The notes under the pieces are model-generated. The model saw only the letters and a program-made list of their open reading frames with translations, made no database searches and had not been told where the DNA came from. From positions 1 to 61,586 of the forward strand of contig JAGSHN010000024.1 in assembly GCA_029855935.1 (NCBI GenBank): a stretch of 61,586 nt of DNA. The letters are read 5' to 3'. Shown here one piece after another: positions 1-61,586 of this stretch. Origin of the DNA: Candidatus Thorarchaeota archaeon. GTDB lineage: Archaea; Asgardarchaeota; Thorarchaeia; Thorarchaeales; Thorarchaeaceae. The position numbers were made by a program, and so were the translations under genes. Numbering within the stretch: position 1 is the first letter of the stretch; every line of letters begins with the position of its first letter.

Positions 1-682
1 CAAATATGTCGTGCGTGTCCTCTGTCACACGCCCCAGATCGTTGCTGTTTATTATCGGTGGGAGGCTCAGTGTCCGGCCTGCTGAGTCGACGAGGAGAGG
101 CCATCTCTTGTAGTCAGCTATGATATGCCCGTACTCAATCCCCTTCTCGTGTTTCTGCAATATCTCTGGACCACTCATCTCCGTCTCGGTGCCAAGAGGC
201 ACAAACCTGATCTTGTCCGGGCGCTCCGCTCGGTACACCACAGGGAACTTGATGTCCCTGTATACGTAGAGTCCAATGCTTGCCTTTCTCCTGTTCCTGC
301 CGTGTGTGGCCGTCAGAGACTCCTGAAGTCTCATATAGTCCTTGATTAGCGCGTCGGACATCTCGACGCCCTTGACCACGCCACAGGCGATGTACCTTCG
401 TATCTTCTCCAGTCCCCTCTGAACAATAATCTGCTTGCCGGACTTGCGCACAGGAAACACTGGCAGACCCGGCGCGATTCCGAGGAACGCCCTGACTGCT
501 CTCGCAATGCCCTCTTCCGAGAGCATATCCTGACGGTCGGGATTGATCTCGACCTCAATCAGGTCACCCTCCACTCTCTCGACCTCGGCCTTGAGAAGGA
601 AGAGCGTGTTCTCCAGCTCCTCAAGCGACATCTTTCGTCCTATGAGCCGTTCTAGGCCCTGAATGCTGCATTCGACAATCAT
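1..682 (-). CDS. pheT: Phenylalanine--tRNA ligase beta subunit (partial; runs off left edge)
   Basis: Not in the ORF track. Manual translation from ATG 682 gives MIVECSIQGLERLIGRKMSLEELENTLFLLKAEVE...EINPDRQDMLSEEGIARA, matching the PheT NRPD/GIAR motif. Lies directly downstream of pheS. Confidence 0.92.
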   Translation of the reverse strand, partial: MIVECSIQGLERLIGRKMSLEELENTLFLLKAEVERVEGDLIEVEINPDRQDMLSEEGIARAVRAFLGIAPGLPVFPVRKSGKQIIVQRGLEKIRRYIACGVVKGVEMSDALIKDYMRLQESLTATHGRNRRKASIGLYVYRDIKFPVVYRAERPDKIRFVPLGTETEMSGPEILQKHEKGIEYGHIIADYKRWPLLVDSAGRTLSLPPIINSNDLGRVTEDTHDIF

Positions 683-695
683 CTGTCCTCTCACC

Positions 696-2234
696 TCATC
701 TCACAAAGTACTTTCTGCGGAGCCAGGTCAGGTCACGAGAGTATAGCTCCCTGATGTCCCCTATGTCCATCGCCGCCATGTACATTCTCCCGGCGCCGAG
801 TCCCCAGGCCAGCACTGTGTCCTTGATGCCAAGCGGGTAGGTCACCTCTGGCCTGAAGATGCCGCCGGGAGCCACCTCAATCCATCCCAGCGTCTCATGC
901 TTCGCATAGCCCTCTACACTCGGCTCCGTGAACGGGAACTGTCCGGGCTTGAACTTCATCTTCTTGATGCCGACCCTGCGGCAGATCTCCCTGATGTATC
1001 CCATCAGGTCGCGGAGGGTCAGTCCCTTGTCCCAGATTATGCCCTCGCACTGGTTGAACTCCTGTGCGTGCTTGGCGCTGAGCTTCTCCGCTCGGAAATT
1101 CCTGTCGATGATGAACATCTTGTGTGGCGGACTGTCGTGCGACCACAGGTATCTCATCGAGACAGGTGTAGTGTGAGATCGCAGGACGAGGCGCGTTGTG
1201 ATCTCGCGCGAGAATGGCGCTTGCCACCCTGTGGACCCAGTGTCGCCTCCGTTCTCGTGGACGGCCTTGACGGCTCTGTAGTGTTTCTCGTCTATGATGT
1301 CACCGTGGTCGTACGGCTCTGCAACGCGGAACTGGTCTTGGACCTCTCGGGCCACATGGTCCTGTGGGACAAAGAGCACGTCGTTGTTCCAGAACTCTGT
1401 CTCGACATAGGGGCCGAACCACTCTGTGAATCCAAGTCCTACCAGTATCTCCTTGAGCCAGTCGAGAAACTCCGCGTATGGATGCTTGCGCCCCAGATTT
1501 GCATAGGGCGGGACAATCTCCACATTGAAGGGTCGAAATGTCTTCCCCCTCCACTCGCCCGTTGCGAGCAACTCAGGTGTTAGCTCGACGAGCCCACCAG
1601 TCTCGCCGCTGAGGAGCTGTTCAATGGATTCCTTGTGTGCTTCGACCACACATGCTCGGAACACCTTCGTGACCACTGTCCGAACGAGTGTCCTGTCACG
1701 CGCCTGCTTGAGTCCCTCGGACAGGGACTCGGGCACCGACTCATCTCCCCTGGCGAGAGCTCTGAGGACTTCGGCCACCACGGAATCGGCACTCTTGGTC
1801 TTGGCTCTGAGGGTGGTCCGGCCCTCTTGTTTTGAGATATCGATCCAGCCGTTCCTACGGGCCCAGTTTATGGCAATGCCTCTCTCTCGCGGATTCAGGC
1901 CCGCAGCTTCAACAGCATCGTCGAGCGTGGCCTCCCCCCCAAGCTGAATCACAGCGTTGAGGAGCCGCTGCTCCGGTAGCCCCTTCTCGGCGTACGACCG
2001 TCCCTCTTCCGTCAACACGTGAGACTCAAGTTCATCAACGTGTATCTCCACAAGTCCTCGTTCCGCAAGTGCGTTGAGGATTGAAACGACGCGTTCGACC
2101 CTCTCGTTCAGGGAAACGGCCACCTCCTGCGCGGAAACTAGGCCCGAATGTTTCACGAGTTCTGCGAGAACAGTACGCTCTCCTTCTGTCAGCTGGATCT
2201 GGTCACTCATCGTCCTCAGAAACTCCTTCGTCAT
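696..2234 (-). CDS. pheS: Phenylalanine--tRNA ligase alpha subunit, archaeal/eukaryotic type
   Basis: N-terminal winged helices (LTEEG..YAEKGLPE), VPQDHVAREVQD, LRSHTT, FPFTEPS, GIFRPEV, AWGLG. The start may be ATG 2210. Confidence 0.97.
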   Translation of the reverse strand: MTKEFLRTMSDQIQLTEGERTVLAELVKHSGLVSAQEVAVSLNERVERVVSILNALAERGLVEIHVDELESHVLTEEGRSYAEKGLPEQRLLNAVIQLGGEATLDDAVEAAGLNPRERGIAINWARRNGWIDISKQEGRTTLRAKTKSADSVVAEVLRALARGDESVPESLSEGLKQARDRTLVRTVVTKVFRACVVEAHKESIEQLLSGETGGLVELTPELLATGEWRGKTFRPFNVEIVPPYANLGRKHPYAEFLDWLKEILVGLGFTEWFGPYVETEFWNNDVLFVPQDHVAREVQDQFRVAEPYDHGDIIDEKHYRAVKAVHENGGDTGSTGWQAPFSREITTRLVLRSHTTPVSMRYLWSHDSPPHKMFIIDRNFRAEKLSAKHAQEFNQCEGIIWDKGLTLRDLMGYIREICRRVGIKKMKFKPGQFPFTEPSVEGYAKHETLGWIEVAPGGIFRPEVTYPLGIKDTVLAWGLGAGRMYMAAMDIGDIRELYSRDLTWLRRKYFVR

Positions 2235-2508
2235 TGCAGGTGTTCAGGTGGGCAATCCCCGTGGAGCCTAACATGAACGGAGAAGTAACACGCCCAGTCA
2301 GTATGTAAATTGGCGGGGATCCATCCGTCCTTCACCTGCTCTTCGGACACGGCCGTCTCTCGCCCACCTTTTTAATCTGTCGCCTGTCTGGCTCCTCTTG
2401 CTGTAGTAGTGGTGGCCGTGTCGCAATCTTAAAATACGCCGCTCTTGCGCTTCTCGTGAGTCCTCGCTGCGGTCTCTCCTTCTGAGGTCGGCTACTCATG
2501 TCATATCC

Positions 2509-3606
2509 GTGTCAGGTGAGGCGAAGGAATTGAGCTTGGAAAGACATCAACTGAAGAAGAAGATACAACAACTAAAGGCACTGCAGGGGCGGCACAGTTC
2601 CTTCACTACGCTCTATATACCCCCTAGCAAGAGCCTGACAGATGTCATCAACTTCGTGAGGACCGAGCTCTCTGGAACAGACAACATCAAGAGCAAGACG
2701 AACCGAAAGAACGTTGCTGACAACCTCACTGCAATCCTCAGTGAGCTGACAAAGATCAAGCAGATTCCCAAGAATGGTATCGCCTTCTTCTTCGGCATTC
2801 AGGAGGAGGGCGGGTCGACAAAGGAGATTCGTGAGATCATAGTGCCCCCATCACCAATCACGCAGTTCCTGTACATCTGTGGTCGCGAGTTTGTGACCGA
2901 TGAGCTCGAAGAGATGGTGAAGCCGAAGAGCCTGATTGTGATTGTCCTGATAGAGGGCGGGAAGGTCGTGGTGGGTTATCTGCGAGGAAAGCACGTGGAG
3001 CTTGTCCGAGAGGAGGACTTCTACATCATGGGCAAGACGCGTGCCGGCGGTCAGTCCGCAAGAAGATATCAGCGCATCCGCGAGGAGAAGATGCAGGAGT
3101 TCTTCAAGCATGTGGCCAAGCTCTTGGCCGACCTGCTGCTTGACAACATTGACAGTGTCGATGCCATTGTCCTCGGCGGGAACACCATACGTGCTCAAGA
3201 GTTTCTTGAGAAGAGCGACCTCGACTACAGAATCCGGAAGAAGATTGCTGAGAGAATAATCCCGGTCAGCGTAGTCGACGAGACAGGACTCATGCAGGCG
3301 GTCAAGGAGGCCTCTCGAATCCTTCGCGACACAGAGATATACGAGGAGCGTGAGGCCTGGGAGAAGTTCATGGAGTCCCTGTTGAGAGGCGAGAACACGG
3401 TCACGTACGGTGAGAAAGAGGTGCTCTCGGCCCTACGCGAGGGGCGCGTGGAGACCGTGATGGTGGTGGAGGACAGTCCTCTCCTAGACGAGCTGGTCGA
3501 GGAGGTAAGCAAGTACGGTACTGAGCTGATGGTCTTCTCTTCCCAGACAGAGTCGGGCGCGCAGCTGAAGTCCTTCGGGGGTATCGCTGCCAGGCTCAGA
3601 TGGTAG
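2509..3606 (+). CDS. prf1: Peptide chain release factor aRF1 (eRF1 family)
   Basis: NIKS, YICGREF (YxCxxxF), GGQS and C-terminal FGGIAARLRW. Confidence 0.96.
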   Translation: MSGEAKELSLERHQLKKKIQQLKALQGRHSSFTTLYIPPSKSLTDVINFVRTELSGTDNIKSKTNRKNVADNLTAILSELTKIKQIPKNGIAFFFGIQEEGGSTKEIREIIVPPSPITQFLYICGREFVTDELEEMVKPKSLIVIVLIEGGKVVVGYLRGKHVELVREEDFYIMGKTRAGGQSARRYQRIREEKMQEFFKHVAKLLADLLLDNIDSVDAIVLGGNTIRAQEFLEKSDLDYRIRKKIAERIIPVSVVDETGLMQAVKEASRILRDTEIYEEREAWEKFMESLLRGENTVTYGEKEVLSALREGRVETVMVVEDSPLLDELVEEVSKYGTELMVFSSQTESGAQLKSFGGIAARLRW

Positions 3607-3621
3607 ACACTGCCAGATTCT

Positions 3622-4035
3622 TCATTCTCTCGGTGGCCGAGGAAGACTCACTGCCGTCTCGAGGTCGACGATCCAGCGGTCGAGCTCATGACTGATTGAT
3701 TGGACGTATTCGGCGAGACTCTCAAAGTACCTATGAAGATGCGATTGCGTCGATGACTTGTACTTCTCTCTGTAGTCCTTCACACGCTGGGGGAGCCCGA
3801 TTGTCCATCTGCTCAGTGTTGCAGTCAATGTCCGATCGTCGATGAGTCTCCGTGCGGTCCTGGAGCTTCTCGCAAGCTCGATCATCCTCTCAAGCTGGTC
3901 CTGCATTCGAATCAGGCCTGCCACGAGCTGCTTCGAGTCGCTCTTCGTGTCGGCATCGCGAGCAGTGTAATAGACGTGTTTGAGGTGGCGCTTGCAGTTG
4001 CCCACCTCTCTCAGAAAGCCTGTGATGGCCTGCAT
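3622..4035 (-). CDS. Hypothetical helical protein
   Basis: 137-aa ORF filling the gap downstream of the Cas4-like pair; amphipathic helical pattern; no family recognised. Confidence 0.6.
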   Translation of the reverse strand: MQAITGFLREVGNCKRHLKHVYYTARDADTKSDSKQLVAGLIRMQDQLERMIELARSSRTARRLIDDRTLTATLSRWTIGLPQRVKDYREKYKSSTQSHLHRYFESLAEYVQSISHELDRWIVDLETAVSLPRPPRE

Positions 4036-4080
4036 ATCTGAGGGCTTGCAGGATCACATCATTACTCTTTGTATCACTTC

Positions 4081-4728
4081 TCATCTTGACACGGAGTGCG
4101 GACAGATGTCCGCAGAGAAGGGGCAACGTCCGCATCTGTCGCGACGCGAGGCGGGTCTTGCGTCTCTCTGGCCCCTCCAGTAGCCCTCCATCGCCTTGAG
4201 TTTCCGTTCTGTGAGAGCTCTGTCGTATCTTGCTGTACTGACCCTGGCCTTTCCGCAGGAGATGCAGTGCTGAAGGTCCCTGTTTCTACACCTCTCCGCA
4301 TTTGTCTGGGCACAGTACACCACGACGGCAAGTGCATTGTCACATTGCAGTCCCATCTCCTCAAGCGCGAGGGCGTAGAGCGAGGCCTGGAAGAGGTCCT
4401 CACTATGGGCTGTCCTGGGGACCTGCACGCGAGGGAACTTCATCTCAATGACAGCATCAAGAGTCAATGCAGCCCCCTTCGACACAACGATATGGTCGGC
4501 TCTTCCGACATAGCCCCACCTTCGCGACTCAACACTCAACTCGCTGAGCACGTATCGCCCTGCTAGTGTCTTCGGGTCAGCCAGACTTCTCAGCCCTCCT
4601 CTCAACGGCGTAGCGCCCGTGAGAAGTTTGCTCAGTCCGATGTATTCTCTGGCAATAGCAACAACGACGAGCAACAGGAACGTGATGAGCAGAAGGAGCG
4701 GGAACACACCGTCGGCTAGTGGCGTCAT
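4081..4728 (-). CDS. Membrane-anchored Cas4-like PD-(D/E)XK nuclease (C-terminal part)
   Basis: N-terminal TM helix; GRAD, IEMK and QxxLY motifs; terminal CxxC-x6-C; extra 4-Cys insertion. Confidence 0.82.
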   Translation of the reverse strand: MTPLADGVFPLLLLITFLLLVVVAIAREYIGLSKLLTGATPLRGGLRSLADPKTLAGRYVLSELSVESRRWGYVGRADHIVVSKGAALTLDAVIEMKFPRVQVPRTAHSEDLFQASLYALALEEMGLQCDNALAVVVYCAQTNAERCRNRDLQHCISCGKARVSTARYDRALTERKLKAMEGYWRGQRDARPASRRDRCGRCPFSADICPHSVSR

Positions 4729-4991
4729 CCTGCAGGCCCCCAGAGGTATAACAGCACGAGCAGGATGAGCGTGACGAGAATTACGATGGCAATATTGCTC
4801 ATTGTGCCTCTGCGTCGTCTGTCCGCCGGGCGAATCTCTCTGTGGAGACGCGTCCCGACAAGGGCCTCCCTAGTGGCCTCCGTCCGGATGATCTTGTCGA
4901 GATACAGGAAGTACTCACAGAAGTATTGCTGTTTCAGCTCTGAGACCGTTCTGGTCCTGCCCGAATGGGCGTCAGCCGTCCTACGAGTCAT
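4725..4991 (-). CDS. Small membrane protein carrying the Cas4-like N-terminal segment
   Basis: VSELKQQYFCEY...GTRLH followed by a C-terminal TM helix; ATGA overlap with the next ORF. Confidence 0.75.
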   Translation of the reverse strand: MTRRTADAHSGRTRTVSELKQQYFCEYFLYLDKIIRTEATREALVGTRLHREIRPADRRRRGTMSNIAIVILVTLILLVLLYLWGPAG

Positions 4992-5202
4992 CTCGATACG
5001 ACGTTTGCACAGCCTCTTTTAGCCACCACTCATCGGTGCAAAGTGTGTCTCCGCGCCGCCGATAGCGTCCGTCCTAGTTTTGTTTATATCCCGATGTGTG
5101 AACGCCGCCCACGTGGGACACTTGTCCGAGAGTCCTTCGGAGCTTCATTTATATTGAAGGGGCGAGATGTCGCCATGGAGTGTCCCGTTCCTGGAAAGGA
5201 AC

Positions 5203-5646
5203 ATGCTGGTGAAGATGATAATGACCGAGGAGAATGCATACGAGGGTGCAACAGCGGGTAGGTTGCTGGACTTCACGGACTCGAACACGATTGAGTTCCC
5301 TGAGTCCTTCAAGGCGGCTCTCGGGACCGACCGTGCACTGATGGTTCTCGTCTACAAGGACAAGCAGGTCCGCATCTTTCCTCTTGAGAGTGATGAGGTC
5401 TATTATCTCAGTATAGTCATAGGGAGACTCACGAACGATTTCCTGACACAGCTGTCAAGAACCTTCAAGGACTACGGTCTTGTCGATCTGTTGTATTCAA
5501 CGGGAGTCTGCCTCCGTGGCACCAAATGCTACTATGAGTGCTACTTCGCTCCACACCAGCTCACAGGTTCCTCCGACGATCTCGGTAGAGCGCTCAACTC
5601 CCTCGACGGAGTCGTGTCTGTGGTCATCGAACCCGTGAAGACATAG
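5203..5646 (+). CDS. Putative AbrB/SpoVT-like plus ACT-domain regulator
   Basis: DSNTIEFPESFKAALG resembles an AbrB-like N-terminus; the C-terminal beta-alpha-beta-beta-alpha-beta pattern ends LNSLDGVVSVVI (ACT-like). Start moved to ATG 5203. Confidence 0.55.
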   Translation: MLVKMIMTEENAYEGATAGRLLDFTDSNTIEFPESFKAALGTDRALMVLVYKDKQVRIFPLESDEVYYLSIVIGRLTNDFLTQLSRTFKDYGLVDLLYSTGVCLRGTKCYYECYFAPHQLTGSSDDLGRALNSLDGVVSVVIEPVKT

Positions 5647-5754
5647 AAGCCTTGAAATGGCTGGCGATACAGGCCCAACACCCAGGCCGTGCCCCGAACC
5701 ATCGTGGTGGTTTCCCTCGCAGCGTACGTACATCAGCATAACGGTGGATCTACA

Positions 5755-6414
5755 ATGCAGGATCTTCTCCAGTTCGTCACCGACCTTATTCTTCAGGGGT
5801 ACCTTGGTCTGTTTCTTGCCTGCTTTCTCATCAATATGATACCCTTTCTTAGTCCCAGCAACATGGTACTTGCTGGTGTCGCATCTCTGTTGCTCCCGTG
5901 GATGAACTGGGTCTTGGTCGGCATCACAGTGGCCGTGGCTGCCACGCTTGCAAAACTCATCCACTACTTTGTGGTCCGTGGGTCCAGAATTGTTCTGTCG
6001 GAGGAGCGTCTTGCTGCACTCGAGTCGGAACGCGAGCGGGTGAACAAGTGGGGCGCCCTCGCACTCTTCATAGCTGCAGCCTCTCCGGTCCCTGACGACC
6101 CGTTGATAGTGTACGTTGGGCTGACACGATACAGCGTCAGCAAGTTCCTGTTCTTCTACTTCACCGGAAAAGTCTTGGTCACACTGGCAGGCGCGCTGAT
6201 TGGGTACACAGTTGGAGGCTACTTCGAGTCAATGCCCATAGTTGTTGCGTCGATTGCACTGACGGCTCTCATAACGGGCTACCTCTTCAAGCGTAAGACT
6301 GAGAAGGACGAGTCAGATCTCCTTCAGGACATCCTTGAGGAGGAGATCCGGCACTCTCACGACGATGGCGAGGCGAGAAATTCCGCTAGTGACCCCCATC
6401 GCCGAGAATGGTGA
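5755..6414 (+). CDS. VTT/DedA-family membrane protein
   Basis: Multi-TM; IPFLSPS and AASPVPDDPL...G...Y motifs. Start at ATG 5755. Confidence 0.85.
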   Translation: MQDLLQFVTDLILQGYLGLFLACFLINMIPFLSPSNMVLAGVASLLLPWMNWVLVGITVAVAATLAKLIHYFVVRGSRIVLSEERLAALESERERVNKWGALALFIAAASPVPDDPLIVYVGLTRYSVSKFLFFYFTGKVLVTLAGALIGYTVGGYFESMPIVVASIALTALITGYLFKRKTEKDESDLLQDILEEEIRHSHDDGEARNSASDPHRREW

Positions 6415-6617
6415 GAACCAGCAGGACATCGGTGGAGCGCTGTGAGCCTCGCCGCGGGGAACGCAGGTTCTGCAGCCGATTGTGGAGTCCGTCCTGCTGC
6501 GGCTCCTCTGTTTTCTGTCTCGTGGTATCTGTACAGACGATGAACAACAATCGGTGCATGACCGCACAATTCATAAGAACCGTACCGAGAACTCCGCTAT
6601 GATTCAGGTGGCGTAGG

Positions 6618-7013
6618 ATGCCGGGTGTCAAGACTACCGAGGTCGAATGTGAAAAATGCGGTCACAGGTTCGAGGCCACCGTCATCGACCACGTGGATCT
6701 CACGGAGGACCGCGACCTGCTGAAGAAGGTCAAGAGTGGCAAGGTGAACCGAGTTCAGTGTCCGAAGTGCAAGAAGGTGATGTTCCTGCAACGCAGCATC
6801 GTCATCAACTTCGAACCGGAGAGTCTGATTGTCCTCTACGACCCCGCCGCCACGGACTCCGAGCGCCGGGAGGAGTTGGAGCGCGACTACAAGACAGTGG
6901 TCACATACAATGAGGTCCTTGAGGAGATAGGCGAGGAGATCGACTTCCGAATCATCTCGGATCTCACCGAGTTGAAAAAGCTGGTCACAACCTACGAGAA
7001 GAATCACAGCTGA
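6618..7013 (+). CDS. CpXC-domain (Zn-ribbon) protein
   Basis: CEKCGHRF...CPKC with the typical spacing; SD-like CAGGTG upstream. Confidence 0.8.
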   Translation: MPGVKTTEVECEKCGHRFEATVIDHVDLTEDRDLLKKVKSGKVNRVQCPKCKKVMFLQRSIVINFEPESLIVLYDPAATDSERREELERDYKTVVTYNEVLEEIGEEIDFRIISDLTELKKLVTTYEKNHS

Positions 7014-7242
7014 GCTAGCGTCCCGTCCTCTCCCAAAGGCTTTCGTGGGACAAGTTGTTTCGTTATGTGACCCCAGGTAGAAGTTCCGTGCTGGGCGGTG
7101 TCTGACGAACTGGAAGACTAACGTTATGGGGAAGACAAGGCCTTGAGGCGGCCCTGGAGAGCACATTCCTGTGGCTCGCCAGGACCGCGCGTGCCGTCAG
7201 TGGTCCTGCACTGGACTTGGCACACAGGCTACGGAGTGTGTA

Positions 7243-8319
7243 CTATGAGCGTCTCTTGCCGAGCAGGAACTCTTCCACCCACCGTTCGGCCTTGTACATA
7301 GTCGTGCTCTTCGGGGGCATCTTGAACCCATAGGCAGAGATGGACTCAAGAGCACCGCCTATTCCTCTCTTGAGCGCGAGCTTTGCGCCTCGAATCACGT
7401 CAAGGAGGATTGGCCCAGCGTTCGGTCCGTCGGTGACCTCCATCCGAATGTCTATCACCACTGGTGCGCCACCGAACTGTTTGCCACGCACGTAGAAATA
7501 AGACTCCCTGCCGTTCTTCAGGAACGGCACATAGTCAGAGGAGCCTGCAACGAGCGGGGCCTCATACGGCAGGTCCTGACCGATGGCTCTTGTCTTGACC
7601 TCTCGCTTCCTCATTCTGCCACGGTAGTGTGAGTCGAGGGACTCAGCCCCTCCGCCGACATCCAGCTGGTAGCTCTTTTCGACCCTGACGCCCCTTGCAA
7701 CGAGGAGTTGAAGCAGATTCCTGTGGAGAATGGTGGAACCAAGCTGGTCCTGCAGATCATCGCCAACCAGCGGGAGCCCTCTCTCCTCGAACTTCTTTGC
7801 CCATTCGACATCGGATGCGACTGGAATCGGTGTCGCATTGACAAAGGCGCATCCGGCCTCAAGCGCCGCCTGCGCATAGAATGCCGTTGCCTTCTCAGAG
7901 GATCCGGGGATGAGGTTGAGTACAATCTCTGCGCCTGAGTCCTTCAGCGCCTGCACCACATCCACCTCTGGTTCGTCTGAGATCTTGACAATCGCCTTGA
8001 GGAGGTCGTCGACTCCATCGAGAACAGGTCCTCTCAGAACAGTCACTCCTGTCTTCGGGACATCAGCAAAGCGCATCACGTTGTTTGGCTCCGCAAAGAT
8101 TGCATCTGCGAGGTCCTTGCCGACCTTCGACTCTGCAACGTCAAAGGCGGCCACAAACTCTATGTCGCTGACGTGATAGCCTGCAAAGTCCGGATGGCTC
8201 AGCCCTATCACGTCATCATTCATTTTGGCATCCTTATAGTACTCGACCCCCTGCACGAGGGCACTCGCGCAGTTTCCGATGCCTACAAGGGCTACCTTGA
8301 TTGAGTTCACTGGCTTCAC
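7243..8319 (-). CDS. ino1: Myo-inositol-1-phosphate synthase
   Basis: GIGNCASALVQG, FVNATP, GDDLQDQLG, YQLDVGG, DGPNAG. Confidence 0.92.
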   Translation of the reverse strand: MKPVNSIKVALVGIGNCASALVQGVEYYKDAKMNDDVIGLSHPDFAGYHVSDIEFVAAFDVAESKVGKDLADAIFAEPNNVMRFADVPKTGVTVLRGPVLDGVDDLLKAIVKISDEPEVDVVQALKDSGAEIVLNLIPGSSEKATAFYAQAALEAGCAFVNATPIPVASDVEWAKKFEERGLPLVGDDLQDQLGSTILHRNLLQLLVARGVRVEKSYQLDVGGGAESLDSHYRGRMRKREVKTRAIGQDLPYEAPLVAGSSDYVPFLKNGRESYFYVRGKQFGGAPVVIDIRMEVTDGPNAGPILLDVIRGAKLALKRGIGGALESISAYGFKMPPKSTTMYKAERWVEEFLLGKRRS

Positions 8320-8789
8320 CTCAGGCTCTTTCGACCCTGACCCGCTTCTGCTGGTGACCTTATAAGTTCTATGGCCATAGAATAGTGGACCTATGGCACG
8401 TAATCCTTATCTGTGTTCGGGCCCCCCTATATTCTGGACGGCGGACAGACTCTGAACGTATGTGGCCTTTCAGGGTGGTGGCCACGTCTTTCGTGACTAG
8501 TGCACCGATCCGAATGTCCTGCAGAAGGAGATTCGGCTCTCACCCAAGGGGTTCAGAGAGAAGGTGCAACAGGCGCGAGGTGTGGAGAAAGTCACGTTCA
8601 CGATGAAGAGAGTACGAGTCCAAGAGCCTGTGGGCAAGATTCGTATGTCTGTCCCCGTCCACCTCTTGTTGTCTACTGACAATCTCCTACCTCTCGCTCT
8701 CTGTACCCGCCCTCTGCCATTGTCGGAGATTGTGCTGCAGGTATGAGCGGGCCCATAAGCTTAAACGCACTTTGAGCTGATAATGTGAC

Positions 8790-8882
8790 AGGCGAGACTG
8801 CAACGGAGAGCCAAGGACTCCTGAGGGGATCCAGCAGAGCCCTCTCAGGTCTACGCGGTTTTTCGACCCAACAGTCTTGCTT
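8790..8882 (+). promoter_or_regulatory. Putative structured 5' leader of ssb
   Basis: 8790-8800 pairs with 8872-8882 (11 bp including G-U); inner hairpin 8820-8828/8841-8849; TATA-like TTAAA at 8761. Confidence 0.45.
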
Positions 8883-8903
8883 ACCATACTAACGTGAACA
8901 ACC

Positions 8904-9404
8904 ATGAGTGAGTCAAGAGAGCCTGTCGAGGCTACCATTTCTGAACTGAGACCGAGAATGAAGAATCTCACGATATCCTTCAAGGTGCTCGAGAAGGGCG
9001 AGGCACGAGAGGTTGCCTCAAGGAAGGATGGCAGCACACATCGCGTCCTGGACGCGGTTGTTGGTGACGCCACGGGTATTGTGACTATGCCTCTCTGGGA
9101 TGACACTATTGACAAGGTCGAGAGTGACAAGACCTACAAGTTGGAGAACGGCTACACGACGCTGTATCAGGGCCATCTCAGGTTGAACATCGGACGCTAC
9201 GGCGTCGTCACCGAGGCGGAACCGATCGAGAGCGTCAATGAGGAGCTGGACATGTCAGCTGAAGAGCACGAGCGGCCCGAACGAAGGCACTTCTATCAGG
9301 GCGGTAGGGACTCGTATTCCGGTGGGTACGGCTCCTCTCGTGACTGGCGAAGTCAGCGTGGCGGCCGTGACCGGCGCGGCAGAGGCCGGAGGCGGCGCTA
9401 CTAG
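8904..9404 (+). CDS. ssb: Single OB-fold single-stranded DNA-binding protein with RG-rich tail
   Basis: VGDATGIVTMPLWD, LENGYTTLYQGHLRLNIGRYG; disordered RGG/R-rich C-terminus. Confidence 0.9.
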   Translation: MSESREPVEATISELRPRMKNLTISFKVLEKGEAREVASRKDGSTHRVLDAVVGDATGIVTMPLWDDTIDKVESDKTYKLENGYTTLYQGHLRLNIGRYGVVTEAEPIESVNEELDMSAEEHERPERRHFYQGGRDSYSGGYGSSRDWRSQRGGRDRRGRGRRRRY

Positions 9405-9513
9405 TTCAGCGATAGACCTGGTCCAGACGAACACAGACCGTCTCCAGTTTCTGGTAGGCCGGGAACAGGTATCAGTTCCCGCCACCCGCCCTCCTTTTTC
9501 TTTATCTCAATGC

Positions 9514-10683
9514 CTACTTCAGTCTGCGTGCCACAAGACTGACAATATCGACAACGTCGATGGCGTCCCCCTCGAGCCTGGCTCCCTCTGAGAGGTTATG
9601 TTCGCAGAACGGGCACGCGGTCACAACCATCTCTGCCCCGGTCTCCCTCGCCTCTCTGATTCTGTCCCGTGCTATCCTCTTGGCCAAGTCACTGTCAAAC
9701 GAGCGAAGGCCGCCTCCAGCACCGCAGCACATTGCCTGCGCACGGTTGGTCTCCATCTCCACAAGAGTGACTCCCGGTAGGCTGCTGACAATCTGCCGCG
9801 GCTCCTCATAGACCCCCGTCTCGCGTCCGAGATGACAAGGGTCGTGGTACGTGACGGTGACACTCTCCTCCACCGCAGATCTCGTGAGGTCCTCTCCTGC
9901 CTCCCCGGCGAGCAGCTGTGAGACGTGTAGCACAGGAGGGAGGTCAACTCCCATCTCCGCAAAGTCCTCTTTCAGGGTCTTGTAGCATCCAGCACACGAT
10001 ACGACAATCCGGTTGGCGCCTGTGGCCGCAATTCTCTCTGCCACGCGTTCAGCGTTCTTCACGGCCTCCTCACGCTTTCCCGTACGAAGGAGGACAGAGC
10101 CACAACATGGCTCATTCCGCATCACTGCAAACTCTATGCCAGCATGATGCAACACCCAGGCTGTGTCCTTTGCAACATCAGTGGTGCGCAGAGCTGATGT
10201 GCAACCCACGAAATAGATGGTGTCTGCTCTCTCTGGGACATCAAAGTCCAATTCCTCCAGCCACTTGGTCTTGGCAGAGGCAGTTTCCCCGTAGGGGTTG
10301 TCCTCTGCGGCTACCTTCGCGGCGAGGGAGTCCCTCACGTCGTTGGGCGCATCGGACAGCAACGCACGGACCTGCTCGATGATCTTGTTGGGCTGGAATT
10401 CCGCCGGGCATATCTGTGTGCAGTTCCCGCACAGTGTGCACTCAAATAGCGGTCGGACATTGTCAGCAGTCTTGTCGAGTCGGTTCTCAAGGAGCGCTAG
10501 AGCGACCATTATCTTCCCGCGCATATAGGCTGTTTCAAAGCCGCTTGTGTTCCTCCACACCGGACATATTCCATTGAACCCCTCCTCAGCATAGACAGCC
10601 TCTCTACACAGACCGCATCGTCGACACTGGAGGAGTTCCTCTATGACCTCGTCGCTGTCAAACATTGCCGTCTCACTCCTCAC
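9514..10683 (-). CDS. Fe-S oxidoreductase, GlcF/HdrD-like (two 4Fe-4S motifs plus two CCG domains)
   Basis: CxxCxxC motifs, CCGS, YHDPCHLGR, CCGAGGG, TACPFC. Confidence 0.9.
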   Translation of the reverse strand: MRSETAMFDSDEVIEELLQCRRCGLCREAVYAEEGFNGICPVWRNTSGFETAYMRGKIMVALALLENRLDKTADNVRPLFECTLCGNCTQICPAEFQPNKIIEQVRALLSDAPNDVRDSLAAKVAAEDNPYGETASAKTKWLEELDFDVPERADTIYFVGCTSALRTTDVAKDTAWVLHHAGIEFAVMRNEPCCGSVLLRTGKREEAVKNAERVAERIAATGANRIVVSCAGCYKTLKEDFAEMGVDLPPVLHVSQLLAGEAGEDLTRSAVEESVTVTYHDPCHLGRETGVYEEPRQIVSSLPGVTLVEMETNRAQAMCCGAGGGLRSFDSDLAKRIARDRIREARETGAEMVVTACPFCEHNLSEGARLEGDAIDVVDIVSLVARRLK

Positions 10684-12082
10684 CTCTGAGAATATGCGGG
10701 TTCAGAATGTTGTTCGGGTCAAGCTCCTCTTTCAGACGCTTCACAAAACGTAGGTACTCATCCATCTCGGGAACATCCTTGAACCAAAAGGGTGCGATCT
10801 TGAAGGGCACCGCTCCGCGCTCGAAGACCTCCCTCGCGAGCCAGCTGTGCATCTTCTTCACCTTCTCCTTCTCCTCCGGGTCGGCCGGGTCAAAGTAAAG
10901 GTGCGGATAGAAGTTGAAGCTAGAGTGTCCTGTCGCAAAGCCCGCAGTGTGACCTAGGATGCCGAACTCATCAAGGCCCTCCCAGATCTTCTCGATGACG
11001 CGGTGCCAGCTGCTGGGCGTGTGATGATGATATAGAGTCCTCCAGTGCCATCCGTGCGCATAGGAGGCTCTTGCGAAAGTCCAGAGGCGGCGGTCCCACT
11101 CACCACGTGGGAGCTCCGGTACGTTCAAGACACTCCCGCCGAGTCGCTCACATATCTCGCGTGCGAGTCTTGCATCGGACTGCAGGATGTCCTCACGCAC
11201 GTGACCGAGAATGGCGGACACGGTATATGGGGACCAGTCGGTCTCGGGGATGCCGTATTCCTCTCCCAGCATGTCCATAAAGAACTCTAGAATCTGGCCC
11301 TCGTATATGGACGCGAAGATGACATTGATCTCGTTGTGCTTCGTCTCAATGATGAATCTCTCGGCCTGCTCATACTCATCGAAGCCATAGGTGTTGTAGT
11401 CGAAGTATTTCATCCGCTTGAATGTCTTCAGCGAGACTGCAGTGACGACCCCAAACATGCCGAGCGAACCTATGAACAGTCCCGTTATGTCTGGGCCGAA
11501 GGAGTACCTCAGATACGGGCCGGGCGCGTTGGGATTCGCTTCTGAACCAGTCTGGATGATCTCACCTGTTGGGAGAACGACCTCCAGACCGAGCACCATC
11601 TCCGCGATGCTGCCATACTTGGTCGAACCGGGGCCAGCACCGTTCACGACGACGTTCCCAGCGACGGTGCACGCTAGGGAGGACTCCGGGTAGACAGGGA
11701 CCCACAAGTCATGTCCAAGCAGAAACTTGTCTAGCTGCCCAAATGTGACACCTGCTCCGACGCGTACCGACCGCAGCTCCTCATAGAGTGTCATCTCCTT
11801 GAGTCGCAGCAGATCAATCACTATGCCCCCGTGCCTCGGGATCACCTCGCCCTGTAGGCTCGTCCCGCCTGAGCGAGGCGTGACGGGAATCTTGTGACGA
11901 TTGGCCAGTCGGAGTATCTCGGCGACCTCCTCGGCGTTGGCCGGCCGGACAACAACATCCGGCATGGCCCCCTCGTAGCCGACTGATGCCGAGTGGGAAT
12001 AGGCAAGTAGCACAGCTGGCTGTGTCGAGACAAACTCGTCACCCACAATTCCTACAAGGTCGTTCACGATCTGAGCCTTCAC
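10673..12082 (-). CDS. FAD-binding oxidoreductase, GlcD/D-lactate dehydrogenase/AGPS (VAO) family
   Basis: PDVVVRP, PRSGGTS, GLEVVLPTGEII, GSLGMFGVVT, LDPNNILNP. Confidence 0.9.
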   Translation of the reverse strand: MKAQIVNDLVGIVGDEFVSTQPAVLLAYSHSASVGYEGAMPDVVVRPANAEEVAEILRLANRHKIPVTPRSGGTSLQGEVIPRHGGIVIDLLRLKEMTLYEELRSVRVGAGVTFGQLDKFLLGHDLWVPVYPESSLACTVAGNVVVNGAGPGSTKYGSIAEMVLGLEVVLPTGEIIQTGSEANPNAPGPYLRYSFGPDITGLFIGSLGMFGVVTAVSLKTFKRMKYFDYNTYGFDEYEQAERFIIETKHNEINVIFASIYEGQILEFFMDMLGEEYGIPETDWSPYTVSAILGHVREDILQSDARLAREICERLGGSVLNVPELPRGEWDRRLWTFARASYAHGWHWRTLYHHHTPSSWHRVIEKIWEGLDEFGILGHTAGFATGHSSFNFYPHLYFDPADPEEKEKVKKMHSWLAREVFERGAVPFKIAPFWFKDVPEMDEYLRFVKRLKEELDPNNILNPHILRGEE

Positions 12083-12113
12083 GGGTCGTCGACCTCCCTA
12101 CTCTTGACACTAC

Positions 12114-12470
12114 CTAGAATATCTTCCTTATCCTCATCAGGTCCTTGGGTGAACCCTTCACCTTGAGCTTCCGTTTCACGAGAGCGGCTGCTGCGCTCAT
12201 CTCCTCTAGGAACAACTTCCTCACGGTCTCCTCATCGCTCTCAATGACCATGTCATACTCATCGATGGCACCCGGCTCGACAGTCAAGTTGCCGCTCTCG
12301 ACAATGAAGTGATACCTGCGTCCGTCCTTGAGCTTCAGAAGGACCTTTCTGTCCCAGCCTTGAATTGCCTCCCTTGTATCGGGCCTCTTGAGTCCAATTG
12401 CGATTCTCTCGCGCATCAGTTCCAGTAATTCGTCGTTCAAGTCTTCAACTCCTCGGCGGGTAGTGTCCAT
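12114..12470 (-). CDS. SCP2 sterol/lipid-binding domain protein
   Basis: DMVIESDEET...AALVKRKLKVKGS, the SCP2 C-terminal signature. Confidence 0.82.
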   Translation of the reverse strand: MDTTRRGVEDLNDELLELMRERIAIGLKRPDTREAIQGWDRKVLLKLKDGRRYHFIVESGNLTVEPGAIDEYDMVIESDEETVRKLFLEEMSAAAALVKRKLKVKGSPKDLMRIRKIF

Positions 12471-12564
12471 CTATGCTTTAGTTGTTTCTGCTGTTGGTCT
12501 CAAGAACAACACAGTTGCGCCCGTCGGTCGGTGTCGTTTCTCGGCCCCGCCACTGGAGGCCATC

Positions 12565-13128
12565 ATGAGTAACTATAAGTGGCAATCGGTGGATGGCGTT
12601 CTGATTCCGTTGAACGAAGAGGATCCTAGAGCCTCCGAGGCTGATGCAGTAGACTTGAAGCCAGTCTACGTGGTCACGCCACGGGACGAGATGAAAGAGA
12701 TGCTGCTAACACTCCTCTCGCACCACCCACCATCGCAGTACGGTCACTGCCTCAGGCTCTCTGTCTTCGGACGGTCCATCTACTTCTGTGGCAGATGCTC
12801 TGGAATCTACAGTGGTCTCGGGCTGGGGCTGATAGCACTGACTCTGTTGCGGGTCCAGCTGCAGCCTGCATGGCTGTGGTTCTTTGTTGCTCTTGCAATG
12901 GGGCTCTCGACCGTGGTGGAGTGGATGACGCAACGTCTGACCCCGAGAAAGACGACGGTATATCAGAGGTTCGCCACGGGCCTGCTCAGCGGGCTAGGTC
13001 TCGCCATAATCATGATTCTTCGCGATATGGTGTTTATGCTGGTCACGCTGATTGTCATGATGGTCTCAATTGGCAGCGTCAGCCTCGCTGAGGGTCGTGC
13101 CGGGCGACGTGCCGAAGGAAACAGTTAA
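12565..13128 (+). CDS. DUF2085-family membrane protein
   Basis: SHH...FCGRCSGIYSG and RFATGLLSG, with four TM helices. Start at ATG 12565. Confidence 0.78.
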   Translation: MSNYKWQSVDGVLIPLNEEDPRASEADAVDLKPVYVVTPRDEMKEMLLTLLSHHPPSQYGHCLRLSVFGRSIYFCGRCSGIYSGLGLGLIALTLLRVQLQPAWLWFFVALAMGLSTVVEWMTQRLTPRKTTVYQRFATGLLSGLGLAIIMILRDMVFMLVTLIVMMVSIGSVSLAEGRAGRRAEGNS

Positions 13129-13154
13129 AGTGTCGGCGCAACACGAGGTCGTCA

Positions 13155-14303
13155 GTGTCTGCCATGATACCCATCGCCAAACCAATTGTTGACAGAGAAG
13201 AGATAGAGGCCGTCGAGAGAGTCCTTGAGTCTGGGATGCTGGCCGAGGGCAAGGTGTCAAGGGAGCTCGAGGAGAAGTTCGCCAAGTTTGTCGGGACCAA
13301 GTATGCCACAGTGACAACGAACGGCACCACAGCTCTGTTCACAGCCCTAGAGGCCATTGGCGTTCAGCCGGGCGACGAGGTAATAACCACTCCTTTCACG
13401 TTCATTGCCTCTGCAAACACGATTGCCCAGGTTGGGGCGATTCCTGTGTTTGCCGACGTCGACCCAGAGACCTACAACATTGATCCGGAGAAGATTGAGA
13501 GCGCGATAACGAAGAAGACACGTGCCATAATGCCCGTACACATCTTCGGTAATCCGTGCGACATGACGCGCATAATGGAGATAGCCGAGAAGCACGACCT
13601 GTACGTCATCGAGGACGCATGTCAGGCGCACGGTGCTACCATTGACGGAAGGCATGTGGGATCCATTGGTCACGTGGCCGCCTTCTCCTTCTACGCGACT
13701 AAGAACATGATGACTGGCGAGGGTGGAATGATAACGACGGATGACGAGGAGATAGTCGAGGCGGCGAGGTCCATAAAGAATCACGGGCGCGGCGCAAAGG
13801 GTGGCTACAGCCACTTTCGGATTGGCTATAACTTCAGAATGATGGATCTCGTTTCCGCCATAGGACTAGTCCAGCTGAAGAGGCTACCGGAGATTGTGAA
13901 ACGTCAGCGCGAGCACGCGGCCAGATTTGACGAGGCATTCTCCGATCTCAAGGAACTTCGACCGCAGAGAGTGATTGAGGGTGCAGAGTCTGCCTACCAC
14001 GTCTATGCACCTCGGCTCTACTCAGACACGATATCTCGTGACGAGATGATAGAGTTCCTCAAGGCACACGGTGTCGGAGCAAGAAGCGTCTACGCCACAC
14101 CGTGTCACAAGCAGGGGACGTATCTCAACATTCACCAGTGGCGATGGGCCAAGTTCGTCAGGTACCCCGACTACTCCAAGATGTCGTTCCCTGTTGCAGA
14201 GGAGATTGGCCGTCGACACTTCCAAGTGCCCTCTCACGCTCAGGTCACCGATGACCAGGTGGAGATCATTATCGAGACCGTCCGGCAGGCCCTCTCCAAG
14301 TAG
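13155..14303 (+). CDS. DegT/DnrJ/EryC1/StrS PLP-dependent sugar aminotransferase
   Basis: TNGTTAL, TPFTFIAS, IEDACQAHG, SFYATKNMMTGEGG. Confidence 0.95.
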   Translation: MSAMIPIAKPIVDREEIEAVERVLESGMLAEGKVSRELEEKFAKFVGTKYATVTTNGTTALFTALEAIGVQPGDEVITTPFTFIASANTIAQVGAIPVFADVDPETYNIDPEKIESAITKKTRAIMPVHIFGNPCDMTRIMEIAEKHDLYVIEDACQAHGATIDGRHVGSIGHVAAFSFYATKNMMTGEGGMITTDDEEIVEAARSIKNHGRGAKGGYSHFRIGYNFRMMDLVSAIGLVQLKRLPEIVKRQREHAARFDEAFSDLKELRPQRVIEGAESAYHVYAPRLYSDTISRDEMIEFLKAHGVGARSVYATPCHKQGTYLNIHQWRWAKFVRYPDYSKMSFPVAEEIGRRHFQVPSHAQVTDDQVEIIIETVRQALSK

Positions 14304-14406
14304 CTGACCGTCCGCTGTGTGTCGAGGGGCGTTCCCAATCCTCGGCTGGACGGTTGTTGGGCAACACTAGATAACCTGAAATCCAAGTCTGTTTCATGGA
14401 CTACGT

Positions 14407-15555
14407 ATGAATATCTTCGGCCCCCGAGGCGGAGTGAACGAACTCAGGGCGGATGAGTCGAAACGAGAGATAGACCTTGACAGGGAGTTCCCGCTATCGA
14501 AGATACCTCACGAGCTGACGAGGCGTTTCCTCATCGCCTGTGGTACAGTCCCCTCAGAACAGCTGGAAACATACGCAGCAGCTGCAAAATCGATTGAGGC
14601 TGACTTTGTTCGGATTCGCGCTGGTACGTGGCACGATACTCTGAAGCAACTGAGGAATGCCTATGACCCCAGTCTGCACAGGGCAATCCTTCTCATAGGT
14701 CACGGCGGACAGGTGCCATCGAAGATTGTACGTTATGATGGCACGCCCGCCTACTCCGACTGGTTCCTTCAGGACATCGATGGTGACGGCACTCCCGACG
14801 TCCCCATCGGGAGGGTCTTTGGCGACACAGAGACAGTTCTATCCCACCTAGACCCCAATATGATTGACAGTGACATCGCAGTGATATTCGACAGCACGCC
14901 TTGGCGGTCCGACCGACACGTGGTTGCCCTGAGGAAATTGGGCTTCAACGTGTATATCCTCCCCCGGTTCAAAGAGAAGCATGCACGGCTGCTGGCCGTG
15001 AGCGAGTTCGTTCTCCAGTTCTCCGATGGTCGCTATGAGAAGAGGATCCACGGCTCTCCCGAGGCATGGCTGTCCCACAACTCCCTCGTTCTCGACTTCA
15101 AGCAGGCACAATCGATACAGTTCGTGGGCTATCCGGTCGTGTTCTCGGAGGCGTGTACAACGGCCCGTGAGGGACCGCTGCTTCGTGCCTTTCTGTCCCG
15201 AGGGGCCTGTTACGTGGGATCACCCCTTGAGACCGTCAACAATACTGAGCCGTTCGATAGTTGGCGGGAGTGCATAGCTGCCGATGGCTGGAAGTTCGGG
15301 TTCCTTGATCTGCTGGACTCGTACTCAACGATTGGCGAGGTAAAGGTCAATGTTGATGCGACACTGTTCCAGAATCTCCCTGACAAACTTCGGAAGGTCG
15401 TCAATGCCATGGCAAGAGAGAAGGGTGCCTCGGACATCAAGCACGATGAGGTCCTCAGCGTTCTTGAGTGGCACCTGTTCGGAAATCCCCTACGACTCTC
15501 GACCAGAGGCCCGAATGCCTCATTCGAGCCGGACCGGATAGTCGTGGACACGTAG
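14407..15555 (+). CDS. Peptidase C25 (gingipain)-like, clan CD
   Basis: LLIG, DIDGDGTPDVPIGRV, HGSPEAW (His), FSEACTT (Cys), WHLFGNP. Confidence 0.68.
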   Translation: MNIFGPRGGVNELRADESKREIDLDREFPLSKIPHELTRRFLIACGTVPSEQLETYAAAAKSIEADFVRIRAGTWHDTLKQLRNAYDPSLHRAILLIGHGGQVPSKIVRYDGTPAYSDWFLQDIDGDGTPDVPIGRVFGDTETVLSHLDPNMIDSDIAVIFDSTPWRSDRHVVALRKLGFNVYILPRFKEKHARLLAVSEFVLQFSDGRYEKRIHGSPEAWLSHNSLVLDFKQAQSIQFVGYPVVFSEACTTAREGPLLRAFLSRGACYVGSPLETVNNTEPFDSWRECIAADGWKFGFLDLLDSYSTIGEVKVNVDATLFQNLPDKLRKVVNAMAREKGASDIKHDEVLSVLEWHLFGNPLRLSTRGPNASFEPDRIVVDT

Positions 15556-15566
15556 TCAATGAGCAT

Positions 15567-15980
15567 CTATCCGTGCAACCGGACTCCCCTCAGGCGTAGT
15601 CCTAAGAGGCCGCCAACGAGGCCAATCAGTGCCATAAAGAGTGATCCCGCAATGATGTCAATTGGAGATGCCGTGAGGCTGGTCGCTTCGGCAACGTAGT
15701 AGAATAGAGCAAGATAGGCCACAAACGAGCCGACCGTGGCCCCGGTCACAGAGTGCGTGCGATGGCCCAGTAGGTATCCTATCACCGCACCGGCCACGAT
15801 GGGTGTGACAACGTAGAGGATGAAGTACAGGCCCACGTTCAGCATCGCGCACGCAATGGTCATGCCCAGAAGCCGCCCACGGTGCCGTGTGTCACTGATC
15901 GGAATCTCCAGTGTCTGCAGCGCTCTCACCAGCTCTGGGTCGATAGCCACCCTCTTTAAGTCTGGCGAACGGTGACCCAT
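15567..15980 (-). CDS. Small multi-TM membrane protein
   Basis: Gly-rich hydrophobic helices; start uncertain (15980 or 15950). Confidence 0.6.
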   Translation of the reverse strand: MGHRSPDLKRVAIDPELVRALQTLEIPISDTRHRGRLLGMTIACAMLNVGLYFILYVVTPIVAGAVIGYLLGHRTHSVTGATVGSFVAYLALFYYVAEATSLTASPIDIIAGSLFMALIGLVGGLLGLRLRGVRLHG

Positions 15981-16083
15981 ACGTGAGGGTGTCTCTCTCG
16001 CAGCGTCTGAAGAGTACAATGGGCTTTGTGCGGCCATCACCAGACCACATAGGTTTTCAGGGGCTCTCAATCTCCTGTGTCGT

Positions 16084-17028
16084 ATGCGCGTGAAGATAGT
16101 ACCCCCCGCTGAGTACAATATGCTATTGTCAATTCACGCGTGGATCTATCCAGACATCCAGCCAGTACCCGAGAGAACATCCTCTGATGGTCTCTTCTCC
16201 CGGATGATGACGATTGAGCTGCAGCACGTACCCGTTCTGGCAAGGCAGGAGGGAACTGGCGGCGAGATCATGGTGATGGCGCGCCCGTACCCTGACGACA
16301 ATGCGACCAGCACACGGGCCCTCAAAACAAAGATGCGACGGACGCTGTGTCTTGACCTTGACCTGACTGGCGTTCACAATCTGATGGCGGACGACCCTCT
16401 ACTCTCTGCAGTGAGCAAAGAGATTCTCTCTGTGAGACCCTACCTCACTGACACACCATTCGAGGCTCTTGCCAAGTCGATAATCCAGCAGCAGATATCA
16501 TATCGAGCCGCGAATTCTGTCACGCGGCGCCTCATTCTGAGGGCCAATCTACGTGCGGATGTTCAGGGCGAGACCGTGTATCACTTTCCCCCACCATCCG
16601 AGATTCTGGCCATTGGCGCTGAGGGCCTTAGAGAAATTGGACTGGGCCGGAAGTCCGAATACCTTGCCGACGTGGCTCGTCTTGTCGAGAGGGGGGAGTT
16701 GGATCTTGACGGACTGTTCGGCGCAACATATGATGAGATACGCGAGGTTCTCCTGCCAGTGCGGGGCGTGGGTGTGTGGACGGTGCAGGCCACCGCCATC
16801 GCAGGACTTGGAGAGTTCTCCACCTTTCCGTACGGTGACCTTGGGATACGTAATCTGCTGGCCCGACTTCTGGAACGCCAGTCCCCGCTCCCGACCGCCG
16901 AGGTTGAGCGGACGGCCGAGAGATGGGGGGAGTTCGGTCCCCTCGTCCTCTACCTTCTGATGTGTGCGGATGTGCTTGGCCTTGTCAGAGAGAGCAGGGT
17001 ATGGATGTCGAAAACGCATAAAAGGTGA
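16084..17028 (+). CDS. alkA: DNA-3-methyladenine glycosylase, AlkA/HhH-GPD family
   Basis: FEALAKSIIQQQIS, FPPP, VRGVGVWT (HhH), FPYGDLG. Confidence 0.88.
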   Translation: MRVKIVPPAEYNMLLSIHAWIYPDIQPVPERTSSDGLFSRMMTIELQHVPVLARQEGTGGEIMVMARPYPDDNATSTRALKTKMRRTLCLDLDLTGVHNLMADDPLLSAVSKEILSVRPYLTDTPFEALAKSIIQQQISYRAANSVTRRLILRANLRADVQGETVYHFPPPSEILAIGAEGLREIGLGRKSEYLADVARLVERGELDLDGLFGATYDEIREVLLPVRGVGVWTVQATAIAGLGEFSTFPYGDLGIRNLLARLLERQSPLPTAEVERTAERWGEFGPLVLYLLMCADVLGLVRESRVWMSKTHKR

Positions 17029-18218
17029 GCAAAGATAGCAGGCATAGCCTGAGGGTGAGTCTGTTGTCCGAGGCGAAGAGGAAGAACACCAAGACTTGGC
17101 GTATCTGGTCTATGTTCCTCAAGGAGCTTCGGTTGATTCAGAATGACAAATTCGCTCTGTTGATGATCTTCATTCTTCCCGGAATGATAATGGGTACAAT
17201 GTACATCGCCATCAACCAACAGTCAGCAAAAGTGGTCTCTACGGAGACGGGGAAGAACGAGGACGCAATCATACTCGGAGTGGTCGACCTTGACACGACG
17301 GACACATTTCCGGGTCAGGACCTCTCGGCCAATTTCACGTGGTATCTTAGTCAGAGCCCGGACCTGATAGTGATACAATACAACACTGAGGAAGAGGCTC
17401 TTGATGCGCTGTATCGTGATCAAGTAGACGCATACGCAGTGATTCGATACGGGTTCGAGGGAAACATCACCAACGATGTCCCGGCCATCGTTGATGTCCA
17501 TATCAGTAGTACGAATTTCCAGTCGCAGGCCGCGGTCTTCTCAGCCTTCTCCGATGTCGTCACCAGATTTCGCGCAGACCACGGATGGATTAAGGGCGAG
17601 GTCCGACTTCAGGAGGTACGCGAGTTCCAACCGACTGGGAACTACAACGCGGCCACGTTCGGCGTGTTCCTGTTGGTGTTCTCGGTGTTCGTTGCTGTTG
17701 CGGCGACTGCAGCTCAGGCAATCGTCGGTGACATTCCTCTGGGGCGAATGCTCCTGACTCCGGCGACGAAGCTTGAGGCCATATTGGCAAAGTGGCTTGC
17801 CTACTTCTTTCTTGGTATGATACAGGCCCAGTTTCTCCTTGTTCTATGGATGGGCCTCTTTGGCATTGTCCCAAACACGGACTACCTCACGCTGAATGCT
17901 GTTCTTGCTCTAATGTCAATCTCCGGGTCTGCACTGGGCATTCTGATCTCCACGTTCGTATCCACGCGACTGCAGGCCAATCAGTCTTTTCTCTTCTTGC
18001 TCTTCGGCTCTATGATTCTGGGGACGGGTTTCCTTGACGTTGGTCCAGTCGACGATGTCTATCCTCTGAATCTCGGCAGGAAGATGATAGTCGACACGGC
18101 ATTCAAGGGGGTTTCACTGGCAGTCTATCAGAGTCAGGTGCTGCTCATTCTTGAGATAACGGTGTTCCTCCTGTTCTTTGCCTGGGTCGTCTTCAGCGCG
18201 AAACAGGTACTCGCTTGA
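17025..18218 (+). CDS. ABC-2 type transporter permease
   Basis: KELRLIQND, extracytoplasmic domain (GVVDLD), RMLLTP, C-terminal TM helices; GTGA overlap with alkA. Confidence 0.85.
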   Translation: MSKDSRHSLRVSLLSEAKRKNTKTWRIWSMFLKELRLIQNDKFALLMIFILPGMIMGTMYIAINQQSAKVVSTETGKNEDAIILGVVDLDTTDTFPGQDLSANFTWYLSQSPDLIVIQYNTEEEALDALYRDQVDAYAVIRYGFEGNITNDVPAIVDVHISSTNFQSQAAVFSAFSDVVTRFRADHGWIKGEVRLQEVREFQPTGNYNAATFGVFLLVFSVFVAVAATAAQAIVGDIPLGRMLLTPATKLEAILAKWLAYFFLGMIQAQFLLVLWMGLFGIVPNTDYLTLNAVLALMSISGSALGILISTFVSTRLQANQSFLFLLFGSMILGTGFLDVGPVDDVYPLNLGRKMIVDTAFKGVSLAVYQSQVLLILEITVFLLFFAWVVFSAKQVLA

Positions 18219-18289
18219 CTGTCCGCGGTACCAAAAGGCCATAAGCAGCCGCGCGTATCCAAGTCTACTCCCCAGGGAGGAGATAACAG

Positions 18290-18493
18290 ATGGGTGTAGT
18301 CAAAGTCATAGAGCTCATTGGAGAGTCACCGGACAGCTGGGAGGATGCCGTCAAGCAGGCTCTTGCGGTTGCAACAAAGACCCTCCGCGGAATCGTTGGA
18401 ATCGATGTCGACCATTTCACCGCAAAGGTGGAGAACGGCAAGATCGTTGCGTTCAGGGCCGACATCAAGGTAGCCTTCACGTACGAGGGATGA
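18290..18493 (+). CDS. Dodecin (flavin-binding)
   Basis: VVKVIELIGESPDSWEDAV...IKVAF; SD GGGAGGAG. Confidence 0.93.
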   Translation: MGVVKVIELIGESPDSWEDAVKQALAVATKTLRGIVGIDVDHFTAKVENGKIVAFRADIKVAFTYEG

Positions 18494-18575
18494 GGTGACA
18501 ATCTCTCTAGTAGTCTGGTGTCATAGATTCGGCGGGCAACGGTGCGGTCATCCGCACCAGCCCTGCCCCTTCTCT

Positions 18576-19379
18576 CTACGGCAGAAGCAAGTAGAAGAGT
18601 AGAACAAGCGTGTTGTTCAGGCCGTGAGCGACCGACGGAGCAACAACAGAGTAGCGTCTTCTCCGCGCTGCAAAGCCAAGAAAAGCACCCAGTACAAAAC
18701 GGGTGGGAAGCCCGATGATGTCGAGGTGAGTCGCAGCGAAGATGAGCGAGGCGATTGCAATTGCCATTGCTCCATATCTGGTCCGGTGTCCAAAGAAGTA
18801 CATCTCGAGTCTGCGCTGAAGGAATCCACGGAACAGCACCTCCTCTGCAGGCCCAACGATGACAAACATAACGAGGGCCCATCCCGCGACATCCCATATA
18901 CTCAGCGTCCGGCTCAGACTGCCTGATCCTGGTTCCGGTACGCCGGGTATCATATCGACCGCCCAACTCACGGCCACGTTAGCGAGAAACATAACAAGCC
19001 CAAGACCGAGGCCGTAGAGAATGTCAGACGGCAGACTGATCTTCTTTATGCCAATTGACGCTGCCGGAAGGCCCCGTTTCTTCACGTACCAGAGTGGTGG
19101 TACTATCAGCGCCAGTTCCGAAGCGCTCAGTAGAATCAGTACGCTGAACGGCTCCACCTGGCCTGTGCGAAGGTTCACGTGGACAACTCCCATCGCGATC
19201 AACGGGACCAACATGAGGGCAGAGATCAGTACCATCAGTCCGAGTCCCAGCAGGACGTATCCAACCACGCGTAGCACCTGGCCCCGTGAGACGTGGCGCT
19301 CAAGCAGTTTTCCCGGCACAAATATGTCAATGGTCACCGTCTGCGTCATTGCATAGCGGTCTGGGTCTTCCATCACCAT
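18576..19379 (-). CDS. CPBP-family intramembrane glutamic endopeptidase
   Basis: EEVLFRG, FAATH, HGLNN. Confidence 0.92.
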   Translation of the reverse strand: MVMEDPDRYAMTQTVTIDIFVPGKLLERHVSRGQVLRVVGYVLLGLGLMVLISALMLVPLIAMGVVHVNLRTGQVEPFSVLILLSASELALIVPPLWYVKKRGLPAASIGIKKISLPSDILYGLGLGLVMFLANVAVSWAVDMIPGVPEPGSGSLSRTLSIWDVAGWALVMFVIVGPAEEVLFRGFLQRRLEMYFFGHRTRYGAMAIAIASLIFAATHLDIIGLPTRFVLGAFLGFAARRRRYSVVAPSVAHGLNNTLVLLFYLLLP

Positions 19380-19511
19380 TTTCTTGGCCTCGCTGTTGTC
19401 CCACCAGTCGCCTCTGTGCAGAGATAAGCATTTGTGTATCAGCCGCCTGCGCCGTCCGCATACTCTTTATGACAAGGCTCCATCGCCTGATTGGGCCTAC
19501 GGTGAGCGACA

Positions 19512-21512
19512 ATGGATGACCACGACACTGAGTTCTCGGCAAGGAGAGGAACTGCAGTATTGGTCATCTCAATTGTAGTTGTTGCAAGCCTCGTCTTTGC
19601 TGTACTCACGGGGCCCGGCGCCCAGATGACGGGACATGTCCGCGTTGCAGTGATAGACTCTGGCATAGAGTCTGACGTCGATTTCGCCTCCCGGATTGTT
19701 GCCCAACGCAGCTTTATCAGCGCCGAGTTCGGCTACTCCACGGTCGACAATTCAACAGACGACAGTCTCCCCGGAGGATCCGCGCACGGCACGTATGTCG
19801 CATTCCTGATCGCACGGGGGTCCGCTCGAGCCGAGATTGTGAATGCCAAGGTTGTCACCTCGTCCAACGAGGCCACAATATCGGCCATCGTCGCTGCCGT
19901 CCGCTGGGTTGTTCTGGAGGAGCACTGTCAAGTCATCAATCTCAGCTTGGGTGGTACACCAACACGGGAGGATCCGCTCTCAGAGATTGTGCAATGGGCG
20001 TTTAGGAGGGGTGTTGTTGTCATTGCAGCTGCTGGCAATAGCGGTGAGAATGGCGTGGCAGGCTCGTCAATTGAGAGTCCGGCCACCGTGCCGGAGTCCA
20101 TAGCAGTCGCAGCTCTGGACACAGATGACCACCTGCTCGGATTCTCGTCGATAGGTCCCCTCCGCAATGGAACGTGCAAACCGGACATCGCTGCTCCGGG
20201 CTATTTCTCAGGCAATGGAGCCACAGTCTTTGGTACCAGCTTTGCGGCTCCAAGAGTATCGGCGGCTGCCGCAGAGATTATCGGATACTGTCTGGACCAA
20301 GGTTGGTCGTGGACACCAGGAATGGTAAAGGCGGTCCTGATGGCCAGTGCACAGCATCTCTCTGAGGCGCCCTACCGTGTTGGCGCCGGCCTCCTTGACA
20401 CTGAGATGGCTCTTAGGTATCTCGATCACGTGCCGAGGCGCGATGGGCTACCTCTTGTTTCATACGTCAGTCCACGGCACGGACCATGGGACTTTGAGCG
20501 CTGGTTTGTCAACTCGACCTCCCTCGTCCAGCTCTCTGTCTTTACGAGTTCGAATGACACTTGGATTGTGACCCTTCACGGTTCAGCATCATACTGGGCA
20601 GGAGCACCGATGATGGTCCAGGTCGACCAGGTTGGGTCTCTTGAGGTCCGCGTTAGAGTGATATCTGACCGGAGGCTGCCGGACCTGCGTCTCACGGTCA
20701 CGCTGAGTGCGGCAGACTATAACTACATGTACGCGTCATTCACGTTTGATGCCGACCTCCCCCTCGCAGTGGCGGCATTTGAGATCGCCCACTCCCCATG
20801 GCCACATGACTCGATGTACGGACAGTTCCGGGAACTCTATCGGCTCACCACAGAACTGGGCGTTGCAGTACAAGAGATTCGTGACCCCTCAGAGGTCACC
20901 TATGACAATCTGCGTGAATACGACCTCGTGTTCGTCCTCGACCCCTGTGCGTATCAGACGCGCATCATCGGCAATCAGTTCGTCCTGGAGCCGTTTCGGC
21001 GGTACAGTACCCCGGAGATCTATGCCTATGAAGAGTATTGGAAGAACGGAGGCAGTCTCTTCGTCATAGGACTGGGCAATAGCAGTCTAGACCTCAGCGC
21101 TGTGAACGTCTTGGCTGGGCGTTTCAACTTCTCATTTGCCTATGACAGGGTGCCTGCTGTGAGCATTGTCATCAACGGTCACATCTCGACACAGCTTGTC
21201 ACGGACATAAGAGAGCATCCGCTGACTCAGGGAGTGACATCTTTCGACTACTACGGTTGTTCGATCAACGTTGGTCAGAATGTGACATCTCTTGCCACAG
21301 TCTCCATGAGAAGGATGCTTGACAACGGGACGGTGGTCGAGGAGAACCGTACAGTCCTGGCGGCTGTCGAGAACGCCAACGGAGGGCGCTTGGTCGCCAC
21401 GGGCTCGAATTTCTTTGTGGACAACTGGGGCCTTCTCGGTCTGTACAAGTCCAACGAGAATGCGAAACTGACGCGACAGATAGTCCTTTGGCTGTTTGGT
21501 ATAGTCGGCTGA
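19512..21512 (+). CDS. S8 subtilisin-like peptidase with C-terminal GIFT/DUF4350-like domain (MBTPS1/S1P-like architecture)
   Basis: Catalytic triad IDSG/HGT/GTSFAAP; N-terminal TM; C-terminal FRELY...YDLVF...EI...NGGSLFV...N.LA.RF. Confidence 0.88.
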   Translation: MDDHDTEFSARRGTAVLVISIVVVASLVFAVLTGPGAQMTGHVRVAVIDSGIESDVDFASRIVAQRSFISAEFGYSTVDNSTDDSLPGGSAHGTYVAFLIARGSARAEIVNAKVVTSSNEATISAIVAAVRWVVLEEHCQVINLSLGGTPTREDPLSEIVQWAFRRGVVVIAAAGNSGENGVAGSSIESPATVPESIAVAALDTDDHLLGFSSIGPLRNGTCKPDIAAPGYFSGNGATVFGTSFAAPRVSAAAAEIIGYCLDQGWSWTPGMVKAVLMASAQHLSEAPYRVGAGLLDTEMALRYLDHVPRRDGLPLVSYVSPRHGPWDFERWFVNSTSLVQLSVFTSSNDTWIVTLHGSASYWAGAPMMVQVDQVGSLEVRVRVISDRRLPDLRLTVTLSAADYNYMYASFTFDADLPLAVAAFEIAHSPWPHDSMYGQFRELYRLTTELGVAVQEIRDPSEVTYDNLREYDLVFVLDPCAYQTRIIGNQFVLEPFRRYSTPEIYAYEEYWKNGGSLFVIGLGNSSLDLSAVNVLAGRFNFSFAYDRVPAVSIVINGHISTQLVTDIREHPLTQGVTSFDYYGCSINVGQNVTSLATVSMRRMLDNGTVVEENRTVLAAVENANGGRLVATGSNFFVDNWGLLGLYKSNENAKLTRQIVLWLFGIVG

Positions 21513-21520
21513 TGTCTGCT

Positions 21521-21904
21521 CTATATCAGTGGAGCTATCCTGTCCGCCGCGCTCTTGGCGGCATAGACAAGGAGACCTGGTTTCATGTCCCTACGAGCCG
21601 CAAGGACGATTATCGCCTTCTCGCCCGCACTCTTGAGGATGATCTGGCCGTGCTCATTCGTGATGAGGACCTCCTCAAGCTGACCTTGGTCCAGCCTCTC
21701 AGCCGCTAGGTCTGCAACACCAAGAATTGATGCCGCCATTGCGGCTATCTCTGCAGCCTCCAGGCTCTCTGGAACCGCCGCATCGATAGGTAGACCCTCC
21801 TTTGAGAGGAGCATCCAAGCCTTGATACCGGTAGCGAGTGAAGTTGCCTCCTCCACTATTTCCCGGATCTTTCCTCTTAGCTCCTCGAAGTCCACATCCA
21901 TCAT
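21521..21904 (-). CDS. Roadblock/LC7 domain protein
   Basis: LLSKEGLPI, IAAMAASILG, LDQGQLEEVLI, KPGLL. Confidence 0.93.
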   Translation of the reverse strand: MMDVDFEELRGKIREIVEEATSLATGIKAWMLLSKEGLPIDAAVPESLEAAEIAAMAASILGVADLAAERLDQGQLEEVLITNEHGQIILKSAGEKAIIVLAARRDMKPGLLVYAAKSAADRIAPLI

Positions 21905-22190
21905 AGCGGCAGCGTCCTTCGACTCGTGCTGGTCTTGGTGCTCTTGACATATTATTAAGCTTTGGTTGGACCTACCCGCTGCTATTCTCCCCCGTGTATG
22001 TCCATGACCTTGGTTGTCATTGCCACCGTGCCTCTTCCCCTACTCCGCGGGTGTCACCTGCAGCCATGTCTCCCGACTCTCTTGGCGACGACATCGGAGA
22101 AACATCGTTCTCCGAGAGACTAAAGACCAAGCATTCTGACATCTCATTGTGTGGTCACCTCTGATCACTGTACGAGGAGCTGTATCACCT

Positions 22191-22814
22191 GTGGCCGAAA
22201 TACTTGACATTGTGCCTGATTCCCCAGAGGAGCATCCGGCGAGGTCGTGGAAACAAGGAGTGCGCGTGCTTGGAGTGGCTGAGAGCTTTGATAGGGGACA
22301 GGAGCACAGCGTTGTCGTGGGTGTAGTGATGCGAGGCGACCTCCGTGTGGACGGCCTAGGCGTCTGTTTTCCTGAAGTGGGCGGTACTGACTCTACAGAC
22401 AGACTGCTTGAGATGGTGGAACGGGTGTCAAGGCCGGACATCAGGGCATGGATGCTTGGTGGCTCTGTCATCTCCTGGTTCAATGTGGTGGACCTCAACA
22501 GGCTCCACGAAGAAACAGGTCTGCCAGTCATCAGTGTCACGTATCAGCCCTCAAATGGAATCTCCAAGTATCTCAGAGAGTACTTCCCAAGCGACTGGGG
22601 GACGAGAGAACAGATCATCGAGAGGAACGGGACCCGCCGTGCTGTTATTCTACGGACTGGTTGTCGTGCATATCTCAATGCAGTGGGTCTGCGACTGCCT
22701 GACGCAGTGAGTCTCGTCAATATGTTTACGCTGGATGGTCGTGTCCCCGAGCCCATCAGGCTTGCCAGAGTGGTTGCGTCGGCCCTGCGACGTGACCTGC
22801 CTCTACTGCCCTGA
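22191..22814 (+). CDS. DUF99-family endonuclease V-like protein
   Basis: VLGVAESF, GVVMRGD, GGTDST, SWFNVVD, VPEPIRLA. Start at GTG 22191. Confidence 0.88.
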   Translation: MAEILDIVPDSPEEHPARSWKQGVRVLGVAESFDRGQEHSVVVGVVMRGDLRVDGLGVCFPEVGGTDSTDRLLEMVERVSRPDIRAWMLGGSVISWFNVVDLNRLHEETGLPVISVTYQPSNGISKYLREYFPSDWGTREQIIERNGTRRAVILRTGCRAYLNAVGLRLPDAVSLVNMFTLDGRVPEPIRLARVVASALRRDLPLLP

Positions 22815-23423
22815 GGACTCTGCGTGTGCGGCCAGCGCCTCGGCCAATCTCACAGCCTGCTCAACACCGAGGTCACGCAGGCGCCTCATTCCAGAATCGA
22901 AGAACTGCTGAAGCAATGATATCGCCACGCCCCGTTGTTTCAGGCGCACAGCGCGAACTAGCATGTCGATGGTGTCGGCACTCCTGACGACTCTTGCCTC
23001 GATCGAATAGGCGCTCTGGTACTCCTCCATCAGTTGGATTACAGAGTCCTCAATAGGAGTCCCCTGCAAGACTTGTGCCACCACGCGATTCTCCAACCTC
23101 TCCTTGGCGGACCGAAGATCGTCCCACTCCGGGATACCACCCCGCTGCGGAATATCAGATGTGGTGGCCTCAGCGATGTCGTGTATCACGGCCATTGCTA
23201 GAGCCCTCTCGCTATCAATGCTATCCCCTTCACGTGTCACCAGACTGCACAGGAGAATCGTGACAAAGGAAACGCCCCACGAATGCGATGCAACAGACTC
23301 CACCGTGTTCTTGTCGCATCCCGCAAGAATCCATCCTGTCCGCGGAACGTCCTTCAGAGTCTCGACACTGAGGAGCAGCTCGGCGATTCTATCCATGCTC
23401 AGTGCTATATCCCCCATCATCAT
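22803..23423 (-). CDS. HD-domain 5'-deoxynucleotidase (YfbR/HDDC2-like)
   Basis: LKDVPRTGW, ESVASHS, HDIAEATTSDI, AD. Confidence 0.9.
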   Translation of the reverse strand: MMMGDIALSMDRIAELLLSVETLKDVPRTGWILAGCDKNTVESVASHSWGVSFVTILLCSLVTREGDSIDSERALAMAVIHDIAEATTSDIPQRGGIPEWDDLRSAKERLENRVVAQVLQGTPIEDSVIQLMEEYQSAYSIEARVVRSADTIDMLVRAVRLKQRGVAISLLQQFFDSGMRRLRDLGVEQAVRLAEALAAHAESSGQ

Positions 23424-23482
23424 CAGAGTCCATAGAAACAGAACAGCGACACATCGGGTCTATCCGTAGAACAGGAGGAGAG

Positions 23483-23502
23483 GAGGAGGACAAGTCCTCC
23501 TC
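23483..23502 (-). terminator. Perfect 9-bp inverted repeat between the BMP and HD genes
   Basis: GAGGAGGAC-AA-GTCCTCCTC, followed on the minus strand by a pyrimidine-rich run. Confidence 0.45.
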
Positions 23503-23524
23503 GCGTGTCAACTAGGAGATTTGA

Positions 23525-24709
23525 CTATGGGTTGGGCTGCACCACGATCGTGCCGTTCACGACAGCGTGATAGTAGTCCCAGACGATTGGTCGGTATGGA
23601 TCCGTGTACTGAGTGCTGTAGGTGAAGTCAGTTATGTTGACTCCTCCGTTTGCCAGGTCATAGATCACCTCTTGCGCGCCTGGAAAGTCCTGCCAGAGAG
23701 TTGCATTGATCACCCTATATGCGGCGAGGTCTGTTCTCGGGACCACGCTCAGTGGTATCCAGCTCTCACCAGACTCTACCTCGGGGTCGGGGAGTCCATA
23801 GTAGTCTTGGTCACCCTCTGCAGCAATCACCAAAGGCTTCCTATCGTACTTCTCCTGCTTCGTCAAGTTGTAGAGCGATGAGAGGGAGTGGTTCGCCTCC
23901 AGCATTCCTAGTCGGACTCCTGTGATGCTGGCCCGCACAGGCGCGAAGATGATGGATGCCTCCTTCTGGATGAACATATTGTAGGTCATATTGCCTGCCG
24001 TGTACGTGTCGTTATAGCTGCCGACGAACTCTGGCTCGAGGACATCGACATCAAGAGCCATATCGTTCTTTGCACGGTTGACACCCTGTATGAAGCCATC
24101 AATCATGTTGGCCACACGCGGGTCGGCCTCGACGGAGCCGATCACTCCAACGATATGGGTGAGGTTATCTGCCATCAGGGCAGCGAAGACACCAGCAACG
24201 AAGGACGCCTCGTATGTCCTGAACGTGGAGGAGAAGACGTTCTCACGCGGGACAATGCCGTCAATCATTCCAAAGTCCTGCTCTGGATAGGCTGCAGCAA
24301 CATTGTTCAGAGGGTCCTGAAGTTCTGGCCCGAGTACGAGAATGAGGCTGTATCTGCCGGACGCGGCCAGCTGCTCCAGCAGCTGTTGTCCCTCCGCTGG
24401 CGTATCCACCGGATCCTGAATGGCGTACTGCACCGGGATGTCCGCAGCTAGGGCCTGTAGGCCACGCATCAGCTGATCCGCATAACTTAGGTCCCCAAAA
24501 CCGGGTTCCATCACAACAACAGCGACTCGAGAGGGCTCATACGGACTCGTTGTGTAGAGCAGACCACCAACGGCACCGAATACGATGATTACTATAACAA
24601 GCGACGCAATAAGGCTCGATCGCGACTCCACAGCGGTTCCTCCTGTGTCGGTAGCCGAGCTTCGCCGTGTGGTTGATTTAAATATGTCGCTTGGCCTGAG
24701 TCTCATCAT
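23525..24709 (-). CDS. BMP-family ABC substrate-binding protein (membrane anchored)
   Basis: TM anchor; GFGDLSY, EASFVAGVFAA, GFIQG, DQDY, DLANGGV. Confidence 0.85.
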   Translation of the reverse strand: MMRLRPSDIFKSTTRRSSATDTGGTAVESRSSLIASLVIVIIVFGAVGGLLYTTSPYEPSRVAVVVMEPGFGDLSYADQLMRGLQALAADIPVQYAIQDPVDTPAEGQQLLEQLAASGRYSLILVLGPELQDPLNNVAAAYPEQDFGMIDGIVPRENVFSSTFRTYEASFVAGVFAALMADNLTHIVGVIGSVEADPRVANMIDGFIQGVNRAKNDMALDVDVLEPEFVGSYNDTYTAGNMTYNMFIQKEASIIFAPVRASITGVRLGMLEANHSLSSLYNLTKQEKYDRKPLVIAAEGDQDYYGLPDPEVESGESWIPLSVVPRTDLAAYRVINATLWQDFPGAQEVIYDLANGGVNITDFTYSTQYTDPYRPIVWDYYHAVVNGTIVVQPNP

Positions 24710-25543
24710 TGGGCGGCAATGTACGTCAACACACGCACCACAACCCGCCGAATCTTGGGCGGCCGTATTACATGGGCCACCGGTTGCTCAGGTGGCGGAC
24801 GGCCGACGGACTCTCTCGAAACTTGAGGCACTACTCTGTAGTCGGTCTACTCCCGTATCGCCACCGCGGTCAGAGCATCGGACCGCGGGCACCGGATAGC
24901 CCTTGGCTTCCTTTCCTCCGTCCGGATCTCTGCAGGCCTCAACATGCCCGAGAATGTCATGCAAGGTCTCAGAAAGGCAGTGTATCCCGTGCTCCAAATG
25001 GTCTGCGAATCCTCTCTCCACGTGGGAACTCGGCCCCACGGGGTCCGCAAGGATTCCGGATGCACAGGATCTGTCTGCAAGACCTGGGCCCTCTTCTTGT
25101 GACGGGGGAGAACGTCACCGCCACGAAAGAAGTGACCGGGCCTAGGAGGATGACAGGCCGTTCTAGGCGGTCCTCGTGACGGATGCAGATGCTGGCCTCA
25201 GAACGTGACGGGTCCACTTGAAAGGACATAGACCGCCTATCGAACACCCCCTGACACTACCTGAACATTCTTGTTCTGCTTGGAGAGCTTCCGCGCAGGC
25301 CGGATGTTGAGACCGTTTCTGACTATGACGCTCACATTCTTGGTACTGACACTCCCGGGGCCAGACGCGAACCAAGTCGTCGTCCAAGCGCACGATGGAG
25401 TCGGGAACCCTCCTCTCGGGCCGCCTCAGCTCCCGAGGGCCCCATCTGAGTGTCCGATGAAAAACTGGGCACGGGAACGTGCTATAGTGCATTCGAACTT
25501 GAGCAAGCTATTAAATAGGGCTAGTTACCACAGCGTGGACCGG

Positions 25544-26272
25544 ATGGATGCGACCTTGTCCGCCGAGATGTTGACACAAGTGGCAGAACTCCTTGGTGGC
25601 ATTCTGGAGCTGCACGACCACATCGAGCACGTCATCCTCTGTACGCGAGAGGGAGTCATCGTGACGGCTGTCGCGCGTCGCGAGCGGGTCGATCCTCGTG
25701 TACTGGCGACGGTCACATCCGCAATCGCTTGGGCTGGCAACACCACCTTTGAGAAGATGTCACAGGGCCCGCCTGAGACAATTCTCCTGACTACTGCGGA
25801 TGAGCGGATTGTGGCGCTGTCACAGGGAGGACACCACCTCGTGTTGGTGTTCAGTCCGCCCCAGGTCAGTGACACTGAGCTCTCTAGCATGTTACCAAGC
25901 GTCCGTGCGGCTGGTGCTCGCATTGAGATCCTGATGCGATCAGCGAGGTCTCAGGCCGAGTCCGACATCCTTGGAAACATATTCAAGTTGGTCCCTAATG
26001 TCACGCGCGCAATGCTACTGACAGTCGATGGTCTTCCGCTCGGCTCTGTGGGATTCGAGAACGAGATTGAGCTGGCTGGGCTGATAGGCTCTATGTTCGC
26101 CAACGGACTGACTTTCTCAGAGACCACAGACCACATTGTTCTCGAGTCTGGCGACTACAGCCTGCTCATAGTCAGAGTCGACGAAGCTCGGTTGCTCGCA
26201 GTCACTCTCACAGGCGAACGTCGCGAGGATCAGTTCGATCACGTCATAGACATTGTGCATCAGAGTGTGTGA
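25544..26272 (+). CDS. Tandem Roadblock/LC7 domain protein
   Basis: Two repeats: ILCTREGVIV...LATVTSAI and MLLTVDGLPL...LAGLIGSM. Start at ATG 25544, downstream of TATTAAATA. Confidence 0.78.
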   Translation: MDATLSAEMLTQVAELLGGILELHDHIEHVILCTREGVIVTAVARRERVDPRVLATVTSAIAWAGNTTFEKMSQGPPETILLTTADERIVALSQGGHHLVLVFSPPQVSDTELSSMLPSVRAAGARIEILMRSARSQAESDILGNIFKLVPNVTRAMLLTVDGLPLGSVGFENEIELAGLIGSMFANGLTFSETTDHIVLESGDYSLLIVRVDEARLLAVTLTGERREDQFDHVIDIVHQSV

Positions 26273-26979
26273 GCCTTCTCGACCCTCTGGTCAGGACCTG
26301 CATCAGCTGACCTGACGACGTCTGGCTCGTCAAACTCGCTGAACTGCCACTCTCTCAGATTGATGGTTATGAAGCAGTCCTTGCCCCTATCAGGACAGTC
26401 GATTCTAATCGTGACACGGTCAGGAGTCTTCTCGCGAATCTCGGGGTTGAGACATCCCTGCTCAAGCTTCTCCATCAGGAACATCACGAATGTTTCTGAG
26501 ATGCTGTTCAGTCCTCCCTCAAGTAGTGCGCGGCCCAGCCTCTCAAGGTAGTGCTTCTTCTTTCGACCGACCTTCTCAACCCGAAGCAGTCCGGTCTTGA
26601 TCATTCTGTCAACGTGCCATCTTATTGTGTCGTGGTGGACCTTCAACGCCTCCGCCATCTCCTCTTGATGGCATCCCGGATTGTTGACCACGTAGAGGAA
26701 GATCCTCTGGGCCGTCTTGCTGCGTAGTGTGAGGAATGCCAACTCAGCCTCCTCGCTCCTGAGCATGTTGGGGTAGTAGACCCTCTTTCCCGCGAACTTT
26801 GTGGACTTCACGAGGCCCTCTCTCTCAAGGATTCTCAGATGCCACGTCAGCGTTCCCAATGGCGACTCAAGCATGTCTGCAAGTTCAAGGAGATAGGTGC
26901 CAGGGCTCTCACATAGTATTGTGAATAGCTCTCGACGAAACGGATGAAGAAGGAGGCTCATTCGTCGTTGCCGCGGCAT
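26260..26979 (-). CDS. Double winged-helix transcriptional regulator (COG3398-like)
   Basis: ESPG...GTLTWHLRILEREGLV and NNPG...TIRWHVDRMIKTGLL. Confidence 0.85.
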   Translation of the reverse strand: MPRQRRMSLLLHPFRRELFTILCESPGTYLLELADMLESPLGTLTWHLRILEREGLVKSTKFAGKRVYYPNMLRSEEAELAFLTLRSKTAQRIFLYVVNNPGCHQEEMAEALKVHHDTIRWHVDRMIKTGLLRVEKVGRKKKHYLERLGRALLEGGLNSISETFVMFLMEKLEQGCLNPEIREKTPDRVTIRIDCPDRGKDCFITINLREWQFSEFDEPDVVRSADAGPDQRVEKAHTL

Positions 26980-27135
26980 TCTCCCTATCCTCTCAGAACG
27001 GTATCGAAGAGATGCCGTCCGTGAGATAAAAGGACTTCGACTCGGTGGCTGTGGTTCTTGGTCTCTTGCGAACTCTTTATTTTGACATCTTCGCACAACC
27101 GACGGGTCAGTAGCCTTGGACCCAGAGGGAGAACG

Positions 27136-28968
27136 TTGTGCGGAATCACAGGAATCGTCACACAGAATCGTGATGACATTGGCGCACTGCTGGTCATGTG
27201 CAGCAGAAAACTCACCTATCGCGGCTACGACTCGGTGGGCGTGGCTGCGGTGAAGGACGGTGTGGTCAATTTACGCAAGGATGTCGGCACGATTGACGAC
27301 GTTGACCGCGCACTCGGGCTGTCGAAGATGCGTGGCGACCGCGGCATTGCACAGCTGCGTTGGGCGACCTATGGTGCGCCGACGAAGGTCAACGCCCAGC
27401 CTCACTTTGGCTGCACCGAGGACTTCTATGGTGCGCACAACGGGAATATCCACAACTTCGCCGAGTATCGAAAGGAACTGATCGACACTGGGCATATCGT
27501 GCGTTCCGAGAATGATGGCGAGCTCTGCGTTCATGCGGTCGACAAGTACTACGAGCAGACTGACGATATGTTCGAGGCTGTCCGTCTCTCCACGAGGGAC
27601 TTGAAGGGCGCATTCGCCTTTGCTGTCGGTCGGGCCGATGAGCGCAAGATCTATGCCGTGAAGATGGGCTCGTCGCTCGTGGCTGGCGTTGCTCCCGACG
27701 CCACAATTGTATCAAGCGACCTGCCGTCGATTCTCCCCCTCACAAATCGGGTGGTCTACCTTCGCGATGGGGAGATGGTCGTCCTCACTCCCGAGGAGGT
27801 CAAGGTCTATCGAATTGAGGACGGACGCGAACTTGACCGTAGGCCTGAGGTGAGCAATGTCGATCCTCACGCTGCCGAGAAGGGCGGCTATCCACACTTC
27901 ATGCTAAAGGAGATCAACGAGCAACCACAGGTCGCAAGGGATGTCATGGGGGTTCTAGAGGGGGCGAAGTCTGACGACTGGCTCCGTCTGATAGAAGATG
28001 CCTCGCAGAAGTACCTCGTTGCGTGCGGCTCATCTTACAATGCTGGAATTGTCGGTACCTACTACTTCAACCGGTTGGCTGGTGTTCCACTGATTCCCGT
28101 GATTGGGGGCCAGTTCATCCCTATGTACGGGAACGCTCTGAAGGACGACTCTCTCTGCATTCTCGTCTCGCAGAGCGGCGAGACAAAGGACATCATCAAT
28201 GTCCTCAACCTTGTCCGCGATACTGGACGCGGCAAGACTCTCGGTGTTGTGAACGTCATCGGGAGCACGCTGATGTTTGGTGCCGATGCGTATATCCCGA
28301 TGGCCTGCGGCTATGAGGTGAGTGTGCCAGCCACAAAGACATACTTCTCACAGACAATCATCTTTGCCTATCTGGCTGCGCGTCTGGGAGAACGCAACGG
28401 CACACTTGACCCCTCAGAGGCGAAGAGGTTCGTCGGCCTTCTACGTGACGACCTGCCACGCTTGGCTCAGACGACAATCGATCGGACCGGTATTCTGACA
28501 AAGAACCTTGCTCAGACGTTGATGAACGAGCGCGACCTCTACTGTCTCGGCTACGGCTTCACGGACGGCGTGGCACGTGAGGGCGCGTTGAAGATAAAGG
28601 AGATATGCTACAATCACTGTGAGGGCATGTACTCCTCGGAGTTCAAGCACGGCCCGCTGAGCATAGTCACGGACAACTATCCCGTGATATTCGTCACGAC
28701 ACGTGAGGACAGCTGGATGGTGATAAACCACATCAATGAGGTCCGTGCTCGTCACGGGAGGACAATCGTGGTCGGCGAGTATGAGGAGTCGCTATCCCAC
28801 TACGTAGACCGTGAGACAGACTACCTACGGGTTCCTGAGTCTGATGTCCTGATCAACCCGCTGCTCGATGTCATCCCACTTCAGATGCTCAGCTACTATC
28901 TGTCTGTGGACCTTGGCATCAATCCAGACCTGCCACGGAATCTGTCCAAGACGCTCACCGTGGACTAG
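27136..28968 (+). CDS. glmS: Glutamine--fructose-6-phosphate aminotransferase
   Basis: TTG start then CGITG; YRGYDS, HNGNI, SQSGET, EGALKIKE, PRNLSKTLTVD. Confidence 0.97.
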   Translation: MCGITGIVTQNRDDIGALLVMCSRKLTYRGYDSVGVAAVKDGVVNLRKDVGTIDDVDRALGLSKMRGDRGIAQLRWATYGAPTKVNAQPHFGCTEDFYGAHNGNIHNFAEYRKELIDTGHIVRSENDGELCVHAVDKYYEQTDDMFEAVRLSTRDLKGAFAFAVGRADERKIYAVKMGSSLVAGVAPDATIVSSDLPSILPLTNRVVYLRDGEMVVLTPEEVKVYRIEDGRELDRRPEVSNVDPHAAEKGGYPHFMLKEINEQPQVARDVMGVLEGAKSDDWLRLIEDASQKYLVACGSSYNAGIVGTYYFNRLAGVPLIPVIGGQFIPMYGNALKDDSLCILVSQSGETKDIINVLNLVRDTGRGKTLGVVNVIGSTLMFGADAYIPMACGYEVSVPATKTYFSQTIIFAYLAARLGERNGTLDPSEAKRFVGLLRDDLPRLAQTTIDRTGILTKNLAQTLMNERDLYCLGYGFTDGVAREGALKIKEICYNHCEGMYSSEFKHGPLSIVTDNYPVIFVTTREDSWMVINHINEVRARHGRTIVVGEYEESLSHYVDRETDYLRVPESDVLINPLLDVIPLQMLSYYLSVDLGINPDLPRNLSKTLTVD

Positions 28969-29354
28969 TCTTGGTCGCCCGTTTCCCCAATCCGGATGGC
29001 TCGCATCGCAAATGAGGCGACGTTGCCAGAGTCGAAGCCCTCCTTTATGTTGACGACATCTGCCTCCGACACCTCAAATACGCCGAGGAGCTCGTTGTAT
29101 TCGCATAACATCCACTGCCCGTAGACTGTTCCTCCTCCCTCAAGTTCACTCTCCAGGAGACCAACTGTCCCCGAGCTCGACCACCAGTTGACGAACCTCT
29201 TGACCGGCATCCCCAGCTCCTGAAGAAGGTCTGCCCATAACCTGCTCAACTGTGTAGGTCCATGCATGTTCCTGAACGTTATGAGATACGATCGGTCTTT
29301 CGACCTGATGACCTCACGGATACGCTGCATCTCTTCATCTGAGAACAACTTCAT
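28965..29354 (-). CDS. Hypothetical protein
   Basis: 129-aa ORF with normal composition filling the gap between glmS and the RimK-like gene. Confidence 0.65.
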   Translation of the reverse strand: MKLFSDEEMQRIREVIRSKDRSYLITFRNMHGPTQLSRLWADLLQELGMPVKRFVNWWSSSGTVGLLESELEGGGTVYGQWMLCEYNELLGVFEVSEADVVNIKEGFDSGNVASFAMRAIRIGETGDQD

Positions 29355-29431
29355 GCTACCCGTTCAGCCTGAGAAGGTCAGATGTTAAAAGGCCGCTGTT
29401 ATGACAAATATGGAATGAAGAGTGAGTCCCA

Positions 29432-30361
29432 TTGAACGGCACGGCGTTATCGTCAATCGGTCTGTTCTCGTCGGACCCACTGTCACCCAGATGTGCTCTC
29501 CTCGAGCGGGCGTTCTCCGATATTGGTGTCCGAGCAGTGCGCGTTCTGCCGTGGAAGGTCAGGACCCTTGGAGCGACGGGCGCTATGTCTCTGACTGCTG
29601 ACGGAGCAGACCTCACTGCGCTAGATGCCGTTCTCGTTCTCGACCTCGGTGGGCACGATATTGGCACCTTCTTCAGCCGCGTGGCTGTGCTGAGTGCGCT
29701 TCAGGAACTGGGTGTCACGGTGATCAATTCAGTCCGGTCAATCCTCTGGATGCGAAACAAGGCGGAATGCATACGACGGCTGATTGCCCACGGCGTGCCC
29801 GTCCCAAAGACGCTCATCACGGAGTCGATTGAGGCCGCGGCAGAGTTTGTCCGAGAGAATCATCCCGCCGTCATCAAGCCCATCACCGGTTTTGGTGGTG
29901 CTGGCGTGCATCTCATTGCTCGTGAGTTTGATCTTGAGAATATTCTGGACTATCTGAAGTTCCACAGCTTCGTCACAGGCAAGGGCGCCTTCCTCCTTCA
30001 AGAGTACGTGAAGAGCCCGGGGTTTGACATCAGGGCCCTCGTTGTCGATGGCGAGGTCATCGCGACAATGCAGAGAGTTTCCACCACCGGTTTCGTCACA
30101 AACATCCACGCCGGGGGCATCGCGAGGCGGAACAATATTGACGTGACTGATATTGCCATTCGAGCGAGCCGGGCTGTGAGAGGTAGGTTTGTTGGCGTTG
30201 ACATAATTCCCAACCAGTCCGGCGATCTGCTCGTGCTCGAGGTGAATGCCACTCCTGGCTGGGCCGGGCTCCAGTCCGTGACTCAAAAGGACATTGCAGC
30301 AGAGATCGCGCAACTCTTCTCCGGCACCCAAGGGCTCTCTGTGCACAGTCCACGACAGTGA
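29432..30361 (+). CDS. RimK/LysX-family ATP-grasp ligase
   Basis: NK...VPVPKT, VIKPITGFGGAG, LQEYV, DIR, TNIHAGG, GVDI, EVNATPGW. Confidence 0.92.
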   Translation: MNGTALSSIGLFSSDPLSPRCALLERAFSDIGVRAVRVLPWKVRTLGATGAMSLTADGADLTALDAVLVLDLGGHDIGTFFSRVAVLSALQELGVTVINSVRSILWMRNKAECIRRLIAHGVPVPKTLITESIEAAAEFVRENHPAVIKPITGFGGAGVHLIAREFDLENILDYLKFHSFVTGKGAFLLQEYVKSPGFDIRALVVDGEVIATMQRVSTTGFVTNIHAGGIARRNNIDVTDIAIRASRAVRGRFVGVDIIPNQSGDLLVLEVNATPGWAGLQSVTQKDIAAEIAQLFSGTQGLSVHSPRQ

Positions 30362-30621
30362 GTTCAGGCCTACAGACCAGACAATCAGAAGTCTCACTCT
30401 AAGTAGTTGTGGCCACTTGTCTTTTCCCAATCTAGCCTACTTGATGACCCTCTACACAGAGCGAACCGGTCGGCAAGGCTTATATGCGTGTCTGTAGCAA
30501 TCAGCAATCGAGGACGGGATTCTCGTAGACGAGGCGAGAACAGTGAGTTGTGTAGTGAGCGCACTTGAGAATCTAGGTCGGTCGTCAGAACAGCAGGATC
30601 TATAGACTTGAGACTGTCCTG

Positions 30622-31068
30622 TTGATGATTGTCATGCTGTCGCCTCTCTGGATTGTACCGATCTCGGCGTCCCCGCCTGTTCAATCACAGACCAACGGTG
30701 GGCCGGAACTGTCAAACTACCCAGCGCGTCCGTCATCACCTATTCTGACAGGCCCCCGGGGTCTCAGACGAGCCGATGCCGACCCGCTGGACATGGGTCT
30801 GCGGACCACTGGACATGGGTCTGCGGACTACTGGACATCGGTCCATATGGATCCCACTGTGAATCTGTGGGACAGTCCTGGATTCTACAGACAGAACTGG
30901 CAATACTATTGGTTCAAGGTCGATATCAGATTCGATGACTCTCTATACAGCTACCTTTCGTATGGGGACGGATCCGCAACAAATCGAGTCTTGGCAAATG
31001 GTCCAGCAGGTAGTACTTACAGCGATCTGGACTATGAGATTGACTATGGCGGTCCGAACAACTACTAG
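30622..31068 (+). CDS. Putative secreted protein
   Basis: Hydrophobic N-terminus; aromatic, beta-rich C-terminal half; SD GGGAGGT precedes the next gene. Confidence 0.5.
   Translation: MMIVMLSPLWIVPISASPPVQSQTNGGPELSNYPARPSSPILTGPRGLRRADADPLDMGLRTTGHGSADYWTSVHMDPTVNLWDSPGFYRQNWQYYWFKVDIRFDDSLYSYLSYGDGSATNRVLANGPAGSTYSDLDYEIDYGGPNNY
30787..30838 (+). repeat. 22-bp tandem repeat (about 2.4 copies)
   Basis: CTGGACATGGGTCTGCGGAC(CA/TA) at 30787 and 30809; partial CTGGACAT at 30831. Confidence 0.9.
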
Positions 31069-31082
31069 GGAGGTTATGAGCG

Positions 31083-32192
31083 ATGTCTGCCAACGTGAGG
31101 CCCTGGTTCTGGCCCTTGGTCATTCTGTTTGTATTGGTAGGTGGATTCTTTGCCACAAGTGGCCCGAAGACCATCTTGGGGGGAGACTCTTTCTTGTCTC
31201 GCGATTCGATGGAAACAGCGGAGGAGGACGATACAGTTTCGTGCAATGTCACACTTCGCGGGCAGAACTACACCTATTCGTCTCCCGACATTGCATCATT
31301 TCTCAACAATACTGAAGACTACGCCTTTCTGTTAGAGAACGAGTCATTTGCTGCCTCTATTGTCCAGTTGGCTCATATGGTATGTTACCCTTTCCTTCAT
31401 AACTACAAATTAATTCCGGAGAACATGAGCAGCTCGGATAACACAAGCAGCACGTGGCTGCGGCCACCCCCCATTGGTCATGAGGTTATCTACTTCACGT
31501 TCTTCAATGAAACCGACTACGTTGTCTTGTTTGTTCATATCTTCTACAATGAAAACACTCACGTAAGGAGGCTTGTCAACCAGCGGCTTATCACCCTGGC
31601 CGAGCTGAACGCCTCCAGTCATCTTGCAATATTGGAGTCTGTTCTTGAGGATGCACCTCAGCACTCCATCTATCCAGCAGGATGGACCTGGACCTATAAC
31701 ATTCGAGAGTTTCCGACGACACATGTCGGTGCTCCAGGAATACCGTTCATCATTGGTGGGTGTAATATCACCCGTTGGCTCAATATCACCGGCTGGGAGA
31801 TACCCGCTGAGTGGTTCCATCTGTCAGAGTTCTATTCATCAATCTATCTTGAATACACCTCGCCGAAGTACGATGACTCGTTGCTTGAGGAACCGACGTG
31901 GAACGTGATTGTTCGAAACTCGACTCACTATCCGGGCGACCCGTTCTCTCCCCGGACCTACACGTTCATCTACACACTGAATGGCACACTGCTTGCCATC
32001 TCAACACCTGTGATCACTGCGCCAACGACCTTCACATCCACAACAGATAGTTCTCACGGGCAAACATCATCCACATCCGTGCCGGCTGGTTCTCAGGTTC
32101 CTCTCGAGTTCCTGGTTGTGGGAGTTCCGACCGTCATCACGATTGCTATTGTAGCCACTGTTCTACACATCAAGAGAAGGAAAGGCTCTTGA
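31083..32192 (+). CDS. Type I membrane surface glycoprotein
   Basis: Signal peptide, about 12 N-X-S/T sequons, Ser/Thr stalk, C-terminal TM and KRRK tail. Confidence 0.78.
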   Translation: MSANVRPWFWPLVILFVLVGGFFATSGPKTILGGDSFLSRDSMETAEEDDTVSCNVTLRGQNYTYSSPDIASFLNNTEDYAFLLENESFAASIVQLAHMVCYPFLHNYKLIPENMSSSDNTSSTWLRPPPIGHEVIYFTFFNETDYVVLFVHIFYNENTHVRRLVNQRLITLAELNASSHLAILESVLEDAPQHSIYPAGWTWTYNIREFPTTHVGAPGIPFIIGGCNITRWLNITGWEIPAEWFHLSEFYSSIYLEYTSPKYDDSLLEEPTWNVIVRNSTHYPGDPFSPRTYTFIYTLNGTLLAISTPVITAPTTFTSTTDSSHGQTSSTSVPAGSQVPLEFLVVGVPTVITIAIVATVLHIKRRKGS

Positions 32193-33039
32193 TGTCAGAC
32201 TATGCCCCGCCAATGCCCCTCTTGTCTCTAGAGGGGGAATTGCATCGTGGGAACTCGTAGTCCTTCAACCTCTCAGCGGTGTCTTGACCACTCCAGCCCG
32301 CAATAGCCGATGTTCCATTCTCTACGCAGATGCAGTTCTCAAGCCTCGGATGCCGGACGCCGTGGCGTCTTCCGAGCATAGTCGCGTGGCCGGAAACAAT
32401 GAAACGCACCTGTCCTGAAGGTACTGTTCTCATACAAGGGTGCCGGCGCCGGGAGAAACGATGAACTTGGTGGGGGATAGAAGATTGAAGTGCTGTAGGA
32501 GCCAGTTCCCAATCTTCCATTCGCAGACTATCTGAAAGAGCACTCCGTGATGTCAGGTTCCGCGACGACGATGAGCCAAGGCAGATTGCCCTACCAGTCT
32601 TCGGCCACGACGACGGTTCCACAACTTGAAGCCTCGTGAGGACTGGCGCCCCTAGACCGACGGGAACGCCCGCGAGGGGCTGGTGTTCTCTAGCTCAGGA
32701 GTGCTAGCTCCAACTGAGTCCCAACTTGTCAACGTCGTGTCCAGAGAGCGCAGCCTGAGCGAGGTGGTTTCGGTCACTGACGCAATGCAGCCCGTCAGGT
32801 GAGACGGAAGTGGGTATCACTCTAGGAACTATTGTGGCCATCGTCCTCTCTGATTCGGATCTAATTGATAATTCTTCCACAGGGCCGCACTCAAGGATAA
32901 ACTTAAAAGCGGGCTTCTTGGCGAGGGGGCCTGAATCAGACTCGTGTAGCTCTCCTGAGAGCATGACGTAATCCGTCCCAACCACCGGGACCGCAAAACG
33001 AAGTTCTGGTACCAACATCCTCCGAGAGGTAAACACATC

Positions 33040-34173
33040 TTGACAGAGGCCGCCAAAACCACTGTAGAGGATCTCGACTACCTGCGCGCAAAACTCCGCG
33101 AGTTGAAGTCGCAGGCGAGAGATGAGCTTGAGCAGCTCAGACGTGACAGGGACAAGATGCGTGAGTACAAGGCGATTCGTGATGAGCACAACAAAGAGGT
33201 CCGTGCACTGATCGAGTCGGTGAAGGCTGAACGCGAGGCACGCGACAAGATCAACAAGGAGATTGCAGAGTACAAGGCACGGAGGAGCGCCATTCATCAG
33301 CAGCTCAAGGGAATATACGACGAGATACGTGAACTCCGGAGCAGCATAGTTGGGAGTCCCTCCAACGATCAGCGGCGTATGATGCGTCGCGTGGAGGAAC
33401 TCGAGTGGCGCCAGCAGACAGCACTCCTCACTCCTGAGGAGGAGCGTGCGATAATCGAGGAGATTGCTAGGATAGAGGCCAAGCTCGTCAAGATTGGCCA
33501 GGAGAAGGAGAAACAGGACCGTATCAGTGAGCTTCGAAGGATGGCTCGACGCCTGAAGGCAGAGGCCTCTGAGGTCCACAAGAAGGTCCTCGAGCTCTCT
33601 CAGGAGAGTCAGGTTCATCATCAGGAGGTCGTCCGTATCCGGCCACAGCTTGAGGAGTACAAGAGGTCGGCTGATACCGCACATCAGAACTTTGTTGAGT
33701 GGCTGAAGAAGGTAAAAGCTGGCGAGGCACGGCTCAAAGAGATCAGACAGCAGATTGAAGAGACCGAGGGGAAGATTCGAAAGCTGCTCGCTGAACGCGG
33801 AGAGCGCCCTGAGCGGAGGGCCCAGCGTGAACGCGAGAAGGAACGTGTTGAGGAGGTAATTGCAAAGCTTCAATCTGGCGGCCGGCTCACATTCGACGAG
33901 TTCATCATCGCGCAACGAGTTCTCTCAAGCGAGGCCCGCAAGGCTCGCAAGAAGGCGCAGAGCTCCTCGAAGCCAAAGGAGGATGAAGAGGCGACATCTC
34001 AGCCACTTGGGGCCTCAGAGTCAATGGAGGACTCGGGGCAGGCAGAGCAGGAGGCTGAGAAGACAGAAGAGGCAGAGGCCCCGGACGCCATCGAAGAGGC
34101 GGAGCCTTCGCCTGCGCAGACTGAAGAAGAAGATTCCTCAGGCTCTAGTACCGAGGCGTCTACGGAGGAGTAG
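33040..34173 (+). CDS. Archaeal coiled-coil protein (COG1340-like)
   Basis: Long heptad repeats, LEWRQQT.LLTPEEER.IIEEI, KLQSGGRLTFDE, acidic tail. Confidence 0.85.
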   Translation: MTEAAKTTVEDLDYLRAKLRELKSQARDELEQLRRDRDKMREYKAIRDEHNKEVRALIESVKAEREARDKINKEIAEYKARRSAIHQQLKGIYDEIRELRSSIVGSPSNDQRRMMRRVEELEWRQQTALLTPEEERAIIEEIARIEAKLVKIGQEKEKQDRISELRRMARRLKAEASEVHKKVLELSQESQVHHQEVVRIRPQLEEYKRSADTAHQNFVEWLKKVKAGEARLKEIRQQIEETEGKIRKLLAERGERPERRAQREREKERVEEVIAKLQSGGRLTFDEFIIAQRVLSSEARKARKKAQSSSKPKEDEEATSQPLGASESMEDSGQAEQEAEKTEEAEAPDAIEEAEPSPAQTEEEDSSGSSTEASTEE

Positions 34174-34263
34174 TAGGCTCCTCTCGGGCGCACAAGCGTC
34201 CTGCTTGACTCTCCTGCGTCAGATGAGTCCCATACGATAAGCGTCACTTGGAGAGGGTGGACT

Positions 34264-35526
34264 GTGAGCAGTCGGAGCGAGAGACCCGTCAGCCGCCGTT
34301 CCAGTCGTTCAGTGTTCTACGGAATGGCCCTCGGTGCGGGCGTGTTCCGTACAGTCTCGGTCGGCTTTGATGTCGTAGCAGTGAACACGGTTGAGGTCCT
34401 CGACTCGGTCGCCTTCGGCTTCCTGTCACAATGGATCTCCTTTCTCGTCACTCTCGTACTCGTTGCGTTTCTCAGTATCAGGCGCAATGTCAATGGCAAG
34501 AGGCGCCCACTGGGATACTCTCTTGACCCCGACTTCGGACGCCTTGGCCTGTTGCCGCGCAGGCCCCTGATGTACGTCATTCTGTCGGGTCTGTTTGCCG
34601 GAATCTCCACTACTGCCTACTATATTCTCGTTGGTTCGGCAGACGCCTCTGCTGTGCTGCCATTCGGGCAGTTGGTCATCATCTACCTTCTAGTTGGTGA
34701 CCTCGCGGCAGAGAAGGACACGCCGACAATGGTCGAACTACAATGTGTCCTGTCAATCCTCTTCGGGGTCCTTCTGGTCGGCGTTCGCCCTGGCGGATTC
34801 GACCTTCCTACCTTGCTGATTGTACTTGGTCCTCTCAACGTGTCCTCTGCGTTGTTCACGTACTACCAGCGGCTCGCCAAGAGGTATGAGATATCTCCCG
34901 GCCTGCGACCCGATACCCTGAACATGAGGGTCTGGTCCCTCCTCTTCATGAACCTCGTGTTCTCGGCCTATGCTCTTCTTGTCATGCCATCGGACGTGTG
35001 GGACGCGATGGAGGCATCTCTGTGTCCTATGCTGGGCCTTGCCATTGGTTCCTCGGTAACAATCTTCCTGTCACTGGTACTCTATGTTCGAGCTCTTGCA
35101 AGAGGCTCTATGGCGATTGTCAACTCGCTCTCGTCGGTGTCGGTGGTTCTTGGAATCCCGATAACACTTGTGGGGAACCTCCTCATGCCCGGAGCCTTTG
35201 GACAGATCAGCGGGGACGCCTTCATCTGGATTCTGAGAGCCATAGGCGTTGTCCTGGTGACGATTGGAGTGATAGCCCTTGAGTCGTCGGAAGTCCGGGC
35301 AGTTGTGCTGATAAGGGTGCGTCCGCTCACTGGCGACCTTCTTCCCGACCTGTTCGCAATCAAGGGAGTCGAGACCGCGGCCTCACTTGCTGGAGAGTAC
35401 GACTATATCTTGACGATACGCAGTAGAAGTCTGGGTAAGACGCGAAAGATGATTCTCAAGAGAGTACAGCAGGTAGAGGGTGTGAAGAGCATCGAGACTC
35501 TGGTTGTGCTTCGTGACTACAGGTGA
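34264..35526 (+). CDS. EamA/DMT-like transporter fused to a C-terminal Lrp/AsnC ligand-binding (RAM) domain
   Basis: About 10 TM helices in two repeats; C-terminal IKGV...AGEYDYIL...VEGVKSIETLVVL. Confidence 0.78.
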   Translation: MSSRSERPVSRRSSRSVFYGMALGAGVFRTVSVGFDVVAVNTVEVLDSVAFGFLSQWISFLVTLVLVAFLSIRRNVNGKRRPLGYSLDPDFGRLGLLPRRPLMYVILSGLFAGISTTAYYILVGSADASAVLPFGQLVIIYLLVGDLAAEKDTPTMVELQCVLSILFGVLLVGVRPGGFDLPTLLIVLGPLNVSSALFTYYQRLAKRYEISPGLRPDTLNMRVWSLLFMNLVFSAYALLVMPSDVWDAMEASLCPMLGLAIGSSVTIFLSLVLYVRALARGSMAIVNSLSSVSVVLGIPITLVGNLLMPGAFGQISGDAFIWILRAIGVVLVTIGVIALESSEVRAVVLIRVRPLTGDLLPDLFAIKGVETAASLAGEYDYILTIRSRSLGKTRKMILKRVQQVEGVKSIETLVVLRDYR

Positions 35527-35532
35527 TGAACG

Positions 35533-35787
35533 ATGAGTAGAGAGATGGTAACAGCATACGTGTTGATGAAACTGGAGATTGGAACGACAGACGACGTGCT
35601 CGAAAGGCTTCGTTCTGTCGACGAGGCGACGGTGATTGCTGTGACCACTGGAGCCTACGACATCATCGTTAGATTGGAGGTGCCGAGCCTTGAGGCCCTC
35701 TATGACATAACGATTCACGAGATCCACAAGATCCCGGGCATTATCGAGACCTCCACGGCCGTCGTCGAGAAGATGTATTCCGTCTGA
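35533..35787 (+). CDS. Stand-alone Lrp/AsnC ligand-binding domain protein
   Basis: VTAYVLM...TGAYDIIV...IPGIIETST. Confidence 0.9.
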   Translation: MSREMVTAYVLMKLEIGTTDDVLERLRSVDEATVIAVTTGAYDIIVRLEVPSLEALYDITIHEIHKIPGIIETSTAVVEKMYSV

Positions 35788-35887
35788 GACTCAGGTGTTT
35801 CAGGGCGCCTGCGCCGCTAGGAGCCTTCATATCTGTGTTGTGACGCTATCACGGGAAGTATCAAGCCATAGCACGCTGGTGGCAGAT

Positions 35888-36829
35888 ATGGACAGAGTGA
35901 AGACTGAGGGCCTCACAAAGATCTTTGGCGACATCATAGCTGTCAACAAGATCGACTTGGCAGTGCCGGAGGGCTCCGTCTTTGGTCTTCTCGGTCCAAA
36001 TGGAGCAGGCAAGAGCACAACGGTCCGTCTTCTCTGCACCCTCCTTCGGCCCACGGAGGGGACTGCTATCGTGTCCGGTCACGATATACGTGATGAGCCT
36101 CTGGCTGTGAGACAGACCACCGGACTACTCCCCGAGGAGGGCAGTCATACTCTCTATCCGAGAATGTCGGCATACAGGAACTTGGAGTACTTTGCCAAGC
36201 TCTACGGGATTCCTGACAAAGACATTCCCGGACGCATCGAGGAGCTACTCAGATTCATGGGACTGTGGGAGCGCAGAGACGATCCTGCTGGCGAGCTCAG
36301 CACCGGCAATCGACAGAGACTGGCATTGTGCAGGGCAATTCTTCACAGTCCAACCGTCGCGCTTCTTGACGAACCCACTGCCTCGCTAGACCCGATAGCT
36401 GCTAAACGTGTGCGCGAGCTCATTCTCAGTCTGGCTAGGGAGTACGGCATCACCTTCTTCATCAACAGCCACAATCTTGCCGAGGTGCAGCGTATCTGTG
36501 ATCGGGTAGCGATAATCGACCACGGAAAGATACTGCTGGCAGGAGAGACCGAAGAGATACGGTCCCAGCTTGGGACGGGCCGAGTTTTCAGGGTGAGAGT
36601 TGTCGGTGACCCGAGTGCTGCACTCTCCGTTGCAGAGAGCGCAGAGTTCGTTGAAGAGGCTAGGCTTGATGATAACACTCTGGTCGTCAAGGTCCGTGAT
36701 CCCGAGGCCAACAACTCGCGACTGATGATGATGTTGATAGAGCGCGGCGTGAGGATTCTTGAGTTCGCACAGGAAGAGATGTCTCTGGAGGATGTCTACC
36801 TGGCGGTTGTTGATGGGGGCGAGGACTGA
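35888..36829 (+). CDS. ABC transporter ATP-binding protein
   Basis: GPNGAGKST, LSTGNRQR, LLDEPT, SH. Start at ATG 35888. Confidence 0.95.
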   Translation: MDRVKTEGLTKIFGDIIAVNKIDLAVPEGSVFGLLGPNGAGKSTTVRLLCTLLRPTEGTAIVSGHDIRDEPLAVRQTTGLLPEEGSHTLYPRMSAYRNLEYFAKLYGIPDKDIPGRIEELLRFMGLWERRDDPAGELSTGNRQRLALCRAILHSPTVALLDEPTASLDPIAAKRVRELILSLAREYGITFFINSHNLAEVQRICDRVAIIDHGKILLAGETEEIRSQLGTGRVFRVRVVGDPSAALSVAESAEFVEEARLDDNTLVVKVRDPEANNSRLMMMLIERGVRILEFAQEEMSLEDVYLAVVDGGED

Positions 36830-37581
36830 TGTCTAGGAACAAGTCACTCGTCATAGCGATTACGGATCTCAGGATGGCGATGAAGGCCAGATATGTCCGG
36901 TATAGCCTGATTGGTGTGGCGGCACTGGGTCCGGTCGTTGCCATAGTGACCATCATCGGCCTGCTTATGACAGTCCCTGCCACCTCCTCGGAGTTTGGCC
37001 AGATGTTGTCGCTGGTGATGCCTATGGGATCTGCGATGCTATCATTGATGGCAGTCATTCCCGCAGGACTCATCTCAGCCAATGCTCTCGTGGGAGAGCG
37101 CGAGCAGAACACGCTTGAGCCGCTTCTGGCGACACCCCTAACTGACCGAGAGCTGATCTTGGGAAAGGCCCTCAGTTCAATCATCCCCTGCGTCCTCCTG
37201 CTCATCAGCGGGACGGCCGTCAGCTCCGTGGTCATCTATCTCTTCACGGTCTTCAACGGTCTGCCACCAGTACTGTTTCCTGACCTTCCAGGACTCTTTC
37301 TCATTCTGGTTGTTGGGCCTACAGTCGTGGTGGCTATAGTGGCAATGATGATATTGATCAGCGGGAGGGTCTCGCGTGTGTACGAGGCCTACCAGACGGG
37401 GACGGCTGCAGTGGCCGTACTGCTCGTGCCGATTGTCGCCCCCTCGATAGGACTGACCGACCCTCGTTCGGTATGGCTCTTTGACCTCATTACGTTTGCA
37501 GTGGCCCTTGTACTCGCTGCAGTGGCCTGGTACTTCGCCGTCAGGTTCTTCAACAGGGACGCAATGGTGTCGAGAGTCTGA
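36829..37581 (+). CDS. ABC-2 type transporter permease
   Basis: GEREQNTLEPLLATPLTDRELILGK; six TM helices. Confidence 0.92.
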   Translation: MSRNKSLVIAITDLRMAMKARYVRYSLIGVAALGPVVAIVTIIGLLMTVPATSSEFGQMLSLVMPMGSAMLSLMAVIPAGLISANALVGEREQNTLEPLLATPLTDRELILGKALSSIIPCVLLLISGTAVSSVVIYLFTVFNGLPPVLFPDLPGLFLILVVGPTVVVAIVAMMILISGRVSRVYEAYQTGTAAVAVLLVPIVAPSIGLTDPRSVWLFDLITFAVALVLAAVAWYFAVRFFNRDAMVSRV

Positions 37582-37593
37582 TGGTAGTCTCTC

Positions 37594-38151
37594 TCAGTCC
37601 TCTCCCTGCGAGACGTGCTCCCAAGGGCCATAGAGTCTCTTTAGGCCGACGGGGTATCTGCGTGCAAGCGACCGATAGGTCCTCTTGAACTCGAGGAGAA
37701 CGTGTCTGGCCTCTTCAGAGACATCGGCGACGACCTTGGCTGGGACGCCCACCGCCACCTTTCCCGCTGGAATCTCGTCCCGGGCCTTGACGACTGCACC
37801 CTCGGCCACGACTGCCCAGTTCCTCACAACGGCGTAGTCTGAGACAATGGCCCCCATCCCAATGACGGCGTCGTCCTCGATTGTCGCGTTGTGAACGATA
37901 CAGCCGTGGCCAAGTGTCACGTTGTTTCCGATGACGGTGACCTCATGGGGCCTTGCATGGACGACCACGTTGTCCTGCACACTCGTGCCATCTCCTATCC
38001 GGATGGAGCCGTAGTCGCCCTTGACGACGGCACCTGGCGCAACGTAGCATTCCGTACCGAGGATCACATCTCCTATGACCGATGCGGTCTCGCTCACGTA
38101 CGTGTCCCGTCCTATCTGCGGTTTCCTTCCCTCGAACTCGTAGACGCCCAT
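37594..38151 (-). CDS. Gamma carbonic anhydrase-family hexapeptide-repeat protein
   Basis: IGDV, GD, VQDNVVVH, LGHGCIVH, GVPAKV. Confidence 0.92.
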   Translation of the reverse strand: MGVYEFEGRKPQIGRDTYVSETASVIGDVILGTECYVAPGAVVKGDYGSIRIGDGTSVQDNVVVHARPHEVTVIGNNVTLGHGCIVHNATIEDDAVIGMGAIVSDYAVVRNWAVVAEGAVVKARDEIPAGKVAVGVPAKVVADVSEEARHVLLEFKRTYRSLARRYPVGLKRLYGPWEHVSQGED

Positions 38152-38225
38152 AGGATGTGCAGAATGCTTAAGAACCATTTACGCATATCGGAGTGTGTTA
38201 CGGTTCTTATCGGGACGTGAATCTG

Positions 38226-38621
38226 ATGAGTGACAGTCAGGAGTCGCAAGGGGACCGCGCTCTTCCTCTACTGAAGGGAGAGTCCGTCGGAGTGAACGGG
38301 TCGTTCACCGGGCGGGCCGTCTTGGTGTGTCGACCCGAGCATATTCGCCGCGAGTGGGCTGCCGACGAGATACCGGTGCTGAGCCGGGATATCGTCGAGC
38401 ACCTCTCTCAGAATCCCGGTGATATGGACTATCTGATGCAGAATGTTTCAGCGATGATCAGTGAGGGTGGCGATCCTGTTGGCGACCTCGCGTCTATGGC
38501 ATTCATCCGTGAGATTATCTGCATTGTACGAGTCGATGATGCCTGCTACGTCCTCGATGAGGGCATGAACATTCTTGTCACTGCGATGGAGAACGTCGGC
38601 GAGGTCTACTTTGTAGATTGA
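38226..38621 (+). CDS. PEP-utilizing-enzyme mobile (swivelling) domain-like protein
   Basis: LKGESVG..GSFTGRAVLV; AMISEGG...A..REIICIV; the catalytic His position appears to be Asp. Confidence 0.62.
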   Translation: MSDSQESQGDRALPLLKGESVGVNGSFTGRAVLVCRPEHIRREWAADEIPVLSRDIVEHLSQNPGDMDYLMQNVSAMISEGGDPVGDLASMAFIREIICIVRVDDACYVLDEGMNILVTAMENVGEVYFVD

Positions 38622-38657
38622 GTGGGAACTCTCGGACCCCACCGAGGAAGCACCACT

Positions 38658-47576: not shown

Positions 47577-49124
47577 TCACGCATTGAGAATCTCCTCGAG
47601 CTCTCCCGTCTTGCACATCGCTGGCGGCTTTCCCTGTTGGCCTCTCTCCCTGATTATGCTCTCATAGGTGTCCCAGTCCATCTCGCGGAGTTCGGTCGGA
47701 CCAATCGCACCTGTCTCCCTGACCACACGGAACTCCTCGTTTATGCTCTTCATTGCCTCCTCGAAGGTGCTGATGAACTCCTCTCTATCAAGATTAGAGC
47801 TGTCGTAGAAGCAGGCGTAGATGACGTAGTGTCCGATTCCGTCCTCGACGACGGTGGAGACGACGTAGCCCACCAGGGAAGTATCAGTCTTGGCCAGCGC
47901 TGCGGTCAGCGCACTCTCTATGTGGGCCTTGGAGACCTTCTCGCCAGACAGGTTGAGAACATGACCACGCCTGTCTACCGAGCGAATCGTCAGCGGGTCA
48001 GTACGAGCAACTGTCACTAGGTCGCCAATGCGGTATCTGTAGTATCCCTCTGCATTGGTGATCACCATCTCGTACCTCTTACCCGGCTTGAGGTCCGTTA
48101 TCGGTACGGTTTCCGGTTCGACCTCGTCGACCGACTCCACGGGGATGAACTCAAGGTAGTTGAGGTGAGGATACAGCTGCATGCCCTGTATGTCGCCGTA
48201 GAGCTGGCCTGCAAAGATGCCCTCTGAGGCGCCATAGACCTCGCGGATGTCAACCTGTGGAAACATCGCCTTTATCCATGGCCTGTAGGGCTCGGTGTTG
48301 ATGCCGGATGCAAGAAAGAACCTCACGTTCGGCCAGAGCCTACCGACGTCTATCCTGCCCTCGCTGTCCATCACGCTCCGCAGCCTGTCCTCGTACTTTG
48401 TCCCGGAGAATCTCTTCAAGAGCCACGGACCGAGGTCGTTCCGGACCCGACGTATCAGCATCATTGACAGTGAGGTGATTCCCTGAAAACCAGTCACGTT
48501 CTCCCTGACGAGGTACTCGGCATACGCGCGTACCTTGGCCTCCATATCCTGTATGTTGAATATGTCCTCTCCCGGTTTTATCAATCGCCTGAAGATGACA
48601 TTGGCCGTCTTGGCGTAGACTCCTGTCGCATATCCTACGCTGACGCCGTTTATCTCGTCTAGCTTTGAACTTGCACCAAAGGTTATCAGCGAGCCATCAA
48701 GAATCTTCGCATGCTCCGGGTCCTCTGCTATGTAGGACATCCAGACCATTGCGCTACCCGTGGACACATCTTTCAGGCCACGTTTGGTCACTGGCATTCT
48801 CTTCGGTCTGCCCGTACTGCCCGCGGTCTGCAGATAGTAGATTACCGGGTCCGCAGTCAGAACCCGTCCGCGGGGCTGCTGGTAGACCATCTCCAGATAC
48901 GGCTTCAACCTGACCGCATCAGTCAGGGGGACCTTCTGGGAATAGTCCTCGGGGCCCGTGATGCTGTCAAAGCCAAAGCGCCGTCCGTATATGGTGTCCC
49001 TGTTTCGGCGGAGAATCTCCATCAGCTTCTCTTGGGTCACCTCCCACGGGTGATCAAGGATGTACTCGTATTCTCGCATCTTCCTTGATGCCACCAGTGG
49101 GACTATGCGTCGCAACAATCCCAT
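47577..49124 (-). CDS. GH3-family acyl-adenylate/amido synthetase
   Basis: NRDTIYGRRFGF, TAGSTGRPK, YGASEG, YLEFIP, GYYRYRIGD, LSGEK. Confidence 0.92.
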   Translation of the reverse strand: MGLLRRIVPLVASRKMREYEYILDHPWEVTQEKLMEILRRNRDTIYGRRFGFDSITGPEDYSQKVPLTDAVRLKPYLEMVYQQPRGRVLTADPVIYYLQTAGSTGRPKRMPVTKRGLKDVSTGSAMVWMSYIAEDPEHAKILDGSLITFGASSKLDEINGVSVGYATGVYAKTANVIFRRLIKPGEDIFNIQDMEAKVRAYAEYLVRENVTGFQGITSLSMMLIRRVRNDLGPWLLKRFSGTKYEDRLRSVMDSEGRIDVGRLWPNVRFFLASGINTEPYRPWIKAMFPQVDIREVYGASEGIFAGQLYGDIQGMQLYPHLNYLEFIPVESVDEVEPETVPITDLKPGKRYEMVITNAEGYYRYRIGDLVTVARTDPLTIRSVDRRGHVLNLSGEKVSKAHIESALTAALAKTDTSLVGYVVSTVVEDGIGHYVIYACFYDSSNLDREEFISTFEEAMKSINEEFRVVRETGAIGPTELREMDWDTYESIIRERGQQGKPPAMCKTGELEEILNA

Positions 49125-49717
49125 TCTCTTGACCTCCGATACTGTTGGCCAGAACGGGGTTAGTCAGAATGGCATTGGCCTTTGCCACTCAGTGGCCAGG
49201 CTGGTGATAGCAGCGCTCTGTACGTTGTTGGTCCTATGGTTACTCTTTCTACCTTGCGGGGAGCAATGCGACCCGTTGTCTTTGTCATCATCTCTCTGGA
49301 ATTGAGTTCCGGAGAGGGACTGTAACTGTGCCCCTTGTCTTGAGGTAAATCCGTATTCTGACTCCCGCTCCAACCGCTACTGATCGTTCTCTTCTGAGTA
49401 TGTCTCGTGCACATTTACTGATATAAGCAATACGCCCTGTCCTTTTCTGAGAGCAGTCCTCAAGTGGCTAGACTCGTCACTCTGGGTCACGTTCTTCAGA
49501 TAGTGGGAACTCGGGTACACCTCTCATCTCGCGTCTTGGACACTGTTGCGATGGGGCTCACAACGGGCCAAATTCGGGCATCAGATTGGAATTTTCTCGG
49601 CTCATAATGCGTCGCAATGGGATTGTGCCGACGTGGGCCTCTGATTCAGGAGAAATTGGCCGCAGCGGGCCACTCTGGTCACGGCCCAAGACTGAATTTC
49701 TCTGTTGGCCCTTTGTC

Positions 49718-50494
49718 ATGATGGTGAGCAATGTGATCAGGAATCTGACGGAGCAGTTCTCAGAGGCGTGTGACTCCCAGCCCACCATTGCCGGGATGCT
49801 CGACGTGACGAACTACATGCAGGTGTCATTCAATAGTGAGGACTGGACAATCATCCGAGCAAGATTGGGGCGTCCGAGTGAGGGGAAGCGTGCGCCAATT
49901 CTTGTCCTGGTGATAGGCTTCCGCAGCGAGATGCTCCGTCCCTTTGGACAAGTCCGACTACGCTCTGGAGACTATCTCCCCTGCGACATCCCGGGACTAG
50001 TGCCGGGTCTGGCCGCGGTTGTCGATGGACGCCACAGAGGCTTGGTGGCGAATGCGCTGGTCCGGGGGGATGTCACACGAATGGTGCTGGTCTTCGAGGG
50101 CAAGGTGTCGCAGAGCTCACGCAAGGCACTTCGCTCGCTGGCAACGTCTGTGTATAGATTCTTCACCACGTGGAGAGAGTGGCGTCAGGTGCTGCTGGCC
50201 ACAGTGGAGCGAGATCCTGTTGTCAGTGAGTGGCCACTTGACTGGAGAGAGTTCCTTGCGGGTGAGAGCGGCTTTGTTGTTATGCCCTGGTTCAGGCCAA
50301 TGAGTTACTCAGAGCGCGCGACGGCAATGGACCGTGTTGTTCTTGCGGCGCGGGCTCTGCTTGCCTCTGTCCTCTCACAAGAAGGACTGGAGGACCCTCT
50401 CGTAGTCTCACTGCAGCGGTGGCTCGACGATCTGACGCCACTGCCTCAGGTGCTGTACGAGAGTCGCATTCTGGGGGAGGCTGAGGTTCAATGA
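49718..50494 (+). CDS. Hypothetical protein, first gene of the RadA/helicase operon
   Basis: Long ORF, start moved to ATG 49718; ATGA overlap with the next gene. Confidence 0.7.
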   Translation: MMVSNVIRNLTEQFSEACDSQPTIAGMLDVTNYMQVSFNSEDWTIIRARLGRPSEGKRAPILVLVIGFRSEMLRPFGQVRLRSGDYLPCDIPGLVPGLAAVVDGRHRGLVANALVRGDVTRMVLVFEGKVSQSSRKALRSLATSVYRFFTTWREWRQVLLATVERDPVVSEWPLDWREFLAGESGFVVMPWFRPMSYSERATAMDRVVLAARALLASVLSQEGLEDPLVVSLQRWLDDLTPLPQVLYESRILGEAEVQ

Positions 50495-50967
50495 TGACTG
50501 GCCAGATGATGATGGAGCAGCGGCCTTACGTCGATGTTGCCAATCAATTCTCCCAGGGCTGGCTCGGTGGAGCTGCCGCGGGTCTCATCAGCATACGGGG
50601 GTCCGTTGTGAGTCCGCGCTGGATGGACTTCATCGTTCGTGTCACGTCTGCCCTGAAGCGGAGCGGGCGGGTCTTCCCCGTCTGGCCTGGCGAGACGGTA
50701 TCCCCGCCCCGTGGTCAGCCAATCTCGATGTTCGATGCACTCGCAGGGTATGTGAGCCTCACGGGTCGGGTCCGTGATGGATGTCTAGTCTTCCCTGTCC
50801 CCGCACCCAGGGTCTCTGCAGTGCTCAACATGCTGGGCACCGGAACCGCAATGGGCACGGGAGCGAGAACTCTAGTTGTCGTAGACACCGAGTGTCTCTC
50901 TCAGGTGGTGGCCCTGTTACCAGTCGCTGGCCCTGTGAGAGACGATCTTGAGGAGGCGATGTCGTGA
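50491..50967 (+). CDS. Hypothetical protein, possible inactive RecA-fold protein
   Basis: GLISIRGS followed by a helix; later TLVVVD strand; coupled to radA by a GTGA overlap. Confidence 0.55.
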   Translation: MMTGQMMMEQRPYVDVANQFSQGWLGGAAAGLISIRGSVVSPRWMDFIVRVTSALKRSGRVFPVWPGETVSPPRGQPISMFDALAGYVSLTGRVRDGCLVFPVPAPRVSAVLNMLGTGTAMGTGARTLVVVDTECLSQVVALLPVAGPVRDDLEEAMS

Positions 50968-52031
50968 AGCCACTGGAGGAGGTCCGTGGCATAGGCCCCA
51001 CAATTGCTCGGAAGCTGAAGAACGCCTTCATAACAACGGCGGAGCTACTTGCCGTGCAGAACCCCGCAGAGCTACATCAGAAGACAGGTATTGCTGAGGG
51101 CACGGCAAAGAAGATCATCGCGAACGCCAGAGAGGCTCTCGGGCTTCAGGACTTCGTGCCTGGCCTGCAGGTCGAGAAGGAGATGATGGAGCAGCCCAAG
51201 CTGACAACTGGTGTACCAGCAATTGACCAGGCACTGATGGGCGGCATAGAGTCGGGTTCGATTGTCGAGTTCTACGGTCCCGCAAAGGCTGGCAAGACGC
51301 TGTGGTGCTCTCAGTTGGCGGTGAGAGTGCAACTGCCCTTCGAACAGGGTGGTCTTGAGGGGCGTGTACTGTGGCTAGACACAGAGAACGCCTTCAAGCC
51401 TTGGCAGATACGCGCTATGGCAAAGAGGTTCGGTCTGGATCCTGAGGCCGCGCTGGGGAACATCCGGAGGGCGAAGGTGATTCTCTCAGCGCAGATAATT
51501 GACATCTTTGAGTCGATCCCGCAGAGGTGCGCGGAGGAGGATGTCCGGCTTGTAGTCATCGACTCGCTTGTCGGCCTATTTCGTGCCGAGTATGTTGGCC
51601 TTGATCTGCTGCGGCTGAGGCAACAGGACCTCAATCGTCTACTGAACCTGATGCGAAGGACCTCTGCGGCAACGGGCGCGGTGTTTGTGTACACCAATCA
51701 GGTGATGGCCTCCATCGGCACATGGGGATCGAGCGGGATTGCTCCCGCGGGCGGACACATTCTCTCGCACGGCTCCGACTATCGCTTCAGGCTGACGGCG
51801 CGCAAGGATGACTTGCGTTCAATCACGCTTGTTGACAATGCTGGTGTGCCCGAGTTCTCCATTGTGCTTCGCGTCGGGTGGGGCGGCTTCTATCCAGACC
51901 CGAAGGAGAAGAAGAGCGCTGAGCCTGAGATACTCGAGTACCTGTCAGAGGCAGGATACAGATGGCGTAGTGTTGACGACAAGACCGAGCCTGCCAGGGC
52001 CAAGATTGAGTCAAAGGAGGTCCGGACATGA
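50964..52031 (+). CDS. RadA/Rad51-family recombinase paralog with N-terminal HhH domain
   Basis: RGIGPTIARKL, GPAKAGKT, LDTENAF, LVVIDS, FRAEYVG...RQQ, TNQV, GGHILSH. Confidence 0.92.
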   Translation: MKPLEEVRGIGPTIARKLKNAFITTAELLAVQNPAELHQKTGIAEGTAKKIIANAREALGLQDFVPGLQVEKEMMEQPKLTTGVPAIDQALMGGIESGSIVEFYGPAKAGKTLWCSQLAVRVQLPFEQGGLEGRVLWLDTENAFKPWQIRAMAKRFGLDPEAALGNIRRAKVILSAQIIDIFESIPQRCAEEDVRLVVIDSLVGLFRAEYVGLDLLRLRQQDLNRLLNLMRRTSAATGAVFVYTNQVMASIGTWGSSGIAPAGGHILSHGSDYRFRLTARKDDLRSITLVDNAGVPEFSIVLRVGWGGFYPDPKEKKSAEPEILEYLSEAGYRWRSVDDKTEPARAKIESKEVRT

Positions 52032-52486
52032 GCGGGCACGCTGGTCGCAACGAGCGCGGGATGTTCAGGGTCTATAGGTGCAGGTCATGTCGCCACGTTG
52101 GGTATGATAGAGTTGAGTCTGAGGAGGATACCACCCACTGCCCGCTGTGCGGTGCTGCTGTGGAGGACGACCCCTCGGTGGTCTACGTCGCGACACTGAG
52201 CGAGGCGGAGGATTTGATGCGCCAAATGGTCCTGACATCTAGATCGGTACATACCGCGAGGGCTGCCTTTCCGCGCAACCTCGGTGTCAAGAGGCGAGTT
52301 GAGAACATCATCCGCGACCTGATTGCTCTCAATCGAGGCCGTCCGGTCAGTCTCTCTGTCGTGCTTCAGGAGTGTTCGTATGCGGGTATTGCCCCTGAAC
52401 GGGCGGTGCGTTTTATGGCCGCACTTGAGGCTGAGGGCCGGATTCGTAATGATGGGCTGGTTGTAGAAGTAACGGAGGAGTGGTAG
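52028..52486 (+). CDS. Zn-ribbon plus winged-helix protein
   Basis: CRSC...CPLC; C-terminal wHTH-like ...FMAALEAEGRI. Confidence 0.72.
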   Translation: MSGHAGRNERGMFRVYRCRSCRHVGYDRVESEEDTTHCPLCGAAVEDDPSVVYVATLSEAEDLMRQMVLTSRSVHTARAAFPRNLGVKRRVENIIRDLIALNRGRPVSLSVVLQECSYAGIAPERAVRFMAALEAEGRIRNDGLVVEVTEEW

Positions 52487-52490
52487 TCAG

Positions 52491-53120
52491 ATGGTAGTGA
52501 GTGACAGCGCGGCTCCAGACACGCTGGCGGAACGCGGGCGCCACCGGAGGACCATTGCGGGAAAATCGTTGCTGAACCTCACGAATCTCCTGTTGCGACA
52601 GACCGACCATCGTGTCGTCACGCTGCAGCGAGATACAGAACCAGATCCCGAGATCTACGTTGTGACCCGGGTCGAGTGGAGGGACCCCAGTGTTCATCGC
52701 CCGGTCTTGCCCCAGCTACCGCGACTTCTGTCGGTGCTTGAGGCGCTCAGAGGTACTCAGGGAGTCCCCACTGAGATATACCTTGACAGCACGGAAGGCC
52801 TCACGGTCTATCTGAGGACTGGCGTTAGGCTCTCGGAGCTACCAGCCAGTTCGAGAGATGCTGTCGCGCTACTGACTGGGGTGGTACACCGCACAGTGTC
52901 TCATCTGTATTCCACGGTGCGTGATGTAGAGGAGTACTTCTGGATGGCGGCTCGGAGGCACGGTTTCAGTCCCGAGATTGTGGAGAAGATGGCGCTGGGA
53001 GTGAGGCACTTCGACTCTCCGGCGCTCCGACTGCGGTTCTCTGAGCTGATGCATTCCTACTTCTCAATCCGTTTCCGAATACATCGCGCAGAGGGCTGCC
53101 TCAGAGTCGAGGGAGGCTGA
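52491..53120 (+). CDS. Hypothetical protein
   Basis: 209-aa ORF inside the operon, with SD GGAGG. Confidence 0.7.
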   Translation: MVVSDSAAPDTLAERGRHRRTIAGKSLLNLTNLLLRQTDHRVVTLQRDTEPDPEIYVVTRVEWRDPSVHRPVLPQLPRLLSVLEALRGTQGVPTEIYLDSTEGLTVYLRTGVRLSELPASSRDAVALLTGVVHRTVSHLYSTVRDVEEYFWMAARRHGFSPEIVEKMALGVRHFDSPALRLRFSELMHSYFSIRFRIHRAEGCLRVEGG

Positions 53121-53127
53121 TCACACC

Positions 53128-55083
53128 GTGGCTGCGACGACGAGCGATCCGATGCGGTACTTTCCCTACGTGCCGAGGCCGCATCAGGACAGGGCCGTTC
53201 GTCTTGCGGCCAACGTGTTCTCACGTGGAGGCGTCGGCCTGTTGTCGGCAGACTGTGGTGTGGGCAAGACCATTGCAGTGTTGGCCGGTTACCTAGCAGC
53301 GAGAGCTGAACAGCCCGGGTCACGCCTGTTCATACTCACCAGAACACACTCTCAGACAAGTGTCTTCGAGTCGGAGATTGCCGTTCTTCGATCCTCCTAC
53401 GGTCACATCACCGCGACGTCCCTTGTGTCGAGAGCGCATATGTGCCCCATGCGGGAAATGATGGGAGAGACCTCCCTAGCTGGCTTTCTTCGGACATGCG
53501 CCCTATACATACGTTCCGGTAGGTGTTCGTACTTCTGGGACCTCTACAGAAGAGGTCCTGAGGGCCGTGTGCTCAGAGACGATGCGCGGGAACTGGTCGA
53601 CGAACTCCTCTCGGGCGGTGTAGTCACGCGTGCTGTAGTTGAGGCTGCCTCCGAGGACAATGCAGTCTGTCCCTATGAGCTTCTCCGCTGCGCTGCTCGC
53701 GAGAGCAGGATTGTCATCGGCCCCTACCCTTACCTCTTCAAGTCCACAGTCCGGCGCGCAACTCTGGCCTCATTGGGTATCACGCTGGACGACCTTGACA
53801 TAATAGTCGACGAGGCGCACAACCTCCCTGAACACGTTCTTGAGGCCGAGACCGCACGTCTCTCCGCTCACGATCTGCTGTGGCTGAGAGAGAACCTGGA
53901 TGATGTCTGCAAGATGACGGGCATCTCGTGGACGGGAGATGTCGTGGACTTCTTCTGGGAGTCGATGATGACGGCATTGGACCGGGTCGCGGACAGTTCG
54001 GAGATACGTCTTGAGAAGTGGGATGTGGCTCCTAGATTTGTGCAGCCTCGTGATCTTGACGCCCTGGCAGAATCGGCACGGCCAGACATCACCGACCCGG
54101 ACGGCGCGGTCAATGCCGAGACGCCGCTTGACCGGCTCATCGAGTTCCTCTATGCTGCACTCCACACGGTGCAGAGTGAGGACTGGCTTGTGACTCTCAA
54201 CATAGCTCCACATGGCGATGACACTCCGAAGTTTATGAGCGCCAGTCTGACTGTGCGGCCATTCAACGCGGCTGCCTTGGCTGGTCCTGTTCTCAGGGGT
54301 GCTCGAGCTGCGCTGTTAATGTCCGGCACCCTGAGACCTGTCAGGCACTACTCCACACTCCTCGGAATCCCTGACGCAGTGGCCGAGGAGCTGGCAAGTC
54401 CCTATCCTCAGGGGACGAGGATGGTCTTGGTCGACACGGTCCTCTCGACCAAATACCGCGAGCGGTCTGACGACCTCTGGAGACTCGTAGCGGAACGGAT
54501 TGGCGCAGTCCTCTCAACGGTCCCAGCGGAGAAGAGCGCGCTGATTGCCTTTCCCAGCTATGCAGTCATGCGCGAGGTGTTGGTGTATGCGCCCGACACA
54601 GGTTTTCGTACGCCTCTTGTTGAGTCACCTCGATCTCAGCTCGCTGAACTCGCTGACGCCATCGCAACGGGGCCTCACGCAATCTTCTGCGTCTATGGCG
54701 GAAAGTTCTCGGAGGGTGTGGACCTTGTCGAGAGCGGGTCGAGCATGATTGATGTCATTGTTGGTGTTGGTATACCTTTCTCTCCGCCGTCTTCGTATCA
54801 GCTCGCGCTCCAGAGGTGGCTGGATGAGAGGTTTGGGAGGGGCATGGGGTACTACTATGCCACGACTATTCCCTCGTTACGGAAGGTGACGCAGCTGATA
54901 GGACGGCTGCGCCGTTCCCCGTCGGACTGGGGGATTGTCGTGCTCATTGACAGACGATTCCTTCGTCATCTCTCGCTATTGGGCGAGGATGTGTATGCGG
55001 ATCTGTGGCCGTACTCCACGGTCGAGGAGTTGACTTACGCAATCGCCGAGTATCTTCGTCTGAAGGGGGCTGGTGCAATTTGA
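53128..55083 (+). CDS. XPD/Rad3/DinG-family Fe-S DNA helicase
   Basis: RPHQ, CGVGKT, four Fe-S Cys (MCP, RTC, RCSY, CPY), DEAH, MSGTL, SEGVD, QLIGR. Confidence 0.93.
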   Translation: MAATTSDPMRYFPYVPRPHQDRAVRLAANVFSRGGVGLLSADCGVGKTIAVLAGYLAARAEQPGSRLFILTRTHSQTSVFESEIAVLRSSYGHITATSLVSRAHMCPMREMMGETSLAGFLRTCALYIRSGRCSYFWDLYRRGPEGRVLRDDARELVDELLSGGVVTRAVVEAASEDNAVCPYELLRCAARESRIVIGPYPYLFKSTVRRATLASLGITLDDLDIIVDEAHNLPEHVLEAETARLSAHDLLWLRENLDDVCKMTGISWTGDVVDFFWESMMTALDRVADSSEIRLEKWDVAPRFVQPRDLDALAESARPDITDPDGAVNAETPLDRLIEFLYAALHTVQSEDWLVTLNIAPHGDDTPKFMSASLTVRPFNAAALAGPVLRGARAALLMSGTLRPVRHYSTLLGIPDAVAEELASPYPQGTRMVLVDTVLSTKYRERSDDLWRLVAERIGAVLSTVPAEKSALIAFPSYAVMREVLVYAPDTGFRTPLVESPRSQLAELADAIATGPHAIFCVYGGKFSEGVDLVESGSSMIDVIVGVGIPFSPPSSYQLALQRWLDERFGRGMGYYYATTIPSLRKVTQLIGRLRRSPSDWGIVVLIDRRFLRHLSLLGEDVYADLWPYSTVEELTYAIAEYLRLKGAGAI

Positions 55084-55673
55084 GATGGCGCGACAGCAGC
55101 TATACTGTCTACTATCTTCTTGGCGCGATTGTCACTGGTACGCTAGTCCGGCTCATACTGCTGGATCAGAGCATCGTCTCTGCAGCAATGGTCGCTGTCG
55201 CGGCGGTCCTCTCCACGGCAGTCGCATTGCTCATCCGGAGCGACTATTCTCCGGTCGTACTGTGGAATCCGCGTCTGAAGACGATGGCTGTGATTCGGCG
55301 CTGGTCGGTTGAGGTGAGCGCTGGTTGTCTCTTCTCCAGCGTCCCAATGGGGATTGACCTGAGCCGCAGCGCAAAGTTTCTCCTCAGAACACTTCACGGC
55401 CTCTTCGGGCGCGGCGAAAACTCGTCACTGCGATTCTTTGTAGTCCGTCCCCTCGGTGACGAGCCCACCCGCGTCGGGTTGATGCTGACTCGTCGTATGC
55501 TGTGTCTTGGCAACGTGACTTCAAAGGTCGCCAGTCTGGCAGAGACGGTCAGCAGGGAGCTCACTAGTCTGGAGAGCGCCGTCCGGTCGGTCTATCCTCA
55601 TACTCCTGTTGACATTGCGGATCGCGACGACCTCATACACGTCTATTCTGGAGGTGCGCCCAGTGCTGCCTGA
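55080..55673 (+). CDS. Membrane protein (2 TM plus alpha/beta domain; PrgI/VirB3-like position)
   Basis: TTG 55080 overlaps the XPD stop (TTGA); N-terminal TM hairpin. Confidence 0.68.
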   Translation: MRWRDSSYTVYYLLGAIVTGTLVRLILLDQSIVSAAMVAVAAVLSTAVALLIRSDYSPVVLWNPRLKTMAVIRRWSVEVSAGCLFSSVPMGIDLSRSAKFLLRTLHGLFGRGENSSLRFFVVRPLGDEPTRVGLMLTRRMLCLGNVTSKVASLAETVSRELTSLESAVRSVYPHTPVDIADRDDLIHVYSGGAPSAA

Positions 55674-55950
55674 GTGTCTGTCGTCTGCTCGCAGAATAGC
55701 CCTGCCCTCGGGGCTACGCACAGAGTCTGTGATGAGTCTGCTCAGGCGCTCTCTGTCGTATCACTGGCTGATTGTCCTTCGGACGCCGCAGCTGGTGGCA
55801 TACGGCCTGCCGCCACACGATGCTGTCTCGGCACTTGCGATTATCGGCAGGGATCTCTTCGTCATTCAAGACGATGGTGGCAGCACGATGTCCGCGTTGG
55901 CACGTCTGCTGGCCGCACTATCTGCATCGCAGGAGGTGAGTCAACGATGA
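55663..55950 (+). CDS. Small hypothetical protein
   Basis: GTG 55663 after GGAGGTG; the stop overlaps the next ATG (ATGA). Confidence 0.6.
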   Translation: MLPECLSSARRIALPSGLRTESVMSLLRRSLSYHWLIVLRTPQLVAYGLPPHDAVSALAIIGRDLFVIQDDGGSTMSALARLLAALSASQEVSQR

Positions 55951-58310
55951 CCAAGACCGTGATGGGCGCGAGTCCGGAGGTGGAGCCGGTTGAGCGGATG
56001 CTGAGGCGGTCAGAGGAGGCACCATCACGCGAGTATATACAGTGGGAGAACCGGAACAGACCTACAGGTCTGAGGGGCGTGCAGGCGCTCATCGGGCTCG
56101 CCCTTGTTGCCAGTGTGTTGTCACCGCCACTTGTCCTGATTGCCCTTGGAGTGTCTGCAGCCACCGTGGCTCTGCTCCGCTCAGGCCGCTCAAGGGCCAG
56201 AGGGACGTGGCGTGGACTGAACGGATGGAGGCGAATTCGACACCGGACGTCTCGATTGCGATACCATAGCACTCACGTCACCCTGCGGCGAGGCAGGTAC
56301 CTTGGCGGCGCCAGTCTGTCAGACGCAGCCCCCCATCTGTCTGGAAGACTGAGTGGACTGCTGCGGGCACTGTCGTCGCGCCACGGGTTTGCTCTTCTGG
56401 TCGAGCTGTCACCAGAGAGTGCAATCGGCCTGGATCCATCTGCACTGACCGAGTGGCAGGCTGAACATCTGCCCGGGTCTGAACGACAGCTGGAGTCACT
56501 GTTCTGGCGTCACGGATGTCTCTGGAGTGCGAGGGCCGTGATCTTGGCCCATGGACGGACCGAGCAATACGTGTCCACCACCCTAGACATTGCACTTGGC
56601 GCCCTAGGTGATGCAAATTGGGCGCGTCTTGACGGTCGTTCCCTGATGAGGAGGTATTGCAGACTGGACCTGCTCCCCGAATCGTCATTCTATGCCACAG
56701 GCGAAGAGCTCTCAGGATGGCTTGTACAATTGGCCAGCGAGCTATCCTCTGATCTTGGCAGCAACGTACCCGGGGAGTTTCTGACGCCAGCAAAGGTCGA
56801 GAAGTGTGATTACGTCCTTGGCAGAATCATCGACCCGGAGACTCTGCGACTTGGACCTGAGACCGGGCTGACCGACAAGGACCTTCAGGGTGGAGTATGG
56901 ATCGCTGGTGGGACGGATGTTGTGCGGAGAGAGGTGCTTGCGAGAGTCGTCTGCAGGCTGCTGGAGAGGGGCCAGAGAGTGGTGTACATCGCTACAGACT
57001 CGGCCGCAGGTGCCATCGCTTCCCTCGCCAGAGAGGCTGCGGTCTTGCAGCTCGGGCACAACCTGATATTGAACCCCGTCGACCCGGATGGCCTCCCTGC
57101 GAACAGATATGCTGTGCTCCTCCTGCGGGCGCTTGAGGGACTTCTTGAGCGTGACCGCCCGCGGGGCGACCTTGAAGGGGCTGTCGAGCTTGAGATGGCT
57201 CTTGCGCGAGCGATCTCGAGAAAGGATGCGACCCTCGCCGATGTATCTATTGACACTGCCGCTCTCAGCCCGACCGACTCCAGCTCTGGGGCTGGACCGC
57301 CCCGCCAGTCGAGCCCGTCGATGTATCGTTCGATGCTTGGTCTCACACTCGTAGAGGAGCTGTACAAAGGCAGTGCTGCGTCCGCATTCTACGGTAGCCA
57401 GACGCTCAGCGCCGAGGAGATGGCCTCAGGTGATCTCACAGTCATCACCCTACCTCTACCAACACGCGAGCTCCAGCGATTCGCTCTGGATCTTCTGCTT
57501 CTCAAGCTCAGTGGTGTTCCGCGTGACGACGCTCTTGTAGTTGTCGTGGAGAACGCCCACAACTTTGCTGGCAGGGAGTCTTGGTCACTTGCCCTCGTTG
57601 ACAGGCTGTTCCGTCGAGGACCGCTCATCCTCGGAACGGAAGCATTGTCCAAGATGCCAGACGTACTCCGCGGTCGTTTCTGCTCAGCCGGTGTTCTCCA
57701 GATGAGCGATTCATCGGACATCAGGGCAGCCGCGGACCTCCTCGGTCTGGGTGTCATAGCGACAGGTCTGCATAGCAAGAGTCGAAGTTCTCTGCGAGAG
57801 ACCTCGTTTCTGCGGACGATGGGACAAGACACCGTTCTCCTCAGGTCCGGTTCGCGTAGGCTGGCTGTGGCCGTCCGATTGTCGCCGGCTCCAGAACTGG
57901 AGAGTCGCCCGCTCTCTGATGTTCAGTCCACTGCGCGTCAGACCGAGTCAGTACGGCGAGATGATCGTGTCAGAGGAGATCGCTCTCTCACGTTGATCGA
58001 GGAGGTCGCCGGGCGTCAGGCCTCCCTTGCTGCCAGGATACTGCGGCTGCTGGAGAGATACGAGCCTCTCACGGTACGTGCGCTGGAGCAGTTTCTTGCG
58101 GCCAGTGAGGACAGCTCACCAGCCAGCTCCGCATCCGCCCCCGACGGTGAGGTGGACAGCGTGATAACACGTCTTGAACGCGCGAGTCTTGTGTTGCGTG
58201 GACACGAGGTCCACGGCAATGTCTCGTACACCAACTATCGCCTGACGATGAAGGGGCGGCTGGCTCTCAGACAGACGGAACAGGAGGAGAGGGAGGGACT
58301 AGCGGAGTGA
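55947..58310 (+). CDS. Membrane-anchored HerA/VirB4-like protein with degenerate Walker motifs and C-terminal winged helix
   Basis: Start after GGAGGTGA; TM hairpin; LGRIID...L..KDLQGGVWIAGGT, LILNP, VVVVENAHNF. Confidence 0.72.
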   Translation: MTKTVMGASPEVEPVERMLRRSEEAPSREYIQWENRNRPTGLRGVQALIGLALVASVLSPPLVLIALGVSAATVALLRSGRSRARGTWRGLNGWRRIRHRTSRLRYHSTHVTLRRGRYLGGASLSDAAPHLSGRLSGLLRALSSRHGFALLVELSPESAIGLDPSALTEWQAEHLPGSERQLESLFWRHGCLWSARAVILAHGRTEQYVSTTLDIALGALGDANWARLDGRSLMRRYCRLDLLPESSFYATGEELSGWLVQLASELSSDLGSNVPGEFLTPAKVEKCDYVLGRIIDPETLRLGPETGLTDKDLQGGVWIAGGTDVVRREVLARVVCRLLERGQRVVYIATDSAAGAIASLAREAAVLQLGHNLILNPVDPDGLPANRYAVLLLRALEGLLERDRPRGDLEGAVELEMALARAISRKDATLADVSIDTAALSPTDSSSGAGPPRQSSPSMYRSMLGLTLVEELYKGSAASAFYGSQTLSAEEMASGDLTVITLPLPTRELQRFALDLLLLKLSGVPRDDALVVVVENAHNFAGRESWSLALVDRLFRRGPLILGTEALSKMPDVLRGRFCSAGVLQMSDSSDIRAAADLLGLGVIATGLHSKSRSSLRETSFLRTMGQDTVLLRSGSRRLAVAVRLSPAPELESRPLSDVQSTARQTESVRRDDRVRGDRSLTLIEEVAGRQASLAARILRLLERYEPLTVRALEQFLAASEDSSPASSASAPDGEVDSVITRLERASLVLRGHEVHGNVSYTNYRLTMKGRLALRQTEQEEREGLAE

Positions 58311-60532
58311 CAGTGGCCGCGATCAAATCAGAGGTCCTCGACCTTCTCTCATCGGCTTCGTTGGAGCCGCGGGGAGTCCAGAGAGAGGCGATTGAGAGAG
58401 GCCTACTAGAGGGTGCCAGCCTAATGGTCTGCAGTCCGACAGGCTCGGGGAAGACTCTTGTTGGCGAGATGGCGGCTCTACGTGCCGTACTGTCTGGGGA
58501 GCGCGCCCTCTATCTCGTGCCCCTTCGTGCCCTCGCGGCCCAAGTCAGTTCGGTGATGAGGGAGCGCTACCAGGCCCGCGGAGTCCGAGTGGGCGTCACA
58601 ACGGGCGACTTTCAGACGGACGCTGAGTATCTTGCGGATGCCGAGATTATTGTGACAACCTTCGAGCGCGCGGACTCTCTGATGCGCCGTCGGGCACCTT
58701 GGCTCGACGAGGTCGGCACGGTGGTCGTTGATGAGGTCCAGACGATTGGAGAGCGCGGTAGGGGTGCCCGCCTTGAGTCGGTCCTGATGCGTCTGAGGAG
58801 ACTGCTGCCAGAGGTCCAGATCGTTGCACTGTCGGCGACAATAGGCGCTCCTGAGGAACTGGCTGAATGGCTTGGTTGCGACCTGATAGTTTCTGAGCAG
58901 CGTCCGGTGCCACTGCACTACTCAATCGTTCCCACTCGTGACAAGGTGCAGACGTTGAGAAACATCGTCCTTGCGACGGTACGCGCGGACGGCCAGTCAA
59001 TAGTCTTCGCAAGGACGCGGCGTGATGCAGAGAGCTTGGCCTCGCATCTTGCCCCTGAGATCGGACGGCATATGACATCAGCGGAACAGCGTGAGGTGAG
59101 CTCGGAGCTCGACTCTGTTGAGAACTGGTATGTCTCGCCGCCAAGGGCTCTTCGCGGTCTGTTGCATCACGGTGTCGCCTTTCATCACGCGGGCCTGTCC
59201 TATTCTGTCAGAGATCTGATTGAGCGGCTCTTCCGACGCGGGCTGCTTCGCGTTGTCTTCGCGACGTCGACGCTCTCCGCCGGAGTTGACTTTCCGGCAC
59301 GGACGGTCATTGTGACCGATGTCCGTTCACCTTCAGATCACCGGACTCTGATATCCGCGAACCAGCTTCATCAGATGCTCGGCCGAGCAGGCCGCCCCGG
59401 TCACGATACCATGGGGATGGGCATCGTACTAGTGGGAAGCAAGGGCGAGGCTGAGACGGTGCGTGACAGGTACTTCGACGTCATGGAGGACGCTGAGACT
59501 GGCGAAACAGTTCTGTTTCCACGGTACGACCGCGTGAACAGCGTCTTGAGCGACCCGGAGGCTCTGACCGAACAGGTTCTCGTCGCTCTGGCCACACTGG
59601 GAGAGTCTAGTCCCCAGAAACTGGTTGACGAGTATTTCAGCGACTCCTTTCTCTCATTCTGCAGCGTCCGGGACTCGAGAGCGCCAGCGAGGGTGCTGCC
59701 GATAGATGCCGTGGACGCGCGCGTGGCAATGGAGTGCAGGGCCTTCTCGGACACCGTGAGAGCCGCCAGCGAAGGGGTTCTAGGACATGCGACAATCCGC
59801 GAGAAGACGGAGACGACCATTGGCGGAATCGTTCGGGACTGGGACGGCAACCAGCACACATGCCGCTTCTCGTCTAGGACCGACGCTACTGGTCTGGTGG
59901 AGGGTCCGATGTGTTCCTGTGGCCAGCCCGTGGACAGACACGGGATACTCTGCCCCCATCTTGTCTGTCTTGGTATCACAGCCGCAACAGAGCTAGGCTC
60001 GTTGGCCGACTATGTGGTCCCACTTTCTCTTGATGTGACCAGTCCCGTGCAGGTGCTGGTGCGGCTGGGGCTGATTGAGGGTGCAGAGGGGAATGCGCTC
60101 AGAGCAACGCGTCTCGGTCGACTTGTGTGCCGGTTGTATCTCAGAATCTCGACCACGCGAGAGATGCTCGCTCTGCTGCCCCTGGTTGACAATGGTCAGG
60201 ACGTGGTAAGTCTTCTACGACACTTGGTCTCGCTGGAGATGGGGGCGAGACTACCCGACTCGTTCGAGTCGTTCATCGCGGGCCTGGCCTCGACAGGTAT
60301 TCCCCTCTCGAAGCTTGCTGCAGATGCGGAGATTGATGAGGGTGATGCCCTCGGTCTGGTGGACGCGTCGCGCTGGCTGCTCTCGGCCATGGCTGCAGTT
60401 GCGGACCACGGGGGCCTCGATACAGCTCGCGAGATCATCCAGTCGCTTCTGGTCGCGCTGGATGGTCGTAGTGAGGCATTTGGCAAGACAGTTGACGGAG
60501 AGTGTGAAACAGATGGCAATACTGAGCCGTGA
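58307..60532 (+). CDS. Ski2/Hel308-like SF2 helicase with inserted SWIM Zn finger
   Basis: PTGSGKT, DEVQ, SAT, FHHAGL, LSAGVDFPA, QMLGRAGRPG; CSC-x10-CPH; ATRLGRL. Confidence 0.92.
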   Translation: MTVAAIKSEVLDLLSSASLEPRGVQREAIERGLLEGASLMVCSPTGSGKTLVGEMAALRAVLSGERALYLVPLRALAAQVSSVMRERYQARGVRVGVTTGDFQTDAEYLADAEIIVTTFERADSLMRRRAPWLDEVGTVVVDEVQTIGERGRGARLESVLMRLRRLLPEVQIVALSATIGAPEELAEWLGCDLIVSEQRPVPLHYSIVPTRDKVQTLRNIVLATVRADGQSIVFARTRRDAESLASHLAPEIGRHMTSAEQREVSSELDSVENWYVSPPRALRGLLHHGVAFHHAGLSYSVRDLIERLFRRGLLRVVFATSTLSAGVDFPARTVIVTDVRSPSDHRTLISANQLHQMLGRAGRPGHDTMGMGIVLVGSKGEAETVRDRYFDVMEDAETGETVLFPRYDRVNSVLSDPEALTEQVLVALATLGESSPQKLVDEYFSDSFLSFCSVRDSRAPARVLPIDAVDARVAMECRAFSDTVRAASEGVLGHATIREKTETTIGGIVRDWDGNQHTCRFSSRTDATGLVEGPMCSCGQPVDRHGILCPHLVCLGITAATELGSLADYVVPLSLDVTSPVQVLVRLGLIEGAEGNALRATRLGRLVCRLYLRISTTREMLALLPLVDNGQDVVSLLRHLVSLEMGARLPDSFESFIAGLASTGIPLSKLAADAEIDEGDALGLVDASRWLLSAMAAVADHGGLDTAREIIQSLLVALDGRSEAFGKTVDGECETDGNTEP

Positions 60533-61586
60533 CGATGATGATGTTGGAGAGATGATGCCCCTTGCGGGTAGCGAGAAGAGCCACGATGTGGCCCGTGTTC
60601 TCCTCGACAGTGGGCACAGAGTGGCACAGCTGCCCAATGGCGTGACATTGGGTGTGCGGCTTGAGGGAATTCCGTACTCCTGCGGCGTTCACGTTGATGT
60701 GGTCTTCGTGGTCGACCTTCGTCGAGCGCGATTCGGAAGAGGCCCATTCGCTATGAAGACTGCTCTATGGCCGATTGTCACGCAGCGCCTTGACAGCCTC
60801 CTAGAACACGTCGCCCTCTCGGATGTGCTCAAGACGCGAACGATTCTCACTCAGCGCGGGAGGATCTCGTTTGACGTCCTGGAGCATCCAGACGGTCGCA
60901 GTACGTCCTTCATCCACGAAACCCGCACAATATACGTCGTCACAGGTGACCTGCGACCGACAGTTGACCTGTCCTGGCTGACGAGGCCGAGTCGTGTGGT
61001 CACGGCAGAGGAGTTTCCTCTCGTCCGTGCGAGCGACATTCGCGCCTCACGACCAGTCCTTGAAGAGGTGGTTGACGCCGAGAAGTGGGAGGACCTTGAG
61101 TCCCTAATACGATCGACTTGGATCTCGATCTTTCTCACCGGGCTGGCTGCTCTGCTATTCCTGAGCTACGCCGTGGGCCTTGGTTCGACGTCACTCCTCG
61201 TACACGGACCACTAATCATCGCGGCTGCGGGCCTAGCTGTCGTGGTGGTGTGGCTGCAGCTCAGAGCTGGTCGGCTGTTCAGGGCCTTTGTCGAGACCAC
61301 AGAGCGTGAGATCAGAGCGCTCCAGAGGTCTGATGACGTTGGGATTGTCGAACGCCACTTCAGCGAGGCCGGCGATGCACTACGTATCCTGGAGAGCCTG
61401 CAGATCAGAGTACCTCCGCTCCTTATCTCCGCAGCCGAGGCTCTCCGTTCCCATGATTGCAATGTTGCTGTGCAGCTCGCATCTGCCATCCTTGACGACT
61501 GCGTGACGCTCTCGACCTTTGGCGTTGTTTCCGATGACGAGTTTGCCACAGCTGACACGGGACTGGGCGTCTTCCTCGGGCTCTTC
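60513..61586 (+). CDS. Membrane protein (partial; runs off right edge)
   Basis: Not in the ORF track. Manual translation from ATG 60513 (MAILSRDDDDVGEMM...) is open to the window end, with two central TM helices (WISIFLTGLAALLFLSYAV; PLIIAAAGLAVVVVWL). Confidence 0.72.
   Translation, partial: MAILSRDDDDVGEMMPLAGSEKSHDVARVLLDSGHRVAQLPNGVTLGVRLEGIPYSCGVHVDVVFVVDLRRARFGRGPFAMKTALWPIVTQRLDSLLEHVALSDVLKTRTILTQRGRISFDVLEHPDGRSTSFIHETRTIYVVTGDLRPTVDLSWLTRPSRVVTAEEFPLVRASDIRASRPVLEEVVDAEKWEDLESLIRSTWISIFLTGLAALLFLSYAVGLGSTSLLVHGPLIIAAAGLAVVVVWLQLRAGRLFRAFVETTEREIRALQRSDDVGIVERHFSEAGDALRILESLQIRVPPLLISAAEALRSHDCNVAVQLASAILDDCVTLSTFGVVSDDEFATADTGLGVFLGLF

What the first reader, a model, noticed from the sequence alone, without database searches (positions are those of the whole stretch)
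4081..4991. Cas4-like nuclease split into two membrane-anchored polypeptides
Known: Cas4/AddB Fe-S staples use one N-terminal Cys (S...YC...G..H) and three C-terminal Cys. Seen: the first motif (VSELKQQYFC...GTRLH) is in an 88-aa ORF ending in a TM helix. The nuclease motifs and CxxC-x6-C are in the next ORF, which starts with a TM helix. The two are joined by an ATGA overlap in different frames. There is also a C-x7-C-x7-CxxC insertion, and no CRISPR array or cas1 is nearby. Inference: a heterodimeric membrane exonuclease assembled through a shared 4Fe-4S cluster, possibly processing incoming DNA.
Basis: partly seen in the sequence, partly recalled or inferred. Interest (0 to 1): 0.72.

Follow-up and report, generated by a model that had tools for sequence, protein, structure and literature searches.

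The report
Split membrane-anchored EXO5/Cas4-like nuclease pair
In one family of Asgard archaea (Thorarchaeota), an iron-sulfur DNA nuclease of the EXO5/Cas4 type that is normally one soluble protein is encoded as two coupled genes, each with a membrane helix at the break, so the enzyme probably forms only when the two chains meet on the inner face of the membrane.

Summary
Two minus-strand ORFs (88 aa, 4725-4991; 215 aa, 4081-4728) share an ATGA overlap. The first ends in a transmembrane helix and the second starts with one.

The split is real. In 50 of 51 distinct orthologous loci the small gene is a separate ORF directly upstream. It lies in three different relative frames and is never fused.

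A profile of unsplit single-chain relatives hits only these two ORFs in the 2.97-Mb genome, in collinear order. The small chain carries the first Fe-S cysteine (C25) and the RecB motif I histidine (H50, a metal ligand in SSO0001). The large chain carries motifs II, III, QxxxY, three C-terminal cysteines and an invariant extra C-x7-C-x7-C-x2-C.

The pair is restricted to one Thorarchaeota family (70/85 genomes, 0/314 elsewhere in the phylum). It is unrelated to the genome's own cas4-cas1 and was lost cleanly in some genera, so it is dispensable. Its cellular role is unknown.

The scan has already reported this same pair in at least eight other Thorarchaeota genomes. I found no paper that describes it.

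The parts
4725..4991 (-). Small subunit gene (88 aa): cytoplasmic N-terminal piece of the nuclease plus a C-terminal tail-anchor helix.
   Evidence: ORF list. 18 aligned orthologues have invariant V16 L19 Q22 C25 L31 G46 L49 H50. hhalign to the N-terminus of unsplit relatives gives prob 96.8%, E 2.7e-10. The profile of unsplit relatives hits it at positions 25-72, E 9.5e-5.
4842..4946 (-). VSELKQQYFC(25)EY...GTRLH(50): first Fe-S cysteine and RecB motif I histidine.
   Evidence: Translation. It aligns with V(T/S)DL..Q..CE...G..IH of human EXO5 residues 52-100. In SSO0001, Cys32 is a cluster ligand and His62 a metal ligand (PMC4176176). The Cys-to-His spacing is 25 residues here and 30 there.
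4737..4793 (-). TM helix 1, at the extreme C-terminus of the small subunit (3-residue tail).
   Evidence: KD19 is 2.93 here and 2.2-3.5 in all 18 orthologues, with tails of 0-4 residues.
4725..4728 (-). ATGA start/stop overlap coupling the two genes.
   Evidence: Sequence. NTGA overlaps or gaps under about 40 nt in the 18 orthologous loci examined.
4081..4728 (-). Large subunit gene (215 aa): N-terminal signal-anchor helix plus the PD-(D/E)XK core and the C-terminal cysteine triad.
   Evidence: Sub-threshold matches: Pfam PDDEXK_1 E 2.7e-4 and TIGR00372 cas4 E 6.8e-6. hhalign to unsplit relatives gives prob 99.4%, E 1.7e-21. 70/85 genomes of the family have it.
4651..4707 (-). TM helix 2, near the N-terminus of the large subunit. 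A short neutral or acidic N-terminus lies before it and a basic stretch after it, which predicts N-out, C-in.
   Evidence: KD19 is 3.12. In 17 of 18 orthologues the net charge of the 15 residues after the helix is positive, and the N-terminal stub is <= 0 in 17 of 18.
4375..4542 (-). Catalytic core: E63, G75-R-x-D78 (motif II), E95-x-K97 (motif III), Q114-xxx-Y118.
   Evidence: These residues are invariant in 32 sequences. They align with the GvID, ELK and FQvSLY motifs of human EXO5.
4255..4314 (-). Family-specific insertion C139-x7-C147-x7-C155-x2-C158, a probable second metal site.
   Evidence: All four cysteines are invariant in 32 sequences. The insertion is absent from unsplit relatives.
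4102..4134 (-). C199-x2-C202-x6-C209, the C-terminal three ligands of the iron-staple cluster. It is preceded by the YW.G.R.P motif typical of EXO5-like proteins.
   Evidence: Invariant. Aligned to CRTCTYADIC of human EXO5.
3622..4035 (-). Downstream co-directional 137-aa helical-bundle gene. It is a conserved neighbour, not an obligate partner.
   Evidence: Present in 49/51 loci. It is also kept in genomes that lack the nuclease pair. AlphaFold2 pLDDT 94, all-helical, no informative fold match.

Best explanation
The two genes encode the two halves of one EXO5/Cas4-type 'iron-staple' PD-(D/E)XK nuclease.

The small protein is tail-anchored (N-in, C-out). It supplies the N-terminal helices with the first Fe-S cysteine and the motif I histidine. 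The large protein is anchored by an N-terminal helix (N-out, C-in). It supplies motifs II, III and QxxxY, the three C-terminal cysteines and an extra four-cysteine site. Both soluble parts face the cytoplasm.

The enzyme, its metal-binding active site and its Fe-S cluster can only be completed when the two chains pair at the membrane, probably through their transmembrane helices. The expected activity is metal-dependent cutting of single-stranded DNA ends (5'-3' in EXO5), confined to the inner face of the membrane.

Shown: the genes, the conserved split, the collinear homology, the conserved residues and the hydrophobic helices.

Inferred: heterodimer formation, the shared cluster, the topology and the nuclease activity.

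Unknown: the cellular role. The pair is dispensable (several clean losses), so an accessory role such as handling DNA at the membrane is more likely than an essential one.
For: - Split conserved: 50/51 distinct loci, relative frames +1 (25), +2 (23) and same frame with a stop (2), none fused.
- Complementary homology: small chain to positions 22-102 and large chain to positions 101-249 of unsplit relatives.
- A profile of unsplit relatives finds only these two ORFs in the whole genome, in order.
- A joint profile matches human EXO5 at E 1.3e-8 in two collinear stretches.
- Invariant C25 and H50 on the small chain. Invariant D78, E95, K97, Q114, Y118 and seven cysteines on the large chain.
- Transmembrane helices and the charge pattern are conserved.
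- Literature: SSO0001 uses His62, Asp99 and Glu113 for the metal and Cys32 plus three C-terminal cysteines for the cluster (PMC4176176). In EXO5 a [4Fe-4S] region joins N- and C-terminal cysteines (PMC8710748).
Against: - No experiment supports the reading. No multimer model or coordinates were available, so Cys geometry and the interface were not measured.
- The model is of a 33%-identical relative, artificially fused by reading through its stop, and its alignment rows for the two halves are mostly unpaired.
- Neither ORF reaches any curated Pfam or NCBIfam cut-off on its own.
- Some Cas4 enzymes stay active without the cluster (Pcal_0546, PMC4176176), so the cluster need not be the assembly device.
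- Topology rests on hydrophobicity and the positive-inside rule only.
Confidence: 0.8

Rival explanations
1. Assembly or sequencing frameshift, or a recent pseudogene: the two ORFs are really one broken gene.
For: The ATGA overlap in different frames is what a single-base indel could produce.
Against: The same two-ORF layout occurs in 50 distinct orthologous loci from independent assemblies, in three different relative frames. Both parts are under clear purifying selection, shown by invariant catalytic and Cys residues at about 30% overall identity. An exhaustive HMMER search found only 190-252-aa in-family proteins.
Confidence: 0.01
2. Programmed recoding (frameshift, or UGA read-through or selenocysteine) makes a single polypeptide with a transmembrane hairpin.
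For: The small ORF ends in TGA in 16 of 18 orthologues. Two lineages have the halves in the same frame, separated by one TGA. Asgard archaea are known to use UGA for selenocysteine (PMC11227280, seen in the listing).
Against: The relative frame differs between relatives (+1, +2, 0), so no single recoding mechanism fits. TGA is simply the commonest stop here: 32 of 50 long ORFs in the window. The large ORF has its own start codon at or next to the stop in every locus examined. No fused protein appeared in either database search.
Confidence: 0.03
3. The large chain is a self-sufficient membrane-anchored nuclease. The small protein is only a regulator or an unrelated membrane peptide.
For: Motifs II, III and QxxxY are all on the large chain. 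Cys mutants of Pcal_0546 and SSO1391 keep activity without a cluster (PMC4176176).
Against: The small chain is homologous to the N-terminus of unsplit enzymes. It keeps exactly the cluster cysteine and the metal-binding histidine invariant. The large chain keeps the three partner cysteines invariant although it lacks a fourth ligand at that site. The model docks the small piece where Cas4 and EXO5 have their N-terminus. The two genes are gained and lost together.
Confidence: 0.1
4. It is a CRISPR adaptation Cas4 or part of a mobile anti-virus defence island.
For: There are weak matches to Cas4 models (TIGR00372, and PADLOC Cas4 at E 3.9e-8). The best structural match is Cas4. The pair is dispensable within the family.
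Against: The genome has its own canonical cas4 next to cas1 on another contig. The pair sits at one fixed place in a conserved housekeeping neighbourhood (CpXC, VTT/DedA, a 159-aa gene, aRF1) in essentially all loci. That pattern fits vertical inheritance in one family. No other defence gene is attached.
Confidence: 0.06

Closest known systems
EXO5 / Exonuclease V family (Pfam PF09810; human EXO5, PDB 7LW7-7LWA) and its single-chain prokaryotic relatives, including those of other Asgard archaea (L093:1143-1925, L094:1286-2110)
   Same: - Same order of motifs: V(S/T)(D/E)L..Q..CE, G..(L/I)H, G..D, E.K, FQ..LY, YW.G.R.P, C..C...C.
- The [4Fe-4S] region joins N- and C-terminal cysteines (PMC8710748).
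   Different: - Here the chain is cut after motif I.
- Each end at the cut carries a transmembrane helix.
- A four-cysteine insertion is added.
- Neither piece reaches the Pfam cut-off, whereas the unsplit Asgard relatives do (36.9 and 32.6 bits against a cut-off of 25).
Cas4 (Pfam PF01930 / TIGR00372; SSO0001 4IC1, Pcal_0546 4R5Q, type I-C Cas4 8D3L, Cas4-Cas1 7MI5) and solo-Cas4
   Same: - RecB-like fold with an iron staple: one N-terminal and three C-terminal cysteines.
- Motif I His, motif II Asp and motif III Glu-x-Lys bind the metal (PMC4176176).
- Best structural Z (15.7).
   Different: - No cas1/cas2 or array context.
- Sequence matches are far below the curated cut-offs (26 bits against 65).
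- Two chains, membrane-anchored.
- The genome's real Cas4 is elsewhere.
AddB / AdnA / Dna2 iron-staple nuclease domains
   Different: Those are domains of large soluble helicase-nuclease machines. Here there is no helicase, and the enzyme is split and membrane-bound.
Enzymes with an Fe-S cluster bridging two subunits (for example the nitrogenase Fe protein dimer; from my own knowledge)
   Same: Cluster ligands would come from two polypeptides.
   Different: Those are symmetric homodimers with 2+2 ligands. Here the division would be 1+3 between unlike chains of one ancestral domain. This is not tested here.

Membership tests
RecB-like PD-(D/E)XK 'iron-staple' nucleases (Cas4/EXO5/AddB/Dna2 group) | RecB motifs II (D), III (E-x-K) and Q-h-x-x-Y. 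| tested here: met
   D78, E95, K97, Q114 and Y118 are invariant in 32 orthologues. They align to the same motifs of human EXO5.
RecB-like PD-(D/E)XK 'iron-staple' nucleases (Cas4/EXO5/AddB/Dna2 group) | Motif I histidine (metal ligand) downstream of the N-terminal cysteine. | tested here: met
   H50 of the small chain is invariant in the 18 aligned orthologues and lies 25 residues after C25. In SSO0001 the pair is Cys32 and His62 (PMC4176176). It lies on the other polypeptide.
RecB-like PD-(D/E)XK 'iron-staple' nucleases (Cas4/EXO5/AddB/Dna2 group) | Four cluster cysteines: one N-terminal, three C-terminal (C-x2-C-x5/6-C). | tested here: met
   C25 is on the small chain. C199, C202 and C209 are on the large chain. 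All are conserved. They are split between two chains.
RecB-like PD-(D/E)XK 'iron-staple' nucleases (Cas4/EXO5/AddB/Dna2 group) | RecB-like fold. | tested here: met
RecB-like PD-(D/E)XK 'iron-staple' nucleases (Cas4/EXO5/AddB/Dna2 group) | Bound Fe-S cluster and nuclease activity. | not testable with these tools
   Needs purified protein.
EXO5 (Pfam PF09810) | Score above the curated Pfam cut-off (25 bits). | tested here: not met
   - Large chain: 11.3 bits.
- Small chains: best E 0.013, in 4 of 18.
- The unsplit Asgard relatives do pass.
EXO5 (Pfam PF09810) | Collinear EXO5 motif set, including Y-W-x-G-x-R-x-P before the cysteine triad. | tested here: met
   GYWRGQRDARP precedes CGRC. The profile aligns to YWMGHREP...CRTCTYADIC of 7LW7.
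Cas4 (PF01930 / TIGR00372) | Score above the curated cut-offs. | tested here: not met
   TIGR00372 scores 26 bits against a cut-off of 65. PF01930 is matched by 1 of 32 members, at E 0.0088.
Cas4 (PF01930 / TIGR00372) | Association with cas1/cas2 or a CRISPR array (CAS-Cas4). | tested here: not met
   The only Cas1 match and a canonical Cas4 lie on contig C29. The neighbours in 38 loci are CpXC, VTT/DedA, a 159-aa gene and aRF1.

The most novel reading that the evidence does not exclude
The split is functional, not just tolerated. Because the cluster ligands and the metal ligands are divided 1+3 and 1+2 between a tail-anchored chain and a signal-anchored chain, the nuclease is inert until both are inserted side by side in the membrane. 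This would be a built-in safety catch that confines a DNA-end-degrading enzyme to the membrane.

The non-covalent closure between the two chains may also let the DNA channel, which in EXO5 must be threaded from a free end, open sideways onto DNA held at the membrane. That DNA could be entering, viral, or trapped at division.

This would be the first iron-staple nuclease with an inter-subunit Fe-S cluster and the first membrane-integral member of the group.
Probability: 0.25. Interest if true: 0.8.

Novelty: new variant of a known kind. Interest (0 to 1): 0.62.

Why it matters
Iron-staple nucleases (Cas4, EXO5, AddB, Dna2) are known as soluble single-domain units. In them the Fe-S cluster ties the N- and C-terminal ends of one chain together.

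Here evolution has cut that domain exactly between the first ligand and the rest and has put a membrane helix on each cut end. This gives:
- a natural test of what the cluster does, namely holding the two parts together;
- a rare case of an active site and a cluster that would be shared between unlike chains;
- a DNA nuclease fixed to the cytoplasmic membrane of an Asgard archaeon, a group whose membrane and DNA biology bears on the origin of eukaryotes.

It also shows that gene callers and Pfam miss both halves, so the family is unannotated.

Tried and rejected
- Fused forms: a word-indexed search with the small-ORF alignment among longer proteins found nothing (weak evidence). The exhaustive HMMER search with the large ORF found only 190-252-aa in-family proteins and distant unsplit relatives.
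- A first joint alignment (A4) misplaced the small chains' helices. It was replaced by A5, which uses truncated small chains.
- Third gene: Pfam, NCBIfam, PADLOC, a PDB profile search, the ESM Atlas and Foldseek gave nothing informative, only generic helical bundles. I first took it for a third subunit. I rejected that because it persists where the pair is deleted.
- Model coordinates are not exposed, so Cys-Cys distances and the interface could not be measured.
- Literature searches for a split or membrane-anchored Cas4/EXO5 found no such description, in the Cas4 phylogenomics paper PMC5704561 and the Asgard defensome paper PMC13700489 among others.
- Recoding and frameshift readings were rejected (see rival explanations).

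Full report
**1. What is in the sequence**

On the minus strand an 88-aa ORF (4725-4991) and a 215-aa ORF (4081-4728) overlap by ATGA and lie in different frames.
- The small product reads ...VSELKQQYFC(25)EY...GTRLH(50)... It ends in a 19-residue stretch of mean Kyte-Doolittle hydropathy 2.93, followed by only three residues.
- The large product begins with seven residues, then a helix of hydropathy 3.12, then a basic stretch. Nothing else in it exceeds 1.2.
- The large product also has C139-x7-C147-x7-C155-x2-C158 and C199-x2-C202-x6-C209.

**2. The organism and the range of the pair**

The window is contig C10 of a 2.97-Mb, 97%-complete genome. All 38 related loci in the named genome collection are Asgard archaeal MAGs or unnamed archaeal MAGs. 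Most are titled Candidatus Thorarchaeota, three are titled Promethearchaeota and one Hermodarchaeota.

With a profile of the large ORF, 70 of 85 genomes of the same family have a full-length match. None of 314 genomes from the rest of the phylum does. Five of those give weak partial hits, and the two I read in full are soluble single-chain relatives.

An exhaustive HMMER search of 1.8 billion representative proteins found only 20 clusters at E <= 1e-10. They are 132-252 aa long, most about 190-250.

**3. The split is real and conserved**

I built HMMs of both parts and scanned all stop-to-stop frames of 86 fetched loci, which contain 51 distinct sequences. In 50 of the 51 the small gene is a separate ORF directly upstream of the large one. 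The remaining locus is cut by a contig end. None is fused.

The relative frame of the two genes is +1 in 25 loci, +2 in 23, and the same frame with an intervening stop in 2. Junctions are NTGA overlaps or gaps of a few to about 40 bases. This rules out a sequencing indel and any single recoding mechanism.

TGA ends most of the small ORFs, but TGA is also the commonest stop in this window (32 of 50 long ORFs).

**4. The two products are the two halves of one nuclease domain**

- *Profile comparison.* The weak tail of the exhaustive search consists of unsplit 246-296-aa proteins that match Pfam Exo5 and PDDEXK_1. Profile-profile comparison puts the small-ORF alignment on their positions 22-102 (probability 96.8%, E 2.7e-10). 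It puts the large-ORF alignment on positions 101-249 (99.4%, E 1.7e-21).
- *Whole-genome test.* A profile of these unsplit proteins, searched over the whole of the window's genome, hits exactly two places. These are the large ORF (profile 86-248, E 2e-27) and the small ORF (profile 25-72, E 9.5e-5).
- *Match to a solved structure.* A joint profile matches human EXO5 (7LW7) at E 1.3e-8 in two collinear stretches. One covers V-T-D-L..Q..C-E...G..I-H. The other covers GvID, ELK, FQvSLY, YWMGHREP and CRTCTYADIC.
- *Curated thresholds.* Individually, neither ORF reaches any curated Pfam or NCBIfam threshold.

**5. Which residues sit where**

In the 18 aligned small chains, V16, L19, Q22, C25, L31, G46, L49 and H50 are invariant.

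In 32 large chains, E63, G75, D78, E95, K97, Q114, Y118 and all seven cysteines are invariant.

In SSO0001 the metal is held by His62, Asp99 and Glu113, and the cluster by Cys32 plus Cys188, Cys191 and Cys197 (PMC4176176). By homology, the small chain therefore contributes one of four cluster ligands and the motif I metal ligand. Both the cluster and the active site should be composite. This is inferred, not measured.

**6. Structure**

Two lineages (L006, L007) have the halves in one frame, separated by a single TGA. Reading that stop through gives a natural 303-residue 'fusion'. I modelled it with an alignment of both halves and the unsplit relatives.

AlphaFold2 gave pLDDT 88.3 and pTM 0.85, with 92-96 over the small chain's soluble part and a helical hairpin at residues 62-80 and 86-107.

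The small piece is thus placed where these enzymes have their N-terminus.

Caveats: the model is of a relative about 33% identical to the window's proteins and is artificially joined. Most alignment rows are unpaired.

**7. Topology**

In all 18 orthologues the small chain's helix is at the extreme C-terminus, with a tail of 0-4 residues, so it is a tail anchor. The large chain has a stub of 0-10 residues in 17 of 18 orthologues (25 at the start codon chosen for L009). The stub's net charge is <= 0 in 17 of 18. After the helix the net charge is positive in 17 of 18.

By the positive-inside rule both soluble parts face the cytoplasm. The two helices would lie side by side like a hairpin cut in its outer loop.

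**8. Context and dispensability**

The genome has a canonical cas4 next to cas1 on contig C29, so this pair is not the CRISPR Cas4.

In nearly all loci the order is: CpXC gene, VTT/DedA gene and a 159-aa gene on one strand; then small, large and a 137-aa gene on the other strand; then a convergent aRF1.

The 137-aa protein is a confidently predicted helical bundle with no informative relative. It is not an obligate partner:
- It is present in 75 of 85 family genomes, including genera that lack the nuclease.
- In four such genomes the pair is cleanly missing between the 159-aa gene and the 137-aa gene.

In one genome (G022) the 5' half of the small gene has been replaced by a TnpB-like insertion.

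The pair is therefore vertically inherited at a fixed site but has been lost several times, which means it is dispensable.

**9. Origin**

Other Asgard genomes carry unsplit, soluble EXO5-family genes with the same motif order, above the Pfam cut-off. One of them is ATGA-coupled to a NurA-domain gene, which is a DNA-end-resection setting.

The Thorarchaeota form is best read as a derivative of such a gene. It gained a membrane hairpin after motif I, was cut in the loop, and gained a four-cysteine insertion.

**10. Function**

- Most likely (about 0.8): a two-chain, membrane-anchored, metal-dependent nuclease acting on single-stranded DNA ends. It would be assembled through its helices and a shared cluster.
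- The biological role is open. Candidates are handling of DNA that enters or is held at the membrane, or a membrane-confined repair step.
- The fixed housekeeping neighbourhood argues against a mobile defence island. The repeated losses argue against an essential role.

**11. Novelty**

I found no description of a split or membrane-integral Cas4/EXO5 in the papers searched.

The scan itself has reported the same pair in at least eight other Thorarchaeota genomes, with the same reading. I reached mine before seeing those notes and tested each point here.

I file the pair as a new variant of a known kind.

Noticed in passing
window 3622-4035 (-): A 137-aa protein (KR.LKEVYYT.R ... W..GLP.RV.D(Y/F) ... 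PRPP) found in 75 of 85 genomes of the family, 23 of 23 high-quality ones. It is confidently predicted as an all-helical bundle and has no recognisable relatives. In genus g12, which lacks the nuclease pair, its W..GLP.RV motif has diverged.
   Followed up: partly
L090:1-576 (G022:C80): The 5' half of the small-subunit gene is replaced by the end of a TnpB/Cas12f-like gene (PF07282, E 3e-16). Only the part from just before the G..LH motif to the TM helix remains. This looks like a natural knock-out of the small chain with the large chain intact.
   Followed up: partly
L097, L098, L099, L100 (G015, G018, G007, G029): The nuclease pair is cleanly absent between the 159-aa gene and the 137-aa gene in genera g12 and g15 and in part of g4. 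In other loci (L002, L003, L005, L011, L015, L018) a roughly 400-aa multi-pass membrane protein that looks like an MFS transporter (not scanned against Pfam) is inserted at the same spot. The intergenic site is therefore variable.
   Followed up: partly
L093:70-1925 (G106:C377): In another Asgard family, an unsplit soluble EXO5-family gene (260 aa) overlaps by ATGA with an upstream NurA-domain gene (PF09376, E 8e-10). This suggests a role in DNA-end resection.
   Followed up: partly
window 5167-7013 (+): A conserved divergent neighbour block: a 159-aa protein with no Pfam match (CxxGxxCxxxC-like motif near its end), a VTT/DedA-family membrane protein (PF09335) and a CpXC zinc-ribbon protein (PF14353). 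The block is syntenic in nearly all Thorarchaeota loci.
   Followed up: partly
window 5014-5019 (-): A TAAAAG, TATA-like element lies at -30 to -25 from the small gene's ATG. That spacing would fit a leaderless transcript starting at the small gene. Read by eye only.
   Followed up: no
G000:C29:126326-127658: The genome's canonical cas4 (PF01930, E 7e-44) sits directly next to cas1 (PF01867, E 2e-86). This is the CRISPR adaptation module, far from this window.
   Followed up: no

Follow-up and report, generated by a model that had tools for sequence, protein, structure and literature searches.

We found that the window, which is the whole 61,586-nt stretch of DNA analysed here and one entire contig of a Thorarchaeota genome assembled from a hydrothermal-vent metagenome, ends in the first 11 genes of an undescribed 15-gene operon that points to a machine handling DNA at the cell membrane. 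Because of the tight translational coupling of the genes, the collinearity of all 15, their single copy, their conserved flanks and the extra paralogs of recombination enzymes among them, we read the operon, with even confidence, as encoding one membrane-anchored homologous-recombination machine. The sequence-only reading had proposed a membrane-tethered machine for DNA uptake or exchange and recombination. Membrane-tethered recombination with its own recombinase fits our results, and uptake or exchange was not borne out, as neither a channel nor a pilin nor an active translocase was recognised; imported DNA would be one of several conceivable substrates. A full-text literature search turned up no account of the operon, in line with the earlier statement that the gene combination was not recognised as a described system.

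All 11 co-oriented ORFs proposed at the outset are present (Table 1), and the original count of at least 11 genes turned out to cover the first part of a row that continues past the window. The window's end shares 27 exact bases with the end of contig C4 of the same genome (G000), which adds g12 to g15 after the remainder of g11 (G000:C4:185347-184871, minus strand). The genes overlap by four bases at g01/g02 (ATGA), g02/g03 (GTGA), g03/g04 (ATGA), g06/g07 (TTGA), g08/g09 (ATGA) and g09/g10 (GTGA), by 11 bases at g07/g08 and by 20 bases at g10/g11, and are separated by four bases at g04/g05 and seven at g05/g06, which matches the ATGA, GTGA and TTGA overlaps, short overlaps and gaps of at most 7 bp described before. 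Motifs of GGAGG/GAGG type were located within 20 nt upstream of nine of the ten internal starts, as expected from the mostly GGAGG Shine-Dalgarno motifs reported earlier. Among the data sets listed as matching the operon or the XPD gene none was RNA, the only one being the probable source metagenome.

Table 1 Features of the operon and its upstream flank (positions in the window)
Feature	Position	Strand	Description	Basis
GH3	47577..49124	-	GH3-family adenylating enzyme; conserved neighbour, membership uncertain	Pfam GH3 N, M and C domains
GH3 to g01	49125..49717	.	presumed promoter region	sole gap >50 bp in gene row
g01	49718..50494	+	258 aa, no recognised family	orthologs 26-56% identity, same position
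g02	50491..50967	+	158 aa, no recognised family, poorly conserved	26-32% identity to orthologs
g03	50964..52031	+	full-length RadA paralog, HhH domain and RecA core, 355 aa	Pfam, NCBIfam, tree
g04	52028..52486	+	Zn-ribbon (CxxC-x16-CxxC) and probable C-terminal winged helix	four invariant Cys, 17 sequences
g05	52491..53120	+	209 aa, Thorarchaeia-specific, confidently predicted fold	AF2 pLDDT 84, pTM 0.76
g06	53128..55083	+	XPD/Rad3-type Fe-S helicase paralog, 651 aa	Pfam DEAD_2, Helicase_C_2, HBB
g07	55080..55673	+	N-terminal TM hairpin and ~140-aa cytoplasmic domain	hydropathy
g08	55663..55950	+	about 95 aa, small soluble, poorly conserved	beneath over-long ORF call; weak orthologs, 23-30% identity, same place
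g09	55947..58310	+	787 aa: TM hairpin, alpha/beta N-domain, VirB4/HerA-fold core without P-loop, C-terminal winged helix	AF2
g10	58307..60532	+	Hel308/Hjm-like SF2 helicase paralog with SWIM-type CxC-x10-CxH insert, 741 aa	PDB Hjm match
g11	60513..61586, cut by contig end	+	507 aa in full: N-domain, central TM hairpin, helical acidic C-terminal region	orthologs, hydropathy

Gene-neighbourhood comparison found all 15 genes in one and the same order in 45 species-level Thorarchaeota loci, where contigs reach far enough, and the order is also kept in a second Thorarchaeia family (f2). In most genomes of family f1, the operon is single-copy and occupies a fixed chromosomal site. Since neither g09 nor g05 was found in four of five re-examined genomes of the family, which are 90-93% complete, the operon may be dispensable. 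Four other Asgard families carry a reduced core, consisting of SWIM-Hel308, a split pseudo-VirB4, the Zn-ribbon protein, a RecA-like protein and the RadA paralog. These observations bear on the explanation that the row is a co-regulated 'super-operon' of independent functions, co-transcribed for example after DNA damage, whose membrane proteins and enzymes do not form one machine. Co-transcription by itself is no proof of one complex, seven of the 15 proteins (g01, g02, g05, g07, g08, g11 and g13) have no assigned function, and the membrane proteins carry no recognisable DNA-handling domains save the winged helix of g09. We nevertheless consider a collection of independent functions quite unlikely, as the gene order is frozen in two families, the overlaps alternate membrane and enzyme genes (g06/g07, g08/g09, g09/g10 and g10/g11), and the mixed set of pseudo-VirB4, SWIM-Hel308 and RecA-like genes persists in distant Asgard families despite rearrangement.

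The flanks of the operon are also conserved. The GH3 ortholog was located directly upstream and divergent in 23 Thorarchaeota loci, and was co-oriented with the operon in the second family (G025); a convergent gene with no recognised identity is another conserved neighbour. A gene pair encoding a 200-aa multi-TM membrane protein and a 2671-aa Ig/filamin/MG2 surface protein is linked to the operon: in six family-f1 genomes it lies 2-3 kb downstream, and in family f2 it is found within the operon itself. An SbcCD/Mre11-Rad50-like pair was observed 3-4 kb upstream of the operon in three genomes. No relatives of g09 were found in PLSDB plasmids, INPHARED phages or IMG/VR contigs, which together with the conserved chromosomal flanks speaks against a mobile-element origin, including the provirus or conjugative element that had been named as a counter-test.

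The RadA, XPD, Hel308 and FEN1 of the operon are additional, faster-evolving paralogs, and housekeeping copies of all four are encoded elsewhere in the genome; their catalytic motifs are kept in 28-40 orthologs. The conserved synteny, the further copies of the recombination enzymes and the chromosomal setting, the three points at which the sequence-only reading had exposed itself to refutation, therefore all came out in its favour. The proposed RadA paralog g03 scored 174.9 bits with Pfam Rad51 (cut-off 22) and 36.5 bits with HHH_5, and 270.4 bits with NF003301 against a cut-off of 259, compared with 324.5 bits for the housekeeping RadA on contig C16; it stayed below the cut-off of TIGR02236 (249 versus 361). 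Its Walker A motif, GP[AS][RK]GGKT, is conserved among orthologs, and its clade is separate from housekeeping RadA with 95/93 support and long branches, which agrees with a divergent but genuine member of the RadA/Rad51 family. The assignment of g06 as an Fe-S XPD helicase was likewise upheld, with DEAD_2 and Helicase_C_2 passing their cut-offs at 70.7 and 82.5 bits and with the Walker A motif, the DEAH box and the four cysteines kept in 39 orthologs; the housekeeping XPD (C14:151697-153382) is merely 26% identical to it.

The helicase g10, previously described as SWIM-Hel308-like, matched the PDB structure of Hjm (2zj2) with an E value of 4.5e-75 over residues 24-451, and 40 orthologs keep its motifs I, II and VI together with the Cys/His insert. 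It remained far under the cut-offs of the NCBIfam Hel308 equivalogs (368 versus 887 and 302 versus 1200), and for C-terminal domain 4 the only detection came from a homolog of another lineage. The CxC-x10-CxH insert, to which the Pfam SWIM model gave no match at E <= 0.01, is present in six cluster-linked paralogs of other lineages, with five other Asgard lineages represented, and is absent from the genome's own Hel308 copies on contigs C17 and C13. On sequence grounds, this SWIM-like insert sets g10 apart as a paralog clade of its own. The FEN1-like g15 on contig C4 matched human FEN1 (E 6.5e-22), and the seven active-site carboxylates D34, D86, E158, E160, D179, D181 and D233 all align to identical residues; XPG_I reached 66.8 bits in the G003 ortholog. 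A C-terminal PIP-like motif, Qxx[L]xx[WF]x, is kept in 28 orthologs of g15, and such a tail points to a putative coupling with PCNA-dependent DNA synthesis. In three loci with an apparent fusion, a stop codon separates g14 and g15.

Among the remaining soluble proteins, g12 is RecA-like with a GKT motif and g14 is RecA-like without a P-loop, both on contig C4. An all-versus-all hhalign comparison of the 15 families linked the three RecA-type families alone, the very strong g03-g14 score being inflated by RadA hits that contaminated the g14 set. The suggestion that g02 may be an inactive RecA fold was not supported, as its hhalign probability was below 30% against these three families and no RecA relation was detectable. 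Complex prediction for g12, g14 and the soluble domain of g13 gave a score of 0.00 with a poorly folded partner and has no weight either way. For g04, claimed as a Zn-ribbon-winged-helix protein, the Zn ribbon was confirmed by the four invariant cysteines and weak Zn-ribbon Pfam hits, and the winged helix is probable from the amino acid sequence; a g04 relative adjoins the SWIM-Hel308 gene in another Asgard family. g01 had no match in Pfam, NCBIfam, PADLOC or PDB sequences, and its language-model look-alikes were limited to weak GAF-like leads (0.76-0.80). g05 is present in 44 of 57 genomes and in the single genome of two Thorarchaeia families, respectively, and was not found among some 210 Asgard genomes outside these families. 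Its predicted fold had no clear counterpart in the PDB (best Z 5.6; Foldseek E >= 0.39) or the ESM Atlas (TM <= 0.44), and it had no language-model look-alikes. Profile searches against PDB sequences returned nothing usable for g01, g05 or g11.

The AF2 model of g09 (pLDDT 79) showed that the protein has the fold of a VirB4-type ATPase, as the earlier label of a TM-HerA/VirB4-like protein implied. Its best structural match was VirB4 (4ag5_B; Z 28.8, rmsd 2.6 A over 322 residues), followed by DndH-C (Z 25.5), HerA (Z 25.2) and TrwB (Z 23.2), and hydropathy places its TM segments at residues 40-69, a predicted membrane anchor. Weak PadR/HTH_34 hits were found at the C-terminus of its homologs. 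The Walker A motif is replaced by GGTxxxRR in 44 aligned family members, the pattern [AG]x4GK[ST] is absent from nine further members, and the Walker B motif of the family is degenerate. An active ATPase is therefore not expected, and judged by these motif states the VirB4-like protein cannot serve as a motor.

Hydropathy predicted two TM segments each in g07, g09 and g11 (residues 198-246 in g11) and about four in g13 on contig C4, which bears out the 2-TM proteins of the earlier description, g07 and g11. Where g09 homologs of other Asgard lineages are split, the g07 HMM matches their stand-alone N-terminal halves (E 1e-5 to 3e-4), and these halves match the g09 HMM too; by these profile matches, g07 is distantly paralogous to the N-terminal module of g09. 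The start of g11 agrees with its orthologs (MAIL...), and no family or PDB match was found for it, Pfam giving only scattered chance hits on 17 orthologs. No link among g07, g11 and g13 was found in the all-versus-all hhalign comparison. The mass of the membrane proteins is predicted by hydropathy to be almost wholly cytoplasmic, and their TM parts, being for the most part plain hairpins, may do no more than anchor them.

The closest parallels are the DNA-import systems Ced of Sulfolobales and Ted of Thermoproteales, which are domesticated type IV secretion systems, and in the Ted loci HerA and Rad50 genes are neighbours of VirB4-, VirB6- and VirB2-like genes (PMC9905601). Like Ced and Ted, the Thorarchaeota operon is chromosomal and vertically kept, and has small TM-hairpin proteins next to a VirB4-fold protein that is associated with the membrane; as in Ted, homologous-recombination genes are in the neighbourhood, but in Thorarchaeota they are dedicated paralogs inside the operon. 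The Ced/Ted ATPase (CedB/TedB) powers translocation, whereas g09 has the fold and no Walker A. Ced and Ted also have a VirB6/CedA-like channel of 6-7 TM segments and a VirB2/CedA1-like pilin. By TM counts, no such channel was recognised in the operon, and no VirB2-like pilin was recognised either; the operon has no small protein consisting only of a TM hairpin, the hairpin of g07 being joined to its soluble domain.

The archaeal herA-mre11-rad50-nurA end-resection operon shares a protein of the HerA/FtsK-superfamily fold and recombination enzymes with the Thorarchaeota operon, near which the Mre11/Rad50-like pair is also found in some genomes. In contrast to HerA, g09 is a membrane-anchored protein with a dead ATPase, and five ordinary genes of the DUF87/HerA type are found at other places in the genome; the partners of g09 are RadA paralogs, XPD, Hel308 and FEN1, and Pfam detected neither NurA nor any nuclease besides g15 in the operon. 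Metazoan HELQ with the RAD51 paralogs, and the complexes of the SWIM protein SWS1/Shu2 with RAD51 paralogs, offer a functional analogy: in the operon the gene of a Hel308-family helicase is tied to those of RecA/Rad51-like mediators, and a SWIM-type CxC-xn-CxH motif occurs in the system, here as an insert within the helicase itself. The bacterial competence set (ComFA helicase, DprA, RecA, RadA/Sms and ComM) shares the concept of membrane helicases and mediators acting on incoming DNA, but homology is limited to the RecA and SF2 superfamilies and no ComEC-like channel was recognised in the operon.

Helicases and a nuclease at the membrane could also attack invading DNA, and HerA-fold proteins are known in defence systems (Sir2-HerA and DUF4297-HerA). 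The PADLOC model for HamB of Hachiman matched g10 and that for type IV DinG matched g06; these matches are generic, however, the housekeeping XPD beating g06 on the DinG model (336 versus 267 bits). No HamA, Cas/Csf, Sir2, DUF4297 or other effector partner was found in the operon by Pfam and PADLOC, a full-length recombinase with mediators is no hallmark of defence, and the fixed, collinear, single-copy locus is unlike patchy defence islands. An anti-virus or anti-plasmid role is thus very unlikely, and the known anti-phage systems (Hachiman, type IV CRISPR DinG, Sir2/DUF4297-HerA) were rejected as assignments, having yielded generic helicase matches only.

Maintenance of the cell's own chromosome, by fork repair or restart or by chromosome resolution or segregation at a membrane site with no DNA crossing the envelope, has more in its favour. 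Hel308 family members act at stalled forks, g15 keeps its catalytic residues and a PIP-like motif that implies PCNA-coupled synthesis, and the SbcCD/Mre11-Rad50-like pair lies nearby in three genomes. Nearly all the protein mass is predicted to be cytoplasmic, no channel was recognised, and the VirB4-like protein is not a motor. Housekeeping RadA, XPD, Hel308 and FEN1 are nevertheless present, and a second complete set therefore needs a special substrate; the VirB4-type ancestry and the linkage to a giant surface protein are unexpected for purely internal repair. On balance, we regard such a role as unlikely.

For the membrane-anchored recombination machine that we favour, the physical assembly, the order of action and the substrate are what we infer. 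g09, a VirB4-type protein that has lost nucleotide binding, would sit at the membrane on its cytoplasmic side as a ring or scaffold, working with its part-paralog g07, the hairpin protein g11 and the 4-TM g13, and DNA would be held by the winged-helix tails of g09 and g04. The enzymes recruited to this platform would constitute a private recombination toolkit. XPD and Hel308 families have opposite polarity, 5'-3' and 3'-5', respectively, and the two paralogs could together open or remodel DNA. The RadA paralog g03 would form the filament, with the RecA-like ATPase g12, the P-loop-less g14 and the Zn-ribbon g04 as mediators, and g15 would trim flaps together with PCNA through its PIP-like tail. 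The helicases and RecA-type ATPases would have to supply the energy in place of g09. The process may be coupled to the cell surface, as the linked 200-aa membrane and 2671-aa surface proteins suggest, and because of these two proteins our leading guess for the substrate is DNA arriving at, or exchanged across, the envelope.

Asgard archaea are the closest known relatives of eukaryotes, and the operon bears on the question of how recombination specialised into separate recombinases, Rad51 paralogs, HELQ-type helicases and eventually sex. A published survey placed the Rad51/DMC1 duplication later than the split between eukaryotes and known Asgard archaea, and noted a second RadA clade in some Asgard lineages, with Thorarchaeota unmentioned (PMC12722695). 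A far-reaching version of our reading, which we regard as doubtful, is an Asgard-wide, chromosomally inherited apparatus for DNA exchange in which giant surface proteins would make cell contact, DNA would cross the membrane at a passive ring derived from a type IV secretion VirB4, SWIM-Hel308 and XPD would pull and process it, and the RadA paralog would integrate it with Rad51-paralog-like mediators and a PCNA-bound flap nuclease, as a prokaryotic forerunner of a 'meiotic-style' toolkit. Thorarchaeota keep a complete second recombination toolkit, encoded together with membrane and surface proteins, and its reduced core is spread over Asgard lineages. The operon yields several proteins with apparently unassigned folds, its family-wide 'dead' VirB4 would be a new kind of scaffold, and as a whole it offers a specific candidate, open to testing, for DNA exchange or for recombination coupled to the envelope in Asgard archaea.

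All 11 co-oriented open reading frames that the sequence-only reading had placed between position 49,718 and the contig end were recovered by checking the reading frames and their junctions, and the junctions it described were exact: six gene pairs overlap by 4 nt, one by 11 nt and one by 20 nt, and the other two are separated by 4 and 7 nt. Its Shine-Dalgarno-like motifs (GGAGG or GAGG) likewise precede nine of the ten internal starts. The operon extends past the window, which is the entire contig C10 (61,586 bases) of a 2.97-Mb genome, G000, that is 97% complete. C10 ends in 27 bases that match the reverse-complemented end of contig C4 exactly; on C4, the remainder of g11 is followed by g12, g13, g14 and g15 (operon genes are numbered g01 to g15 in order). 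In several genomes, g14 and g15 are in frame with each other, with one stop codon and about four codons between them. A hydrothermal-vent metagenome was the sole sequencing run containing the window DNA.

Features of the operon and of related loci (L, fetched loci, with coordinates internal to each locus)
Feature	Location	Strand	Description
Rad50/SbcC-like and Mre11/SbcD-like pair	window 44285-46667	-	short ABC ATPase (433 aa; AAA_23, SMC_N) and phosphoesterase (357 aa); 3 kb upstream of operon
g12	contig C4		RecA-like protein, Walker A GLPATGKT
g13	contig C4		about 4 predicted TM helices; start position uncertain
g14	contig C4		RecA-like, without P-loop; start position uncertain
g15	contig C4		FEN1-like nuclease
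g14/g15 stop codon and spacer	L017 18179-18193		
Convergent protein, 646 aa	L021 4291-6231 = G000:C4:179638-181578	+	adjoins operon end
Multi-TM protein, 200 aa	G000:C4, L099 15553-16155	-	precedes 2671-aa protein
Surface-type protein, 2671 aa	G000:C4, L099 7537-15552	-	Big_1, Big_3_5, filamin, MG2, prenyltransferase-like alpha-alpha-toroid; N-terminal hydrophobic segment
Housekeeping XPD, 681 aa	within L098, G000:C14:150000-157000		
RadB-like RecA-family gene	C14:154325-154918		
Distant g09-like protein and its neighbour	L067 10001-14931		847 aa, without P-loop, then directly 794 aa, weak HerA_C match

In the six fetched 20-kb loci and 45 species-level public loci, the 15 genes were collinear wherever the contig was long enough. 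The largest operon protein, g09, was present in a single copy per genome in 18 of 24 sampled same-family genomes and in 53 of 85 in a wider sample, many of the negative genomes being incomplete, and the relatives retrieved with it were nearly all labelled Thorarchaeota. A genome from the second family of the same order, G025, carries the genes for RadA, the Zn-ribbon protein, g05, XPD, two small ORFs, g09, Hel308 and g11 in identical order. A divergent GH3-family gene lies 5' of the operon in 23 loci, and a convergent gene of unassigned family lies 3' in 29 Thorarchaeota loci, where the orthologs (387-646 aa, 22-29% identity) occupy the same site; its product may act as a regulator or be an additional component. 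The operon is surrounded by ordinary chromosomal genes, and g09-like sequences were absent from the plasmids, phages and IMG/VR contigs searched. The g05 gene was found in 45 of 58 genomes of the two Thorarchaeia families and in none of about 210 other Asgard genomes; its confidently predicted fold (pLDDT 84) had no clear counterpart in the PDB or ESM Atlas.

Judged from their sequences, the operon enzymes are spare copies that have been kept working. The housekeeping RadA of G000 scores 324.5 bits on Pfam Rad51 versus 175.9 for g03, the operon RadA, and the housekeeping XPD and Hel308 are 26% and 36% identical to g06 and g10; the housekeeping FEN1 is 25% identical to the ortholog of g15 used as query (from G003, another genome). 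In a maximum-likelihood tree, the housekeeping RadAs grouped together (support 64/99), and the operon RadAs of both families formed a separate group (95/93) with terminal branches about tenfold longer. Across 28-40 orthologs, RadA keeps its Walker A; XPD its Walker A, its DEAH box and each of the four Fe-S cysteines; Hel308 its motifs I, II and VI; and g12 its GKT. All seven FEN1 active-site carboxylates of g15 align to identical residues, and the conserved C-terminal Qxx[L]xx[WF]x of the FEN1 paralog is a putative PCNA-interacting peptide. The housekeeping XPD gene lies about 0.8 kb 5' of a RadB-like gene, so a helicase is paired with a RecA paralog at that locus too. PADLOC suggested Hachiman HamB or type IV DinG, which we rejected as generic matches, the housekeeping XPD outscoring the operon copy on the same DinG model; that the operon is a defence system is very improbable.

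The g09 protein had no match in Pfam, NCBIfam or PADLOC, and when 1.84 billion representative proteins were searched with its profile, only about 200 relatives emerged. Its AlphaFold model (pLDDT 79) has a TM hairpin at the N-terminus, then an alpha/beta domain and a core (residues 279-651), and a winged helix at the C-terminus. For the core, the C-terminal domain of VirB4 is the best match (Z 28.8, rmsd 2.6 A, 322 residues), followed by DndH-C (Z 25.5), HerA (Z 25.2) and TrwB (Z 23.2). That g09 is a pseudo-ATPase had been noted earlier and was borne out, and the loss of Walker A proved to be family-wide: GGTxxxRR occupies the strand-loop-helix expected to hold Walker A in 44 of 44 aligned members, and [AG]x4GK[ST] is absent from the entire sequence of nine more distant relatives. 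The Thorarchaeota proteins also have a degenerate Walker B. By its sequence, g07 is a distant paralog of the g09 N-terminal module; other Asgard lineages have a split g09, whose N-terminal half matches both the g07 and g09 HMMs. From hydropathy, g07, g09 and g11 are each predicted to have a TM hairpin and g13 about four helices, with nearly all their remaining mass on a single, presumably cytoplasmic, side of the membrane. The two adjacent proteins of the distant metagenomic relative may be an inactive/active HerA-superfamily pair. A subfamily of g09 relatives of about 1230-1340 aa (in L068-L070 and in genomes of family f9) is encoded in a cluster of another kind, together with an HHH_5 protein of 678-686 aa, small ORFs and a protein of 1203 aa, adjoining a SWIM-type Hel308 paralog in divergent orientation.

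In four other Asgard families, a g09 homolog lies near a Hel308 paralog, a g04-like Zn-ribbon protein, a g12-like RecA protein and a lower-scoring RadA paralog. The linked Hel308 paralogs score 477-564 bits on the g10 HMM versus 359 for the housekeeping Hel308 of G000, and each has a CxC-xn-CxH insert at the equivalent position, which is absent from the housekeeping copies of G000. XPD, FEN1, g05, g01 and g02 were not detected in the four clusters fetched from these families. The gene order is frozen, membrane genes alternate with enzyme genes through 4-nt overlaps, and the mixed core recurs in distant lineages, all of which favours one machine over chance proximity. That the genes are only co-regulated is a less likely, rather improbable, explanation.

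Among described systems, Ced and Ted come closest, the operon sharing with them a VirB4-fold membrane protein and the nearness of recombination genes. The operon differs in lacking their active ATPase feature, and no VirB6-like channel or VirB2-like pilin was recognised in it. A herA-nurA-mre11-rad50 operon was ruled out by the dead ATPase and the lack of NurA. An SbcCD/Mre11-Rad50-like pair lies 3-4 kb 5' of the operon in G000 and two other genomes, the Mre11-like gene being so placed in G003 and G012; in the genomes G025, G005 and G007 that gene was elsewhere or not found with this query. Resemblances to HELQ with RAD51 paralogs and to SWIM-protein complexes are analogies only. A full-text literature search found no paper describing the operon, and a 2025 study on RadA paralogs in Asgard archaea makes no mention of Thorarchaeota (PMC12722695).

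Beyond the convergent gene, on the operon strand, lie genes for a multi-TM protein and a giant protein whose domains (Ig-like, filamin, MG2, alpha-alpha-toroid) recall alpha-2-macroglobulin-like surface proteins. The 200-aa gene lies 2-3 kb 3' of g15 in five other genomes, and in G025 the orthologous pair is located inside the operon, with g11 on one side and the RecA-like genes on the other; the pair is thus linked to the operon in two families at differing positions. Our preferred reading, at about even odds, is that the operon encodes a membrane-anchored homologous-recombination machine. The specific claim that its substrate is DNA arriving at or crossing the envelope is tentative; VirB4 ancestry, membrane anchoring, the dedicated recombinase, the linked giant surface protein and the precedent of VirB4-type genes beside recombination genes at Ted loci (PMC9905601) favour it. 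Action on the cell's own chromosome is possible at a similarly low level of confidence, and is favoured by the missing channel and pilin, the dead VirB4-like ATPase, the predicted cytoplasmic bulk of protein and the PIP motif. In a membrane-anchored recombination machine, the nucleotide-blind VirB4-type protein would serve as the scaffold at the membrane, helicases and RecA-type ATPases would supply the power, and a private recombinase would act with mediators and a PCNA-linked flap nuclease. Because the reduced core recurs in four other Asgard families, the Thorarchaeota operon appears to have been built up from an older Asgard module by the addition of XPD, FEN1, g05, g01 and g02.
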